Assembly (NCBI GenBank): GCA_963812015.1
Contig: CAWETI010000003.1
Location: 1,728,001-1,792,000 of the forward strand
Source of the DNA: an uncultured delta proteobacterium
Lineage (GTDB): Bacteria > Desulfobacterota > Desulfobaccia > Desulfobaccales > 0-14-0-80-60-11
Reading direction: 5' to 3'
DNA length: 64,000 nt
Shown: positions 1-64,000 of the stretch, piece by piece
Numbering within the stretch: position 1 is the first letter of the stretch
How the letters are laid out: each line of letters begins with the position of its first letter
Program-made: the position numbers and the translations under genes
Notes under the pieces: model-generated
What the model was told of the DNA's origin: nothing
Seen by the model: only the letters and a program-made list of their open reading frames with translations
Databases searched by the model: none

Positions 1-2801
<2,801 letters not shown>

Positions 2802-2826
2802 AGCGGGCAATAAGAAGCCGATTAAG

Positions 2827-2944
2827 GTAGCCGCAGGCTTTAGCCTGCGACATGTAGGGTGGGCACTGCCCACCGAATGTTATGTAGCACAGGCTTTCCA
2901 GCCTGTGCAAAAAAAACCTTTTGTGCCCCAGGCGTCTCTCCGGT
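2827..2944 (+). repeat. Tandem array of different REP-like palindromes
   Basis: GTAG-ccgcaggct-tt-agcctgcg (2827-2849), GTAG-ggtgggca-c-tgcccacc (2854-2874), GTAG-cacaggct-ttcc-agcctgtgc (2884-2908) and a degenerate fourth copy from 2923. Confidence 0.8.
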
Positions 2945-2966
2945 AATTGTTTGAGGAATAATCAAA

Positions 2967-3845
2967 ATGGTTGATCGGAGGAAGAAATTATTCAATCCAC
3001 ATGAAAAAGCCTGCTATATTAATTTAACCAAGATTGGCATTCATTTTGATGTCAACGTACAGAACAAAATGCGTATAGCCGATGTTTTTAATATAAAATC
3101 AAGTGGACTGAGTCCTGAAGAATTTACATATGCGCTAAAAGCACATTTCGATTTTGTAATATATGATAATGAAGATTTGCCATTATTTGGTATAGAATTG
3201 GATGGCTCATTACATGAAAAAGATAACAGTGTAATTAATAATGATATCTTAAAAAACAATATTTGCGAAAGATTCTCTTTTCCATTATTGCGAATAAATG
3301 CGGATTTTGTGACTAAGAAAATCAAAGACCTTTCTCTTTTATCCTGGATTATTGAAGTATGGTTTTTGGGGCAAGCATTTTTAAAACAGCAGGACCAAGG
3401 CTTTATTCCCAAAGATGAAATATTTGACTATAATTTTGTCGTGAAGCCTTTTATGAAAAATGGAATAATTGATGGTGATTTTGCTTATAATCTATCCAGA
3501 ACTGAGGTTGTCTTTATTAATAATTGCAGGAGGGAAGGTGTTATCGCAAGAGTGAATTTTGTGGCATATGAAGATCAATTGGGATTCACTCATGGAATAA
3601 TTGTCGCTTCGATTGACGATAAAAACGGTATTATGTCGAGAGTAAGAGTAAAAACGTTTAATTTTTACCCACCTTCTCCGAGTGATATAGTTGAAGATCT
3701 TGTAATAATTGATATTGCCAACAAAATTAAAAAACATATGGATAATAAAGAAAAATGTATTGATCCAAGGTCTATATACGATTTCATGAATACGATAAAC
3801 TTTAAAAACAAGAATCTAACTTTTTTGAAAGGATTCAGTTTTTAA
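2967..3845 (+). CDS. AT-rich DUF2726-like (PD-(D/E)XK-fold) protein
   Basis: KMRIADV...AHFDFVIYD...PLFGIELDGSLH...DILKNNICERFSFPLLRI resembles DUF2726; GAGGA RBS; far more AT-rich than its flanks. Confidence 0.7.
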   Translation: MVDRRKKLFNPHEKACYINLTKIGIHFDVNVQNKMRIADVFNIKSSGLSPEEFTYALKAHFDFVIYDNEDLPLFGIELDGSLHEKDNSVINNDILKNNICERFSFPLLRINADFVTKKIKDLSLLSWIIEVWFLGQAFLKQQDQGFIPKDEIFDYNFVVKPFMKNGIIDGDFAYNLSRTEVVFINNCRREGVIARVNFVAYEDQLGFTHGIIVASIDDKNGIMSRVRVKTFNFYPPSPSDIVEDLVIIDIANKIKKHMDNKEKCIDPRSIYDFMNTINFKNKNLTFLKGFSF

Positions 3846-3857
3846 TAAAAGATTCAA

Positions 3858-3902
3858 TGATGCGTTCTGCGCCCTAATAATGGCGGGCAGTGGTCGACCT
3901 AC
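3858..3902 (-). repeat. Degenerate REP-like copies, inverted relative to the 2827-2944 array
   Basis: Reverse complement of 3882-3902 is GTAGgtcgaccactgcccgcc, 16/21 identical to the 2854-2874 REP. Confidence 0.55.
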
Positions 3903-3917
3903 ATTGATAAAAACGCC

Positions 3918-4250
3918 ATGGTAGACGAACAAACCATCCAGGATTTATGTAACCGCATCGTCCAGGAATTCCAACCTGACCGCATCATCCTGTTCGGTTC
4001 CTATGCTTACGGCAACCCCACGCCTGATTCTGACGTAGATATTTTGGTAGTTCTGCCCTTTGAGGGCAAGAATTTCTATAAATCACTGGAAATTTTAAAT
4101 CGGGCCAACCCGGCTTTTCCCATCGACCTACTGGCCCGGCGGCCGGATGACACGGCGCGGCGTTATCGCGAGGGCGACCCACTGATTAGAGATGCCCTGG
4201 ATCACGGGAAAGTCTTATATGAACGCCCCGGAGGCCGCCCTATCCCTTGA
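3918..4250 (+). CDS. Minimal nucleotidyltransferase (MNT, antitoxin-type)
   Basis: IILFGSYAYG..TPDSDVDILVV motif and GKVLYE C-terminus. Confidence 0.9.
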   Translation: MVDEQTIQDLCNRIVQEFQPDRIILFGSYAYGNPTPDSDVDILVVLPFEGKNFYKSLEILNRANPAFPIDLLARRPDDTARRYREGDPLIRDALDHGKVLYERPGGRPIP

Positions 4251-4308
4251 AATCGCTACCCGTTTACGGAAAAACCTGCTATCCTTAATTCAGGCAGAAT
4301 TTCGTTAA
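4219..4308 (+). pseudogene. Internally deleted HEPN-toxin-like remnant (29 aa)
   Basis: ATG embedded in the MNT YE codons, the usual position of the HEPN partner; MNAPEAALSLEIATRLRKNLLSLIQAEFR resembles only a HEPN C-terminal helix. Confidence 0.5.
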
Positions 4309-4411
4309 GAGTCAGAGAAGCCTGAGCATTCCCGGCCTCGGCCATACAAAGGGCGTCAGGCATTTTTTCTTTTCTGGACATCCCCGCCGCCTCAAGTAAG
4401 GTGGGACAGTA

Positions 4412-4609
4412 GGCGGCGCAGTCTCCAGCCCGGGCGGGAGCATCAAGCTCTCATGGCGCACCCTGCTGTATCAAGGGTCGGCACGTCTCGACAACCCGGC
4501 GCCAACCGGCGAGCACCCCTCGCCCCACCCCGGGACACCCTCGGGACAGACGGGGGACGACCTTGGTTCACCCGCGCTTCGTGCCGGGATCAGCGCGGGG
4601 CTGCGCGCC
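4412..4609 (+). ncRNA. Structured ncRNA candidate, retron msr/msd-like
   Basis: Terminal inverted repeat ggc(g)gcgcagtctc / ggggctgcgcgcc, several internal hairpins, upstream TGGACA-16-TAAGGT promoter-like sequence, no credible ORF. Confidence 0.5.
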
Positions 4610-4746
4610 ATAAATTGCTGTAAAATAAGACAGATGAGAATTTGTTCAGAAATTGAAACAGATTTTTTGTCCCGTTCCACCGGCAAACGGACCTAAAAAC
4701 CAGAGATAATCACCCGCAACCCCGCCTCCACCCAGGGTGAGGAGCC

Positions 4747-6237
<1,491 letters not shown>

Positions 6238-6252
6238 CCAAATAATGACCCG

Positions 6253-6276
6253 GCAGGGGCGGGTTTTAAACCCGCC
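6253..6276 (+). repeat. REP-like palindrome
   Basis: GCAG-gggcgggttt-t-aaacccgcc just after the purF stop. Confidence 0.6.
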
Positions 6277-6407
6277 TCACTGTAGTGCTCCACCGATGAG
6301 CTTACGACCCCATCAAAATCCAAAAACCTTGAATTTTTCAAGAAACTTAGTATGATGGGCACACATGCCATGGATTTTGCAATAATGAGCCGGAAAGGAG
6401 GAATCCC

Positions 6408-6620
6408 ATGCCTGAGTGCGCCTGTGGTTGTGGAGAGCAGACCAAGAGGGGGAAATATCTTCAGGGTCATGACCAGAAGCTACGCAAACTCCTGGAGGAA
6501 AAGGTCGGGAGCTTGCAACTCCTCTCCTCCCTGGTGAAGTTGACCGAGATGTATGCCCAGGACCACATGGGTCTCAGCGACCTGGGCCGACTGGTCAAAC
6601 TGATTTATAATAAAGAGTAG
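6408..6620 (+). CDS. Small hypothetical protein with CxCGC...GHD putative metal-binding motif
   Basis: Strong RBS (aaggagga); MPECACGCG...YLQGHDQKLR; paralog at 57329-57541. Confidence 0.8.
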   Translation: MPECACGCGEQTKRGKYLQGHDQKLRKLLEEKVGSLQLLSSLVKLTEMYAQDHMGLSDLGRLVKLIYNKE

Positions 6621-6697
6621 CCGGTCGCCCAGGTCAAGGCCGGCGGATGATTGCCGCTCGTCCCCGTTTATGGCGATTTCCAAACGGTGCTTGCATT

Positions 6698-6737
6698 TAC
6701 CCCTCTCTCCTTGAGGGGAGGGGTCAGGGTGAGGGGT
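6698..6737. repeat. C-rich/G-rich palindromic intergenic element
   Basis: acccctctctccttgaggggagggggtcagggtgagggg; related purine/pyrimidine hairpins near 20250, 54940, 57614, 58985, 59597 and 61530. Confidence 0.55.
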
Positions 6738-6805
6738 GAAGAAGGCAAAGCTTATCGCAATGAATATAGCGGTTATGATCCTGGCGCCTCCCCTCCCCTT
6801 CTCCT

Positions 6806-7273
6806 ATGCCTGAACATCTTATCGGCGTCATCTCCGACACCCACGGTCTGCTGCGGCCTGAGGCCCTTAAAGTCCTGTCGGGGGTGGAACTTATCATCCA
6901 CGCTGGCGACATCGGCAACCCCCGGATTTTGGCGGAATTGGCCAGGATCGCCCCGGTGCACGCGGTCCGAGGCAATACCGACCGGGCCGGCTGGGCCGTT
7001 GATCTGCCCCTTACTCGGGTGGTGGAGGTGGGAGACGTCCACTTCTACGTCCTCCACGAACTCTTCTGCCTGGACCTGGACCCCGCCGCCGCCGGCTTTG
7101 CCGCGGTCATCTTCGGCCACTCCCACCATCCCCACCTGGAGCGCAAAAACGGCGTCCTCTACCTCAACCCCGGCAGCGCCGGGCCGCGGCGGTTTACGTT
7201 GCCGGTCACCCTTGCCAGAATTAAGGTGCAAGGCGTCTCCTTGCATCCGGAGATGGTGGAGTTGAAAGTATGA
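6806..7273 (+). CDS. YfcE/MJ0936-family metallophosphoesterase
   Basis: ISDTHG, IIHAGD, VRGNTD, FGHSH and NPGS motifs. Confidence 0.92.
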   Translation: MPEHLIGVISDTHGLLRPEALKVLSGVELIIHAGDIGNPRILAELARIAPVHAVRGNTDRAGWAVDLPLTRVVEVGDVHFYVLHELFCLDLDPAAAGFAAVIFGHSHHPHLERKNGVLYLNPGSAGPRRFTLPVTLARIKVQGVSLHPEMVELKV

Positions 7274-7497
7274 CTGAAAATAGTGTTTTGATCGCTAAGA
7301 CCCTGCCTTCAGCCGCTCCTACATCCCGATCAACTCTATCAGCAGTTTTAATGGCCCTAAATTTAGTTGAATTTTTCATCTATTCCATTATATTTAAAAA
7401 GTTAATTGCTTTTCTTTTTCGATATTGTCCAAAAAATGATTTTATAATTATTCTGATCCAAAAAATGGAGATTACTTTTTAAAATGCATTTTTAAAA

Positions 7498-8586
7498 ATG
7501 GAGAATAAGATGCAGGACAGCCTTGTAAATCCAATGTTAGAAATTCAAAAAACTTTTGGAACAGATTATAGAAATCAGATTGTAGAAATGACAAAGAAAA
7601 TGCAGGATAGCTTTGTAAGTCCAATGTTAGAAATTCAAAAAACTTTTGGAACAGATTATAAATATCAGATTGCTGAAATGACAAAGAAAATACAGGATAG
7701 CTTTGTAAGTCCAATGTTAGAAATTCAAAAAACTTTTGGAACAGATTATAGAAATCAGATTGTAGAAATGACAAAGAAAATGCAGGATAGCTTTGTAAGT
7801 CCAATGTTAGAAATTCAAAAAACTTTTGGAACAGATTATAAATATCAGATTGCTGGAATGACAAAGAACTTACAATATTCCTATAAATTAATTAATCCTC
7901 TTTTAGATATTAAGAAAGCTATTACTTCTTCTTTGTTTGCTCAAATTCATAAAGAGGATATATCATTAGCAAAAATAGCTAACAATTTATCATCGATTTC
8001 AAAAACTATTTTAGAATATCCTAAAGAAGATATAATTATTAATAACAACCAAAGCATAACATGTGGATCTGAATTTATAACTATAGATGCTCTACAAGAA
8101 ATCGTGCAGCAGATTTTATTAAACGCTGAATCTAAAGCAGATAATTTTTATCATGGAATTATAAATGAAATTAAAAAATTAAAGAAGCCATTTCTTGAAA
8201 AAATTATGACATGGTTAATTATGCCGCTATTAATTTCATTTTTAACAATATTATTTACCCCTGCTATTAATCAATTATATGATAATCATTTTGATCAACG
8301 TAAAGTCAGATTAAAGCAAATAAAAAAGGAGATTTCAAATACAGAATTTAATTTAAATATGTTGCAAGGGTATAGGTTAGTATCTTGTGGAAAATTAGAT
8401 GTAAGAGCAACGAGTTGGCGAAAATCTAAATTGATAGGTAGAATTTACTTTGGTCAAATAGTTAAAGTAATTGAAAGGAAAAAAAATTGGACTCTCATTG
8501 AGTGGAAGAATAGTGAGGAACCATTTGAATTAATACTTCGAGGATGGGTTTTTAACAGATATTTGGAAAAATTAAATCGGAATTAA
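7498..8586 (+). CDS. AT-rich protein with N-terminal 30-aa repeats, one TM helix and a C-terminal SH3-like domain
   Basis: Four 30-aa repeats; hydrophobic WLIMPLLISFLTILFTP; LDVRA..KSKLIGRIYFGQIVKVIERKKNWTLIEW...GWVFNRYL is SH3b-like. Confidence 0.75.
   Translation: MENKMQDSLVNPMLEIQKTFGTDYRNQIVEMTKKMQDSFVSPMLEIQKTFGTDYKYQIAEMTKKIQDSFVSPMLEIQKTFGTDYRNQIVEMTKKMQDSFVSPMLEIQKTFGTDYKYQIAGMTKNLQYSYKLINPLLDIKKAITSSLFAQIHKEDISLAKIANNLSSISKTILEYPKEDIIINNNQSITCGSEFITIDALQEIVQQILLNAESKADNFYHGIINEIKKLKKPFLEKIMTWLIMPLLISFLTILFTPAINQLYDNHFDQRKVRLKQIKKEISNTEFNLNMLQGYRLVSCGKLDVRATSWRKSKLIGRIYFGQIVKVIERKKNWTLIEWKNSEEPFELILRGWVFNRYLEKLNRN
7510..7869 (+). repeat. 4 x 90-bp in-frame tandem repeat (A-B-A-B; 180-bp higher-order unit)
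   Basis: ccaatgttagaaattcaaaaaacttttggaacagattata recurs every 90 bp; units alternate RNQIVE and KYQIA. Confidence 0.95.
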
Positions 8587-8587
8587 C

Positions 8588-10573
8588 ATGACCCCTAAAC
8601 GTCCCGTTTATCCCTTCGCGGCCCTGGTAGGCCAAGAGCGACTAAAGCTGGCCCTCATCCTCAATGCCGTCAATCCCCTCATCGGCGGGGTGTTGATCCG
8701 GGGGGAGAAGGGCACGGCCAAGTCCACCGCGGCCCGGGGCCTGGCGGAGCTCTTGCCCCCCATCGCCATGGTGGCGGGCTGCCCGTTTTACTGCCACCCG
8801 GATTTGCCCGAGCTGATGTGCGACGCCTGCCTAAAGCGCTTTGAGCAGGGCGAGGTCCTGCCCCGCCGGGATCGGCCCATGCCGGTGGTGGACCTGCCCC
8901 TGGGAACCACCGAAGACCGCCTGCTGGGCACCATCGATCTTGAGAAAGCCATCAAGAGCGGCGAGAAGCACTTTGAGCCCGGGCTGCTGGCCAACGCCAA
9001 CCGGGGTATTTTGTATGTCGATGAAGTTAACCTTCTCGATGACCATTTAGTCGACGTGTTGTTGGACGCCGCGGCCATGGGGGTCAACGTGGTGGAGCGT
9101 GAGGGCATTTCGTTTGCCCACCCGGCCCGCTTCATCCTGGTGGGCACCATGAACCCCGAGGAAGGCGAGCTCCGGCCCCAGTTGCTGGACCGCTTCGGCT
9201 TGTGCGTCGAAGTGACGGGACTCCATAATCTTGAGGCCCGCATGGCCGTGGTGCAGCGCCGCCTGGCCTTCGAGGCCGATCCGGAGGGTTTTGCCACCCG
9301 GTGGCAGGGGGAGCAGGAAATCATCCGCCAGGGCATTTTAGACGCCGGGGAACGCCTGTCCCAGGTGAGTTACCCTGATGACCTCCTGCGGCTCATAACC
9401 GCGGTCTGCGTGGACCAGGGGGTGGACGGCCACCGGGCCGACATCTTCATGCTCAAGGTGGCCCAGACTTTGGCGGCCTACCGGGGCCGGGGGGAAGTGA
9501 GCGCCGGGGACGTTCGGGAGGCTGCCACCCTGGTGCTGCCCCACCGCCTGCGTCGCACCCCGTTCAGTGACTCCGCCATGGACGAAAACCGGCTGGAGGA
9601 AACCTTCCGTAAGCACGTCGAAGAGGTTCAGGAGCGGCAACGCCATCCGCAACCACCCCCCCAACCCGGCAGCGCCGCCTCCGACGGGGAGGAGGTCGCG
9701 CGGATCGGCGAGGTCACGGTGGCGCCGGGGGCCACCTTCCCGGTGCGGCCCCTGGAATTGCCCCCGGCCCGCCAAGCCAAAAAAGCGCCGGGAACCCGCA
9801 CCCGGGCCCGGAGCGAAGATAACACCGGGCGGTATGTCCGCCCCACCTTAGCCAAGCCTGCCATTCCGGATCTGGCCATTGACGCGACCATTCGAGCCGC
9901 CGCCCCTTACCAGGGGGTGAGGGCCCGGGGCAACCTGGCCCTGGCCATCCGTGAACCTGACCTGCGCTATAAGGTGCGGGAAAAGCGCATCGGACGGAAT
10001 ATCCTGTTCGTGGTGGACGCGTCCGGCTCCATGGGGGCCGACGAGCGCATGGCCGAAACCAAGGCGGCGATCCTGTCGCTCCTGGTCGACGCCTACCAGA
10101 AGCGGGAGCGGGTGGGGCTCATCGTCTTCAGGGGCCGCGAGGCCCGGGTGGCCCTGCCCTTCACCCACAGCGTCGAGATGGCCCAACGGTACCTGACCGT
10201 TCTTCCCACCGGCGGTAAGACCCCCCTGCCCCACGCCCTCTACCTGGCCCGGGAATTGCTGCGCCAGGAAAAAACCCGCCACCCCCGGGACGCCTTTCTG
10301 CTGGTGCTCATCACCGACGGCCGGGCCAACCTCAGCCTGGCCAAGGGAGGTCAGCCCATGGCGGAGGTCAAGGAGTTGGCGGCCCAGCTACGGGGACTGG
10401 GGATCAACGCCCTGGTGGTGGACACGGAGCGGTTCGCCCCCTGCCTGGACCTGGGCTGCCTGCCGGAGTTGAGCCAGATCCTGGGGGGCCAGTACCATTC
10501 GGTACAGAGCCTCCGGGCCCCGGAGGTGGTGGCCCGCATCGCCGCGGCCCTGAGAGCCGCGTCAGCCCAATAA
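8588..10573 (+). CDS. Mg/Co-chelatase ChlI-ChlD-type AAA+ ATPase with C-terminal vWA domain
   Basis: YPFAALVGQ, GEKGTAKS, LYVDEVNLL, NPEEGELRPQLLDRFG, Pro-rich linker, MIDAS DASGSM. Confidence 0.93.
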   Translation: MTPKRPVYPFAALVGQERLKLALILNAVNPLIGGVLIRGEKGTAKSTAARGLAELLPPIAMVAGCPFYCHPDLPELMCDACLKRFEQGEVLPRRDRPMPVVDLPLGTTEDRLLGTIDLEKAIKSGEKHFEPGLLANANRGILYVDEVNLLDDHLVDVLLDAAAMGVNVVEREGISFAHPARFILVGTMNPEEGELRPQLLDRFGLCVEVTGLHNLEARMAVVQRRLAFEADPEGFATRWQGEQEIIRQGILDAGERLSQVSYPDDLLRLITAVCVDQGVDGHRADIFMLKVAQTLAAYRGRGEVSAGDVREAATLVLPHRLRRTPFSDSAMDENRLEETFRKHVEEVQERQRHPQPPPQPGSAASDGEEVARIGEVTVAPGATFPVRPLELPPARQAKKAPGTRTRARSEDNTGRYVRPTLAKPAIPDLAIDATIRAAAPYQGVRARGNLALAIREPDLRYKVREKRIGRNILFVVDASGSMGADERMAETKAAILSLLVDAYQKRERVGLIVFRGREARVALPFTHSVEMAQRYLTVLPTGGKTPLPHALYLARELLRQEKTRHPRDAFLLVLITDGRANLSLAKGGQPMAEVKELAAQLRGLGINALVVDTERFAPCLDLGCLPELSQILGGQYHSVQSLRAPEVVARIAAALRAASAQ

Positions 10574-10827
10574 ACCGGAAAGCTCTGGTTAAAGCTTTTG
10601 GGGGACGGGAGCAGGGGCACCCGCCCCTAACCAGCCCTATCCTTGAATTATTTCTTGAGCGGTCTTGGCTGGTTTTGCCTTCCCGGAGCATTGACAATCA
10701 CCTCCGGTTGGGCTACAGCATAATCACACTTTGCCCTCATCACCATGGTTAGGCCGCAAGCAGATTGCCACTGTACTCATTAACCTTTGACTGGAGTTAG
10801 ACCAGGTGCACACCACGGGGAAATGAT

Positions 10828-11352
10828 ATGGCGGAACCAAAACAAGAAACCTGGCTCAAGCTGGTAGCCATGACCGTCATCGTCCTGGTGGTGGCCGCGG
10901 GGATCTCGGCTTTCAAATCCATCGGTTATGCCACTCAAGCGCAGATTTTCGCCGCCCGGGAGGCCCAGCACTGGCAAGATTACCAGGTGGTGAGCCTCAA
11001 GAAGGATAATTTCGCCATCAACCGGGATATCCTGTTATCCCTGAGGCTATCGGAGGGAAAGGCTGCCAAGTCCCCAAAGACCACGGCCGCCAGGATCAAG
11101 GAATACGACGAGGAACTGAGCCGCCTGAACCAGGAGCGGGACCAGATCAAAAAGGTGGCCCAGGGCCTGGCCGCCCAGGAGGAAGCCTTGGAGAAGAAGT
11201 CCGGCGAACTAGGGCTAGCCGTGATTCTCTTCCTGCTGGCCATCCTGAGCGCGGCGACGGGGGCCCTCACCCGAAAGAAAATATTGTGGCTGATAGGTTT
11301 GGGCCTGGGGGGCTGGGGGCTGGTTTGCCTGGTGAAAGGCATATTTCTGTGA
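10828..11352 (+). CDS. DUF4337-like membrane protein (divergent paralog)
   Basis: TM-coiled coil-2TM layout; EAQHWQDYQ matches ASDQWAFYQ of the neighbour. Confidence 0.7.
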   Translation: MAEPKQETWLKLVAMTVIVLVVAAGISAFKSIGYATQAQIFAAREAQHWQDYQVVSLKKDNFAINRDILLSLRLSEGKAAKSPKTTAARIKEYDEELSRLNQERDQIKKVAQGLAAQEEALEKKSGELGLAVILFLLAILSAATGALTRKKILWLIGLGLGGWGLVCLVKGIFL

Positions 11353-11478
11353 GGACGCCGGCTCTCGCCGACCCGGGGGCAGGAGTTGCCCCGGGGCAAT
11401 CCCGCTCAAACCGAAACCGCCGGGGCTAGCCCGGTTGCGGACCTTCTTGCCCTTTTCACCTCACTCCGTTCCCATGCA

Positions 11479-12066
11479 TCAGTTCGACAAAAACGGCACA
11501 TGAAATAACAGGAAAAACCCATTGCAGCATAACAGGATCCCCAAGGCCGCAGCGATGAGGGACACCCCAAAGATAAGCCGGGATTGGGCCAGAATGGCCA
11601 CGGTGGCCATCACGATGGCAATCTGGAGCAGGACCTCGGCGAAATCGAAATAAGGGTCCTTACTGCGAGCCACATCCCGTTCATGTTCCAGTTTGCGGGC
11701 TTCGTGTTCTATGTCCTTGCGCTCCTGGCCGTAGCGCTCCTCCTCGGTGGCCATCTGCTTGAGCAAGGTTGCGTAACGCTGTCTGATCTCCGGTTTCAAG
11801 GTCTCTTTTTCCAGAAGGTCGAGCTCCAGGCGCATCTTCTGGCCGCGATAGAAATGCTCCCGGCTGGCCTTGGCCTGGTAAAAGGCCCACTGGTCGGAAG
11901 CCTGCTGCTGGGCCAGGATCATTTCCTTCATAGCGTTGTTGCCGCCCAGGGAAGTGATGGCCAGGATGACCGCAAAAATGGCGGTGGTCAGGGCGACTCG
12001 GCGAGTAAATTTGTGTCCCATGACCTCTTCCATCTCTTCAGGTTTGGGGAGTTCAACTTCAGCCAT
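11479..12066 (-). CDS. DUF4337-family membrane protein
   Basis: VALTTAIFAV...ASDQWAFYQAK...FDFAEVLLQIAIV. Confidence 0.8.
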   Translation of the reverse strand: MAEVELPKPEEMEEVMGHKFTRRVALTTAIFAVILAITSLGGNNAMKEMILAQQQASDQWAFYQAKASREHFYRGQKMRLELDLLEKETLKPEIRQRYATLLKQMATEEERYGQERKDIEHEARKLEHERDVARSKDPYFDFAEVLLQIAIVMATVAILAQSRLIFGVSLIAAALGILLCCNGFFLLFHVPFLSN

Positions 12067-12078
12067 AGTGGTTCCCCT

Positions 12079-12270
12079 TCAGAAATTTTCTCTGACGAAA
12101 ATTTTCATGCCGTCGGTGAGGGCCCCGTCGAGCCCCAGCTCGTGGCCCCATGCATCATAAGCCTTTAGCCCCGCAGCGATTTGCTCCATTTCGCCGGCGC
12201 CAATCAGGGCATGCTTCACCTGCATGCCCGGGGCCAGATCCACCGGTTTCTGGTTAACATAAATCCGCAT
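12079..12270 (-). CDS. Small ThiS/ubiquitin-like (beta-grasp) hypothetical protein without a C-terminal GG
   Basis: MRIYVNQKPVDL..GMQVKHAL...LTDGMKIFV; starts right after the nucleotidase stop. Confidence 0.6.
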   Translation of the reverse strand: MRIYVNQKPVDLAPGMQVKHALIGAGEMEQIAAGLKAYDAWGHELGLDGALTDGMKIFVRENF

Positions 12271-12271
12271 G

Positions 12272-13810
12272 TCAGTCCACCGCTTTGATGCGCCCATCCA
12301 CTTTGGGGACGATGGTTTTCCGGGCCTTGATGGCGGCGATCACCAGATCCCGCAGCCAGGTGCCGGGATCATTATAGGCCAGATTGCTACTGGTGAGTGC
12401 ACCCCCCAGGTTGGCATAATCGCCGGCGCCTTTGAGGGCCTCGCCGAAGACCGTATAACCGTCACCCCCGGCAGCCAAATAATCATTGGTGGCCACCACG
12501 TATACTTTCTGCGGTTCCAGAGGCTTACCCCCGACCGTTACGTCTTTAACCCGGGAGCCCACCGGGGCGCTGCGGCTGTAGGTGAAGGTAAGACCCGATA
12601 CCTGGGGGAAACAGCCGGCTGGCTCCTCCAGGCGGGAGACCCCATATTGCAGGGCCTGTTGGAGCTGCGCCCCGGTCAACTTGATGGCCACCAGGTAGTT
12701 GTCAAAGGGGAGCGCCGCATAGATGTCTTTCACTTCGATTTGGCCCTGCGCAATGCCGGTTCTGATACTGCCGCCGTTGATGAGCGCGGCATCGGCCCTG
12801 GCAGCCTGCCGCATGATATCAGCGATAAAATCGCCCAGGTTGGTTTCGTTGGTTCTCACCTGTTGTCCGTCCAGGTCCACCTGGGCCTCGCCGATAACCT
12901 GATTCAATTTGCCGGCAACCTGGCCCTCATAGCGGGCCACAATCTCCTGGACCTGGGGGTTCGCCTTCCCGTTGGCTGAACTGATTTCCTGGAGGCCACC
13001 CTTGGACTTGACGATTTTTCCACCTATTACTTCCAGGTCCAGAACCCCCAGGGCCTTGGCGTGTTCCCAAGCCTGGACGATGATGGTCTGGCCCACCAAC
13101 TCCGGGTAGAGAATCTTGCTATGGGAATGGCCTCCGACGATGACATCAATACCAGGAACCCTGGCGGCCAGTTCCCGGTCCGCCTGATAGCCGCAGTGCG
13201 ATAGGACGACAATGAGATCGGCCTTGCATTTGAGTTCCGGCAGATACTTCCGGACGGCGCTCTCCGGGGTGCTAAAGGTCAGGCCCGCCACATTCCGGGG
13301 ATGGGTGGCGACCGGGGTATCCTGGGTGACTACGCCGATGATGGCGATTCTAACCCCTTGGAGATTCTTGATCACATAGGGCTTCAGGCACGGCAAGCCC
13401 CCCACGTTGGCTCCCAGCACGGGAAATTTGGCCTGGGCGATCCTCTCTTTCAGCGTCTTAAGCCCAAAATCAAACTCATGGTTGCCTACCACCATGGCAT
13501 CGAACCTCATGGCGTTCATCACCTCAATGACGGATCGGCCCTGAAAAAGATTGGCCCAGGAGTTCCCCTGGATCATATCGCCTGCTGCCAGCAACAAGGA
13601 CGGCAGGTTTCGGCGTTCCCGGGCTACGGCCCCCGCCAGATAGGCGATCCCCCCCAGGGGCGCCTCGCTGCCGGTTGGCTTATACGGTTCGGCAAACCCG
13701 TGAAAATCATTGACATAAAGGATTCTCAGGTCGACCGGGCCCGCCTGAGCCCAGGGCGCCAGGCTTATAACCAGGAAAATGCTGATAAAGGCTATCCAGA
13801 ATTTTTTCAT
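12272..13810 (-). CDS. Secreted 5'-nucleotidase / UshA-CpdB-family bifunctional metallophosphatase
   Basis: Signal peptide MKKFW..AQA; NDFHG, AGD, GNHEFDFG, GGHSH, INGGSIR and FPQVSG motifs. Confidence 0.93.
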   Translation of the reverse strand: MKKFWIAFISIFLVISLAPWAQAGPVDLRILYVNDFHGFAEPYKPTGSEAPLGGIAYLAGAVARERRNLPSLLLAAGDMIQGNSWANLFQGRSVIEVMNAMRFDAMVVGNHEFDFGLKTLKERIAQAKFPVLGANVGGLPCLKPYVIKNLQGVRIAIIGVVTQDTPVATHPRNVAGLTFSTPESAVRKYLPELKCKADLIVVLSHCGYQADRELAARVPGIDVIVGGHSHSKILYPELVGQTIIVQAWEHAKALGVLDLEVIGGKIVKSKGGLQEISSANGKANPQVQEIVARYEGQVAGKLNQVIGEAQVDLDGQQVRTNETNLGDFIADIMRQAARADAALINGGSIRTGIAQGQIEVKDIYAALPFDNYLVAIKLTGAQLQQALQYGVSRLEEPAGCFPQVSGLTFTYSRSAPVGSRVKDVTVGGKPLEPQKVYVVATNDYLAAGGDGYTVFGEALKGAGDYANLGGALTSSNLAYNDPGTWLRDLVIAAIKARKTIVPKVDGRIKAVD

Positions 13811-14241
13811 GCTCACCTCTCGGAAAAGCCGCCGGGTCGGCGCATGGGTGACTTCACCGGGGAGAGGCCGGGAATTCCCCATGGTTTGATGAAGATGGCG
13901 GCTGGCAGTTAAGCGGGATAAGCAATCGGATTCGGCCCCGCCCTCCCCGCCCCCTGGTAACGGTTTTTTTTAGAGAAACCGAAGGATATTCATTTCAAAG
14001 ACCTATACCCTTAGCGATGCTCAGGCTGCAAGGGAAAACCGCTTTTGAAATAGTTTTTAGTATAGTAGATTATCTAACGTTTAAGGAGGCAATCTTTCCC
14101 TACCCCTCACCCCGAATCCCGCGCCCAGATAATGCTTCAGGTGGGATCGAAACTGTGGTATATGCACTCAAGACAGCGATGACGGGGCGGCCGTCCCTCA
14201 GCCTGGGGAAACCGCCGGATTTTTATCGCGGGAGAACCTCG

Positions 14242-14817
14242 ATGGCCCAGGATAATCCTTCGACCCAGGATATGCAGAGTGTTTTGACGGAAGAGTTCTT
14301 CTATTTTTTCCTGAGATTGCGCAAAACTCGCGTCCGCAAGGTGGTGGAAGCCATCCAGGCCCGCTTCCCCGCGGAAACCCCGGAGGAGCTGGCTCGGCGG
14401 CTCATTAGCGCCCAAACCCAGCTATCTTTTCTGGGGGGCACCCTCCTGCATTTGCCCTTCCTGATTCCCGGCCTGGGGCAGACCCTTCAATTGCTCGGCT
14501 TCGTCGGCGGCGCCTCGTGCCTCACCCGCATGCACCTCTATCTCATTTTGGAAATTGCCCTCGTCTATGGCCAGGACATTGACGACCAGGCCCGCGTCCC
14601 CGAGATGGTGGCGGTAGTCGCCGCCACGGGGTTGGCGGCCTCCACTCCCCTCGTACTCAATGCCTTGGACCTGAACCCCCTGTTGGCTCTGCCCGCGGCA
14701 GGCCTGACGGCCTCTACGGTGGCGCGGCTCATCGGTGAACAAGCCATTCACTTCTACGGCGAGGCCCTGGGAGCGTCCAAGCCGTCCGTGGCATTTTCTG
14801 CTCAGTCCATGGACTGA
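14242..14817 (+). CDS. EcsC-like hypothetical protein
   Basis: GGAG RBS; ETPEELARRLI...LILEIALVYGQD pattern. Confidence 0.6.
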   Translation: MAQDNPSTQDMQSVLTEEFFYFFLRLRKTRVRKVVEAIQARFPAETPEELARRLISAQTQLSFLGGTLLHLPFLIPGLGQTLQLLGFVGGASCLTRMHLYLILEIALVYGQDIDDQARVPEMVAVVAATGLAASTPLVLNALDLNPLLALPAAGLTASTVARLIGEQAIHFYGEALGASKPSVAFSAQSMD

Positions 14818-14937
14818 GCCTACCACCCCCCGGTAAAAATATCTTCCCGCCTTATGACCCCTGCATTTGATCGGAGCGAGACGCCCGGCCACGATAATCC
14901 CCCGGGGATCTCATTACAAGGTATGCTCCTGCAGGCT

Positions 14938-14999
14938 ATTTCAAAACCCTGATTAAAAGAGAATTGTCATTTCAGGATGACAAAAACAGGTTTTGAAAT
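14938..14999. repeat. Collapsed copy of the gtcat...atgac hairpin element
   Basis: ttgtcat-ttcagg-atgacaa inside atttcaaaacc/ggttttgaaat; shares ends and flank with 54818-54909. Confidence 0.5.
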
Positions 15000-15129
15000 G
15001 CTTTAAAAAAAGGCGATTTTGTTGCAAGGAAGCAATTCCAGGCGTCCAATCCGGAATGAAAAAGCACCTGGGCTGAAGGGGATTGAGCCTCGGGTTTTAG
15101 CCCCGGTTCAGGCCTGAGATCATGACAGC

Positions 15130-16311
15130 TTAGCTAATCTCGGCGTCGGTTAGGTAGCAGGCGGGGTCCGGGGCCCAGAGGTCCCCGGTGAGGGCTTCGG
15201 CCCGAACCCGGAAGTTGCCGCCGCAGATGTCCAGCCATTTGCAGCCGGCGCAACGGCCGGTGACGTAGCGCTTCTTGTCTTTGAGGCGGGCCATGAGGGG
15301 ATTGGTCAGATCCGTCCAGATCTCGCTAAAAGGGCGCTCCCGGACGTTGCCGAAGGACTCGTGGCGCCAAAACTGGTCAGCGTGGACTTGGCCGTCCCAA
15401 CTGACGCAGCCGATACCGCGGCCCGAGTTATTCCCTTCGTTCATTTTCAATAGTTCCAGGACTTCCGCGGCCCGGGCCGGGTTTTCCTTGAGCAGTTTGA
15501 GGTAGATGTAGGGGCCGTCGGCGTGGTTGTCCACCGTCAGCACTTCCACGCTCCGGCCCGAGTCAAAGAGGCGCCGGGTGCGGGCGCAGATCAGATCCAC
15601 CAGTTCCCGGGTTTGCCCGTGGGAGAGCGCCTCTTCCACCAGCTTGCTGCCCCGGCCGGCATAGACCAGGTGGTAGAAGCAGATACGGGGAATGTCATAC
15701 TCTTCCACCAGGTCGAAGATGGCCGGCACTTCCTGGAAATTGAGACGGCTCACCGTAAAGCGCAGTCCCACCTTGAGCCCCATCTCCTGGCAGTGGCGCA
15801 CCCCTGCCATCGCCGCGGCAAAGGCCCCGGGGACCCCCCGGAACCGGTCGTGGGTGGCGGCGGTGCCGTCCAGGCTGATGCCCACGTAAGACAGGCCCAG
15901 GTCCCGCAATTGCCGGGCTCTCTCCCGGTCAATGAGGGTGCCGTTGGTGGAAATCACCGCCCGCGTGCCCTGGGCTACGGTCGCCTCCACCAGTTCCGGG
16001 AGGTCCGGCCGCATCAGGGGCTCACCCCCGGAAAATAACACCACCGGGACGCCGAAATCTTTCAGGTTCCGAAGCAGGGCCAGACCTTCAGCAAAGCCCA
16101 GTTCATCCGGTGCCGCGCCCGCCGTGGCCTTGGCGTAGCAGTGGAGGCACTTGAGGTTGCACTGCTTGGTGACATTCCAGACCACCACCGGCTTCTTGTC
16201 GGCGGAAAACTGGAGCAGGTGGGACGGCAGGTCCCGGGCCCGGCGGTCCCGGTAACGCAGCACATCCCCCGCTTCCACCGCGCCGCAATAGAGCTTGGAG
16301 ACTCCGATCAT
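15130..16311 (-). CDS. ahbC: 12,18-didecarboxysiroheme deacetylase (AhbC/NirJ1 radical SAM)
   Basis: MIGVSKLYCG N-terminus, HLLQFSADKKPVVVWN, CNLKCLHC, VLTVDNHADG, SPASM cysteines, DPACYL. Confidence 0.9.
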   Translation of the reverse strand: MIGVSKLYCGAVEAGDVLRYRDRRARDLPSHLLQFSADKKPVVVWNVTKQCNLKCLHCYAKATAGAAPDELGFAEGLALLRNLKDFGVPVVLFSGGEPLMRPDLPELVEATVAQGTRAVISTNGTLIDRERARQLRDLGLSYVGISLDGTAATHDRFRGVPGAFAAAMAGVRHCQEMGLKVGLRFTVSRLNFQEVPAIFDLVEEYDIPRICFYHLVYAGRGSKLVEEALSHGQTRELVDLICARTRRLFDSGRSVEVLTVDNHADGPYIYLKLLKENPARAAEVLELLKMNEGNNSGRGIGCVSWDGQVHADQFWRHESFGNVRERPFSEIWTDLTNPLMARLKDKKRYVTGRCAGCKWLDICGGNFRVRAEALTGDLWAPDPACYLTDAEIS

Positions 16312-16319
16312 GAGACGGC

Positions 16320-18071
16320 CTACTCCCTGAACAGGCTGGTTTGGTAATGTTCCCGAATGACCCGGTTGAGATAGGCGTCCAGGTCGCAGAGGGCTTCCCG
16401 GGTCAGGAGAAACTGGTCCTGAGAGGTGCGGTCCCTCACCAGTTTCAGGGCGTATTCCAGGTCCTTGGCCATCTCCTGGCAAATGGCCAGGGCCGAGGTG
16501 TCACGGGCCACGGCCTGCCGGAGGATCTCATCCGTGGCCTCCGGGTCGAAATGCAGCTCGATCCCGTGGGTGTCCAGAAACTTCTCCTCAAAAAGGTGCA
16601 CCTGGTCATGGAGCCGGGCCATTTCTTCAAACGCGGTTTTCAAGTCGCAGTCCCAGTGATGGTACTGATCAGCCAGTAATTCCGCCCGGGCCTCGGTGAG
16701 CGGCAGGTGATACCGGTACAGCAACTCCGATTCCCTTCTCCAGATAGACTGCTGCAAAATCTCCCGTTCCTTTGCCGCCGCCTGGGTGAATCTCGTCTTG
16801 AGATCGGGGTCCTCGGGGTTAGCCAACAGGCGTTCCAGTTCCTCTGCGGCGTGGTCCACCAGTTCCGGCGTGACCACCAATTCCATGACCTGGGTGGAGG
16901 GCAGCCGCTTCTCGAATTGGATGAGGACGCGTTCGATGACGCTCACCAGGCCCCGTGCCCCGGTTTTCTCCAGGGCGGCCCGTTCCGCCAGCATCCGCAA
17001 TGCTTCGTCCTCAAAAACGATGTCGATGCCGTAAGCCCGAAAGTCCCGCTTTTTGCTGGTGATGATGGGATTGTTGGGGTTGTGCAGGATATCATAGAGG
17101 TCCGTGGCCGTAAGTTCCTCCAGCACCGCGATTACCGGCAGGCGGCCCACGAATTCAGATTCAAACCCATAGTTGATCAAGTCTTCCGCGCTCACCTGTT
17201 TGAGGAAGGTCCGGTCATGTTCCCGGGAAGTCATCTCGCCCCGGAAGCCGATCTCTTGCTTGCTGATCCGCTCCTTGACGATCTTGTCCAGGCCAGTGAA
17301 AGCGCCACTGACGATAAATAGGATGTGGCGGGTGTTCAGGGTGCGCTTATCCTTTTTGCCGGTGCGGCGGTAGTGCTCGATGGCCTGAATCTGGGAGACC
17401 GGGTCATGGGCCACCTTCAGGTCCACCTCGGTCTCTTCCATGGGCTTCAACAAGGCCCGCTGGACCCCGGTGCGCGACACATCCGGTCCGCCCCAGGCGT
17501 GGCCGGTGGAGGCGATCTTGTCGATTTCGTCGATATAGATGATGCCGTATTGGGCCAGTTCCAGGTCGTCGCCCGCCGCGTAAACCAGGTCCCGGACCAG
17601 GTCTTCCACATCACCGCCTACGTAGCCGGTTTCGCTGAACTTGGTGGCATCGCCCTTGATGAACGGCACGCCGATTTTCTTGGCAATGAGTTTGACCAGG
17701 TAAGTCTTGCCCACCCCGGTGGGCCCGACCAGGATGATGTTGTTTTTGATGGACCCCACCCCGGGTTCCGGGTCCCTTCCTAATTCCAGGGAATGGCGGA
17801 TCCGATTGAAATGGGTGCAAACTTTAGTCGCCAGGATGCTCTTGGCCAGATCCTGCTTGATCACGTACTCATCAAGATAAGCTTCCAACTCCTCCGGTTT
17901 CAGATCGAATTTAATTCGGCTGAGTTTGGCGCCGGTGCCCTGACCGTCGTCGTCCTTCTCCGGTTTGGCAATCCAATGCGGCGCCAGCACTTTAATCCGG
18001 CTGCCATATTTCTTGGTGAGGTAATCGCTCAGTTCTTTTTCCAGCTCTTTGGGGTCGGGGATTTTTTCCAT
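16320..18071 (-). CDS. ClpX-like AAA+ ATPase without zinc-binding domain, with a long C-terminal extension
   Basis: GPTGVGKT, DATKFSETGYVGGDVE, IYIDEIDKI, IGF loop, [14 protein letters not shown]. Confidence 0.88.
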   Translation of the reverse strand: MEKIPDPKELEKELSDYLTKKYGSRIKVLAPHWIAKPEKDDDGQGTGAKLSRIKFDLKPEELEAYLDEYVIKQDLAKSILATKVCTHFNRIRHSLELGRDPEPGVGSIKNNIILVGPTGVGKTYLVKLIAKKIGVPFIKGDATKFSETGYVGGDVEDLVRDLVYAAGDDLELAQYGIIYIDEIDKIASTGHAWGGPDVSRTGVQRALLKPMEETEVDLKVAHDPVSQIQAIEHYRRTGKKDKRTLNTRHILFIVSGAFTGLDKIVKERISKQEIGFRGEMTSREHDRTFLKQVSAEDLINYGFESEFVGRLPVIAVLEELTATDLYDILHNPNNPIITSKKRDFRAYGIDIVFEDEALRMLAERAALEKTGARGLVSVIERVLIQFEKRLPSTQVMELVVTPELVDHAAEELERLLANPEDPDLKTRFTQAAAKEREILQQSIWRRESELLYRYHLPLTEARAELLADQYHHWDCDLKTAFEEMARLHDQVHLFEEKFLDTHGIELHFDPEATDEILRQAVARDTSALAICQEMAKDLEYALKLVRDRTSQDQFLLTREALCDLDAYLNRVIREHYQTSLFRE

Positions 18072-18233
18072 AGGATTGTTAGTCTGGCCGGCCAGCGCCG
18101 TAAGGGCCAGCCCGCCTGGTTATTTTTTAAATTATAACCATTATGTCCCGGGGGTTGCAACCTTAGCCGCAAAACGCCTGACATTGAATATATTTGTAAT
18201 AATGCCGATTAGAGTTTCACGGTGGAGGTTGCC

Positions 18234-18521
18234 ATGGACGGATTCGAAGAGATATTACGCCGCAAAGGGTTGCCGGTGGTAGGCACTGTGGTACGCTGCC
18301 GGAGAAGCAACTCCTTGTGGCGGGTTATGGAACGGGAAGTGTGGCGCCAGGTTGAACACGACCCGGAAACTGATGAGGAACAGGTGATTCCCACGTTCTA
18401 CCTCAGTTTCTGGCGTATTGAAGCCGGGATGCCCCCGGGGGTAGGCCAAATGTTGGGACATCTTTATTATCTCAACGATAACTCGTTCGAGGCCAATTGG
18501 GAGATCCTCACCTACCACTGA
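18234..18521 (+). CDS. Hypothetical protein
   Basis: GGAGG RBS; globular-looking 95-aa ORF. Confidence 0.65.
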   Translation: MDGFEEILRRKGLPVVGTVVRCRRSNSLWRVMEREVWRQVEHDPETDEEQVIPTFYLSFWRIEAGMPPGVGQMLGHLYYLNDNSFEANWEILTYH

Positions 18522-18798
18522 CTCTCGGCGAAAAGTTTTGGGATTGTATGGGCACCCTGCCGGACATCTCCCTTGAGGTGGGCCCTGCAATTCCTCCCCT
18601 ATGACCGAAAGCATGGTTACTCCGGTTATCTCTTCCCTCGCCAAGATGTCCCCATCGCTCCTCCATGACGATAAGCCGAATCCTGGCGTTTTTCCTCTAA
18701 AGAATAGTTGACCCGCCTTCAACTTCGGCCCACAATAAATATACCAGGTAAATTGCCGGTAGCCGTCGAACCGCGGTTCACTTTGACCCGGGAGGAAT

Positions 18799-19392
18799 AT
18801 GGATTTGTCTTTCCTGAAAGCCCTGGCCCAGGCCCGGCCCGATCCTGGGGGCGGCGCCGCCGCCGCCCATAGCGCCGCCTTGGGCATGGCCTTGCTGGAG
18901 AAAGTGGTCCAACTGGAGCACCGCCGCCGGGGGCCGGGGTCCAAGCTGAAATTTCCCTGGGGTGATCTCCTGGCCCGGGTGAACGTCGTGGCCGCCGCGC
19001 TCCTCCGGTTGCAGACAGAGGATGTCAAAGCCTATTTCCAGCTCAGCCGGGCCCGCACCCAAGGTGACCCCGAGGCGCTCTCGGCTGCCCTTGAGGAGGC
19101 GGTGGCCTGTCCATTAAGGATCATGCAGCAGGTCCAGGAGGGCTTCTGCTTAATTTACCAGGGCGGTTCCCGGTGCAAATTCCACCTGGTGTGCGACCTG
19201 CTGGTGGCCTGCGAGTTGCTGGGGGCAGCCTTCCGGGCCGCGCACCACATCGCCCGAGCCAACCTGCCCCTCATGCGGCCGGACGCCCGGCGCGCCGTCT
19301 GGGACGCGGACCTGACCCATACGCTGGCCGCCGTTGAGTCCGAGTTTCAGCAGGTGAGGGCCGAACTCCTGAAAAGGAAACCATGTCCCTGA
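18799..19392 (+). CDS. Formiminotransferase-cyclodeaminase/cyclohydrolase (FTCD_C) family protein
   Basis: FLKALA...PDPGGGAAAA, ED..AY, A..PL, DL.VA..LL.AA...ANL pattern. Confidence 0.8.
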   Translation: MDLSFLKALAQARPDPGGGAAAAHSAALGMALLEKVVQLEHRRRGPGSKLKFPWGDLLARVNVVAAALLRLQTEDVKAYFQLSRARTQGDPEALSAALEEAVACPLRIMQQVQEGFCLIYQGGSRCKFHLVCDLLVACELLGAAFRAAHHIARANLPLMRPDARRAVWDADLTHTLAAVESEFQQVRAELLKRKPCP

Positions 19393-20150
19393 TCATTGCC
19401 GCGGATAACCTCCATGTCCTCAATCCCGCCGTGGCCCAGACCCTCAATACCCTCAACCCCCGGCCTCTCCAGGAGCTGGCCCGGCGCTGTGAACAAGCCG
19501 GTGCCAATCTCCTCGACATCAACCCCGGGTTTTTGCCTCCCCGGCGCCACGATCGCATGGCCTTCATGGTGGAATCGGTGCAGCAGGTCACTAACCTGCG
19601 GCTCATCCTGGACAGTCCCGACGCCCAAGTCCTGGCCCGGGGACTGGCGGTGGCGAATAAGCCGCCCATCCTCAACGCTTGCACCCTGGAGGATGACAAG
19701 CTCCGGGAGATTTTGCCCCTGGCCGCGGCCCACCGGTCTGACCTGGTGCTCCTGTTACTGGACGCCCGGTCCTTCCCCCCGGCCTGGCTGGAAGGAAAAA
19801 TCACCCTGGCCCTGGAACTCCGGGAGCACGCCCTGGCCGCCGGCCTCACGGATCAACAGTTGATCTTCGACCCGGTCCTCCCCAACCTCTCCTGGCCCGA
19901 CGCCTGGGCCCAGATGGGCGAAGTTATCAAGACCGTGCGTCTTTTGCATGGGGGCGAAGTTTGGGAGGGGCCGGCCCGGACCATGGCGGGGCTCTCCAAC
20001 CTGAGGAGCGGCCTGCGCCACACCTACCCGGTGCGGATGGAGGAGACCGCGCTGGGCCTTTTGGCCGGAGCCGGGCTCAAGCTGGCTCTCCTGGATGTGC
20101 TGCAACCCGGACTGATGGAGACCGTCAGGGTTATCAACCAGGTGGTGTAA
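19383..20150 (+). CDS. Pterin-binding TIM barrel protein (AcsE/MetH methyltetrahydrofolate-binding family)
   Basis: IIAADNL, AGANLLDIN, LILDSPD, ILNA, LIFDPV, AGLSNLRSG. Confidence 0.8.
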   Translation: MSLIIAADNLHVLNPAVAQTLNTLNPRPLQELARRCEQAGANLLDINPGFLPPRRHDRMAFMVESVQQVTNLRLILDSPDAQVLARGLAVANKPPILNACTLEDDKLREILPLAAAHRSDLVLLLLDARSFPPAWLEGKITLALELREHALAAGLTDQQLIFDPVLPNLSWPDAWAQMGEVIKTVRLLHGGEVWEGPARTMAGLSNLRSGLRHTYPVRMEETALGLLAGAGLKLALLDVLQPGLMETVRVINQVV

Positions 20151-20332
20151 TTTTCCCTTTGGTCTTTCCAGTTAAAATTGTACAATTAATGTAAGGGCTT
20201 AATAACTCAATTTAAAAGCTTCGCCTCTCTCTATCCCCAAATAAGGGATTGGGGGAGGGGGAAAGGGCACTTACGAAAAAGCCCTCTGCCCCGGAAGCAA
20301 TCTCCACCAATCACCCAAGCGAGGGATCCTCT

Positions 20333-22015
20333 ATCCACCGTCCGTTAGGTAATCTCACCGGCTTAAAAACCCATCACTACCGGGCCTTAGAGCGGTTATA
20401 CCGCCGCAAGGTGCCGCCGGCCCAACTGCTTACCCCGGAGTTGGCCCGGCAATTGGCGGAAATCTCCGCCGAGATGCGCCGCCAAATCGGGGTCCTGGTG
20501 GACCGCCAGGGCGCGGTGGCCTATGTTATCGTGGGGGACGCCAAGGGCCTCCTCATCCCCACCCTGCCCCGGGAGCGCGGCGTCAAGGGCCGCCTCAAGG
20601 GCCTTAGGCTGATCCACACCCACCTGGACGCCAGCCCCTTGAGCCAGGATGACCTCATGGACCTGGCTTTGCTCCGACTGGACGCAGTGGCCGCCTTGAG
20701 CGTGGCCGACGGCCAGTCGGGCGCCCTCCAGGTGGCTCACCTCCTGCCTCAGCCGGTGGACGGCCAGAGTTGGGCCATCCTCAATGCCCGGCAGGTGGGT
20801 GCCCTGGAGCTGGATTTCGAAGCCCTGGTGGTTTCCCTGGAAGCGGAATTCTCCCGCCTGGCGCCAGCCGGTGCGGGCCACAGCCGGGAACGGGCCATTT
20901 TGATCGGCGTCACCGGGGCCAATCGCCTCGCGGCCGAGGATTCCCTGGAAGAGCTTACGGAACTGGCCCGCTCCGCCGGCCTGGAAGTGGCCGCCACCAT
21001 CATTCAGCGCCGCCCCCGGTTCGATCCCCGTTTCCTCATGGGCAAGGGCAAGCTTTCGGAACTGGTCGTCCAGGCCCTCCAAGTGGGGGCCGATATGCTG
21101 GTGTTCGACGCCGAGCTCAGCCCTTCCCAGGTGCGTTCCATCACGGACTTCACCGAACTCAAGGTCATCGACCGCACCCAGATCATTCTGGACCTCTTTG
21201 CCCAGCGGGCCCGCAGCCGGGAAGGCAAATTGCAGGTGGAAATGGCGCAGGTCAAATATCTCCTGCCCAGGCTGGTGGGCAAGGGCGACGCCCTGTCCCG
21301 GCTCATGGGGGGCATCGGCGGCCGGGGCCCCGGGGAGTCCAAGCTCGAGATGGACCGCCGCCGCCTGAGGGACCGCCTCCACCGGCTGCAGCAGGACCTC
21401 TCCCGGGTGGCCAACGAACGCCGGGAGCGCCGCCAACCCCGCCGCCGTCTGGGCCTGCCCATCCTCTCCATTATCGGCTATACCAACGCCGGGAAATCAA
21501 CCCTGTTCAATGCCCTGACCCACGCCGCGGTCCCGGCTGAAGACCGGCTCTTCGCCACTCTGGACCCCACCAGCCGGCGTCTCCGCTTCCCCAAGGAAAG
21601 GGAGGTCATCATTACGGATACGGTGGGGTTCATCAAAAACCTACCCAAGCATCTCCTGGAGGCCTTTAAGGCCACCCTGGAGGAACTGGAGGACGCCGAC
21701 CTCCTTATCCACGTGGTTGACCTGAGCAATCCCCGCTTCATCGAGCAGATGGCCGCAGTGGACGACATCCTGGCATCCCTGGCCCTCCAGGACAAGCCGG
21801 TGTTGATGGTTTTTAACAAGCGGGACCTGGTGGACCCCAACCTGGCGGCCCTGCAATGCCGCATCCACCGGGGGGTGGCCATCTCGGCCCTGGACGAATC
21901 CACCCTGCCACTCCTCATGGCCCGCCTGGAGGCCAAAGTGGAGGAGGTGCTGGCCCGCCGGGGGACCGGCCCCCCCAAGCCGGAGCCGACGTTTCAGGAC
22001 GCAGCCGTGGAATGA
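20333..22015 (+). CDS. hflX: Ribosome-splitting GTPase HflX (long form; start uncertain)
   Basis: DRTQIILDLFAQRARSREGKLQVE, GGRGPGESKLE, GYTNAGKST, LFATLDPT, DTVGF, NKRD. Confidence 0.95.
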   Translation: MHRPLGNLTGLKTHHYRALERLYRRKVPPAQLLTPELARQLAEISAEMRRQIGVLVDRQGAVAYVIVGDAKGLLIPTLPRERGVKGRLKGLRLIHTHLDASPLSQDDLMDLALLRLDAVAALSVADGQSGALQVAHLLPQPVDGQSWAILNARQVGALELDFEALVVSLEAEFSRLAPAGAGHSRERAILIGVTGANRLAAEDSLEELTELARSAGLEVAATIIQRRPRFDPRFLMGKGKLSELVVQALQVGADMLVFDAELSPSQVRSITDFTELKVIDRTQIILDLFAQRARSREGKLQVEMAQVKYLLPRLVGKGDALSRLMGGIGGRGPGESKLEMDRRRLRDRLHRLQQDLSRVANERRERRQPRRRLGLPILSIIGYTNAGKSTLFNALTHAAVPAEDRLFATLDPTSRRLRFPKEREVIITDTVGFIKNLPKHLLEAFKATLEELEDADLLIHVVDLSNPRFIEQMAAVDDILASLALQDKPVLMVFNKRDLVDPNLAALQCRIHRGVAISALDESTLPLLMARLEAKVEEVLARRGTGPPKPEPTFQDAAVE

Positions 22016-22093
22016 GCCGGCCGGGACCCGCCAGCCTAGTGTTGCGTCCCAGATATATCTTGCAAAAATATTTCCCCATGTTTGGGAGGTTTT

Positions 22094-22182
22094 CGTAGGG
22101 GCGGTTCGCGAACCGCCCCTACGATAGCCTCTGGGAATGAAAGTCGGCAATTGTAAGTCCAGTAGGGTGCGAACCGCGCACC
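22094..22182. repeat. REP-like elements: 30-bp perfect palindrome plus a GTAG-ggtgcg REP
   Basis: cgtaggggcggttcg|cgaaccgcccctacg (22094-22123); GTAGggtgcg-aaccg-cgcacc (22162-22182). Confidence 0.8.
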
Positions 22183-22237
22183 TTTTCTTTTTCTGAAGGG
22201 TATGGGGATGGTTCTCCCCGGCCTTATCCCAAAATCC

Positions 22238-23113
22238 TCAAGACTGCCAGAGATAAGGCTGGAAGTTTAGGGAAGTTGGGCTCAGGGTGGCCAGGGCCCA
22301 GCCGCAGCCCCGGGGGCCCAGGCCAGGACGCCAGAACGCCGGGGTGCCCTGCACGGCCTGAGGAAGCGGCCAGGCGGTGGCAGGCAGAGATATGTGGTTT
22401 TGGGTTTTGGGTTTTCGGTTTTCAGCAAGACTTATGACCTCTGGCCTATGCATATGCCCGTGCATGCACAGCACCCGGGGAAATTGAGCCAGCAGGCGGA
22501 TCACCTCCGGGGCGTCCCCGGTCCATTGCTGCCAGGGATGAAAGAGGCGGGCCAGGGGGGCGTGGGATAGGATGACCAGGGGTGTGGCCGGGGTGAGTTT
22601 GGCCAGCTCCCGGGCCAGCCACTGGCGTTGGGGCACGCCGACCTCAAAGACCAGGCCCCGGGAAGTGCGACTCAAGGCTGGGTCCAAACCGATAACCTGA
22701 GCCCCCCGATACCCCCGGGAAAACCCCGGCACCCCGAAGCGCCGGACCCAGGCGGAGTCTCCGCCGGGGCCGTGATCCCCTTCCCCCCGCACCGCCCATA
22801 CCGGCCCGGGCAGGTTCGAGAGAATTTCCCGTCCCAAATCCAGGGCGTCGGGGCGGCCCCGATGGGCCAGGTCGCCGGCAAAGAGCACCAGGTCAGGCTG
22901 CGGCTCGAGCGTGCGGATTTCCGCCACCGCCCGGGCCATAGCGGTAGCCTCGGGGCGCTTCTCATTGCCGTCTTTAAGATGGGCGTCGGCCAGCAGCGCC
23001 AGGCGCAGCTCCGGGTCCGCGGCCCGGGCAGGCCAAGGCCAAGCAAGCCTCCCCAAGGCCCACCCTCCGGCCAGCCCCAGCCCCATCTGCTTGATAAATT
23101 CCCGCCGGTCCAT
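22238..23113 (-). CDS. Tat-exported calcineurin-like metallophosphoesterase (CpdA-like)
   Basis: MDRREFIK twin-arginine signal; ADAH, AGDLAH, GEGD, SHAP, HGHMH. Confidence 0.85.
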   Translation of the reverse strand: MDRREFIKQMGLGLAGGWALGRLAWPWPARAADPELRLALLADAHLKDGNEKRPEATAMARAVAEIRTLEPQPDLVLFAGDLAHRGRPDALDLGREILSNLPGPVWAVRGEGDHGPGGDSAWVRRFGVPGFSRGYRGAQVIGLDPALSRTSRGLVFEVGVPQRQWLARELAKLTPATPLVILSHAPLARLFHPWQQWTGDAPEVIRLLAQFPRVLCMHGHMHRPEVISLAENRKPKTQNHISLPATAWPLPQAVQGTPAFWRPGLGPRGCGWALATLSPTSLNFQPYLWQS

Positions 23114-23260
23114 TACCTGCCATTGTAGCAAAATTTCCCTGAAAATCGAGTCTGAAAACCCCGGCAGGGCCGGGCGGCGGCGGGAGCGCCCACAGCCTCC
23201 CGTCTCAGGAGGCGCAGTGCAGTGGAAGCCGGGCCAGGGAAGGTGAGGCAGAGGTTAAAA

Positions 23261-23630
23261 TGAAAAGAAGCCGGGGACCCAGGCGCCTCCTTGCCAGGAG
23301 GGGGATTCACCTGAAGTTCCCCGGCTTCCCGGGACCACGAAACCTTTTTCACTCCCCCTTGAAGGGAAGGCGTCGGCCCACAGGACCGAAACGTTTCGTA
23401 GCCATTCTCACTGCTTCGGCAGCGGAGCTGGCATCTATGGCCGCTTCCGGCAATCAGCGCCCCGCCGGCTTATCTCAAACTCTAGGTCAAAAGCCGACGT
23501 TTGCTCAGGGCCAAAGCAGGTTGCCATGTCATTCAGCCTGGCGGGTGACCCTACCCTTATCGGGTGCGGCCTGTGATGGCCGCCTCCCCGTAACCTTTTT
23601 ACCAGGTGCCCAGACTGGATGTCCTAGCGA
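23261..23630 (-). ncRNA. Large structured ncRNA candidate (unassigned)
   Basis: Promoter-like AT-rich 5' flank, about ten consecutive helices, an 8-bp loop-to-5' pairing and a terminal GC stem followed by UUUU. Confidence 0.55.
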
Positions 23631-23729
23631 TCATATTTATAATTACCCATTTCGAAAAAACAAGGGGGAGGGGGTTTTTTTATAAAAATATTTTAGATAG
23701 GAAACCCAGGCTTTCCTGGAAAAGCAGAT

Positions 23730-23757
23730 CAGGGCGAACACTGAGGTCCGCCCCGAC
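23730..23757 (-). repeat. REP-like palindrome
   Basis: Reverse complement reads GTCG-gggcggac-ctcagt-gttcgccc; same family as the 31756 element. Confidence 0.6.
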
Positions 23758-23811
23758 AAAAACAGGTATTTTCATCAACCGAAACCCGAAAACTGGCAAC
23801 CAAAACCCGTC

Positions 23812-24393
23812 TTACAGCACCCCTTTGGTGGAGGGTACCCCGGTAGCCCTCGGTTCCGGCTGGGTGGCCACGTCCAGGGCCCGCCCCGCCGCCTTGAATA
23901 CCGCCTCCAGGATGTGGTGGGTGTTCTCCCCATAGGGCACGCTGATGTGGAGGGTCATGCCGCCGTGGATACTCACGGCCCGCCAGAACTCCTTGAGTAG
24001 TTGGGGGTCCAGCCCCGCGCCCCCCGGGGGCAGCTCCACCTCCAGGTGGAGGAAGGGCCGGTTGCTCAGGTCCACGGTCACCTGGGCCAGGGCCTCGTCC
24101 ATGGGCACCCGGGCCTCTCCATAACGGCGTACTCCCGGCCGCTGGGCCAGGGCCTCCCGAAAAGCCTGCCCCAGGCAGATGCCGATGTCTTCCACGGTGT
24201 GGTGCTGGTCTACCGCGAGATCCCCCGCGGCCTTGACGGTCAGGTCAAAATACCCGTGGGCCGTGAAGAGGTGGAGCATGTGATCGAGAAACGGGATGCC
24301 GGTGTCGATGGCAGCCCGGCCGGAGCCGTCCAGTTCCAATTCCAGATTGACTTCCGTTTCCCGGGTCCGGCGGTGGATTTTGCTTAAGGGCAT
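23812..24393 (-). CDS. hisB: Imidazoleglycerol-phosphate dehydratase
   Basis: RRTRETE, FLDHML, DQHHTVED, PMDEAL, NTHHILE, VPSTKGVL. Confidence 0.98.
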   Translation of the reverse strand: MPLSKIHRRTRETEVNLELELDGSGRAAIDTGIPFLDHMLHLFTAHGYFDLTVKAAGDLAVDQHHTVEDIGICLGQAFREALAQRPGVRRYGEARVPMDEALAQVTVDLSNRPFLHLEVELPPGGAGLDPQLLKEFWRAVSIHGGMTLHISVPYGENTHHILEAVFKAAGRALDVATQPEPRATGVPSTKGVL

Positions 24394-24509
24394 GACTGGT
24401 GGTCTCCCAAGAGTTTGGACACTACTTCCGCGTTGCGCTCCAAAGGCAGGGTGGGCGGCGCCAACCCGATATTATGGCAAATCCAGATCGGGCAATGATA
24501 AGTACCTCG

Positions 24510-24782
24510 TCACTTCTGCCGCGGTTGCCAACAAGAGCCGGCGTCATCATAAATCATCACCCGCCCATTTTGTTCACAGGTCCACTGATTACCCACTCTT
24601 TTGACGTTGGTCGCTCCCACGGGCGCCAGGGGTGACAACTCGTCCGCCGTTCCCCTGGTACGCTGTGTAGTGGCTTCAACATCCGGGTTCTTGTAGGTCG
24701 AGGTCGAGGCACAGCCACTTCCCAATAAGACCAACAGCGATGCAGCCACAGCCATCCTGGCGAAATAATTTTTACCCTGCAT
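24510..24782 (-). CDS. Small lipoprotein, hypothetical
   Basis: AGGAGG RBS; lipobox LGSGC. Confidence 0.65.
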   Translation of the reverse strand: MQGKNYFARMAVAASLLVLLGSGCASTSTYKNPDVEATTQRTRGTADELSPLAPVGATNVKRVGNQWTCEQNGRVMIYDDAGSCWQPRQK

Positions 24783-25020
24783 CTGATCAACCTCCTGTCT
24801 TTGAGAAGTCTTTGAAATCACCGGGATAGCCCTCAGGTCCCGGGGTTATCATAAATCTTTTCGCCAACCTTGACAAATGTTTATGGTAATATACAAGAAG
24901 GAATTTCATGAGCTTCACTTCCGGCGGACCAGGCGGCCCACCACCTTTTTTTCCTATGAACGCAACGCTCCGCCCACCGAAGTGAGGGCCAAATCCGGCG
25001 CCAAGGAGTACTCACCCGAC

Positions 25021-25779
25021 GTGATCGACTCGGATAACCTCAAAACCACCCGGCAGCTCCGTCATTCCACCGGCATCTGGGCCTTGCTCCTCCTGGGGGC
25101 GGCGGCAGTCGCTTGGGGAGGGGCGTCCACCCCGGCCAGGGCGGCGGGGACACCCCAGGCTGCCATCGGCACAACCGCCTTTGATTTCGGGAAAATATAC
25201 GAAGACCGGGCACTTACCCACACCTTCGTGGTTAAGAACACCGGGACCGCGCCCCTGAATATTGAAGACGTGGACCCGGATTGCGCCTGCACCGTGCCCA
25301 GCTATGATAAAAGCATCCCTCCCGGCGGCCAGGGAGAAATCACCCTGACCATCAAACCTTTTTCGGTGATGCACCAGTTCAAGAAAGAGACCAAGGTCAG
25401 GCTCAATGACCCGGAGCGGCCGATGGTGTACCTCACTTTGACAGGGGTGGCCCAACCCTTCATCGAGATTCAACCCAGCCATATCGTGCGGCTGCGAGGT
25501 AGCCCCGGGGACGATATCCGGGGGGAGGTCCGCTTCATCTCGCATCTGCCCACACCCTTGAAGATTACCGGATTCCGCTCTACCATCCCGGATAAGATCG
25601 AGGTGACCCTCAAACCCGAAGTGCCGGACCGCGTCTATGTCCTGGAGGTACGCAACCAGTCCCGCCAAGCGGGCCCTTATGCCGGCATGATCGAGCTGTT
25701 CACCAACTCCGAGCAGCGGCCCCGCCTCATTGTGCGGGTCTTTGGGGATCTCTATTTGTCTTCGGCGGGCGGCCAATAA
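25021..25779 (+). CDS. DUF1573-domain (Ig-like) exported protein; start uncertain
   Basis: FDFGKI...HTFVVKNTGTAPLNIEDVDPDCACT...IPPGGQGEI. Confidence 0.8.
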   Translation: MIDSDNLKTTRQLRHSTGIWALLLLGAAAVAWGGASTPARAAGTPQAAIGTTAFDFGKIYEDRALTHTFVVKNTGTAPLNIEDVDPDCACTVPSYDKSIPPGGQGEITLTIKPFSVMHQFKKETKVRLNDPERPMVYLTLTGVAQPFIEIQPSHIVRLRGSPGDDIRGEVRFISHLPTPLKITGFRSTIPDKIEVTLKPEVPDRVYVLEVRNQSRQAGPYAGMIELFTNSEQRPRLIVRVFGDLYLSSAGGQ

Positions 25780-26336
25780 AGCAGAAGCTCATTGAGCAGG
25801 TCGACGGCGAAAGTCCGGGCCGCCTGGCGCAATAACAGTTCATTTTCCTTGGGGGCCGGCGGGCCGGGATTCACCGGCGAGCTCAGGCTGATCCGGTCCT
25901 GAAAGGCAAACAGGGTGTTACCCTGCCGGGTGATGGCCCCGGACACCACCAGGTTGGCGTCGAGCCTGCCTCGGATGAACCGGTAGAGCCCGCCCCGCAC
26001 TTCGACAAACTGGACCACGCCGGTCACGACGGTATCCCCCTGGGGAGAGGGCTTGAGGCCGTTGGCCTGCCAGGCCTGGGTCAGTTCCTGCAAAAAGAGG
26101 CTCTGGAAGGTCTCGGCCGGAACGCCCTGGGCGCTCTCCACCGGGAAGGGCGTCAGGGCATATGTCGCCTGGTCCGGGGTGAAGTCCGGGCCTCGATAAT
26201 AGGCGGTGAGATAACGGCCGGGCTGCAGCGTCACCCCCGGAGGGGTGGCCGGCGGCAGCCGGGGCACGCAGCCCCAAAGGCAAGCCAGACACAGCGCCAC
26301 AATCAGGCCCAAGGAGGTGCACTTTCTCATCCTCAT
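25752..26336 (-). CDS. Hypothetical lipoprotein
   Basis: Lipobox LWGC after a hydrophobic stretch; 3' end overlaps the convergent DUF1573 gene. Confidence 0.65.
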   Translation of the reverse strand: MRMRKCTSLGLIVALCLACLWGCVPRLPPATPPGVTLQPGRYLTAYYRGPDFTPDQATYALTPFPVESAQGVPAETFQSLFLQELTQAWQANGLKPSPQGDTVVTGVVQFVEVRGGLYRFIRGRLDANLVVSGAITRQGNTLFAFQDRISLSSPVNPGPPAPKENELLLRQAARTFAVDLLNELLLYWPPAEDK

Positions 26337-26706
26337 GGTCATCTGATTACCATAAACCGTCAGCCTCTGCCAAACCATTTAACCGTGCAACGAGAGAAAA
26401 AGAGGCCTTATGGCAACCGCAGACAAGGATACGCTATCGGTAATCAAGGCGGGCGCAGGGGGCTCAGGCGATTTTCTCGCTTCGGTCTATTCCAGGCCGG
26501 CCATCCGGGCTTGTCTCTTGCCGGCCGCCCCGGAGACGCGGCGCAGGGGTTTGACAACCGGAGGTATATATCCTACATATTCTTTTTATGCCGAGCCTTC
26601 TCCTTGCCGGGACACGAGACCCGGGCCCCCGGGGGGAGAGACGACATATCCTTGGATTCCGAACCCTTAGGGAGCGCATGTCAGAACTTGCAGAGCGGCT
26701 GGACGC

Positions 26707-27699
26707 ATGGTAACCTTTCGTAAAATCGTCCAGTGGGCCGCCAGCCTGCTGGCCCTCTTGGTTGCCGGCAGCCTGGGCTTCATGTGGCTGGAAGGGTGGG
26801 ATTTTTTTGACTCCCTTTATATGACGGTGACCACCCTCACCACCGTTGGGTACGGCGAGGTCCATCCCCTGGACCGACTGGGGCGGAGTTACAACATGTT
26901 GCTGATCCTCACCGGCATGGGGGTCATGCTCTACATTGTGGGCTCCCTGGCCCGGGTGGTGATTGAAGGGGAGCTCCAGTCGGTTTTAGGGAAACGAAAA
27001 TTGATCAAGCACATCAAGAGGCTGAAAAATCATTACATCATCTGCGGCTTCGGGCGCATCGGCGAAATTATCGCCCGGCAGCTCAAGAGCCGCGGGCTGT
27101 CTTTAGTGGTTATCGATAAAGACCCGGACCAGATCGCCCGCCTGGAGGCATTGGGTTATTCCTGCATATTCGGCGACGCCACCCGGGATGAAGTCCTGCT
27201 GGAGGCCGGGATCGAGCGGGCCAAGGGACTGATATCGGTAGTTTCTTCGGACGCCTCCAACGTTTACGTCGTGCTGACGGCCCGCAGCCTCAACCCCAAT
27301 CTCTTCATCGTGGCCCGGGGGGAGGAATTGGGTTCGGAACAAAAGCTCCTCCGGGCCGGGGCCGACAAGGTGGAGTCGCCCTATCACATGGGCGGGCAGA
27401 AAATGGCCCATACCATCCTCCATCCCACGGTGGTGACCTTCATGGAACTGGCCATGAAGGAGGGAATAGACTGGAGCATGGAAGAGATCGCGGTGGGCCA
27501 GACCTCATCCCTCTTAGGGGTGCCGCTGGCGGACTCGGGGATCCGCCAGAAGCTGGACCTCATTTTGGTGGCGATTAAAAGGTCCGACGGCGAGATGCTT
27601 TTCAACCCCAGCCACGAGACCCCGATCCTGGCCGGTGATACCCTCATCGCCCTGGGTCTGCGGAAGAATCTGGATGCCCTGGAGGCGATGGTGCAGTGA
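26707..27699 (+). CDS. Potassium channel with TrkA-N/TrkA-C (RCK) domains
   Basis: TTVGYGE selectivity filter, ICGFGRIG Rossmann motif, C-terminal RCK-C. Confidence 0.95.
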   Translation: MVTFRKIVQWAASLLALLVAGSLGFMWLEGWDFFDSLYMTVTTLTTVGYGEVHPLDRLGRSYNMLLILTGMGVMLYIVGSLARVVIEGELQSVLGKRKLIKHIKRLKNHYIICGFGRIGEIIARQLKSRGLSLVVIDKDPDQIARLEALGYSCIFGDATRDEVLLEAGIERAKGLISVVSSDASNVYVVLTARSLNPNLFIVARGEELGSEQKLLRAGADKVESPYHMGGQKMAHTILHPTVVTFMELAMKEGIDWSMEEIAVGQTSSLLGVPLADSGIRQKLDLILVAIKRSDGEMLFNPSHETPILAGDTLIALGLRKNLDALEAMVQ

Positions 27700-27833
27700 G
27701 GAGTAGTTCGGGGGCCAGGGGGCTGGGGGCTGGTCGATTACCCGGCTAAACGTTAGAAGATGATCTATGATACGCTGGTGTATCGGCAAGGCGCCGGTGC
27801 AACCCGATCATGATCCCGCAGGAGGAGGGCGCC

Positions 27834-28550
27834 ATGTCCCAAGCAAAAATCGGCCGGGGAGTACAAATCACCTTCCTGGGCCACTCGGCCTTCAAATTAA
27901 CCGGGGCCGGGGTTTCGGTGCTCATCGATCCCTGGCTCAGCAACCCGTTGTTCAACACCCCGGTGGATAAAGTGGGACCGGTGGACCTTATCCTGGTGAC
28001 CCACGGCCACGGCGACCACGTGGGGGAAACCGTGGCCGTGGCCCAGAAAACCGGCGCCCCGGTGGTGGCCATCCACGAGCTCTCGGTGATCCTGGCCCGC
28101 CAGGGGGCGCCCCAGACCATCGGCATGAACAAGGGCGGCACCCTGGCCATCGCCGGGTGCAAGGTCACCATGACCCACGCGGTGCATTCCTCTGCGGTGG
28201 ATGAGGGCGGCCATCTCATTGCCGCGGGCGATGCCGGCGGTTTCGTGGTGGAGTTCCCCAACGGCTTCGTAGCCTACCATGCCGGCGACACCGCAGTTTT
28301 CAAGGACATGGAGCTCATCCGGGAGCTCTACCATCCGGAGCTGGCCATGTTGCCCATCGGCAGCCATTACGTCATGAGCCCGGCCGAGGCGGCCCTGGCC
28401 TGCCGGATGCTGAAACCCCGCTGGGTGATCCCCATGCATTACGGCACCTTTCCGGCGCTCACCGGCACGGCTAAGGAATTCATCGAACGCCTCAAAGGGG
28501 AGCCGGAGATCACGGTTATTCCCTTGAAGCCGGGAGAGACGGTGGAGTAG
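27834..28550 (+). CDS. UPF0173 metallo-beta-lactamase-fold hydrolase
   Basis: FLGHSAF, LIDPW, THGHGDH, YHAGDT, IPMHYGTF. Confidence 0.92.
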   Translation: MSQAKIGRGVQITFLGHSAFKLTGAGVSVLIDPWLSNPLFNTPVDKVGPVDLILVTHGHGDHVGETVAVAQKTGAPVVAIHELSVILARQGAPQTIGMNKGGTLAIAGCKVTMTHAVHSSAVDEGGHLIAAGDAGGFVVEFPNGFVAYHAGDTAVFKDMELIRELYHPELAMLPIGSHYVMSPAEAALACRMLKPRWVIPMHYGTFPALTGTAKEFIERLKGEPEITVIPLKPGETVE

Positions 28551-28712
28551 TGCGTAGATATCCACGATAAAACCGGCATACACCCAAGGACTATCAGGGA
28601 ACTCCTTAAGGCCCGGAGGCTCAAGCGCAAGAAGCAGTGCAAGAGATGGTATGTCCCGGAGAAGAACCTCCAGGCCTTTTTTGATGAGGATACTCAAGAG
28701 AAGGAGGGGTGA
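28551..28712 (+). pseudogene. Excisionase-like HTH fragment without a start codon
   Basis: VDIHDKTGIHPRTIRELLKARRLKRKKQCKRWYVPEKNLQAFF resembles HTH_17 proteins; it begins right after the upstream stop. Confidence 0.55.
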
Positions 28713-28713
28713 C

Positions 28714-29022
28714 ATGCAGCCAGGGACCATTGATATCTGGTTTTGGGGGATATTGAGGGTTATCGCAAAATATTTAGGGGCATTAACTATTACTTATTTT
28801 TTGACTCGATGGCAAATCAGGTATTTTGGGAAGAAACACACTCCTAAGGCTGCGGCTGTTTCCGCATTTATTTGGATAAGCCTGCTATCATTGACTATTT
28901 CTTCTTGTATGCTCGGTTATGTTCATAATTCCCTCGCACAAGGCTTCCTCATAAGTTTTTTTACCTATATGCCTTGCCTTGTCTTATGGCTTGTAAGGGA
29001 CATTATCAGGGCAAGGAAATAG
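28714..29022 (+). CDS. Small AT-rich membrane protein, hypothetical
   Basis: AAGGAGG RBS before ATG 28714; three hydrophobic segments. Confidence 0.6.
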   Translation: MQPGTIDIWFWGILRVIAKYLGALTITYFLTRWQIRYFGKKHTPKAAAVSAFIWISLLSLTISSCMLGYVHNSLAQGFLISFFTYMPCLVLWLVRDIIRARK

Positions 29023-29113
29023 AGATGGGGGAGATGGTTGATAGGGCTGACAGAGAGGAATTTGAAAAAGAACCTATTGAACCCCCTAAGAAAAAAGGAT
29101 AGGGAGAAAAATT

Positions 29114-29359
29114 ATGAAACTTTCAGCTATCTTGCTCAATATAGCTCTCATCGTAACCTTTTGTTTCATGACGGCCAAATTTGGCTTGCCAAAAATAGAC
29201 GAAAGAGAATTTTTGCTATTCCTCCTTATATTTGTAACACCATTGATTAACTTACTTTACATTTTCTTCTCGAAAGGAGAATCCTGGCTTGCTCTTTATT
29301 TCAAAAGAAAAGCTATGGAGGAAAAAAGGAAAATTGAGAAGCTCTCAAGCATTGAGTAA
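29114..29359 (+). CDS. Small AT-rich membrane protein, hypothetical
   Basis: GGGAG RBS; two TM helices and a charged tail (WLALYFKRKAMEEKRKIEKL). Confidence 0.65.
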   Translation: MKLSAILLNIALIVTFCFMTAKFGLPKIDEREFLLFLLIFVTPLINLLYIFFSKGESWLALYFKRKAMEEKRKIEKLSSIE

Positions 29360-29506
29360 ACATAGTAAACCATGTTTATATGATAAACCGCTCATTGTAT
29401 GTCCATAAAGGGGTCATTACAGATATGAAGATATGGAGAGATTGATTAATAGAAATATTGAGGTATAATTGATAAGTGATATATGGTTTTATGAGAAATT
29501 CCCTCA

Positions 29507-29917
29507 ATGGTTACGATGGTTACTGGTGCTTCCTTCTGCATTTTAGGTGATTTATTAGCCCAAGAGTTTGGAATTATAATTATATTTTTTAGTGGCGATT
29601 ATTTTCCTGGTTCATTTGCTAACCCATTAATTTGGCATACATTTGCCCCTCTTGCATTTGCTTTTGTTGGATATGAAATAGCCCCAAAGTTTAAATATCA
29701 AGTTCTTATGGTTCTCTGTGTTTTTAAAATAATTATTAATGGAGCTAATGCTTTCCGTCTAATAAATTATATTGTTACAGGAGGGAGGTATACAGACATA
29801 GTTCCAATTACCAATGCAACGACAGGATGGGTTATTTGGTCAAATATTTTCGGTATCTTGTTATTAATTTTGTTGTTAGTGAGAATGAAATCCCAGATCA
29901 AGAAAAACATGAGTTAA
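29507..29917 (+). CDS. AT-rich membrane protein, hypothetical (possibly truncated)
   Basis: Several hydrophobic segments; weak RBS. Confidence 0.5.
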   Translation: MVTMVTGASFCILGDLLAQEFGIIIIFFSGDYFPGSFANPLIWHTFAPLAFAFVGYEIAPKFKYQVLMVLCVFKIIINGANAFRLINYIVTGGRYTDIVPITNATTGWVIWSNIFGILLLILLLVRMKSQIKKNMS

Positions 29918-29990
29918 AACCCATTTTGTGGAGATGAGAGCCAAGGGCCTCTCCCTAACTATTCTCTTTTGACTTTTTATGGGAAATAAA

Positions 29991-31697
29991 ATGCGCCGCA
30001 AGAAGCGCTGGCAGCTCTATCCGGATCAGCCGGAGTTGGTGGCCGCGGTCATGGCCCGTCATGGGCTGCCCCGGTTGGTGGCCCGTATCCTCTTGAACCG
30101 GGGCCTTTCCTCCGCCGACGATATCCTGGCTTTTCTGGACCCCTCTCTGGAGCGCCTCAATCCCCCCTTCGGCCTTACGGACCTGGAATTTGCGGCAGCC
30201 CGCCTGGGCCGGGCGGTGTGCCAGGGGGAGCCGGTGGCCGTTTATGGCGATTACGACGCCGACGGCCTTACCGCCACCGCGGTGCTCCATCAGTTCTTCC
30301 GGGAGTTGGGCCTAGACTGTTTTCCCCACATCCCCGACCGGCTGACCCAGGGATACGGCCTGAAGCTCGAGGTTATGCAGGAGCTGGCGGCTCAAGCCAA
30401 GCTCATGGTCACGGTGGACTGCGGCATTAGTGACGCCCCCATGGTTGACTGGGCCCGGCAGCAGGGGTTGGAGGTGATCATCACCGATCACCATGAGATT
30501 CCCCCGGAACTGCCCGGGGCCCTGGCCGTGGTCAACCCCAAGCGCCAGGGCCACGGCTCCCCCTTTGCCGATCTGGCCGGGGTGGGGGTGGCCCTGCTTT
30601 TGGCCCTGGGGGTGCGCGCGGAGCTTAGGGCCGCGGGGTGGTTCAGCCAGCGCCGGGAGCCCAATCTTAAATCATACCTGGACCTGGTGGCCCTGGGCAC
30701 CGCCGCGGACGTGGTGCCGCTGGTGGGGGAAAACCGTATCCTGGTGAGCCAGGGGCTCAAGGTCCTGGAAGATAGCCGCCGCCCGGGGATCATCGCCCTG
30801 AAGGAAGTCGTCCAACTGGAAGGCAAGCCCATCTCATATCAGAACGTGGTCTTCCAACTGGCGCCCCGCCTCAATGCCGCCGGCCGCATGGGCCAGGCCC
30901 GCTGCGCCCTGGAACTACTCCTGAGCGACGACCTCGCCCAGGCCCGGATTCAGGCCAGATACCTCCACAATCTCAATCGGCAGCGTCAGGCCATCGAAGA
31001 AGGCGTCCTGAAACAGGCCCGGTCCATGATTCGCAGGGGGGGCCTGGCGAAGCGGCCTGTGCTAGTTCTGGCCGGAGAGGGTTGGCACCCCGGGGTGCTG
31101 GGCATCGTCGCGGCCCGCCTGGCGGAAGAGTATCACCGGCCAGCGGCCCTGGTCAGCCTCAGAAACGGCCGGGGCCGGGGCTCGGCCCGGTCCATCGAAG
31201 GCTTCCACCTGTTTAAGGGCCTGCACGCCTGTCGCCAGGCGCTCCTCAAATACGGGGGGCATGAGTTTGCCGCGGGCTTCGAGGTGGCCCCGGACAATCT
31301 CGAGGCCTTACAAGATCTCCTGGAGCAGGCGTTTCATGAACAGGTGGGCGCAAACCCCCTCCAGCCCACCCTCAAAGTGGACGCCCAGGCAGACCTGAGC
31401 GACCTCAATCCCGCCTTTTACCAGCATCTGGACTCCCTGCGGCCTTTCGGCCCCGGCAACCCGGCGCCGGTGATTGCCTGCCTGGAAGTGGAATGCCTGG
31501 GCTCCCGGGTGCTGAAAGACCGGCATCTGAAGGTGCAATTGGCCCAGGACGGCAACGTCCTGGAGGCCATCGCCTTTGATATGGCTGCGGCCCACCCCCT
31601 GGCCGGCCCCCTGGAAGTGGCCCTGAGCACCAGATTGTCGCATTACCAAGGCCGGACCCTCCCGGACCACCGACTACTGGACTGGGGCAAACCCTGA
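29991..31697 (+). CDS. recJ: ssDNA exonuclease RecJ
   Basis: YGDYDADG, TVDCG, TDHH, GTAADVVPL, APRLNAAGR, GSARS, GGHEFAAG, PFGPGNP. Confidence 0.97.
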   Translation: MRRKKRWQLYPDQPELVAAVMARHGLPRLVARILLNRGLSSADDILAFLDPSLERLNPPFGLTDLEFAAARLGRAVCQGEPVAVYGDYDADGLTATAVLHQFFRELGLDCFPHIPDRLTQGYGLKLEVMQELAAQAKLMVTVDCGISDAPMVDWARQQGLEVIITDHHEIPPELPGALAVVNPKRQGHGSPFADLAGVGVALLLALGVRAELRAAGWFSQRREPNLKSYLDLVALGTAADVVPLVGENRILVSQGLKVLEDSRRPGIIALKEVVQLEGKPISYQNVVFQLAPRLNAAGRMGQARCALELLLSDDLAQARIQARYLHNLNRQRQAIEEGVLKQARSMIRRGGLAKRPVLVLAGEGWHPGVLGIVAARLAEEYHRPAALVSLRNGRGRGSARSIEGFHLFKGLHACRQALLKYGGHEFAAGFEVAPDNLEALQDLLEQAFHEQVGANPLQPTLKVDAQADLSDLNPAFYQHLDSLRPFGPGNPAPVIACLEVECLGSRVLKDRHLKVQLAQDGNVLEAIAFDMAAAHPLAGPLEVALSTRLSHYQGRTLPDHRLLDWGKP

Positions 31698-31755
31698 CCA
31701 GGGCCGGACCCTCCCCTTCCCTCTCATACCAGTTTTTTATGAAAAACGACGAACG

Positions 31756-31812
31756 GTAGGGACGGACCCGTGTGTCCGCCTGCCTTAAGGGCACGCATGG
31801 GTGCGCCCTGAC
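31756..31812. repeat. REP doublet (inverted pair)
   Basis: GTAGggacggacccgtgtgtccgcc followed by agggcacgcatgggtgcgccctgac. Confidence 0.6.
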
Positions 31813-31938
31813 AAGACAACAGTATCAATTCTTTAGTAGGAAGACTTGGATATCTGTCCTTCTACCATGCCGGCCGACAGTGCAGGGCCTTAAACCGATA
31901 CCGGGATGTCGAGGCCAGCAAGGGGCCGCGACCCCCAA

Positions 31939-32712
31939 TTACAGCGGCTTGTCGGACTTCATGTCCGACAGCAGGCGCCGGGCTTCCTGCTTGTCCTCTT
32001 CCAGATCCTGGGTCTTGACGGCATGTTGGCTGGAGGTGAGCACCTGTTCTAATTGCTGTTGGGCCAGGGAAGGAAAATGGAGGCGATACAGGGTCTGGGC
32101 CAGGTACAGATGGTTAGTGCTGTTATCCGGGCCCAGCCGCACCGCCGCCTGGAGGTGTTCCAGAGATTTTTTCAGGTCCCCCACCGACATGGGCCAGCCT
32201 GGGGCTTCGAAATAGATGCGGCCCAGCACCCGGTGGGCCCCGGCCTGGTCATAGGTTTCATCCAGGACCACGGCGCGTTCAAGCTCCTCGATGATCTGGG
32301 GGAGCAGCTTGCGTCCTGTCATTAACCCGCCGGCATCGGCCTGGCCGCACAGATTCATGGCCAGCCAGTAATAGCCCTCGGTTCGGTTGGGGTCCTCATT
32401 GATAAGCATCTCGGCGTAGATCTTGCCCTTGCGGTAAAAGCCCTCGCTGTATTTTTTGGGGGACATATCTCCCATCACGAAGCAGACTCGAGCCAGTTGC
32501 GCCAGAATCAGGGGCCGGGGCGCCCCGCCCGAGGACAGGAGACCGTTGTAAAGGGTCAGGGCTTGTTCGGCCTGGCTCATGTCCAGGGTGGGGCTCATAA
32601 GGAGCGCGTCGGCTTCGGCCAGCGGTCCGGTCCCGGCGCCGCGGCCAGCGGTCGCACTCAGGAGCGTGATCGCGATGCATCCCAAAATCTTCAGCCAGCA
32701 CGTACGTGGCAT
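31939..32712 (-). CDS. Exported TPR-repeat protein
   Basis: Signal peptide; EGYYWLA, AGAHRVLGRIYFEAPGWPMSVGD, NHLYLA helical repeats. Confidence 0.8.
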   Translation of the reverse strand: MPRTCWLKILGCIAITLLSATAGRGAGTGPLAEADALLMSPTLDMSQAEQALTLYNGLLSSGGAPRPLILAQLARVCFVMGDMSPKKYSEGFYRKGKIYAEMLINEDPNRTEGYYWLAMNLCGQADAGGLMTGRKLLPQIIEELERAVVLDETYDQAGAHRVLGRIYFEAPGWPMSVGDLKKSLEHLQAAVRLGPDNSTNHLYLAQTLYRLHFPSLAQQQLEQVLTSSQHAVKTQDLEEDKQEARRLLSDMKSDKPL

Positions 32713-32947
32713 AATTTGTCCCGGCAAGGAAAATTAGGGGTGATTTAAGGACCCAAAGCCCGCACTAGTCATAATTTCAATATAAATCTGCCAAAGCCCG
32801 TTGCCAACCCCGGAAGGCGTGGCCGGGGTAAATATTTGACTTTTTCTCCACCTGGCCATCATCGAGGTTTCCTCATAAGACCTTGCCCGGCCGCCGTTTC
32901 TGTGATAGAGGATTGAGGAAACCCACATGCCGGTGGCAGGAGGAAAA

Positions 32948-33358
32948 ATGGCTGGGCTCAACAAGGTTATTCTGGTGGGGAATCTGGGGGCCGATCCGGA
33001 GATGCGCTATACTGCCGACGGGACTGCGGTGTGCAAGTTCTCCCTGGCCACTAGCCGGAAATTCACTGGGAAAGATGGACAGAAGCAGGAAAAGACCGAG
33101 TGGCATCGCATCGTGGTCTGGCGCAAACTGGCGGAGATCTGCGGCCAGTATCTCTCCAAGGGCAAACAGGTAATAATTGAGGGCCGGATTGAGTACGGGT
33201 CCTACGAAAAGGACGGCGTGAAGCACTATACCACCGACATCGTCGCCGAAAATATGACGATGCTGGGAGGCCCTGGTCCAGGCAACCGGGGGCAAGAGCC
33301 GGAGCCGCCTTTTGGACCGCCGCAAGGCGGGGCCCCGGAAGACGATATCCCCTTTTAG
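32948..33358 (+). CDS. ssb: Single-stranded DNA-binding protein
   Basis: LNKVILVGNLGADPE, TEWHRIV, DDIPF tail. Confidence 0.98.
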   Translation: MAGLNKVILVGNLGADPEMRYTADGTAVCKFSLATSRKFTGKDGQKQEKTEWHRIVVWRKLAEICGQYLSKGKQVIIEGRIEYGSYEKDGVKHYTTDIVAENMTMLGGPGPGNRGQEPEPPFGPPQGGAPEDDIPF

Positions 33359-33427
33359 GGTTTAGGGCCGGCGGAGCCGAGAGCCCCGCTCCGGAAAATT
33401 CGCAGCCACGGGAGAGATGAATCCGTT

Positions 33428-34069
33428 TTGCAACTCAGGCGACGCCAATTACGGGAACAAATCGTTACCTTGCTCCAAGCAGGGAATTTCCCGGGCCTGG
33501 AGGAACTGGCGGGCCGGAATTCCGGCGTGGCTCCCATCCTGATGCAACTTTTCTATGACCCGGGCGATCTCCTGCACTGGCGGGCCCTGGAGGGCCTGGG
33601 ACATGTAGCCGGATCCCATCCGGCCCAGGTGCAAAAACTCATCAACCGGCTCATCTACCTGCTCAACGAGGATTCGGGGAGCAACGGCTGGGGGGCGGCC
33701 TCGGCCCTGGGAGAGATCGGGCGGCACCAAATCTCCCTGGTGAGAGAGATCATCCCCATGTTCATCGGCTTCCTGGAGGAACCCTTTTCCCGGGAGCCCA
33801 TGCTCTGGGGCATAGGTCGGCTGGGGGAGGTGCATCCGGAACTTCTCCACGAAGTCTTGCCCGAGATTGTACCTTTTCTCACAAATCCTGAGCCCCAACT
33901 GCGGGCCCTTACTGCCTTGGCCCTCGGGAAAGCCCGCTACCGGCCCGCAGCCGGTGCCCTCCGAGCCCTGGAAGAAGACGACCACCCAGTGCAGCTTTAC
34001 GACCGCGGTAACCTGATCAAGACCACCGTGGGCCAACTCGCCCGGGAAGCTTTAGCTGGCCTGGCCTGA
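33428..34069 (+). CDS. HEAT-repeat protein (DVU0298-like)
   Basis: WRALEGLG, LNEDSGSNGWGAASALGEI, LWGIGRLG, TVGQLAREAL. Confidence 0.8.
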   Translation: MQLRRRQLREQIVTLLQAGNFPGLEELAGRNSGVAPILMQLFYDPGDLLHWRALEGLGHVAGSHPAQVQKLINRLIYLLNEDSGSNGWGAASALGEIGRHQISLVREIIPMFIGFLEEPFSREPMLWGIGRLGEVHPELLHEVLPEIVPFLTNPEPQLRALTALALGKARYRPAAGALRALEEDDHPVQLYDRGNLIKTTVGQLAREALAGLA

Positions 34070-34145
34070 ATCAGGCCTGGCCGAGGATTCATCATTTTCT
34101 GTGCATGCGCATCAGATTAAACCCGCATAAGAAAGGAAGGTGCAG

Positions 34146-34277
34146 ATGTTTCTACTCATCGTTGCTTTTGGCCTCGGCGTATTCGTAGGCTACAAATACC
34201 CCCAGCAAGTTGATCAGGCCGTCCAGTCCGGCAAAAAAGTCTTTAATGATTTAAAGGATAAGGTCTCCAAAAAGTAG
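34146..34277 (+). CDS. 43-aa single-pass membrane microprotein (not in ORF track)
   Basis: aaggaagg RBS; MFLLIVAFGLGVFVGYKYPQQVDQAVQSGKKVFNDLKDKVSKK. Confidence 0.65.
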   Translation: MFLLIVAFGLGVFVGYKYPQQVDQAVQSGKKVFNDLKDKVSKK

Positions 34278-34453
34278 CCCCGAAGATTCACTCTCTGCTC
34301 TCCCTCCGGGGAGCCCGGCGGGCTTGCCTCGGCCCTGGGCCTCTCGACTTCCAGGTGCCCTTCCCGGGGGGAAGCACCCGGGCAATCTTTGGGAGTTGGG
34401 AAGCGGGGCCGCGGGGCGGACGAGGCGGAGCTTGTCAGAGCGCCGCCCGTATT

Positions 34454-35221
34454 TCAGGCTCTCAGCGCGATGATGCCCCCCTGGCGGCCGGTAACCTGGT
34501 CCCGCCGGTAGGAGAAAAAATCTCCGGCGCCACAGCGGGTGCAGAGACCGACGAGGTCGAGGCGCGCCGGCGCGAGCCCGGCGGCGCTGAGTTGGTCCAG
34601 GCTAAGCCGCCAGAGGTCGAAGTAGTCGGGCCGCACCTGGTAGTCCCACAGGGGTGCAGGAAATTCCTGGCGGAAGTTCCGGAATTCGGCGCAGCAGGGG
34701 CCCAGGCTTGGTCCTATGGTGGCATAGAGGTCGGCGGGGTGGGTGCCAAACCTATCCTGGAGCAGCCTTACTGTCTCTGCCAGGATATTGTGGACTTGCC
34801 CGCGCCAGCCGCAATGGACGTTGGCCACCACCCGGTTGACGGGATCATAGAGCATGACCGCCTGGCAGTCGGCCTGTTTGATGAGCAGGCCCAGGCCGGG
34901 TACGGTGGTGATCAGAATGTCCACCTCCGGGATGTCCGAAACCAGGGCCTGGCGGGCCGAGCTGATCACCGCGGCCCGCCCGCCGTGTACCTGGCCGGCG
35001 CTGGCCAGGACGTCCAGCCCCAGGGCCTCCTGCATCCGACGCAGATTCTCGGTCACCGCCTCCCGCCGGTCCCCCACTGCCAGGCTAACATTGAGGCTCT
35101 GATAAGCCCCGGTGCTCACCCCCCCCTGCCGGGTGAAAAACCCGTGCACCAAACCCGGCAATGCGGCCAGCAAAGGGCTACGATGGTATCTGAGGCCGCT
35201 GATTGCCTCCCAATCCGCCAT
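34454..35221 (-). CDS. pgeF: YfiH/PgeF purine nucleoside phosphorylase / peptidoglycan editing factor
   Basis: HGFFTRQGGVS, QVHG, ADCQ, HCGWRG, IGPSLGPCC, CTRC..FFSYRR. Confidence 0.93.
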   Translation of the reverse strand: MADWEAISGLRYHRSPLLAALPGLVHGFFTRQGGVSTGAYQSLNVSLAVGDRREAVTENLRRMQEALGLDVLASAGQVHGGRAAVISSARQALVSDIPEVDILITTVPGLGLLIKQADCQAVMLYDPVNRVVANVHCGWRGQVHNILAETVRLLQDRFGTHPADLYATIGPSLGPCCAEFRNFRQEFPAPLWDYQVRPDYFDLWRLSLDQLSAAGLAPARLDLVGLCTRCGAGDFFSYRRDQVTGRQGGIIALRA

Positions 35222-35478
35222 CCGCCTGCATCTCCTTTTCGGCTACTCTACCATACCCGGTAATGCAGGGAAATTCCAATCTCACCTTCACCAACTGCAC
35301 GATAGGGGCGGGAGCTGAGCTAAAGATTTGATCCTGGTTTGTCCGAGGTCACTATTGTCCTGAAGGAGAAATATGCCGCCCAATTCTTTTTAACCTGGCC
35401 GCATTCCGGACCTAGGGCGTATAATTTAAGATGGAGAAAATTTGTAGCCGGATCAATGCATCGAGGAGGACATCACCC

Positions 35479-36204
35479 ATGGCGGCCAAAAGCCTATTGA
35501 TCGTACAGCACATGAATTGGGAAGGCCCCGGACAGCACCTGCTGGCCGCGCTTCTGGCCGGGTGGATCGACTTCAAGGTTGTGGAGGCCTGGCAGGAACC
35601 CCTGCCCCCCATGGACCCCTATGGCGGCATGATTGTCTTAGGAGGGTCTCCCAATGTGGATGAGGACAAGGAATTCCCCTACCTCGTACCCCTGAAGGCC
35701 CGCATCCGGGAAGTGATCGCCACAAAGAAAGCCTACCTGGGATTTTGCCTGGGGCACCAGTTGCTGGGCCATGTGCTGGGGTGCCGGGTTGGTCCCCTCA
35801 CCCGGAAGTCGGTGGGCTTCATCACCGGGGAACTGACCCCCGCCGGCAGGTCGCACCCGGTTTTCCAAGGGTTGCCGGCGCAGTTCAACCTGTTCAAATG
35901 GCACGGCCAGGGAGTGCTGCCCCCCATGCCAGCGGGTATCAGCCTCCTGGCCAAATCGGACGCGGCGCCGGTTGAGGCCCTGGGGATGGAGGAAAATTCC
36001 CGGGTGGTGAGCCTGCAATATGATAACCATGCCGCGGCGGTGGATGTAGCCACCTGGCTCAAACATGACGGCGAGTGGGCCTTAAAGGGCTCGGGCGCTG
36101 ACCCCGAGGCCATGGTCGCCACTGCCGTAGCCCAGGAAGCCGCCATGGGACTGGAGTTCCGCCGCTTCATGGACAATTTCTTCCGGTTGGTGTGGGGCGA
36201 TTAA
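35479..36204 (+). CDS. Class I glutamine amidotransferase-like protein
   Basis: QH..WEGPG, IVLGGS, LGFCLGHQLL, WHG; the usual H-x-E catalytic motif looks altered (LQYDNH). Confidence 0.85.
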   Translation: MAAKSLLIVQHMNWEGPGQHLLAALLAGWIDFKVVEAWQEPLPPMDPYGGMIVLGGSPNVDEDKEFPYLVPLKARIREVIATKKAYLGFCLGHQLLGHVLGCRVGPLTRKSVGFITGELTPAGRSHPVFQGLPAQFNLFKWHGQGVLPPMPAGISLLAKSDAAPVEALGMEENSRVVSLQYDNHAAAVDVATWLKHDGEWALKGSGADPEAMVATAVAQEAAMGLEFRRFMDNFFRLVWGD

Positions 36205-36335
36205 TTAATTGGGGGCAGGGATGGTTGGCACCCTAAAGACTGACATAGTCAGGGGGGTTCGCGGGGCAAATTTCGGCGCCTGACCTCCTGGCATGAAAAT
36301 TGAAGCTCCAGTAAAGAAAAATATCAGAGAGTGCT

Positions 36336-36521
36336 ATGATGAAGCGAAACAAACGCACCGAAATTATGGCCCATGAAGACTTGACCCCCCTTACGGAGCA
36401 GATCCTGGCGCAAATGGGCGAAGAAGGGGCTGACATTCGCAAACGCCTAAAGAAATTCTATCGCAATCGCGCCTTTAACCCTCGGTTCTCCTTTGAAGAG
36501 ACCTCGGTAAAAAGCCCATAG
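36336..36521 (+). CDS. Small hypothetical protein
   Basis: 61-aa ORF, no recognisable motif. Confidence 0.4.
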   Translation: MMKRNKRTEIMAHEDLTPLTEQILAQMGEEGADIRKRLKKFYRNRAFNPRFSFEETSVKSP

Positions 36522-37005
36522 GGCCTTGCTTTATCACGCCATGGGGGGCGCAATCAATCGCGTCCCCACGGCAAGGTATCATTATTACCTGGCGTTCCAT
36601 GGACTGGATGAGACTAGAGGTTCATGAACAGCTTGGCAATATGGCTAGCGAAGTATAGACTTTGGCATTTGCAGGGTGGGCGCGAAATTATTTCCTGGGA
36701 TGTCCGGGGCAAGCTCATGCCGCTGCTTGGCCAGAAAATTGCTTCCGGGTGCAACTCTTTTTTTCAAGCGTCTCTGCTGATAACTGAACCCTGACCGCTA
36801 ACCGCTTTTTCATCTAAAATCCTGGAGGGACAATACTAACTGAGGGGGTAGTCTAAACGGAGAATATTTTGCGCCTCGGCCCCATGATTTCAGGCCCATT
36901 TTCAAAGAAAGACGCTTCATTTCCCCAGGGATGCATACCTTTGCTTGACGGGCACGGCGGCGGTGTTTATAGTGGGGTCAGTATGAATGGGGGGAGAGCA
37001 CACTT

Positions 37006-37401
37006 ATGACTTGGTTACACCTGTTACTGGTTCTGGGACTGTTGACGGCGGGATGCGACCAGGTGTTGTATCAGCGCTTCGAAAAGAGCATGTGGTCCAA
37101 CTACGTCCACCTGAATGAACTGAAAAAGGGGATCACCAAGTCCGAAGTGTTGGGCATCATGGGCCCGCCCGGGATCAGTGAATCAGGGGATTACCGAGCC
37201 GGCCACTACAACATCCTTTTCTACCTGACCCACAGCATGGATTTCGATGAGAGCAACACCGTCCGCAACGGCTACACCCCCCTGGTATTCCAAAATGACC
37301 GGTTGGTAGGCATCGGCAGGCGAGATTACCGTCAGGCGGTAGACCGCCCGGAATCCGATGGGGTGCCCCGGGAAAACCTACCCTGGAGTCGAACCCAGTG
37401 A
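37006..37401 (+). CDS. DUF3192/BamE-like lipoprotein
   Basis: Lipobox LTAGC; LKKGITKSEVLGIMGPP...ILFYLT...TPLVFQNDRLVGIG. Confidence 0.75.
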   Translation: MTWLHLLLVLGLLTAGCDQVLYQRFEKSMWSNYVHLNELKKGITKSEVLGIMGPPGISESGDYRAGHYNILFYLTHSMDFDESNTVRNGYTPLVFQNDRLVGIGRRDYRQAVDRPESDGVPRENLPWSRTQ

Positions 37402-37536
37402 CCGGTGACAGCAACCCTGGGAGTTGCCACCGTCTCTGACTGAGGCCGGCTCCCCCTCATAAAACTTTGCCTTGAGCCGGGCCATGGGGCTGCCCGGCTC
37501 CATTGCCCCTCCCCGCCGATGGGGAAAGAGCCTGCC

Positions 37537-38580
37537 TCAGCCCATGGGCAGCTCGATTTTTTCTCCAGCCAGTTGGCCGCAGGCGGCTCTGATCTCCTGC
37601 CCCCGGCTCTCTCTGATCATCACCGTATAATTGGCTTCCCGCAAAATCTCCTGGAACTCCAGGGTGCGCGCCTCCGGTGGCGGCCCATAGGGCAGGCGCG
37701 GGTGGCGGTTAAAAGGGATCAGGTTGATCTTGGCTCGAAAGCCCCGTAGCAGCCGGGCCAGTTGCCGGGCCTGGTCCAGCGCGTCATTGATGCCGTCCAG
37801 GAGCACATAGGCAAAAGTGATGCGCCGGTGCCGGGGCAGCGGGAAGGCCCGGCAGGCGGCCAGGAGTTCTTCCAGCGGGTAGCGTCGGTTGATGGGCATG
37901 ATCCGGCTCCGGGTCTCGTCATCCGGGGCATTGAGGGAGATGGTGAGGTTGGCATTGGCCTCAAGGCCCAATCGAGGGATCAACGGGGCCAACCCGGCGG
38001 TGGACACGGTGATGCGGCGAGGAGAGAAACGCAGCCCCCAGGGCGCGGTGATCATGGCTAGGGCCCGCACCAGGGCGTCAAAATTGGCCAGAGGCTCCCC
38101 CATGCCCATGAAGACCAAGTTGGTGATCTTGAGCCCCCCCGCTAGCTCCCGGCGCACCGCCAAAACTTGATTGAGGATTTCGCTGGCCCTCAAGTTGCGG
38201 ATCAAACCCCGCCTGGCCGTCAGGCAGAATACGCATCCCTGGGCACACCCCACCTGAGTGGACAGGCAGAGGGTGGCGTGGCCTTCTTCCGGGATGAGGA
38301 CCGATTCGATGAGGTTGCCATCTTCCAGGGCGAACAGGAATTTTCGGCAGCCATCCCCGGCCGCTTGCACCTGCTCCACCTTAAGGCCGCTGATCCGGGC
38401 CTGCCGGGAGAGCTCCTCCCGGAAAGGTCGGGCGATATCGGTCATGGCCTCAAACTCGCCGACCCCTTTGTAGAGCCACTTGACTAGCTGCCGGGCCCGA
38501 AAGGCCGGCTGGCCCCAGTCGGCCATAAGCTGCTCCAGCTCCGGGAGAGTGAAATCTTTCAGATCCAAGGGGTGAGTCAT
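37537..38580 (-). CDS. rlmN: 23S rRNA m2A2503 methyltransferase
   Basis: CLSTQVGCAQGCVFC, FMGMGEPL, NLIPFN, AACGQL. Confidence 0.97.
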   Translation of the reverse strand: MTHPLDLKDFTLPELEQLMADWGQPAFRARQLVKWLYKGVGEFEAMTDIARPFREELSRQARISGLKVEQVQAAGDGCRKFLFALEDGNLIESVLIPEEGHATLCLSTQVGCAQGCVFCLTARRGLIRNLRASEILNQVLAVRRELAGGLKITNLVFMGMGEPLANFDALVRALAMITAPWGLRFSPRRITVSTAGLAPLIPRLGLEANANLTISLNAPDDETRSRIMPINRRYPLEELLAACRAFPLPRHRRITFAYVLLDGINDALDQARQLARLLRGFRAKINLIPFNRHPRLPYGPPPEARTLEFQEILREANYTVMIRESRGQEIRAACGQLAGEKIELPMG

Positions 38581-38690
38581 GAGAGGAATGGTGCCGTAGG
38601 TTGATGGCGCTGTCGCGGGTTCTGGCTAAAGGAGGCGTGTGCTCCGTAGGTTAGATGATGAGCAACGTGATCGGCGTACCTCAAAAACGG

Positions 38691-39053
38691 TTATTGCCCC
38701 CGGGCCCGCTCCAGGGATTCCTGCCTGGATTTGCAGGCGATACACATGGTGGTTACGGGCCGAGCCTTGAGGCGCTTTTCGGTGATCTCGCCGCCGCAGA
38801 GTTCGCAGTAGCCGTAGGTGCCGGCATCGATTCGGTCCAGGGCCTCCCTGATCTTGCTGATCAATTTCCGTTCCCGATCGCGGATGCGCAGGGTGAAGTT
38901 GCGGTCGGTTTCCAGACTGGCCCGGTCCGTTGGGTCCGGGAAGGGGGCAATGACGCCGACCATGTCACTGCGCGTCTTGTTGGCCTCTCCCAGGATTTCT
39001 TCCAACCGTTCTTGCAAGAGGGTGCGGAAATATTCCAGTCGTTCAGGTTCCAT
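38691..39053 (-). CDS. dksA: RNA polymerase-binding protein DksA
   Basis: DPTDRA tip, RDRERKLISKI, C4 zinc finger. Confidence 0.95.
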   Translation of the reverse strand: MEPERLEYFRTLLQERLEEILGEANKTRSDMVGVIAPFPDPTDRASLETDRNFTLRIRDRERKLISKIREALDRIDAGTYGYCELCGGEITEKRLKARPVTTMCIACKSRQESLERARGQ

Positions 39054-39081
39054 TACTCAACTCCAGCCTGCTTAAAATGAT

Positions 39082-39570
39082 TTATGGGGTAGCTGCGACC
39101 CGTTGATATTCACCACTGGCTCCCCCGCTCTTTTCCATGAGCATCAGGTCTGAAATCATCAGACCCCGATCCACGGCTTTACACATGTCGTAAATGGTCA
39201 GCGCGGCCACCGCCGCGGCCGTCAAGGCCTCCATTTCCACCCCGGTGCGGGCGTAGGTCTGCACCCGAACCCGGATGGCCACCGCCCACTCTCCGGGCTC
39301 CGGCATAAAGTCCACGTCAATCCCGGTCAGAGGCAAAGGATGGCACAGGGGAATGAGTTGGGAGGTATTCTTGGCCGCCATGATGCCGGCCAGCCTCGCC
39401 GCGGCCCAAACATCCCCTTTGGGGAGGCGGCCGCTCAGGAGCAAGGGGAACACTTTGGGACCCACCACGACCCGACAGGCAGCCGTGGCCTGGCGCAGGG
39501 TCTCGGGCTTGCCCCCCACATCCACCATGCGCATCTGCCCTGATTCATCCAGGTGGGTGAAGCTACTCAT
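39082..39570 (-). CDS. moaC: Cyclic pyranopterin monophosphate synthase
   Basis: FTHLD..MVDV, LIPLCHP, TGVEMEAL, YDMCKAVD, EKSGG. Confidence 0.97.
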   Translation of the reverse strand: MSSFTHLDESGQMRMVDVGGKPETLRQATAACRVVVGPKVFPLLLSGRLPKGDVWAAARLAGIMAAKNTSQLIPLCHPLPLTGIDVDFMPEPGEWAVAIRVRVQTYARTGVEMEALTAAAVAALTIYDMCKAVDRGLMISDLMLMEKSGGASGEYQRVAATP

Positions 39571-40630
39571 GGCCGGCTCTATCCATCTGCCCCCATTCCA
39601 GGCAGCCTAACTCCTCCAGGGGCGACCGCTGATGCGGACTGAGGTTTTGCGGAGTGGTAACGATGACCTCGTTCACTTGATCCCCCGGCAGCTGAGGGGG
39701 GCTCCCCGGCGCCCCGGCCCCGAGAAACCGTAATGTCCAGCCGGTTTGCGTGCCCTGGGGCAGATTGACCGTCTGAAAGCCATCCAGAGTGGGGATGCGG
39801 ATGGCGCCGCCCAGGGCGGCCTCGGCAAAAGAAACCTCGACCTTGCAGTGAATATCGTTGCCCACCCGGGTGAAAAAGTCGTGAGCGGCCACATGGATCA
39901 CTACCAGCAGGTTCCCCGGAGGGCCATTCCGGAACCCGGCCCCGCCCTCGCCTTGAATCCTAAAACGGGCCCCGTCCCGGGTGCCCGGAGGAATCCGCAG
40001 GTGGTATTCCTTCTTATGGATGTACAGGCCCAGGCCGTCGCAGCGCTGGCAGGGATGAGCCACGATTTTGCCCAGGCCCCGGCAACCCTCGCACACGGGA
40101 CCGAACCGCAGCAGCCCGGGCCCCCCGAACCGGCGCCCCCGGCCCTGGCAATCCGGACACTCTCGATATTCGGTGCCCGGCGACCGCCCGGTACCCCCGC
40201 AATGGCGGCAGGGCGGATGATGCTCCACCGCGATGACGGTTCCCATACCCTTAATAGCCGCGGTAAAGGGAATTTCCAGGTCATAGCGGAAGTCGGCCCC
40301 TGCCGACCATGACAGCGGCGTACCCTCCTGGGGAATGCCGAACATCTCTTCAAAGAATTGTTCCTGGTCGGTAAATCGGGGTTGTCGATACTGGGCGGCG
40401 TTTCTCCGGTTGCGGGCCCTGGCCTGGGCCTGGCTCTTGGCTTCGGACCTGGCTGCCAGGATGCCCTCAAAGGCGTCCACCACCAGGCGGAAGCGGGCGG
40501 CAGCTTCCGGATCATCCGGGTTATGGTCGGGGTGGTGCTGGCGCGCCAACAGGCGGTAGCGCCGGCGCACTTCCTCCAAGGTGCTGGTGGGTTTTACCCC
40601 CAAGATACGGTAATAATCCAGATCTGCCAT
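39563..40630 (-). CDS. DnaJ-family co-chaperone (paralog)
   Basis: J domain with HPD, four CxxCxGxG repeats, DnaJ C-terminal domain. Confidence 0.88.
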   Translation of the reverse strand: MADLDYYRILGVKPTSTLEEVRRRYRLLARQHHPDHNPDDPEAAARFRLVVDAFEGILAARSEAKSQAQARARNRRNAAQYRQPRFTDQEQFFEEMFGIPQEGTPLSWSAGADFRYDLEIPFTAAIKGMGTVIAVEHHPPCRHCGGTGRSPGTEYRECPDCQGRGRRFGGPGLLRFGPVCEGCRGLGKIVAHPCQRCDGLGLYIHKKEYHLRIPPGTRDGARFRIQGEGGAGFRNGPPGNLLVVIHVAAHDFFTRVGNDIHCKVEVSFAEAALGGAIRIPTLDGFQTVNLPQGTQTGWTLRFLGAGAPGSPPQLPGDQVNEVIVTTPQNLSPHQRSPLEELGCLEWGQMDRAGHE

Positions 40631-40632
40631 GG

Positions 40633-41046
40633 TTAATTATCGGTGGCCTGGTCCGTCCCTATCGGTTGTCCGGCTATGAGGCCGGTAACCATGCCGGTTT
40701 TATCGTCATCGCCGGCGAGTTCGAAGGCCCGACGGGCGAAATGGAGTTTGCCCAGGGCCAAAGCCCGTTCGGCCAGCCGGCGCCAGACTTCCGGCTCCTG
40801 CTTGCCGAGGCGGGCCAGCAGAAAAGCATCTCCCGTTTCCAGGCAGTAAGTCTTAAGTTTCTCCAGATCTTCGGCAACGCCGCCTTTTTTGAAGAACGCC
40901 AGGGCATCTTCCCGCCAACCAAGCTCCAGAAACTTGCTGCCATACTCCCGGCAGAGGCCGGGGCTTAACGACTGATCGTTCAGCAACTGCCTTTTCTTCA
41001 GACAGTTAGGTAACCCTTTCGGCAAGGCCGGAGACACAGGACCCAA
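40633..41046 (-). CDS. Hypothetical alpha-helical protein
   Basis: GAGGT RBS before a TTG start; co-oriented at the head of the dnaJ-moaC-dksA-rlmN run. Confidence 0.7.
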   Translation of the reverse strand: MGPVSPALPKGLPNCLKKRQLLNDQSLSPGLCREYGSKFLELGWREDALAFFKKGGVAEDLEKLKTYCLETGDAFLLARLGKQEPEVWRRLAERALALGKLHFARRAFELAGDDDKTGMVTGLIAGQPIGTDQATDN

Positions 41047-41339
41047 AGTTTACACCTCTTCTTTCAGCTTATCAATTATTTATAAAATATCTTGAAGGGT
41101 ATGTAAACCGTAATTTTCCCGGCGCTGGGGTCGCCGGTAACCGGGGAAAACATTGACTTTCTCCTCATCATTCGGTATGGTAAACATGTCCGTGAGTATT
41201 TACCTAATTATTTCGGGAGCTTCAGAGTTGGCACCGGGCGAACTCACAGGGAAATACGGTTCATAGGCGGCCTCCGGGCCGGATGTTCCCAAGGGTTTAG
41301 GTAAGAACGCCATGCCGTCGGCCATCATTAAGCGAACTT

Positions 41340-41972
41340 ATGTTTAAACGGCTACTGGAGCGGTTTCACCAGGATCGCGGTCTTCACAAGGCCACGGTAC
41401 GCGTCGACTTCTCCCCCCAGAACCAGGTTACCCCCCAGATCTCGTGGTTGAGCAGCAACTCCCCCGAGGCCGATACCATCCCCTTGGTCCTCCTGGTTTA
41501 TGCCCGTATCCTTTATGAACTGGCGGAATTGAACGAAGGCCGGGTAGCCCGGGAACTGATCCGCTTCCTGGATCAGATCTGCGACCGGGTGCTTGACAGC
41601 GATGGCCCGCCGCGGCGGCCCCGCCTGCCCCTGGGGCAATTGAAGCTGGGTGCCGAGCCCGGCCAGCCCGCGGTCAGGTCTTACCAGGCGGAGTTCTACG
41701 AGTTTCAGGCCGGCGGCTACCGCCTGGATTTTCAAGGGAGCATAGGGAAAGAAGGCTTCTACCTGCCTGGGGCCTTCCTGGCCCTGTTGCAATCATGCCT
41801 GGACCACCTGGGGGACGACGCCCTGCGCCGCCTGACCCGGGGACTGGTGCGCCTCCACCTCTATTACCGGTATCGCCGGGATTTCTGGGAAGGGGGTGCG
41901 CTCACGGCCGGCCCAGCTTTCGCCCTGGGATCCGAAGAGATCCGGCCCGAGGAAGCCACCCCGGAGGTCTGA
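41340..41972 (+). CDS. Hypothetical protein
   Basis: 210-aa ORF with host-like codon usage. Confidence 0.7.
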   Translation: MFKRLLERFHQDRGLHKATVRVDFSPQNQVTPQISWLSSNSPEADTIPLVLLVYARILYELAELNEGRVARELIRFLDQICDRVLDSDGPPRRPRLPLGQLKLGAEPGQPAVRSYQAEFYEFQAGGYRLDFQGSIGKEGFYLPGAFLALLQSCLDHLGDDALRRLTRGLVRLHLYYRYRRDFWEGGALTAGPAFALGSEEIRPEEATPEV

Positions 41973-42190
41973 GGCGGCGGTTTTAACCTGCTTCGGAGAT
42001 TTTTGGGCGACCATAGAAGGTCGCCCTTTCTGTTCATGTCAGGAGTGCCTGTTTCCCTGACCCGGCAGTCATCCAGGTTGGAACTTGCCGGCAATATGTC
42101 CACATCTGGCGCCGGCGCCTGGGAGCCACGGCCAATACTTTGTCGGGCCAGCACAGGCCCTGGTCGAATTAAGGTGAGAGAAAGTTGGGG

Positions 42191-42775
42191 TTAGGCGGAA
42201 ATCCGTTGCAGCAGACTGGCCTTGATGCGGTCGAACTCTTCGGGGCTGATGACACCTTCGTCCCGGAGGCGAATGAACTCCTCCAACTCCTCCCGGAGGC
42301 GTTCCGGCGGCAGCCAGGTCTGGGGGTTCGGGGCCTCGGCCTCCAGGAATGCGGGGGCTTCCAGGGCCAGGGGCTGGGGCCGACCCGCGGGAAGGGTGGC
42401 CTGGGTCAGGCGGTTGGCGCCGGTATAGCGCAGGGTGAAGATGCCGTTCATCAGGGAAATTTCCACGTCCTTACCGTTCTTGGTGGCCTCCCGCATCAGA
42501 TCCTGAAAGTCGCCGGTCTGGGCCGCCATCTTGGCCTTGATGACCCCCCAGCGGCGATAGAAGCGCCAGACGACATAAGCCACCAGACAGGCAAAACCCG
42601 CGAAGATATAAGCGTTGAAGCCCAGGATGCCGGTGACCCATACCAGGGCCACGATGAGGACGAAGGGAATGGCAATGAGAAAGATCAGCAGACTGTAAAA
42701 ATTAGCCATATTCCCCAGGGAGGAAACCGAGGCGTCTACCGAATCTTTGTTAAAGCGGGAAAAAAATTTACCCAT
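42191..42775 (-). CDS. Membrane protein with C-terminal SHOCT domain
   Basis: Two TM helices; ELEEFIRLRDEGVISPEEFDRIKASLL. Confidence 0.85.
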   Translation of the reverse strand: MGKFFSRFNKDSVDASVSSLGNMANFYSLLIFLIAIPFVLIVALVWVTGILGFNAYIFAGFACLVAYVVWRFYRRWGVIKAKMAAQTGDFQDLMREATKNGKDVEISLMNGIFTLRYTGANRLTQATLPAGRPQPLALEAPAFLEAEAPNPQTWLPPERLREELEEFIRLRDEGVISPEEFDRIKASLLQRISA

Positions 42776-42979
42776 GTTGTCGCTTCCAAGGTACGTTGTT
42801 GCCTACCCTCTATAGCGTAGCATTTTTGCCTAAAGTTGCAAGCCCGCACCGCGGCCGCCACCGCCGGTGGATATGGCCGGCTGGCCTGGAAGCCCCGGCT
42901 TTTCCTCGGTGAACCCCTGTTCCTTCAGGCCCGGGCCGGGACGCTAGCGCCCCTAAATTTATGCGCCCGGGAGCAGGCT

Positions 42980-44392
42980 TTACCCGGCCTTGAAAAAGGC
43001 CTTAAAGGCCTTGAAGGTCATGTAGAGATCAGCCTTGGAGGCCACTTCAAAAGGCGAATGCATGGACAACACCGGAGTGCCGCAGTCGATGATCTCCATG
43101 CCATACACCGCCAGGAACTTGGCGATGGTGCCGCCGCCGCCCTCATCCACCTTCCCCAACTCCCCCGCCTGCCAGATGACCCCATGGTCCTGGAAGATTT
43201 TCCGGATCCAGGCCACGTATTCGGCATTGGCGTCGCTGGTGGAATACTTGCCGCCGCTGCCGCCGTACTTATGGAAGCAGACGCCGTATCCCATCCGGGC
43301 GGCATTCCGTTTTTCGTGAACCTCGGGGAAATCCGGGTCCAGGGCGCCGGTGACGTCGGCGGAGAGGGCCTTGGACGCCATAAGCACCCGGCGCCGGGCC
43401 TGGGGGCTTTCTCCCTGGCGTTCCAGGAGGAGCTCCACGATCTCGTTCAAAAGGAAGCTCCTGGCCCCGGTGTTGCCTTCGCTGCCGATTTCCTCTTTGT
43501 CGTAGAACAGGGCCAGACAGGTGTGCTCCGGCTCCTGGACGTCCAGGATGGCGGCCAGCGACGCGTAGGCCGCGGACCGGTCATCCTGGCCGTAGCCGCC
43601 CAGCAAGCTGCGGTCCCATCCCAGGTCCCGGGCGGGGCCGGCCGGCACCACTTCAAGTTCAGCGCTGATCAGATCTTCCTCCTGGATGCCGTAATGGTCC
43701 TCCAGGTATTTCAGCAGGTAGAGCTTGAAGCGCTCCTTGGTCTCGGTATCTCCCAGGGGCAGGGACCCCACCAAAACATTGAGCTTTTCCCCTTCGAAGG
43801 CCTCGGTCACCTTCTTGTCCATCTGCGCCTTGCGGGCTAGATGGGGCAGGAGGTCCAACACGGTGAAGACGGGATCATTGGGGTCCTCCCCGACGGTGAG
43901 CTGCACGGGGGCCCCGTCCGCCTTGAGGACCACCCCGTGAATGGCCAGGGGCCGGGCCAGCCACTGGTATTTCTTGATGCCGCCGTAGTAATGGGTCTTT
44001 AAAAAGACCAGGTCCGTGTCTTCATAAAGGGGATATTGCTTCAGATCCAGGCGGGGCGAGTCGATGTGAGAGGCCACCAGCCGCAGGCCCTCGCTAAGGG
44101 GCCGGCGGCCCTGGACCGCCAGCACGATGACCTTGTTTTTATAGTTATAAAAGCCCCGGGGCCCGGATTCCTGCCGGGCGAGATCCACGAAACCCAACGC
44201 CTTTGCCTGGCGTTCGATTTCGGTCACCGCCTCCCGCTCGGTCTTGGCCCGGTCCAGAAAGGTCTTATAGTGGTCGCCGTAGGCCAAGATGGCGGCGCGT
44301 TCGGTCTGGTCAACCTGGTCCCACACCAGTTTAGGGGTGATGGCCAGGCGATCCCGCAGTTGCTTCAGTTCGTCCTTGTCCTGGACCTCCAT
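42980..44392 (-). CDS. M18-family aminopeptidase (ApeA-like)
   Basis: SHIDSPRLDLK, THYYGGIKKYQW, GQDDR, DKEEIGS, GGGGTIA, SMHSPFE. Confidence 0.93.
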   Translation of the reverse strand: MEVQDKDELKQLRDRLAITPKLVWDQVDQTERAAILAYGDHYKTFLDRAKTEREAVTEIERQAKALGFVDLARQESGPRGFYNYKNKVIVLAVQGRRPLSEGLRLVASHIDSPRLDLKQYPLYEDTDLVFLKTHYYGGIKKYQWLARPLAIHGVVLKADGAPVQLTVGEDPNDPVFTVLDLLPHLARKAQMDKKVTEAFEGEKLNVLVGSLPLGDTETKERFKLYLLKYLEDHYGIQEEDLISAELEVVPAGPARDLGWDRSLLGGYGQDDRSAAYASLAAILDVQEPEHTCLALFYDKEEIGSEGNTGARSFLLNEIVELLLERQGESPQARRRVLMASKALSADVTGALDPDFPEVHEKRNAARMGYGVCFHKYGGSGGKYSTSDANAEYVAWIRKIFQDHGVIWQAGELGKVDEGGGGTIAKFLAVYGMEIIDCGTPVLSMHSPFEVASKADLYMTFKAFKAFFKAG

Positions 44393-44784
44393 GTTCGGTT
44401 TGTCCTCCCTCGTAGTCGATTACGCTATTACCGACACTTTTTTTAGGCCAAATAAAATATATGGTTGGAAGGCGATTAGTGCAAGCCGGAAGATTCTCTG
44501 AAAAAAAATGGCCAGGCGAGTTTCCTGTGCCACCGGGAGTTGTAGGTCTGGCAAATTATTGAACAAGATCCTTCAATAAGGCTCAGTCTCAGAGGACGAA
44601 ATAAAGCATCGCCCGAATTCCAGGGCAGGCAATCCTGCATGGCTCTGAGCCTGACCAGAGCCGCCTGGTTCAACCGACTGCCCCCCGGGGTCTCGATGCA
44701 TCGATAAAATGGAATAATACGCTGATAAATACCATAAATTGCCCCAAGAAACAACGGCGGGAGGCGATTGCCTCCAGGAGACGG

Positions 44785-44813
44785 TTGACTTAAGCAGGGA
44801 AAATTAATAAATT
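44785..44813 (+). promoter_or_regulatory. sigma70-type promoter for tRNA-Leu / tig operon
   Basis: TTGACT-17 bp-TAAATT upstream of the tRNA. Confidence 0.6.
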
Positions 44814-44835
44814 TATCAGATGAATCGATAACGTT

Positions 44836-44917
44836 GCGAGAGTGGCGGAATCAGGCAGACGCACTGGATTTAGGTTCCAGCGGGATAACCGTGGGGGTTC
44901 GAGTCCCCCCTCTCGCA
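44836..44917 (+). tRNA. tRNA-Leu(TAG), CCA not encoded
   Basis: Acceptor gcgagag/ctctcgc, anticodon arm ctgga-tt-TAG-gt-tccag, variable arm, GGTTCGAG T loop. Confidence 0.95.
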
Positions 44918-45005
44918 CTCCTGCACGGGGGAGCGTCAGGCTGGGGGTAAGCCCGCCTGAACCCTAATAAAAATTTAAATTAACGGAAGACTGTGAGCCA
45001 AGAAG

Positions 45006-46346
45006 ATGACAGAAAGCGCCTTGAAGGTGGAGATCGAGAATCTCAGCGAAGTCAAACGGAAATTAAAGATCGAGGTCCCCTCCGCCGAGGTGACCCAGGA
45101 AGTGGACCGGGCCTACCGGGAATTGGGAAAGCAGGCCAAAGTTAAAGGCTTCCGGCCGGGCAAGGTGCCGCGCTCCGTCCTGGAGATGTATTACCGTAAG
45201 CAGATTGACCAGGATGTGTCCGACGCCCTGGTGCGCCGTTCCCTGGGAGAGGTCTTGAAGGACAAGGATCTGGATCCCATCAACCTGAGCTGGCCGGAAC
45301 CCGTGCCCCCCGTGGTGGCCGGGGAGGATTACCATTACAGCGTGGAGGTGGAAGTCTCCCCGGAATTTACTGCGACGGACTACCTGGACCTCAAGCTGGC
45401 GGCTCCGGAAGTCGAGGTGACCGATGCGGAGGTGGACCAGCGCCTGGAGGGGATTCGGGAGTCCAACGCCCTCTTGAAACCCCCGGCGACAGAGCGGGGC
45501 GTCCAGGAGAAGGACTTTGTGGTCCTGGATTACCAGGGCTACTTCGCCGGGGAGCCGGTGGAAGGCGCCAAGGCCGAAGGCGCTTACATGGAGGTGGGGA
45601 GCGGCCAGTTCAACACCGATTTCGAGCGCAACCTCCTGGGGCTCAAGGCCGGGGCTGAAGCCCATTTCGCCGTGGACCTGCCCAACGATTTTGCCAATCC
45701 CCTCATCGCCGGCAAGGTGATCGACTTCCAGGTGAAGGTCCAGGAAGTGAAAGAGAAAGCAGTCCCCGAACTGGATGATGCCTTCGCCCAAAACCTGGGT
45801 GGCAATTTTCAAACCCTGGCTGACTTGCGCACAGCAGTGCGAGAGGATATTATTAATACAAAGGAGCGGGAGCGGCAGGCTTATCTGGAGAACCAGGTGT
45901 CGGATCAACTGCTGGCCAAACACGCCTTCGAGTTGCCGCCCTCTTTGGTCAGCCAGGAACAAGAAAACATGCTGCGGGACCAGATGGAACGCTTCAGCCA
46001 GCATGGCATGAACGTGGCCAACATGGACACGGGTAAGATGCTGGAGGTCCTGAAACCCATGGCGGAGCGTCGGGTGCGAGTCAGGCTGATCCTGGCCCGC
46101 ATCGCCGCCCAGGAAAACCTGGCGGTGGACGACGCCGAAATGGATGCCGCCCTGGCCCGCATCGCCGTGAGCAATCGCGTCGACGTTACCGAGGTGAAGA
46201 AGTTTTATGAGGAACGCGACCTCACGGGGAGCCTCAGACGGACGCTCCTTGACGACAAGACCATGAAACTGTTGTTTGACAAAGCCGAGATCAATACAGC
46301 CGCCCCCCCAGCCGAGGAGGCGGGCGCGGCAGAGGGAAAGGAGTAG
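45006..46346 (+). CDS. tig: Trigger factor
   Basis: GFRPGKVP signature, FKBP domain, PELDDAFA; upstream of clpPX. Confidence 0.97.
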
Positions 46347-46347
46347 A

Positions 46348-46965
46348 ATGCAGTTAATTCCCATCGTGGTAGAGCAGAGCAGCCGGGGTGAGCGGGCTTA
46401 CGACATCTATTCCCGGCTTCTCAGAGACCGGATCATTTTTCTGGGGACCGCCATTAATGATGATGTCGCCAACCTGGTCATCGCCCAATTGCTGTTTCTG
46501 GAAGCAGAGGACCCTGACAAGGAAATTAACTTTTATATCAACTCACCCGGCGGTTTGGTGACCGCGGGGATGGCTATATATGATACCATGCAGTACATTA
46601 AGAGCCCGGTAGCCACCCTGTGCATGGGCCAGGGGGCCAGCATGGCGGCGCTATTGTTGACCGCGGGCGCCAAGGGCAAGCGCTTTGCCCTGCCCCATGC
46701 CCGGATCTTGATTCACCAACCCCTGGGCGGGTTTCAGGGGCAGGCCACGGACGTGGGCATCCAGGCGCAGGAAATTTTGCGGCTGCGGGAAGAATTGAAC
46801 GAAATCATGGCTGGACATACCGGCCAATCCATTGAGCGTATCCACCAGGATACCGAGCGGGACTTTTATATGTCCGGCCAGCAGGCCAAGGAATATGGCT
46901 TGATTGACGAGGTCATCTCCCGCCGGGAAGCGGGGGTCCTTTCCCCCGCCCGGCATCAGGACTAG
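46348..46965 (+). CDS. clpP: Clp protease proteolytic subunit
   Basis: [33 protein letters not shown]. Confidence 0.98.
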
Positions 46966-47100
46966 TCGCCTGATATGAGCTGAAGAATTAGCCGCCGGGA
47001 GCCGATACATACATCAGCCCCGCACTATCGGCGGCAGCGCAGCAAAGCAGCCAAAGCCTCGAAGCGGTTCTTTTTCGGGGTTTTGCGGAGGAAAACTTAT

Positions 47101-48384
47101 ATGAGTAAGCGCGGTACCGACAAGAGTGCCGACCTGTTGTGTTCTTTTTGCGGTAAAAGCCAGGGCGAGGTGAAGAAGCTCATCGCCGGCCCCGGTGTTT
47201 ACATCTGCGATGAGTGCATCGAACTGTGCAACGATATCATCGCGGAAGAGTACGAGAAGGACGAAGCCAAGCACGCCCGGCTGTCGATTCCCGAGCCGGC
47301 GATCATCAAGAAGCAGATCGACGAGTACGTCATCGGCCAGGAACGGGCCAAAAAGATCCTGTCCGTGGCGGTCTACAATCACTATAAACGCATCAACGCC
47401 GGGGTGGACCTGGATGGGGTGGAGCTCCAAAAAAGCAACATCCTCCTGGTGGGCCCCACCGGCTCCGGCAAAACCCTGCTGGCCCAGACCCTGGCCCGCA
47501 TTTTGAACGTGCCCTTCACCATCGCCGATGCCACCACCCTTACTGAGGCCGGCTACGTGGGCGAGGATGTGGAAAACATCATCCTCAATCTTTTGCAATC
47601 CGCGGACTACGATGTGGAAAAGGCTTCCCGGGGCATTGTCTATATCGACGAGGTGGACAAGATTGCCCGCAAGACGGACAGCCCCTCCATCACCCGGGAT
47701 GTCTCCGGGGAAGGGGTGCAGCAAGCCCTGCTCAAGATCATCGAGGGCACCATGGCCTCGGTGCCTCCCAAGGGCGGCCGCAAACACCCCCAGCAGGAGT
47801 TCATCAAGGTCGACACCACCAACATCCTGTTCATCTGCGGCGGCGCCTTCAACGGCCTCGAGGACATCATCGGGGCCCGTATTGGGCGCAAGTCCATGGG
47901 ATTCGGCGCCGACATCCGGAGCCGGGCCCAGCAGCCTTTGGGGGAAATCCTGGTTCAGGTGCAGCCCCAGGATCTGCTGAAGTTCGGTCTCATTCCCGAG
48001 TTCGTGGGGCGCCTCCCGGTGCTCGCCACCCTGGATGAGCTCAATGAAGATGCCCTGATGCGCATCCTCAAGGAGCCCAGGAACGCCCTGGTGAAACAGT
48101 ACCAGAAACTCCTGGAATTGGACCGGGTGGCGCTGAAATTCACCGATGGCGCCCTGGAAGCTGTGGCCAAAGAGGCCCTGAAGCGCAAGTCCGGGGCCCG
48201 GGGGCTGAGGGCCATCCTGGAACGGGCCATGTTGGACCTGATGTATGAACTGCCGTCCCTCAAAGATGTGCAGGAATGCTTGATTAATGAGGAATTCATT
48301 ATCAAACATGCCGCGCCGATCTTCACTTACCGCCCGGCGGAGGACATGTCCTGGGATAAGCCCGGGGTGGCGGTGCAGCAATGA
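47101..48384 (+). CDS. clpX: Clp protease ATP-binding subunit ClpX
   Basis: CSFCGK...ICDECIELC zinc domain, [23 protein letters not shown] loop. Confidence 0.98.
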
Positions 48385-50837
48385 TATTCCGGTTACCCAA
48401 AAACCGCGGCACCGGGGAGGGTGACAAGCATAATCTGCTCACGGTCCCCATGTTGCCCCTGAGGGATATCGTCATTTTCCCTCACATGGTGGTACCGCTG
48501 TTTATCGGCCGGGAACGCTCCATCCATGCCCTGGAATATGCCATGGGGCAGGAAAAATATATCCTCCTGTGCACCCAGAAGGACCCCCGCAAGGACGAAC
48601 CCCGGGAAGGCGAGATTCACCGCCTGGGGACCCTGGCCGCGATCCTGCAGCTCTTGCGCCTGCCCGACGGCACCGTCAAGGTGCTGGTGGAGGGCAAGAG
48701 CCGGGCCATTGTGCGCCAGACGCTGCCTATTTCCCAATTTTACCAGGTGGAAGCCGAAGAACTCCTGGAGTCCTGGGAGATCAATTCCGAAACCGAGGCG
48801 CTGCGCCGCACTGCGGTCGCCGGTTTTGAAACGTATGCCAAACTGAACAAGAAGGTCCCCCAGGAAGCCTTGCAGAGCCTGGTGGGGGTGGATGACCCGG
48901 GACGCCTGTCCGACATCATCGCCGGCCATCTGGCCATCAAGGCCGAAGAGAAGCAGAGTCTGCTGGAAACCCTGGATGCCTCCCGTCGTCTGGAGCAGGT
49001 GGTGGGCCTGGTGAACCGGGAAAATGAAATCCTCCAGATCGAGTCCCGCATCAAGAACCGGGTCAAGAAGCAGATGGAAAAGACCCAGCGTGAGTACTAT
49101 CTCAACGAGCAGATGCGGGCTATTCAGAAGGAAATGGGGGAAAAAGAGGATCTCAAGGGCGAGATCCAGGAGTTGGAGCGGCGTATCCGCCGGAAGAAGA
49201 TGAGCGCTGAGGCCACCGCCAAGGTCAAACATGAGGTGAAGAAGCTGAAGCTCATGAGCCCCATGTCGGCTGAGGCCACGGTCTCCCGGAACTACATCGA
49301 CTGGCTCCTCTCCCTGCCCTGGTACGAGAAGACCAAGGATAAGCACAACCTGGAAGAGGCCGAGCGCATCCTCGAAGAAGACCACTATGGCCTGGAGAAA
49401 CCCAAGGAACGCATCCTGGAACACCTGGCGGTTCAGAGCCTGGTGAAAAAGATGAAGGGCCCCATCCTCTGTCTGGTGGGGCCGCCGGGCGTGGGCAAAA
49501 CCTCTCTGGCCAAATCGGTGGCCCGGGCCATGGGACGCACCTTCGTGCGCCTCTCCCTGGGGGGTGTCCGGGACGAAGCCGAGATTCGCGGTCACCGGCG
49601 CACCTATATCGGGGCCCTCCCCGGCAAAATCATGCAATCCCTCAAAAAGGCCAAGACCAACAACCCGGTCTTCTGCCTGGATGAAGTGGACAAGATGAGC
49701 ACGGATTTCCGGGGCGACCCCTCCGCGGCCCTCCTGGAAGTCCTGGATCCGGAACAGAATTTCGCCTTTAACGACCATTACCTGGACGTGGACTATGACC
49801 TGTCCGAAGTGATGTTCATCACCACCGCGAACAATCTCTACTCCATCCCGCCGCCGCTTCAGGACCGGATGGAGATCATTCGGTTGGCCGGATATACCGA
49901 GGTGGAGAAGCTCCAGATTGCCGAGCAGTTTTTGATCCCCAAACAATGCCTCGCCAATGGCCTGACCAAGGAGAACCTCCAGTTCTCGGAAAACGCCATT
50001 CTCACCGTCATCCGGCAGTACACCCGGGAAGCCGGGGTGCGTAACCTGGAACGGGAGATCGCCTCCATCAGCCGAAAGGTGGCCCGGGAAGTGGCCGCTA
50101 AGGGCCGGGAACATCAAGTCAAGGTCAGCACTCAGATGGTGCCCAAGTACCTGGGAGTGCCTAAGTTCCGCTTCGGCCGCACCGAGGAGGCTGATGAAGT
50201 GGGCCTCACCACCGGCTTGGCCTGGACCGAATTCGGGGGCGAACTTCTCCATACCGAGGTGGTGGTTATGCCCGGTCGGGGCAAGCTTTTGATCACCGGC
50301 AAGCTGGGAGAAGTCATGCAGGAGTCAGCCCAGGCGGCCCTGAGCTATGTGCGTTCCAAGGCCGAGAGCCTGGGGCTTCCGGCGGATTTCTATCGCACGA
50401 TCGACCTTCACATCCACGTGCCGGAGGGCGCCATCCCCAAAGATGGCCCATCCGCCGGGATTACCATCGCCACCTGCATCGCCTCGGCATTGCTGAAGAT
50501 CCCGGTCCATCGCGATGTGGCCATGACCGGCGAGATCACCCTCCGGGGCCGGGTCCTGCCCATCGGCGGGCTGAAGGAAAAGATCATCGCGGCCCACCGC
50601 CACCAGATCAAGACCGTCCTCATCCCCCGGGACAACGAAAAGGATATCAAAGAGATTCCTGCCCGGATTCTTAAGGCGGTGGACCTGGTGCCCGTGGACC
50701 ACATGGACGAGGTCCTAAAAAGAGCCTTGGTCCTGGATGATCCGGACAACCTGTTCAAGCCGGTGCCGCCACCGGTGCCGCCTGAAGGGGTTTACGTACC
50801 ATCCGAGCCGCCCGGCGCCGAGATTCAGGCCCATTAA
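48381..50837 (+). CDS. lon: Lon protease
   Basis: LON-N domain, [32 protein letters not shown]. Confidence 0.98.
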
Positions 50838-51098
50838 CTGGCGGCGCGGCGCAGCTTGCCTTTAAAAAGAAATATTACGCATAGGAATTAAGCAGGGCAG
50901 TCAAACCATCTCTTCCCCTGCCCCGCACCCTCAGGTAATTGAACCGGACAGGGTGAAGGTAAGCGTTTGCCGCGCTCTGGCTCATAAGGCAAAAAAAGTA
51001 AAAAAAGACGCGAACAGGACTGGGATACGGCCCCTGATGCACCCCTGAGGCATAATCCCCTTGACAGCGGGGCCTCCATAAGCGAATATTACGGGGGC

Positions 51099-51174
51099 GG
51101 GCGGATAGCTCAGCTGGGAGAGCATCGGCCTTACAAGCCGGGGGTCACAGGTTCGAGCCCTGTTCCGCCTACCA
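51099..51174 (+). tRNA. tRNA-Val(TAC)
   Basis: 76-nt cloverleaf, anticodon loop ct-TAC-aa, ends in CCA. Confidence 0.97.
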
Positions 51175-51181
51175 GCCCTAC

Positions 51182-51258
<77 letters not shown>

Positions 51259-51268
51259 TAGTAAATTC

Positions 51269-51305
51269 AAGGGCTTAGATGATTTGCTAAGCCCTTTTTC
51301 TTTTC
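51269..51305 (+). terminator. Rho-independent terminator after the tRNAs
   Basis: aagggcttag / ctaagccctt stem followed by a T-rich run. Confidence 0.8.
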
Positions 51306-51399
51306 CTCACAAAGCTTTTCCCCCACTAAGTTCTCCCAGGTTGCGGTAATTCCGGCCCCGGATGTCGACTGATACAATAAAACAGGTAATCCATGCCTC

Positions 51400-51560
51400 A
51401 AGCTCCATGTCCAGGGCCGGAGTAAAGCTATAAGGCGGCCAGGGACCGGTGCATTCGCATAGTAAGCCCCGGTTGGGCGTTGCGGCCGTTGGCCGCCTCG
51501 ATATGCGCCTTAAATCCGCTGACCGCCTTGGCGGGCACCAGGACATCTTTGCGAAAAATT
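51400..51560 (-). pseudogene. GvpL/GvpF gas-vesicle protein C-terminal remnant (boundaries approximate)
   Basis: ECTGPWPPYSF motif; the preceding VLVP..AVSGF segment is in another frame; no N-terminal part. Confidence 0.6.
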
Positions 51561-51643
51561 CGTGCGTGTCGGATGGTCCGGGAGATGCCGACTATTTCTG
51601 ATAAGGGGAGGCTATGACCCAAGGCTAAAATTGCGGGGTCCAT

Positions 51644-51754
51644 AAAAAAACTGGCCAGGTGGGGGAGACCTGGCCAGCGGGTGAAAGGAGAAATGGTCTA
51701 TGAACTTTGATTAAGGGGGGGATGTGGTTACCTTAATTATGGTTCATATTTGCC
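51644..51754 (-). ncRNA. Putative sigma54-dependent small RNA
   Basis: Lies between a -24/-12 promoter and a strong terminator (ctggccaggt/acctggccag + T7); no ORF. Confidence 0.6.
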
Positions 51755-51763
51755 TTACCTATA

Positions 51764-51779
51764 TGCAGGAAGCGTGCCG
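51764..51779 (-). promoter_or_regulatory. sigma54 -24/-12 promoter
   Basis: cGGCACgcttccTGCa (GG-N10-GC) with an AT-rich upstream tract. Confidence 0.65.
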
Positions 51780-52283
51780 CAAAATATGATTTATATTTAT
51801 TGTGCATTATCAGTATGTTACCAATTTGGACTCAAAGTACCAGTTCAATTTTTTTTACCGAATCCTGACAGTGCGAAAGCCATTATTGGGTAACTTATTA
51901 AATATATTGTATTATTACACGATATAAATTTTCAGCTAGCCGGCCTAAAAGTCAGCTTCAGGAGGATATGACCTGGGACACTCCAGACCTCCGCTGGCCT
52001 GGGGGTGCTGAACCAAGAAGATTGAAAGACCGGAGTTCCGCCGTCGGGTGGGTTTTCATCAACCCCTGGCCTGGTGCATTTCCTTCCCCCCAAGGGCCGT
52101 GAGGGTATGGCGATCATGTCGGCAGCCAGAGGGAACCCTTGATCAGCAGGTTCTCGCGGCGGCTGCGGTGAGCCGCCAATGGAGAAAATGTCCATCTGCA
52201 TAACTATTTCATCCCGGCATGAGGATAATCTCAGCTGGGGCCCGGCAGACCGGCATAAGAGTGCGAATAATTTTTTTATTATC

Positions 52284-52311
52284 TTGACATTGGGGAAATT
52301 TCTTGTAAAAT
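52284..52311 (+). promoter_or_regulatory. sigma70-type promoter of the cold-shock gene
   Basis: TTGACA-16 bp-TAAAAT with an AT-rich UP element. Confidence 0.65.
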
Positions 52312-52468
52312 TGAACAAGTTTAGCATGTCAGACTGAAGGCAGGGCACAAGTCCTGGACAAGAATCGGACGGGGGTGCTAATTCCCCGCCGATTTTTTTT
52401 TGCCTGACTGCTGTGCGCCCTGCTTTTTTGGCGGGTATATCATTGCAGTATTTGTAGGAGGTTTCACC

Positions 52469-52672
52469 ATGAAGGAAACTGGCACGGTAAAATGGTTCAA
52501 CGATTCCAAGGGCTTCGGCTTCATCACTCGGGAAAGCGGCCCGGATGTGTTTGTGCATCACAGCGCCATCCAGGGTGAGGGCTTTCGCTCCCTGGCCGAA
52601 GAACAGGCAGTTGAATTTGAGGTGGTCCAGGGTCCCAAGGGGCCCCAGGCCCAGAACGTTTTCAAACTTTAA
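52469..52672 (+). CDS. Cold-shock protein (CspA family)
   Basis: [33 protein letters not shown]. Confidence 0.97.
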
Positions 52673-52693
52673 ACCATAAGGTTTGATGCTACT

Positions 52694-52728
52694 CAGAACT
52701 CCGGAGGTGTTGCGACCCCGGAGTTCTG
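52694..52728 (+). terminator. Hairpin after the csp gene
   Basis: cagaactccgg / ccggagttctg 11-bp stem; weak U tail. Confidence 0.5.
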
Positions 52729-52854
52729 TCACTTCGGGCCCCAGCGCCACGAAAACTGGGGCCGAACCGTCTGGTCCAAGCGTGCCGGAAGCATGGCCAG
52801 CCGAGACTCGCACGTCCTGCTGGGCCGCATCGACCGGGGTGAAGAAAATTTTCT

Positions 52855-54396
52855 ATGCATGTCTTCATGGCTTACGTTCGGGACCAAAACTTTTGCCAGT
52901 TGCTGCCTGAGGAACTGAATAGATCAACCTCTGACGATGCACGCCTTCAAGTGATGGCATTCCCTCCCCTGGGGATCCAGACTCTGGCGCCGGTCCTGCG
53001 CCAACATGGACACCGGGTGCGGCTGTTTGACACCTGTCATCCCCTGATGCAGGCGGAGCACATCGCTCAGGCCGCAGACGCAGAGCGGCCCGACGTCATC
53101 GCGCTCTCCTGCCTGTCGACGACCACCTACCCAGCGGTCAAAAACCTGGCCCGGCGGCTGAAGGTGGAGGCGCCCCACATCCCCATCATCCTGGGCGGAA
53201 CCTTTGCCACCATGAATTCGGACCGCATCCTGGAAGATTGCCCCGACTTAGACTGCGTGGGGGTCGGGGAGGGCGAAGAGCTGCTCCCGGATTATCTGAA
53301 CAACCTTGACAACTTAGGCTCGGTCGCCGGTCTGGTCTGGCGCCACGCCGGACAGATCGTTCGGAACGTCCCCCGTCCCCTTATCCGGGACCTGAATCAG
53401 TTTCCTTACCCCGACCGCACCAGCCTCCCCATCGATTATATCGAGTCCTTGCCCCTGGATGTCCCGGCGGTTCTCTCCCTGGACAAATTTTGTACCATGC
53501 AGACCTCCCGGGGCTGCCCCTATGCCTGCATCTACTGCGATATCCCATCCCTGTCCCAGGGAAAATGGCGCTACCGTTCGGCCGAGCATGTCCTGGGGGA
53601 AATGCAGCAACTGCACGATATGGGTTATCGCTCGATTTACCTCACCGATGATCACTTTCTCCTTAACCGTAAGCGCATCGGCGACATTTGCCACGGGATC
53701 ATTGCCCGTAAGCTCAAGTTCCACTGGGGCTGCGAAGGTCGGGTTGATGCGGTTGCGGTTGATCAGTTGCCGATCATGAAAGAAGCCAACTGCAATTTTC
53801 TGGCCTTTGGGGTGGAGGCGGGCACGCAAAAGGTCCTGGACCGGCTGCACAAAAATCAGACCCTGGCCCAGGTGGAGCACGCCGTCAGTGAGGCGAAGCG
53901 GCAGGGCATCGAACGGGTGCACGGATTTTTTGTCATCAGCTCGCCCGGCGAAACCGAAAAGGATGTCATGGCCAGTTTCCGCTTTGCCGCCCGGCTGAAA
54001 CTGGACACCTTCGGTTTCAATCGCTTATGCGCCTACCGGGGCACGCCGTTGTGGCGGGAGTACGTTGACCGCGGCATCATTGACGACGAGCGCGATTGGG
54101 ACAAATGGTTCAAGTGTTCGGACATCGACCCCACCGCCCTGTCGAGTGCGGCGGTGAACCGGGTGCGCATGAAAGGTTACGCCCGGCTGTTTGCCAGCCG
54201 TATTTTGCGACGTCCCCTCCGCACCTATAGGCTGCTGCGCACCTTCGGCCGCCACATGAAAACCGCCGATATCCTCAAGTTGCTTTACAGTCCTTTCCGA
54301 CGGCGTTCCTTGAGCCGGAAGCCTGATCTCCCGGCCAGGATGATAGACTTGGGACTCGAAGTTCCCCAAGTCGGCCCTGCCGCCTCCCGCTCTTAG
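52855..54396 (+). CDS. Cobalamin-dependent radical SAM protein
   Basis: PPLGI B12-binding N-terminus, GEGE, TSRGCPYACIYC, FGVEAG, HGFFVI..PGET. Confidence 0.9.
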   Translation: MHVFMAYVRDQNFCQLLPEELNRSTSDDARLQVMAFPPLGIQTLAPVLRQHGHRVRLFDTCHPLMQAEHIAQAADAERPDVIALSCLSTTTYPAVKNLARRLKVEAPHIPIILGGTFATMNSDRILEDCPDLDCVGVGEGEELLPDYLNNLDNLGSVAGLVWRHAGQIVRNVPRPLIRDLNQFPYPDRTSLPIDYIESLPLDVPAVLSLDKFCTMQTSRGCPYACIYCDIPSLSQGKWRYRSAEHVLGEMQQLHDMGYRSIYLTDDHFLLNRKRIGDICHGIIARKLKFHWGCEGRVDAVAVDQLPIMKEANCNFLAFGVEAGTQKVLDRLHKNQTLAQVEHAVSEAKRQGIERVHGFFVISSPGETEKDVMASFRFAARLKLDTFGFNRLCAYRGTPLWREYVDRGIIDDERDWDKWFKCSDIDPTALSSAAVNRVRMKGYARLFASRILRRPLRTYRLLRTFGRHMKTADILKLLYSPFRRRSLSRKPDLPARMIDLGLEVPQVGPAASRS

Positions 54397-54764
54397 CGCG
54401 GCGCCGCCCCTTGACTCCCCGGTTCCCGTGGCTGCGCCTCCAGGTGCTTGCCTTTGAGTTCCTCGGGGTCGCCGGCCACCGGCGAGACCGCCACAAAGTT
54501 GACATCCTCAAAGAAGACCTCGAAATAGGTCCAATCGTCCGAGATGGGCTCGTCGCAGACGCAGACCCGGCCCCCGGGCGTCTCCCATGGCATCGCCAAC
54601 CAGTCGGGCAGATAGGCCTCCCGGGGCGCGGCCCGGAGCATGGTGGTGCCGTCGCCGAAGTCTTTCATACTGGGGGTTTCCATCACCATCCGGACGCGAT
54701 TCCCGGCCTCCACCAGCCGGGCCGGGCGGTAAATCCTGGCCCCAACCCTTAGCTCATTTACCAT
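54393..54764 (-). CDS. Hypothetical protein
   Basis: 123-aa ORF with GAGG RBS. Confidence 0.6.
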   Translation of the reverse strand: MVNELRVGARIYRPARLVEAGNRVRMVMETPSMKDFGDGTTMLRAAPREAYLPDWLAMPWETPGGRVCVCDEPISDDWTYFEVFFEDVNFVAVSPVAGDPEELKGKHLEAQPREPGSQGAAPR

Positions 54765-54839
54765 TAAACCCTCTTCTTTCAGACAAATTTATGCCATCTA
54801 TCCCAGTATTTTATAAGCCATTTCAAAATCCGCTTTTTT

Positions 54840-54909
54840 GTCATCCTGAACGGAGTGAAGGATCTTAACTTATTAAATATACGAAATTCTTCGCTCCGCT
54901 CAGAATGAC
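54840..54909. repeat. Long imperfect hairpin element (MITE/RPE-like)
   Basis: gtcatcctgaacggagtgaaggat ... attcttcgctccgctcagaatgac. Confidence 0.75.
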
Positions 54910-55132
54910 CCTTCTCTATCAATCCAGGCTTTGAACTGGCTTGTAGGAGAAGGCCAAGGCAGCGCTCTCTGGGCCTCCCCTGCCCTCTCCTCCCCCCGCA
55001 TCCCCCTGGCCGGCCACGTTCCCGGACTTCGGGGCGCTGGGGAAATCGAGCTTGACATTGGCCAGTTGGCCCTTAATTTAAGTGTGTCGGAAGTATGGCC
55101 GTTAATCCTAAAAAAAGAAAGGATAGAAATTC

Positions 55133-55576
55133 ATGCGTACACACAGGATTCTCCTTAGTCTGGCCCTGGCGGCTTTTCTCCTGCTGGCGGTCACCCCTGG
55201 CAGCGCCCAGGCGCCTTATTACGCGGTGGGGTCCGTATCCATTGACATGATGAGCGTGGCCGCGGGCGTCGGCTTCAGTTCGGGGAGCGGCGTCCTCATG
55301 TGGCAGGGGAAACGCATCCTTTTCAAGATTGACGGCCTCAGCGTCGGCAATGTCGGGATCTCTTCCATCAGTGCGGTCGGCAATGTTTACAATATGAACA
55401 ACGTCTCTCAGTTTCCCGGCAATTATGCCGCGGTGGGCGCAGGCGTCACCCTGGCTGGGGGCGTGGCCGGCCTGAAGATGCAGAACCAGAGCGGCGTCAT
55501 CATCAACCTGTATGCCGTCCAGCAAGGCGTGCAGCTCAACATCGGGCCGCAAGGTTTCAACATCTCCCTGCAATAG
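55133..55576 (+). CDS. Exported beta-rich protein (DUF1134/EipA-like)
   Basis: Signal peptide; GVGFSSGSGVL, GLSVG.VG, GNVYN..FPGNY, MQNQSGVII. Confidence 0.7.
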   Translation: MRTHRILLSLALAAFLLLAVTPGSAQAPYYAVGSVSIDMMSVAAGVGFSSGSGVLMWQGKRILFKIDGLSVGNVGISSISAVGNVYNMNNVSQFPGNYAAVGAGVTLAGGVAGLKMQNQSGVIINLYAVQQGVQLNIGPQGFNISLQ

Positions 55577-55747
55577 CCAAACTCCCCCACCGGGAACGCT
55601 GGCCGCCAAGACTGGTTTGCTGCTCGGCGCGCTCACTTGACACCCGGGGACGGGAATATCCGCAGGAAACCTTTCACCCGCTTTCAGGCGTGGCCTGGGG
55701 GCGGGTGTGCCTTTCTCTCGGCGATTTCCGGGCCGGGCGGGCCCAGG

Positions 55748-56467
55748 TTAGGGGACCGCGCCCCTCAGGTAAGCCTGTCTCCTGGCCTCGGGAAACCTCT
55801 CGATGGCATACCGGAGCATGGTGCGGGGCATAGTCTGGTAATGGGCCTGCAAAAAGGCTTCCGCCACTGCCAACTGGCGCTTCCCCACCTCCCGCAGCAT
55901 CCAGCCCACGGCCTTGTGGATCAAGTCTTCCGGGTCGCCCAACAGCAGCCGGGCGACTCTGAGGGTCTCGTCATAGTCCCCCTGTTTGATGAAGTGAAGG
56001 GTGGCCAGAATGGCTATCCGCCGCTCCCACAAAACCCCGGACCCGGCCAGCCGGGTCAGAAGCTCTTTGGGGCGCTCGGCCAGGTAGTGGCCCACCAGGT
56101 GCGGGGCCGAGGCGTCCACCAGATCCCAGTTGTTGACCAACCTGGCCTGCTCCAGGTAAAGCCGGTGGATGGCCCCCCTGACGTTGGTGCCGCCTTGATA
56201 ATACTGCTTAATCAGGATCAACAGGGCCAGCAGCCGGTCTTCGTGGAAGGCGGACTGGAGCAGACGCAGGGTCTCCGTTAGGGAAAGTTCCTGATATTTT
56301 TGGGCCAACTTTCTCAAGAACGGGACGCGAATGCCCCGAAACCGATCGCCCTCGCCATATTCTCCCGGCCCGGTCTTGAAGAATCGTTGCAGAATCGCAG
56401 CCTGGGGGGCGTTGCCCAGACTTTTCAGTTCTCTCTGGATGGTGGCCGTCAGCATGGCGCCGGTCAT
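55748..56467 (-). CDS. DNA alkylation repair protein (AlkD-like)
   Basis: FFKTGPGEYGEGD, NNWDLVD, LWERRIA, DLIHKAVGWMLRE, MPRTMLRYAIE. Confidence 0.9.
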   Translation of the reverse strand: MTGAMLTATIQRELKSLGNAPQAAILQRFFKTGPGEYGEGDRFRGIRVPFLRKLAQKYQELSLTETLRLLQSAFHEDRLLALLILIKQYYQGGTNVRGAIHRLYLEQARLVNNWDLVDASAPHLVGHYLAERPKELLTRLAGSGVLWERRIAILATLHFIKQGDYDETLRVARLLLGDPEDLIHKAVGWMLREVGKRQLAVAEAFLQAHYQTMPRTMLRYAIERFPEARRQAYLRGAVP

Positions 56468-56486
56468 ATCAATAAGGGTATATTTT

Positions 56487-57275
56487 TTAGGCCGTGACGC
56501 TCATCCGGCCCAGGTAGGCCTCCAGGACCAGGGGGTTGTGGCGCACTTCCTCGGGGGTGCCCTGGGCGATGCGGTTGCCGCCGTCCAGAACCACCACGTG
56601 ATCCGAAATCCCCATCACCAGTTCCATGTCGTGTTCCACCAGGATCATGGTTTTTCCCGCCAGCCGCATCTGCCGGATGAGGGCGGCCACCGTCGCGGTC
56701 TCGTCGGGGTTCAGGCCCGCCACCGGCTCATCCAGCAACGTGAGGACGGGCTGAGACACGAAGGCCCGGGCCATTTCCACCCTTTTTTTGTCCCCGTAGG
56801 GCAGCACCCCCACGGGCCAACCGGCCTTGTCCGCCAGGCCGAAGGCGTCCAGGGTCTCCAGGGCCATGAGCTTCAACCGCCGCTCCCGGTGCCGCAAACC
56901 CGGGGGACGCAGGAGGGCCTCCAGCAGGGAGGCGCCGGCCTGGACCGTCAGGCCGCAGAGGACGTTGTCCAGGACCGTGAGGCGTGGAAAGATGCGCAGG
57001 TTTTGAAATGTCCGGGTGATTCCCAGCCGGGCCACCCGGTGGGCATGCATCCCGGCAATATCAGCACCCTCGAACCGGATGGCCCCCGCGTCGGGCCGGA
57101 TGACCCCGGTGAGACAGTTGATCAGGGTGGTCTTGCCGGCCCCGTTGGGACCGATGAGGGCGGTAACCCGGCCCCGGTAGGCGAAAAAGCCCACGTCGGC
57201 CAGGGCCGGCAAACCGCCGAAATGCTTGCTGAGGCCGATTACCTGGAGAAGCGGTGGCTGATTTGCTTCTTTCAT
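56487..57275 (-). CDS. livG: Branched-chain amino acid ABC transporter ATP-binding protein
   Basis: FGGLPAL, GPNGAGKT, RTFQN, LPYG, LLDEP, VEHDM, EAYLG. Confidence 0.92.
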   Translation of the reverse strand: MKEANQPPLLQVIGLSKHFGGLPALADVGFFAYRGRVTALIGPNGAGKTTLINCLTGVIRPDAGAIRFEGADIAGMHAHRVARLGITRTFQNLRIFPRLTVLDNVLCGLTVQAGASLLEALLRPPGLRHRERRLKLMALETLDAFGLADKAGWPVGVLPYGDKKRVEMARAFVSQPVLTLLDEPVAGLNPDETATVAALIRQMRLAGKTMILVEHDMELVMGISDHVVVLDGGNRIAQGTPEEVRHNPLVLEAYLGRMSVTA

Positions 57276-57287
57276 GGGTAAAACCAA

Positions 57288-57583
57288 GTGGCACAGGCGT
57301 CTCGCCTGTGCATTCATACATTAATTGTTCAATTATATTCCGGGTTAATCGATCTTACCCGCTGACCAAAAGCTTCAAGGCTGATTCGACCATTTGCATA
57401 ATCACAGGCAACTTCAACAAGGGCTTCAAGTTTCAATAAGCCTCCAACCATCTCTTCCATTCTTGTTCGCAATATTTGATCGTGTCCCCGACAAAATCTT
57501 CCTTGCGTTTCTCCTCCACATCCGCACGCTCAAATAGGCATTTTCCCCTCCTTTTGCGAGCACAGGCGAGACGCCTGCGCCAC
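57288..57583. mobile_element. REPIN-like element: inverted 24-bp REPs enclosing one small gene
   Basis: gtggcacaggcgtctcgcctgtgc (57288-57311) and the reverse complement of 57560-57583 are 23/24 identical. Confidence 0.65.
57329..57541 (-). pseudogene. CxCGC-protein paralog with in-frame TGA at codon 4 (pseudogene or selenoprotein)
   Basis: aaggagggg RBS; MPI*ACGCGGETQGRFCRGHDQILR... 70 codons, aligns end to end with 6408-6620. Confidence 0.75.
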
Positions 57584-57679
57584 TGAAGAAATCCTAACCA
57601 TAATCACCCTTATTGGGGTTGGGGGAGAGGGTTTGGGAGAGGGGGCAGGGGTCGTCGGCCTCTGGCCCCCTCTCCCAAT

Positions 57680-58690
57680 TCACTGCTCGCCCCGCGCCGC
57701 GGCCACCGCCAACCGCCGTCGGGCCCAGCGGGTGCGGACGAGATCCACCAGGCCGGACACGAACCCCTGGGGCAGGAAGAGGAGGATCACCACCAGGATC
57801 AGTCCGTGAATGATATCCATGTAGTTTTCCAAAAATCCCAGGAAATTGGGCAGAATGGTGATGAAGGCTGCTCCGAATAAACTGCCCCAAACGGAGCCCA
57901 GCCCCCCCACCACCACCATGATCACCAGGTCCAGGGATTTGAAGATACTGAAGGCGTCGGGATTGACGTAGCCGAAATAGTGGGCGTAGAGGCTGCCGGC
58001 CACCGAGGCGAAGACCGCGGACAGGATGAACACGCTGATTTTTTGGCGCCGCACGTCCACCCCCAGGGCGGCGGCAGCCACCTCGTCGGCGGCCAGGGCG
58101 GCCAGGCCCCGCCCCACCCCGCTCCGCACCAGGTTGAGACACAGGGTCAGGGCCACCAGGGCGAATGTCCAGACCAGGTAGTGGAACTTGAGGTCGCTGT
58201 CGAAGGTGAGGCCCCCAATGGACAGGGGCGGCACCCCGGAAAGGCCGCTGGGGCCCCCGGTGACCGCGTCCCACTGAATAAAGATGCTGTCCACCACATA
58301 ATTGAACCCCAGGGTGGCCATGGCTAGGTAGTGGCCCGAAAGCCTCAGGGTGGGAACCCCGAGGACCAGGGCCACCACCGCCATGACCGCCGCGGTGAGA
58401 ATCATGGCCGGCCAGGCCGGCACGTTATAGGTGGCGGTCAGAATGGCCGAGCCGTAAGCGCCCAACCCGAAAAAAGCGGCATGGCCCAGGGATATCTGGC
58501 CGGCGAAGCCGATGAAGAGGTTGAGCCCCAGGACGACGATGACATAGAGGCCGATGAGGTTGAGGATGCCCAGCTGGTAAGGATTGCGCATCACCAGGGG
58601 GGTGAGGGCCAGGAGCAGGGCCAGACCCCACACCATGAGCCCCGTGTGGTGGCGGATGACAAAAAACTTGGCTTTCTCCCATCCACTCAT
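57680..58690 (-). CDS. livM: Branched-chain amino acid ABC transporter permease
   Basis: GLNLFIGFAGQISLGHAAFFGLGAY, LRLSGHYLAMATL, VTGGPSG, VVVGGLGS. Confidence 0.92.
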   Translation of the reverse strand: MSGWEKAKFFVIRHHTGLMVWGLALLLALTPLVMRNPYQLGILNLIGLYVIVVLGLNLFIGFAGQISLGHAAFFGLGAYGSAILTATYNVPAWPAMILTAAVMAVVALVLGVPTLRLSGHYLAMATLGFNYVVDSIFIQWDAVTGGPSGLSGVPPLSIGGLTFDSDLKFHYLVWTFALVALTLCLNLVRSGVGRGLAALAADEVAAAALGVDVRRQKISVFILSAVFASVAGSLYAHYFGYVNPDAFSIFKSLDLVIMVVVGGLGSVWGSLFGAAFITILPNFLGFLENYMDIIHGLILVVILLFLPQGFVSGLVDLVRTRWARRRLAVAAARGEQ

Positions 58691-58708
58691 GGCCAGCGTT
58701 TACCAACC

Positions 58709-58906
58709 TTATCGATTGGCACGCAAAAAGCGGGCTATGCTGCGGTCGTAAGTCCGCTCCACCTCAGGGGTAAAGTAGCACGCCGGCAACTGGCCCATGG
58801 CCCGGTGGTAGCGGAGACACTCACAGCAGATGCCCTTGCGTGGGCACGGTTCATAAGTGCAGTTACATTTTTCCAGATTAATTGCTTGGTTGGAACACTC
58901 TTTCAT
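58709..58906 (-). CDS. Small Cys-rich conserved protein (DUF6485-like)
   Basis: [21 protein letters not shown]...LPACYF..ERTYDRS; AAGGAG RBS. Confidence 0.85.
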
Positions 58907-59061
58907 CCTTTATTTCTCCTTTCTTATGAATCTACCCTAAGGTCTTGGTTTTCTAAATCAACACCAGATAAGGAAGTGGGTAAATTTCCCCCTTTTCTCA
59001 AGGGGGGTAATTGGGAATTATGAGTAACCCTTTAATAATCTCCTCTCCTCAAAAATCTCTC

Positions 59062-59571
59062 TCAAGCCGCCGCGGCCAGACCTAGCTGAAAGGCTTTGAG
59101 GCTGGCCTCCCGGAAGCGCTCCGGGGTCGTGGCCGCGATAATTTCGGTCAAAAGATCCGGCCCAGCGAACAGGCCCCCCGCGGCCGCGGCATAGCCCATC
59201 AAGATGAGGTTGGCCGCCACGGCGGGCAGGCCGTGGGTCTCCGCCAGGGATCGGGCGTCCACGTTGCGGTAATCCCCCGGCGTCGCGGCATTGACGAACA
59301 CTGCCCCCCCGGCTTTCATATAGAAGCGGTGCACCGCCAGGTTCTTAGGGTGCAGGAAGAGTCCCCGGTCCGCCTCCCCCGCGGAAATCAGGGGCCCCCG
59401 GAAAGGCCCCACCTTGATCATGGAGATGACCGTGCCGCCCCGTTGGGCCATGCCGTGGGTTTCGGAGGTAATAACCGGGAGCCCCGCCGCGGCCGCGGTC
59501 TCCGCCAACAGCCGGGTCAGGGTGAGGGCCCCCTGCCCTCCCAGGCCGCTGACGATGATTTGTTGCTTCAA
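59062..59571 (-). CDS. iorB: Indolepyruvate:ferredoxin oxidoreductase beta subunit
   Basis: SGLGGQGA, SETHGMAQRGGTV; follows iorA. Confidence 0.88.
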   Translation of the reverse strand: MKQQIIVSGLGGQGALTLTRLLAETAAAAGLPVITSETHGMAQRGGTVISMIKVGPFRGPLISAGEADRGLFLHPKNLAVHRFYMKAGGAVFVNAATPGDYRNVDARSLAETHGLPAVAANLILMGYAAAAGGLFAGPDLLTEIIAATTPERFREASLKAFQLGLAAAA

Positions 59572-59646
59572 AGTTGCTCCTCCTTAACATGGCGCATTGG
59601 GGAAGGGGAAGGACTCAGTACGAAAAATCCCCGCTCTCAAATTATA

Positions 59647-61491
59647 TCATTTTGGCCTGGCCTCAATGGCTCTTTCGGGGCAGACCTGGACGCACACCCC
59701 GCAGCCGACGCAGCGGCCCCCGTCGATCACCACCCGCCCGTCGGCTTCATCCAGGGACAGAGCCGGGCACTCGAAGTCATCCAGACAATGCCGGCAGCCG
59801 GTGCAATCTTCCGTGACCCGCATAGTATAGGCAGTCTGGGCTTTACGGGCATCTTTGTCCAGCAGGCAGGGATGCTTGGCGATGACCACTGCCAACCCTC
59901 CCGCCGGGCTCCGGCAATAGGCGTCGGCGGACCTCAGCAGGTCCATGAAGGCGCGCAGGTCGTAGGGGTCGGCCTCCCTGAGAAAACCCGCGCCGCAAGC
60001 CCGCACTAGGTCGGGGATGAGCACCGGGTGGCCCCTCTCCCCGGCGGCGGTGAGCCCCACCTGGGGGGTGGGCTGGTGGCCGGTCATGGCCGTGGTGGCG
60101 TTGTCCAGGATCACCAGGATGAAGCGGGCTTGATGGAACACCGCGTTGAGCAGGGCCGGGACCCCGGCGTGGAAAAAGGTGGAGTCACCGATGGTGGCCA
60201 CGATGGTGGGAAACTCTCTTCCCTCGGCGGCGTAGGCCCGGTAGAACCCCGCGGCCTGGCTGATGCCGGCCCCCATGCAGTGGCAGGTGTCCACCGCCCC
60301 CAGGTTCAGCCCCAGGGTGTAACAGCCGATGTCGCTGGGGAAGATCCCCGCCGGGAAGGTTTCTTTGATGGCGTAGAACGCCGCCCGGTGAGCACAGCCG
60401 GCGCAGAGGGTGGGTCGGTCGCCGCCGCCGGATGGCCCCGGGACGCTCCGGGCCGGGCGCTCCAGAAAGGTTTCCAGCACCGGGCGGATGACGTCGGGGG
60501 TCAGTTCGCCCGCCTTAGGGACGCTCCCGGAGCTACGCCCCTGAACCAGGGGGTTGGTCAGCTGCAGCTCGATAACCGGATAGGTCTCTTCGATGACCAG
60601 GATTTTTTTATACCGGGAGTTGACCGTGTTGATGAAGTCCCGGTTGAGGGGATAGGCCATGGTCACCTGGTAAAAATCGACTCGCCCCCAAAGGCCCAGT
60701 TCATCCAGCCAGTCCCCGGTGTGGGCCCAGGCCACCCCGGAGGCGATCATGCAGGTGTCGGGGAGGGAGCCGTCCCCCCGGGTCAGGCGGGGGGCGAACT
60801 CTGCAGCCGCGGCAATTTTATCGATCTTGTCGTTAAGCAGCCGGTGCAACTCCAGGACAAACACCGGGGTGGCACACCAGCGCCGGGGGTCCTTGTCGAA
60901 CTTCGCCGGCCGGTCCAGCCGCACCGGCGGCCCGCAAGGGACGTTCTGCCGGGCGTGGCACACCCGGGTGGTGGGCCGGACCATAACCGGCACCTCAAAG
61001 CGCTCCGAAAGCTCCAGGGCCTGGGCCACCATGTCCTTGGCCTCCCGGGGGCTTGACGGGTCCAGCACCGGCACCTTGGCGAACATGGCAAAGAAGCGGC
61101 TGTCCTGCTCGGTCTGGGAACTGTGGGGGCCGGGGTCGTCAGCGGCGATCACCACCAGGCCGCCTTTGACCCCCAGGTAGGCGGCCCGCATAAAGGGGTC
61201 CGAGGCGACGTTGACCCCCACCTGCTTCATGGAGACCGCGGACCGCCGGCCGCACATGGAGTTGGCCAGGGCAACTTCAAAGGCCACCTTTTCGTTCACC
61301 GACCACTCGGCATAGACCTTGGCCCCGGTCTCTTTGGCGAAGATGACTACGGACGGCAAAATCTCCGAGGCCGGGGTGCCGGGATAGGAGGCGGCCAGGG
61401 TGCAGCCGGCCTCCACGATGCCCCGCCCCATGGCCTCGTTGCCCATGAGGATACGTTGATTGTCAATATTTATTGAAGTTTGGGTTCTCAT
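59647..61491 (-). CDS. iorA: Indolepyruvate:ferredoxin oxidoreductase alpha subunit
   Basis: MGNEA, YPGTPASE, DDPGPHSSQTEQDSR, LCAGCAHR, SDIGCY, GDSTFFH, 2x[4Fe-4S] C-terminus. Confidence 0.93.
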   Translation of the reverse strand: MRTQTSINIDNQRILMGNEAMGRGIVEAGCTLAASYPGTPASEILPSVVIFAKETGAKVYAEWSVNEKVAFEVALANSMCGRRSAVSMKQVGVNVASDPFMRAAYLGVKGGLVVIAADDPGPHSSQTEQDSRFFAMFAKVPVLDPSSPREAKDMVAQALELSERFEVPVMVRPTTRVCHARQNVPCGPPVRLDRPAKFDKDPRRWCATPVFVLELHRLLNDKIDKIAAAAEFAPRLTRGDGSLPDTCMIASGVAWAHTGDWLDELGLWGRVDFYQVTMAYPLNRDFINTVNSRYKKILVIEETYPVIELQLTNPLVQGRSSGSVPKAGELTPDVIRPVLETFLERPARSVPGPSGGGDRPTLCAGCAHRAAFYAIKETFPAGIFPSDIGCYTLGLNLGAVDTCHCMGAGISQAAGFYRAYAAEGREFPTIVATIGDSTFFHAGVPALLNAVFHQARFILVILDNATTAMTGHQPTPQVGLTAAGERGHPVLIPDLVRACGAGFLREADPYDLRAFMDLLRSADAYCRSPAGGLAVVIAKHPCLLDKDARKAQTAYTMRVTEDCTGCRHCLDDFECPALSLDEADGRVVIDGGRCVGCGVCVQVCPERAIEARPK

Positions 61492-61658
61492 GATTTTTAT
61501 TTAAACGGGATGATATTCCTAAGTTAAAATTCCCCTTTTTTAAAGAGGGGGGGGAGGGGGGAATAGGGGAACCTCTCATAACTTTTTCCAAAACTCCCCC
61601 CGTATTCTCATAGACCTCCCTGGCCTTAAATCTCATGATCGTAATTCCCTGCATTCAC

Positions 61659-62003
61659 TTACCAATTCCAGGTGCCGTCGGGGTTCCAGCGGCTGGGTAA
61701 GGGGGGGAGCAGTCCCAAGCACGCTAAGAAGTTGCCGGTAAGGGACCGGTTATCCTGGCTGAATCCCCCTACATCCCGGCATTTTTTGTCAGGTTCATAG
61801 TTTAATTTCCGCGCCTCATCAGCCCGGGCCACACGATATTCTTTCTTTTCCAGGCTGGCGCAAAGAGGAGATACATAAGTATGGGTTTGATCATCGAGCA
61901 GCACGACGGCATTATCAGGCATGGTTCGGGTCGGGACGATAAAAAAGCCGGCCAAAAGCGTGAAGATTAACATGATTACAAAGAATCTTATGGTGGGTAA
62001 CAT
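61659..62003 (-). CDS. Membrane-anchored hypothetical protein, lower GC
   Basis: N-terminal TM helix; SRWNPDGTWNW tail; interrupts the livH-iorA run. Confidence 0.7.
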   Translation of the reverse strand: MLPTIRFFVIMLIFTLLAGFFIVPTRTMPDNAVVLLDDQTHTYVSPLCASLEKKEYRVARADEARKLNYEPDKKCRDVGGFSQDNRSLTGNFLACLGLLPPLPSRWNPDGTWNW

Positions 62004-62038
62004 TGATCTTGCCTTTAATCCATTAAATTACTGCGCTT

Positions 62039-62084
62039 GGTGCGCAGTGCGCACCCTACATGGGCACGAACGCCGTGCCCTTAT
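62039..62084 (-). repeat. Two tandem REP-like palindromes
   Basis: Reverse complement GTAG-ggtgcgca-c-tgcgcacc (62039-62059) and gggcacg-gcgtt-cgtgccc. Confidence 0.75.
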
Positions 62085-62089
62085 AAATA

Positions 62090-62962
62090 CTACCCGGCCC
62101 CGCCCAGCAAGCCCCTGGGCCGGATGAACAAGACCAGCAAGAGCACGATGAAGGCGATGACGTCCTTGTAAGCGCTGCTGACATAAGCCGCGCCCAGGCT
62201 TTCCAGGAGCCCCAGGATGAGGCCCCCCAGGATGGCCCCGGGGAATGAGCCGAAGCCCCCCAGGATGGCCGCGGCGAAGCCTTTGAGCCCCAGGAGCACC
62301 CCCACGTCGTAGGACAGCGTGGTGATAGGGGTCACCAGGCAGCCGGCGAGGCCCCCCAGGGCGCCGGCCAGGGCGAAGCTCATGGCCTTGACCCGCCAGA
62401 CCTTGAGGCCCACCACCGCCGCGGCCGCGGGGTTGGCGGCCACCCCCCGCATGGCCAGGCCCAGGGAGGTCTTCCGGAAGAACAGCACCAGGCCGATGAT
62501 GGCCAGTGCGGTGAGGCCCAGAATCCACAAGGTTTGGGGCAGGATGGCGGCCCCGGCCAGATGCACCGGCGCCTCCCCAGACAACGACGGCACCGCCATG
62601 CGGGTCTTGCCCCAGATAACCTTCATGGCCCCCCGGAGGATGATGGAGAGCCCGATGGTCAGAAAGATCAGCACCAGGTGGCTTTCGGAGCGGGACGGAC
62701 TGATGCCCACCACCTCCACCAGGATGGCCGCCAGGGTCACCCCCGCCACCGAGGTGAGCAGGGCCGGGGGCATGGGAAGACCGGCGCTGACCAGGGCGCT
62801 ATAGAGGATCATGCCCCCCAGGGAGACGAAATCCACCTGGGTGAAATTGACGATCCCCATGGTGTTGTGCACCACGCCGAACCCCAGGGCTACCAAGGCG
62901 TAGATGGCCCCCCCGGTCAACCCGGCAAAGATGAACTGGATCAGGTCGTGCAGGCTGCCCAT
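62090..62962 (-). CDS. livH: Branched-chain amino acid ABC transporter permease
   Basis: GAIYALVALGF..IVNFTQ, TSLGLAMRG, LKGFAAAILGGFGS, RPRGLLG. Confidence 0.92.
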   Translation of the reverse strand: MGSLHDLIQFIFAGLTGGAIYALVALGFGVVHNTMGIVNFTQVDFVSLGGMILYSALVSAGLPMPPALLTSVAGVTLAAILVEVVGISPSRSESHLVLIFLTIGLSIILRGAMKVIWGKTRMAVPSLSGEAPVHLAGAAILPQTLWILGLTALAIIGLVLFFRKTSLGLAMRGVAANPAAAAVVGLKVWRVKAMSFALAGALGGLAGCLVTPITTLSYDVGVLLGLKGFAAAILGGFGSFPGAILGGLILGLLESLGAAYVSSAYKDVIAFIVLLLVLFIRPRGLLGGAG

Positions 62963-63388
62963 GTCTCTCCCCTGGGTGCAGGTGCGGCCTCAAGATGCGG
63001 CCCCGGACGGTTCCCCGAAAATATAACGTTATCTGAAGGGCGGGTTGTCTGGCAAGGAAAAAGGGCGTTTCAACCGCGGACGGTGGGGCCACATGCGAGG
63101 TGGGTCTGATGGTCAAGGATAAGAGGCCTGCCATTCCGTCACCCAAGCCGACGGGGCCAGGGATTTCCGGTCAATTGGATTGCGACGGGGTGGGGTTTGG
63201 AGGGATGGGGGTGAATCAAAGGGCTGTCTGATTTGACGAGCCCGGAGATCCTCCCGGTCAGGGGGCGGGGGCTGCTCCCTGGCGGGACAACCCGGGAGTG
63301 CGTTTGGACCTGCCCTTTACAAGACCGCTCTGGTGGACCAGGTATTTCCGGGCTGTGGTTTTCCCGTCTGGAGGGCCAGGTCAGGCGC

Positions 63389-63787
63389 TCAACGCCGGTG
63401 AGCCCGGACCTTTTCTTGCCACAGAGATTTTAGGATGGAGCAGACCCCGATTACACTGCCGGCCAACATCAGGATACTGCCCAAGGGTTTGGGCAATGAC
63501 AGGCCCGTCAGGTTAATGAAGCAACCGACCAGGACCAACCCCACGGCCCCGATATAGATATTTTTATTGGAGAGATGGGGCTGCCGGGAACTTCGGGCTT
63601 CATCATACTTTTCCCAAAAATATTTAAGCTCTTTGGCGGCAAAGGGGGCCGGATCTTCCGTGGCCGGGGGCGAGCCCGGATCGCACCGAAGCCCGGCTCT
63701 GTCTTGGCGAGATTTTGTCTGCTTTGGGATGAAGGCGCTCGGGATAACGCTGTCTGTTTTTCTGGCCTGATCCATGGTGTTACCCAC
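63389..63787 (-). CDS. Hypothetical membrane protein
   Basis: Two C-terminal TM segments. Confidence 0.5.
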   Translation of the reverse strand: MGNTMDQARKTDSVIPSAFIPKQTKSRQDRAGLRCDPGSPPATEDPAPFAAKELKYFWEKYDEARSSRQPHLSNKNIYIGAVGLVLVGCFINLTGLSLPKPLGSILMLAGSVIGVCSILKSLWQEKVRAHRR

Positions 63788-63871
63788 TATCCCGGACTGG
63801 TCATGCCATCCGGTTGCCCGCGCCGCGGGTCTTTCTGCCCACTCGCCTCCAGGCCAGTGGGTTACTGATGA

Positions 63872-64000
63872 TTACTTGCCGAGCGGCGGCGGTTTGCACA
63901 CCGGACAAGGGTGATAACCTCGTTCCTGCGCCTCCTTGACCGATTTGAAGGTTATCAATTTTGAAGGGTTTATCATCTTGGCCCACTTGCAACCGGGAAG
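63872..64000 (-). CDS. C-terminal end of an Ada-type zinc-binding domain protein (5' end outside window)
   Basis: LPGCKWAKMINPSKLITFKSVKEAQERGYHPCPVCKP then stop. Confidence 0.8.
   Translation of the reverse strand, partial: LPGCKWAKMINPSKLITFKSVKEAQERGYHPCPVCKPPPLGK

Follow-up and report, generated by a model that had tools for sequence, protein, structure and literature searches.

Large RNAs with an intricate fold and no known function are, to our knowledge, rare, and each of those that has been studied (RNase P, group I and II introns, OLE, and ROOL/GOLLD) has proved to do something unusual. The raiA motif, an RNA of ~200 nt from Firmicutes and Actinobacteria, has its own promoter and terminator; it habitually lies upstream of one gene, yet it is not thought to be the cis regulator of that gene. 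6S RNA and Ms1 are abundant, stand-alone RNAs of a few hundred nucleotides that have a strong promoter. According to the available portions of the respective reports, OLE, ROOL and GOLLD form homo-oligomeric assemblies (PMC12286853) and OLE is highly expressed (PMC12286853; PMC3413148). The smtA motif ('Soda Lake RNA'), a highly ranked candidate of >350 nt from a GC-IGR survey, is found only in Thioalkalivibrio (Gammaproteobacteria), beside a gene for a class I SAM methyltransferase; the accessible text of that survey judges it too long for a riboswitch and gives its function as unknown (PMC11109978).

Here, we describe a structured non-coding RNA from a 64,000-nt stretch of DNA (the window) of an uncultured delta proteobacterium. 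It is encoded on the minus strand from about 23628 to 23260 (~368 nt, or roughly 370), and, as the original prediction had it, lies between hisB (IGPD; 24393-23812), which forms its upstream flank, and a gene for a calcineurin-like, Tat-signal metallophosphoesterase (23113-22238; the product begins M-D-R-R), which forms its downstream flank. The reading that we favour, and hold to be somewhat probable, is that this is an independent gene for a ~368-nt, four-domain RNA of an uncatalogued family, namely, a trans-acting structural RNA with its own promoter and intrinsic terminator. We do not think that it is a riboswitch or attenuator of a neighbouring gene, or a base-pairing small RNA.

Fold of the RNA and its conservation

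The minus strand of this region folds with a minimum free energy of -176.5 kcal/mol, compared with -149.2 +/- 5.9 kcal/mol for 100 shuffled sequences, none of which is as good (z -4.60); for the plus strand, z is -1.83 and 2 of the 100 shuffles are as good. A structured, non-coding stretch is thus present on the strand and at the place originally predicted, with a folding energy clearly better than that of the controls. Homologues were also found, and their covariation supports an architecture of four consecutive domains: a multi-helix junction (D1), a second junction (D2), a three-way junction (D3) and a terminator hairpin (D4). The 5' and 3' ends are not paired with each other in the consensus structure. 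For D1-D2 (alignment A4; 62 sequences, 59 distinct), 90.6% of the alignment cells are paired versus 30.4-45.2% in six controls with slid partners, and 53 of 72 pairs show changes on both sides versus 25-28 in the slid controls. The corresponding values for D3-D4 (alignment A6; 83 sequences, 81 distinct) are 87.0% versus 39.9-57.3%, and 38 of 52 pairs versus 14-25. When 23 full-length sequences were aligned independently with MAFFT, the paired fraction was 90.8%, and that of the controls 34.3-48.8%. We rely on the slid-partner control as the fairer one, because related sequences share ancestry and shuffling, therefore, overstates significance.

Domain 1 (23523..23628, minus strand) is closed by two helices, P1 (23628-23626 with 23525-23523) and P2 (23617-23611 with 23540-23534), which bound a multi-helix junction. 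Its other elements are the P3 hairpin (23607-23605 with 23595-23593), the P4-P5 hairpin (GGGG..GCGGCC, its GCGGCC at 23583-23578, with GGCCGC..CCC, its GGCCGC at 23571-23566) and the L1 hairpin (about 23557-23541). Within A4, helices 1-6, which belong to this domain, have 84.5-97.1% of their cells paired and changes on both sides in 27 of 33 pairs. Domain 2 (23411..23519) is closed by a long-range helix, CUGCUUUGGC (23519-23510) with GCCGAAGCAG (23420-23411), which together with an inner helix, GAGC (23506-23503) with GCUC (23428-23425), encloses two hairpins: D2a (23498-23491 with 23471-23464), whose loop carries L2, and the bulged D2b (23461-23430). Helices 8-12 of A4, which form this domain, are 86.1-95.2% paired, with both-side changes in 22 of 34 pairs.

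Domain 3 (23333..23403) has an outer helix, GGCUACGAAAC (23403-23393) with GUUUCGUGGUC (23343-23333), which encloses two hairpins and a conserved unpaired segment, GAAAAAGG; its helices (1-4 of A6) are 73.0-89.7% paired, and 22 of 27 pairs change on both sides. Domain 4 (23256..23330) has the form of an intrinsic terminator: a long, bulged hairpin with a U-rich tail that extends to about 23256, near which the transcript would end. The base of its stem, GGGAAGCCGGGG (23330-23319) with CCCCGGCUUCUU (23276-23265), is almost invariant in sequence; the helix (5 of A6) is 94.6% paired, and a number of its pairs are identical in 75-81 of the 81 distinct sequences. The RNA as a whole has many invariant unpaired nucleotides.

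Several of the helices first proposed are borne out by covariation, namely, gcggcc/ggccgc, gucggcuu/aagccggc, acgaaac/guuucgu with its two inner hairpins, and the terminal stem; the last of these, GAAGCCGGGGA/UCCCCGGCUUC followed by a U run, is conserved in all 83 D3-D4 matches. The ugcu/agca pairing is likewise supported by covariation, but it is one part of a 10-bp long-range helix. Two other proposals have to be revised: the AGGUU/AACCU helix has no covariation, its GGU forming a small hairpin with an ACC close by; and for gccau/auggc with the local cgcugc/gcagug hairpin, 70.5% of cells are paired, which is no excess over shuffles, the long-range pairing being supported in their place. A GCCG/CGGC hairpin with covariation support shares some bases with the cgcu/agcg helix of the original prediction.

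The two pseudoknots proposed at the outset did not survive as such. The first, CAGUCUGG (23617-23610) with CCAGGCUG (23541-23534), does pair, but as an ordinary nested helix that closes domain 1, and the second, CUAGG with a CCUAG loop, has 49.6% of its cells paired, no better than shuffles or slid controls. A different pseudoknot is, however, present: the loop GGGUC (L1, the 5' half; 23551-23547, minus strand) pairs with the loop GACCU (L2, the 3' half; 23488-23484), and the resulting five-pair kissing loop ties domain 1 to domain 2 (consensus GGRUY with RAYCC). In alignment A2, 95.7% of cells pair, with both-side changes at three of the five pairs; the corresponding figures for A4 are 83.9% and four of the five. 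The alignment was not fitted to this interaction, because the covariance model contains no pseudoknot. The loops are complementary at all five positions in 34 of 62 rows, and at four in 6 more. Both loops switch together, giving seven complementary combinations: GGGUC/GACCC (20 rows), GGAUC/GAUCC (7 rows), GGGUC/GGCCC (3 rows), and, once each, GGGCC/GGCCC, GGGUU/AACCC, GGGUC/GAUCC and GGGUC/GACCU. The kissing loop is absent from 22 of the 62 sequences (those of genus g9 and some second copies), and it is, therefore, not essential to every member.

Transcription, catalogue searches and distribution

The promoter-like flank predicted for the RNA lies at 23635..23663 (minus strand), where a -35-like TTGTTT (23663-23658) is followed, after a spacer of 16-17 nt, by a -10-like TATAAAT (23641-23635); an A/T-rich tract precedes it at about 23700-23675. 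A simple sigma-70 scan gave this promoter no score because its -35 element is too weak. The layout, consisting of the A/T tract, CCC-TTGnnT and GATGATTA..TAATAT-like -10, is common to all 57 copies for which upstream DNA was read. Upstream, two terminator-like hairpins 3' of hisB (23705..23757, minus strand) separate that gene from the promoter. The D4 terminator follows the RNA in all 41 copies whose downstream DNA was read, matches to the model of one half of the RNA (R2) abut those to the other (R1), and tandem copies each keep their own promoter. Judged by these sequence signals, which would also place its start and 3' end, the RNA appears to form a transcription unit of its own, with a dedicated promoter and a dedicated intrinsic terminator.

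Assembled contigs from all four metatranscriptome runs examined, which come from four studies, cover the RNA. Those of one run (X13) span 23156-23525 and those of a second (X18) 23285-23535 and 23541-23617; the cover from a third (X12) is confined to 23310-23596, and here the gaps in the flanks and the differences in summed word depth are no measure of relative expression. The comparison was made at the level of assembled contigs, RNA libraries can contain DNA, and depths cannot rank genes, so that the cover is a weak hint of expression. Loose ends that contain adapter occur both near the 5' end (23617, X18) and in the middle of the RNA (23525, X13) and, hence, do not map transcript ends.

The RNA matches none of the 4227 families in Rfam 15, in keeping with the suggestion that it might be undescribed; the only matches in the window at gathering score are three tRNAs. 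When the region 23050-23850 was searched at E <= 10, five matches were returned, all at or below half the gathering score and unrelated in kind, and a search with eight homologous loci at E <= 0.01 yielded only a 16S rRNA fragment. The models for OLE, ROOL, GOLLD, HEARO, raiA and the T-box gave no match near the gathering score. It had been argued that the RNA was neither RNase P RNA nor tmRNA, and both statements hold: there is no RF00010 match in 23050-23850 even at E <= 10, and ARAGORN finds nothing in 22500-24500. Moreover, the RNase P RNA (RF00010) of the genome is encoded at C3:1080003-1080365 (327 bits), tmRNA (RF00023) is found at two other places (191 bits), and SRP RNA also lies elsewhere. 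Full-text literature searches, PMC11109978 and PMC8632094 included, turned up no such RNA in Deltaproteobacteria or Desulfo- taxa; this negative result rests on those searches and Rfam 15, since papers cannot be searched by sequence.

Homologues were sought with BLAST and with two half-length covariance models, R1 and R2. BLAST found them in 16 of the 17 other genomes of the host genus. With R1, they were detected in 42 of 69 genomes of the host family (that of the window, G000, included), representing 6 of 14 genera, the remaining 27 genomes being without a match, and in none of 146 genomes sampled from the rest of the phylum. The lone match outside the family in a search of 83 genomes of the order and class (G045; 24.5 bits, E 2.4e-4) was marginal and is not counted; short BLAST matches at E > 1e-5, e.g. 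in G037 and G046, were not reproduced by R1 and are regarded as noise. There are one to three copies per genome, the genome of the window having a single one, and synteny of the main copy extends across a genus. A scan of genome contigs with a degenerate pattern found the RNA in 6 of the first 100 of 119 loci; it is also present in 31 of 80 pattern matches examined in sediment, wetland and soil metagenome contigs, and in none of three in viral contigs. As sampled, the RNA family appears to be confined to a single clade, at family level, of uncultured Thermodesulfobacteriota that are relatives of sulfate reducers.

Gene context and alternative explanations

A phosphoesterase gene follows the RNA in five genera (g1, g8, g10, g11 and g12), at a distance of 42 to 1058 nt and with unrelated inserts between; in the window, ~145 nt separate the RNA from the ATG. 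In 11 of 17 loci, this gene has an extended -10-like element of its own (TGnTAnAAT) 7-10 nt before the ATG, whatever its distance from the RNA. That of the window, TGCTACAAT (23130-23122, within 23111..23130, minus strand), is not part of the RNA; the ATG (23113-23111) comes 8 nt later with no intervening Shine-Dalgarno sequence, suggesting that the mRNA is leaderless or nearly so. The phosphoesterase gene was considered as a partner and rejected, as its presence does not co-vary with that of the RNA: 12 of 14 genera have it, some of them RNA-negative, and in g14 it is present in 8 of 8 genomes, versus 0 of 8 for the RNA. Of the 14 loci scanned in g9, 10 have a gene for an NDP-forming acyl-CoA synthetase-like protein ~100 nt downstream of the RNA. 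Extra copies adjoin genes for DUF3108/YkuD proteins, a cation ATPase, a chemoreceptor (MCP) and a methyltransferase. In most loci, the next gene runs in the same direction as the RNA; in L189 and L190, one copy each faces a convergent gene. No conserved neighbour that would point to a pathway was seen among the scanned loci. The copies in L028, L189, L190 and L031 have SAM-methyltransferase-like genes as neighbours, but these are few and related loci, and we claim no link.

The original prediction put forward two possibilities, namely, that the RNA is large and stands alone or that it is a complex attenuator of the phosphoesterase gene downstream. The former is supported by the RNA's own promoter and terminator, by second and third copies in unrelated contexts and by the convergent downstream genes; the latter is disfavoured by the variable gap, by the -10-like element of the gene itself and by the occurrence of phosphoesterase genes without the RNA. 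The differing neighbours, the convergent genes and the promoter-like element of the phosphoesterase, taken together, make a stand-alone, trans-acting RNA most likely, rather than an attenuator. More generally, a cis-acting leader (a riboswitch, or a protein- or RNA-binding attenuator) would use D4 as the expression platform for the phosphoesterase gene or, in g9, for the acyl-CoA synthetase-like gene. Every copy ends in an intrinsic terminator, most are co-oriented with the next gene, the gap in the window is short, the same gene family recurs close downstream in g9, where a cis role is conceivable, and tandem arrangements are known for riboswitches. Nonetheless, we consider such a leader unlikely. 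The RNA does not behave as the 5' leader of a controlled gene with respect to the phosphoesterase, given the range of the gap, the inserts and the TGnTAnAAT element in the 11 loci, and at least two copies face convergent genes. The downstream genes (phosphoesterase, acyl-CoA synthetase-like, MCP, P-type ATPase, Vsr and DUF3108) share no metabolic theme, and each tandem copy has its own promoter. Neither the minimum free energy nor the consensus folds, which were inspected without a dedicated anti-terminator search, show an alternative pairing for the terminator, and its stem is invariant rather than free to vary. Additionally, ~370 nt exceeds known riboswitch aptamers, an argument that the available text of the GC-IGR survey also makes for the smtA motif (PMC11109978).

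Turning to action in trans, it is very unlikely that the RNA replaces, or is an analogue of, a global RNA that sequesters RNA polymerase or a protein (6S/Ms1-like or CsrB-like), in genomes where the standard one is undetectable. The 6S model (RF00013) has no match in the genome at E <= 0.001 and none in the region at E <= 10, but this means little because the model detects 6S in only 5 of 14 control genomes. The promoter layout with its upstream A/T tract is conserved and looks strong, the RNA is multi-copy and sometimes in tandem, as are several regulatory RNA families, and Escherichia coli CsrB is close to it in size. Against this, four tandem domains and a kissing loop correspond neither to the single extended 6S hairpin, with its large central bubble and paired ends, nor to a string of hairpins with GGA loops: of ~7 GGA in the window RNA, most are inside conserved helices, and the loops are not GGA-conserved across the alignment. 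The RNA is, moreover, lacking from 27 of the 69 family genomes. We also think it quite unlikely, albeit a little less so, that the RNA is catalytic, or that it forms a self-assembling, RNA-only particle through intermolecular L1/L2 pairing. Its complex fold and invariant unpaired nucleotides would fit such a role, and covariation keeps the loops complementary but cannot separate intra- from intermolecular pairing; homo-oligomers of ROOL, GOLLD and OLE are documented in the available portion of one report (PMC12286853). However, nothing points to cleavage sites, and no ribozyme or ornate RNA model in Rfam 15 resembles the RNA; in 22 of the 62 members the loops are not complementary, ROOL, GOLLD and OLE are all larger, and none of the three viral pattern matches was real, leaving no phage link. 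The variable number and dispersal of the copies, and the Mrr, Vsr, toxin-antitoxin and SMODS genes beside a few of them, would accord with a role as guide or scaffold in a mobile element or a defence system, in the manner of an omega-RNA, a bridge RNA or a retron. Such a role is highly improbable, as no TnpB, IscB, IS110 or reverse-transcriptase gene was recognized by Pfam next to any copy scanned, the viral matches were false, the main copy is syntenic across a genus and the genome of the window has but one. Finally, a 141-aa frame (23260-23685) is open on the plus strand, and long antisense frames overlap the RNA in several homologues, such that the structure could be a by-product of a G+C-rich coding sequence. 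This possibility is refuted for practical purposes: the frame has no Pfam match, tblastn similarity jumps frames in most homologues, the antisense frames of G004, G014a and G034 are open for <=89 of about 122 codons, protein identity is 30-56% versus 70-79% for DNA, indels of 1, 2 and 4 nt fall inside the region, and compensatory base-pair changes dominate the substitutions.

On the favoured reading of an independent RNA gene, the transcript would start at its own promoter, end at D4 and fold into the four domains, with D1 and D2 tied by the kissing loop. It would then act in trans, most likely as the RNA component or scaffold of a ribonucleoprotein, or as a protein-binding regulator, this last step being the most conjectural; its abundance is presumed in the same way.

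Comparison with described RNAs

The current catalogue of 4227 families has no entry for this ~370-nt RNA, whose four domains and kissing loop are supported by covariation. It is possible, though we would say so tentatively, that a new class of bacterial RNA, large, intricate in its fold and with its own biochemical role, is represented here by its first member, an RNA that would have arisen recently in one family and be abundantly produced. If so, it could be the RNA core of a ribonucleoprotein, a self-assembling particle held by L1/L2, or a new ribozyme, and the near-invariant sequence of the terminator stem would be a recognition site and more than a terminator. As no host has been cultured, function can be approached only in vitro or heterologously; the RNA is a good target for structure determination and for the pull-down of partners. 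Comparative material is provided by its narrow range, its varying copy number and a natural subtype without the kissing loop, and further sequences would be easy to gather, since many sediment, wetland and soil metagenome contigs carry it. The uncultured Thermodesulfobacteriota, thus, hold unexplored RNA biology.

Among the described RNAs, 6S and Ms1 differ from the present one in being rod-like hairpins with a central bubble, as opposed to four tandem domains with a kissing loop. The raiA motif, too, is structured and stands alone, with a promoter and a terminator of its own, but is shorter and belongs to other phyla, and its model is unmatched in the region even at E <= 10 and in the eight homologous loci at E <= 0.01. 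As portrayed in the accessible parts of the literature, OLE, ROOL and GOLLD are like it in being lineage-restricted and multi-domain, with many conserved nucleotides and long-range tertiary contacts; they differ in their size (about 580-800 nt), in their phyla and in being partly linked to prophages or to the partner protein OapA, whereas for the present RNA neither a partner gene nor a phage link was found (none of three viral matches). The smtA motif, compared by its description in the available text only, is gammaproteobacterial, whereas the present RNA comes from Thermodesulfobacteriota-type MAGs; yet both are large RNAs with a complex, covariation-supported fold, confined to a narrow lineage, beside neighbouring genes without clear regulatory logic.

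The transcription unit and its signals

Read on the minus strand, the end of hisB (CDS 24393–23812; Pfam IGPD, E 1.9e-60) lies 5' of the RNA and is followed by two terminator-like hairpins (23757–23728 and 23720–23705), an A/T-rich tract, a -35-like TTGTTT (23663–23658) and a -10-like TATAAAT (23641–23635). The G+C-rich stretch that follows, ~370 nt, ends at ~23256 with a long hairpin and a run of U's; a spacer of ~130 nt then leads to a calcineurin-like phosphoesterase gene (Pfam Metallophos, E 9.6e-11), also on the minus strand, whose likely start is the ATG at 23113–23111 and whose product would open with M-D-R-R, a twin-arginine start. This layout of 23100–23800 agrees with the coordinates, strand and gene context of the original prediction. 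The A/T tract, CCC-TTGnnT and a GATGATTA..TAATAT-like -10 are common to all 57 copies whose upstream DNA was read, at a constant distance from the first helix, and accompany both members of tandem pairs too. A terminator, the fourth domain (D4) of the fold, closes every copy examined, and domains D3 and D4 are present in 41/41 copies with downstream DNA printed.

The minus strand folds with a minimum free energy of -176.5 kcal/mol, against a mean of -149.2 (sd 5.9) for 100 dinucleotide shuffles (z -4.60), none of which equalled it; for the plus strand, z is -1.83 and two of the 100 shuffles were equally good. An overlapping plus-strand frame of 141 aa has no Pfam match, its tblastn similarity hops between reading frames in relatives, several of which have no open frame spanning the region, and its protein identity to relatives (30–56%) is lower than the DNA identity (70–79%): together, these features argue that the region is not coding. 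A search of public runs found six metatranscriptomes in which 9–12% of the words sampled from 1.2 kb of sequence surrounding the RNA were present, and contigs lie on the RNA in 4/4 runs compared, from four studies (X13, 23156–23525; X18, 23285–23535 and 23541–23617; X9, 23171–23417; X12, 23311–23483 and 23454–23573). As such contigs give no strand, ends or level, and RNA libraries may contain DNA, they are a weak hint of expression, in line with the strong-looking promoter.

Domain architecture and the kissing loop

The fold is well supported as four domains with a covarying kissing loop. D1 (23628–23523) has two closing helices and four hairpins; in D2 (23519–23411), hairpin D2a and a second, bulged hairpin, D2b, are enclosed by a long-range helix of 10 bp and by a GAGC/GCUC helix; D3 (23403–23333) forms a three-way junction in which an unpaired GAAAAAGG is invariant; and D4 (23330–23265) is a long hairpin with bulges and with U's after it. 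The base of the latter, GGGAAGCCGGGG/CCCCGGCUUCUU, is nearly invariant, several pairs being unchanged in 75–81 of 81 distinct sequences. The consensus, calculated by RNAalifold after 23 full-length sequences had been aligned with MAFFT and supplemented with one pseudoknot, comprises 121 pairs: 90.8% of cells are paired, as against 34.3–48.8% in controls with the 3' partners slid 1–3 columns along, and both sides change in 39 pairs (22–30 in the slid controls). None of 500 shuffles reached any of these measures; the slid control is the fairer of the two, because shuffling ignores relatedness. In alignments built from covariance models, D1–D2 (62 rows, 59 distinct) has 90.6% of cells paired (slid, 30.4–45.2%) and both-side changes in 53 of 72 pairs (25–28), and D3–D4 (83 rows, 81 distinct) has 87.0% (39.9–57.3%) and 38 of 52 (14–25). 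Such alignments are biased towards the model structure; the MAFFT alignment, which is free of that bias, nevertheless agrees.

Of the helices proposed from the sequence, covariation supports gcggcc/ggccgc, gucggcuu/aagccggc, acgaaac/guuucgu together with both hairpins inside it, and also the terminal stem. The pairing of ugcu with agca holds, albeit as part of the D2 long-range helix, and a covariation-supported GCCG/CGGC hairpin overlaps some of the bases assigned to cgcu/agcg. By contrast, the proposed AGGUU/AACCU has an invariant core and zero covariation, its GGU pairing locally with ACC instead, and gccau/auggc with its local cgcugc/gcagug hairpin (70.5% of cells paired) shows no excess over shuffles. 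Of the two suggested pseudoknots, the 8-bp CAGUCUGG/CCAGGCUG is a real pairing, not as a pseudoknot, but as a nested helix closing D1, whereas CUAGG/CCUAG (49.6% paired) is no better than the controls.

A different tertiary contact did emerge: GGGUC (23551–23547), in the loop of the final D1 hairpin, is complementary to GACCU (23488–23484) in the D2a loop, and the two change together across the family. Among the 62 rows, the combinations include GGGUC/GACCC (20 rows), GGAUC/GAUCC (seven), GGGUC/GGCCC (three) and, in one row each, GGGCC/GGCCC, GGGUU/AACCC, GGGUC/GAUCC and GGGUC/GACCU; all five positions are complementary in 34 rows, four in six, and three or fewer in 22. The signal is not a fitting artefact, since the covariance model contains no pseudoknot; covariation alone does not distinguish a kiss inside a single molecule from one joining two. 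The 22 rows with poor complementarity, mostly from g9 (another genus of the host family) together with some second copies, have a shortened D1 loop and an extra stem in D2a, and form a natural subtype that dispenses with the kissing loop.

Homologues, neighbouring genes and the leader model

A BLAST search with a 401-nt query returned full-length matches at 70–79% identity in 16 of the 17 other genomes of the host genus (g1), as well as in other genera of its family. A covariance model of the 5' half (R1; domains 1–2, 222 positions) identified copies in 42 of 69 family genomes, the window's own included, spanning six of 14 genera (g1, 16/17; g8, 9/9; g9, 13/15; g10, 1/2; g11, 1/4; g12, 1/1); the window's genome has a single copy. 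Extending R1 to the order, which is the whole class (83 genomes), added one marginal match (24.5 bits), and a phylum sample of 151 genomes yielded only three g1 genomes and 0/146 outside the family, a result that applies to the genomes searched and is not proof of absence. Matches to the 3'-half model (R2; domains 3–4, 142 positions) abut those of R1 at all loci searched with both. A pattern scan gave three matches in viral contigs, none confirmed by R1; in metagenome contigs, the same pattern gave 113 loci, with the RNA in 31 of 80 examined, and an over-degenerate pattern run on genome records found it in six of the first 100 loci. One shortened copy (L031:1468–1751, minus strand, genome G027; R2 84.2 bits, R1 just 16.8 bits), adjoined by a TylF-type methyltransferase gene, joins the 5' start of D1 directly to hairpin D2b, lacking most of D1 and D2a while retaining D3–D4; such a copy may be in decay or may represent a naturally minimal variant.

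The original prediction left a choice between a stand-alone RNA and an attenuator of the phosphoesterase gene. A cis-acting leader would account for the co-orientation of the RNA with the next gene at most loci, and for its constant short distance, in g9, from one gene family (an NDP-forming acyl-CoA synthetase-like gene ~100 nt downstream at 10 of 14 loci scanned). We nonetheless consider it unlikely, as each copy examined, even within tandem pairs, carries the conserved promoter and D4 terminator, and the flanking genes vary among genera. In g1, hisB or a pirin gene lies upstream and the phosphoesterase downstream; in g8, two to three copies per genome, in tandem or ~2.5 kb apart, are interleaved with genes for a chemoreceptor, a P-type ATPase and a spermine-synthase-like methyltransferase, the last convergent with one copy; and other copies adjoin DUF3108/YkuD, Vsr/Mrr or toxin–antitoxin genes. 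For the phosphoesterase in particular, the gene starts 42 to 1058 nt away from the RNA (17 loci), and in 11 of these, all g1, an extended -10-like TG(C/A)TA(C/A)AAT sits 7–10 nt before the ATG whatever the distance, with no Shine-Dalgarno sequence (window 23130–23111, minus strand; L014, L015, L016, L018, L019, L020, L025, L026, L027 and L030); at the remaining six loci, a Shine-Dalgarno-like GGAG/GAGG is present instead. This fixed placement suggests that the gene is served by a promoter of its own and that its mRNA is leaderless. Moreover, the phosphoesterase (55 of 69 family genomes, 12 of 14 genera) and the RNA are mismatched in occurrence: all eight g14 genomes have the gene and in none was the RNA found, and several RNA-positive g9 genomes are without the gene.

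These loci present further features. Two g8 loci each hold three copies within ~6 kb (L189: 1456–1828, 4190–4544 and 6708–7066; L190: 1281–1638, 3605–3958 and 6106–6476), every one with its own promoter and terminator, separated by genes for a dCache/MCP chemoreceptor, the spermine-synthase-like methyltransferase, an EF-hand protein and the P-type ATPase. At seven g9 loci (L193, L194, L196, L197, L199, L200 and L204), a second conserved hairpin (GGCCCGGATCA..CCGGG-like) lies ~20–60 nt past the RNA terminator, ahead of the acyl-CoA synthetase-like gene, and may belong to a leader of that gene. Additionally, some variable RNA–phosphoesterase spacers (L012, L014, L016, L024 and L029) contain a palindromic repeat of type GCACAGGCTGGAAAGCCTGTGC that resembles an inserted REP- or MITE-like element.

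Likely role and relation to known RNAs

At gathering scores, the window matched only three tRNAs in Rfam 15 (4227 families); with permissive filters (E <= 10), 23050–23850 gave five matches, each at no more than half the gathering score and unrelated in kind; and the sole match at E <= 0.01 in eight homologous loci from four genera was to a fragment of 16S rRNA. That fragment (L200:1–543, minus strand, 477.9 bits) is the 5' part of a 16S gene, ~1.5 kb upstream of a g9 copy. As predicted, the RNA is neither RNase P RNA nor tmRNA: these (327 and 191 bits, respectively), like SRP RNA (64.7 bits), are encoded elsewhere in the genome, and ARAGORN reported nothing in the region. The tmRNA match is paired, with equal scores of 191 bits at C3:1901–2247 and C5:25265–25611, both near contig ends, which may reflect a duplicated or mis-binned stretch (assembly contamination 5.7%). 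A full-text literature search, including two survey papers, found no description of the RNA, in keeping with the suggestion that it was possibly undescribed. We conclude that the locus is a true gene for a structured RNA, whose family Rfam 15 does not contain.

The analysis thus shows an RNA with a conserved multi-domain tertiary fold, transcription signals of its own, a narrow lineage range, variable copy number and no fixed gene partner. Given the complex structure, many invariant unpaired bases, sequence-invariant 3' helix and strong promoter features, we favour, with some confidence, a stand-alone gene product acting in trans; it would work as a folded object (an RNP core, a protein-binding regulator or an ornate RNA) rather than as a base-pairing RNA or a metabolite switch. 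Association with protein seems the most likely form of this, although we hold to it much less firmly. An RNA-only assembly or ribozyme appears improbable, and a sponge of the 6S or CsrB type slightly more so. The RNA fails membership tests for 6S and CsrB-type RNAs, as it does for RNase P, tmRNA, any Rfam family and mobile-element guide RNAs. The 6S model RF00013 has no match at E <= 0.001 in the entire genome (99.9% complete); as it recovers 6S in just five of 14 control genomes, a divergent 6S RNA may exist there.

The RNA is new as a family and, as a kind, joins the few large bacterial RNAs that are orphans; it should appeal strongly to RNA specialists, within the limits of a narrow distribution and uncultured hosts. 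Its nearest likeness in kind is to rare, lineage-restricted large orphan RNAs, of which raiA is one. It also resembles OLE, ROOL and GOLLD in kind (PMC12286853, PMC3413148), and, in kind as distinct from homology, it can be likened to the smtA motif (PMC11109978).
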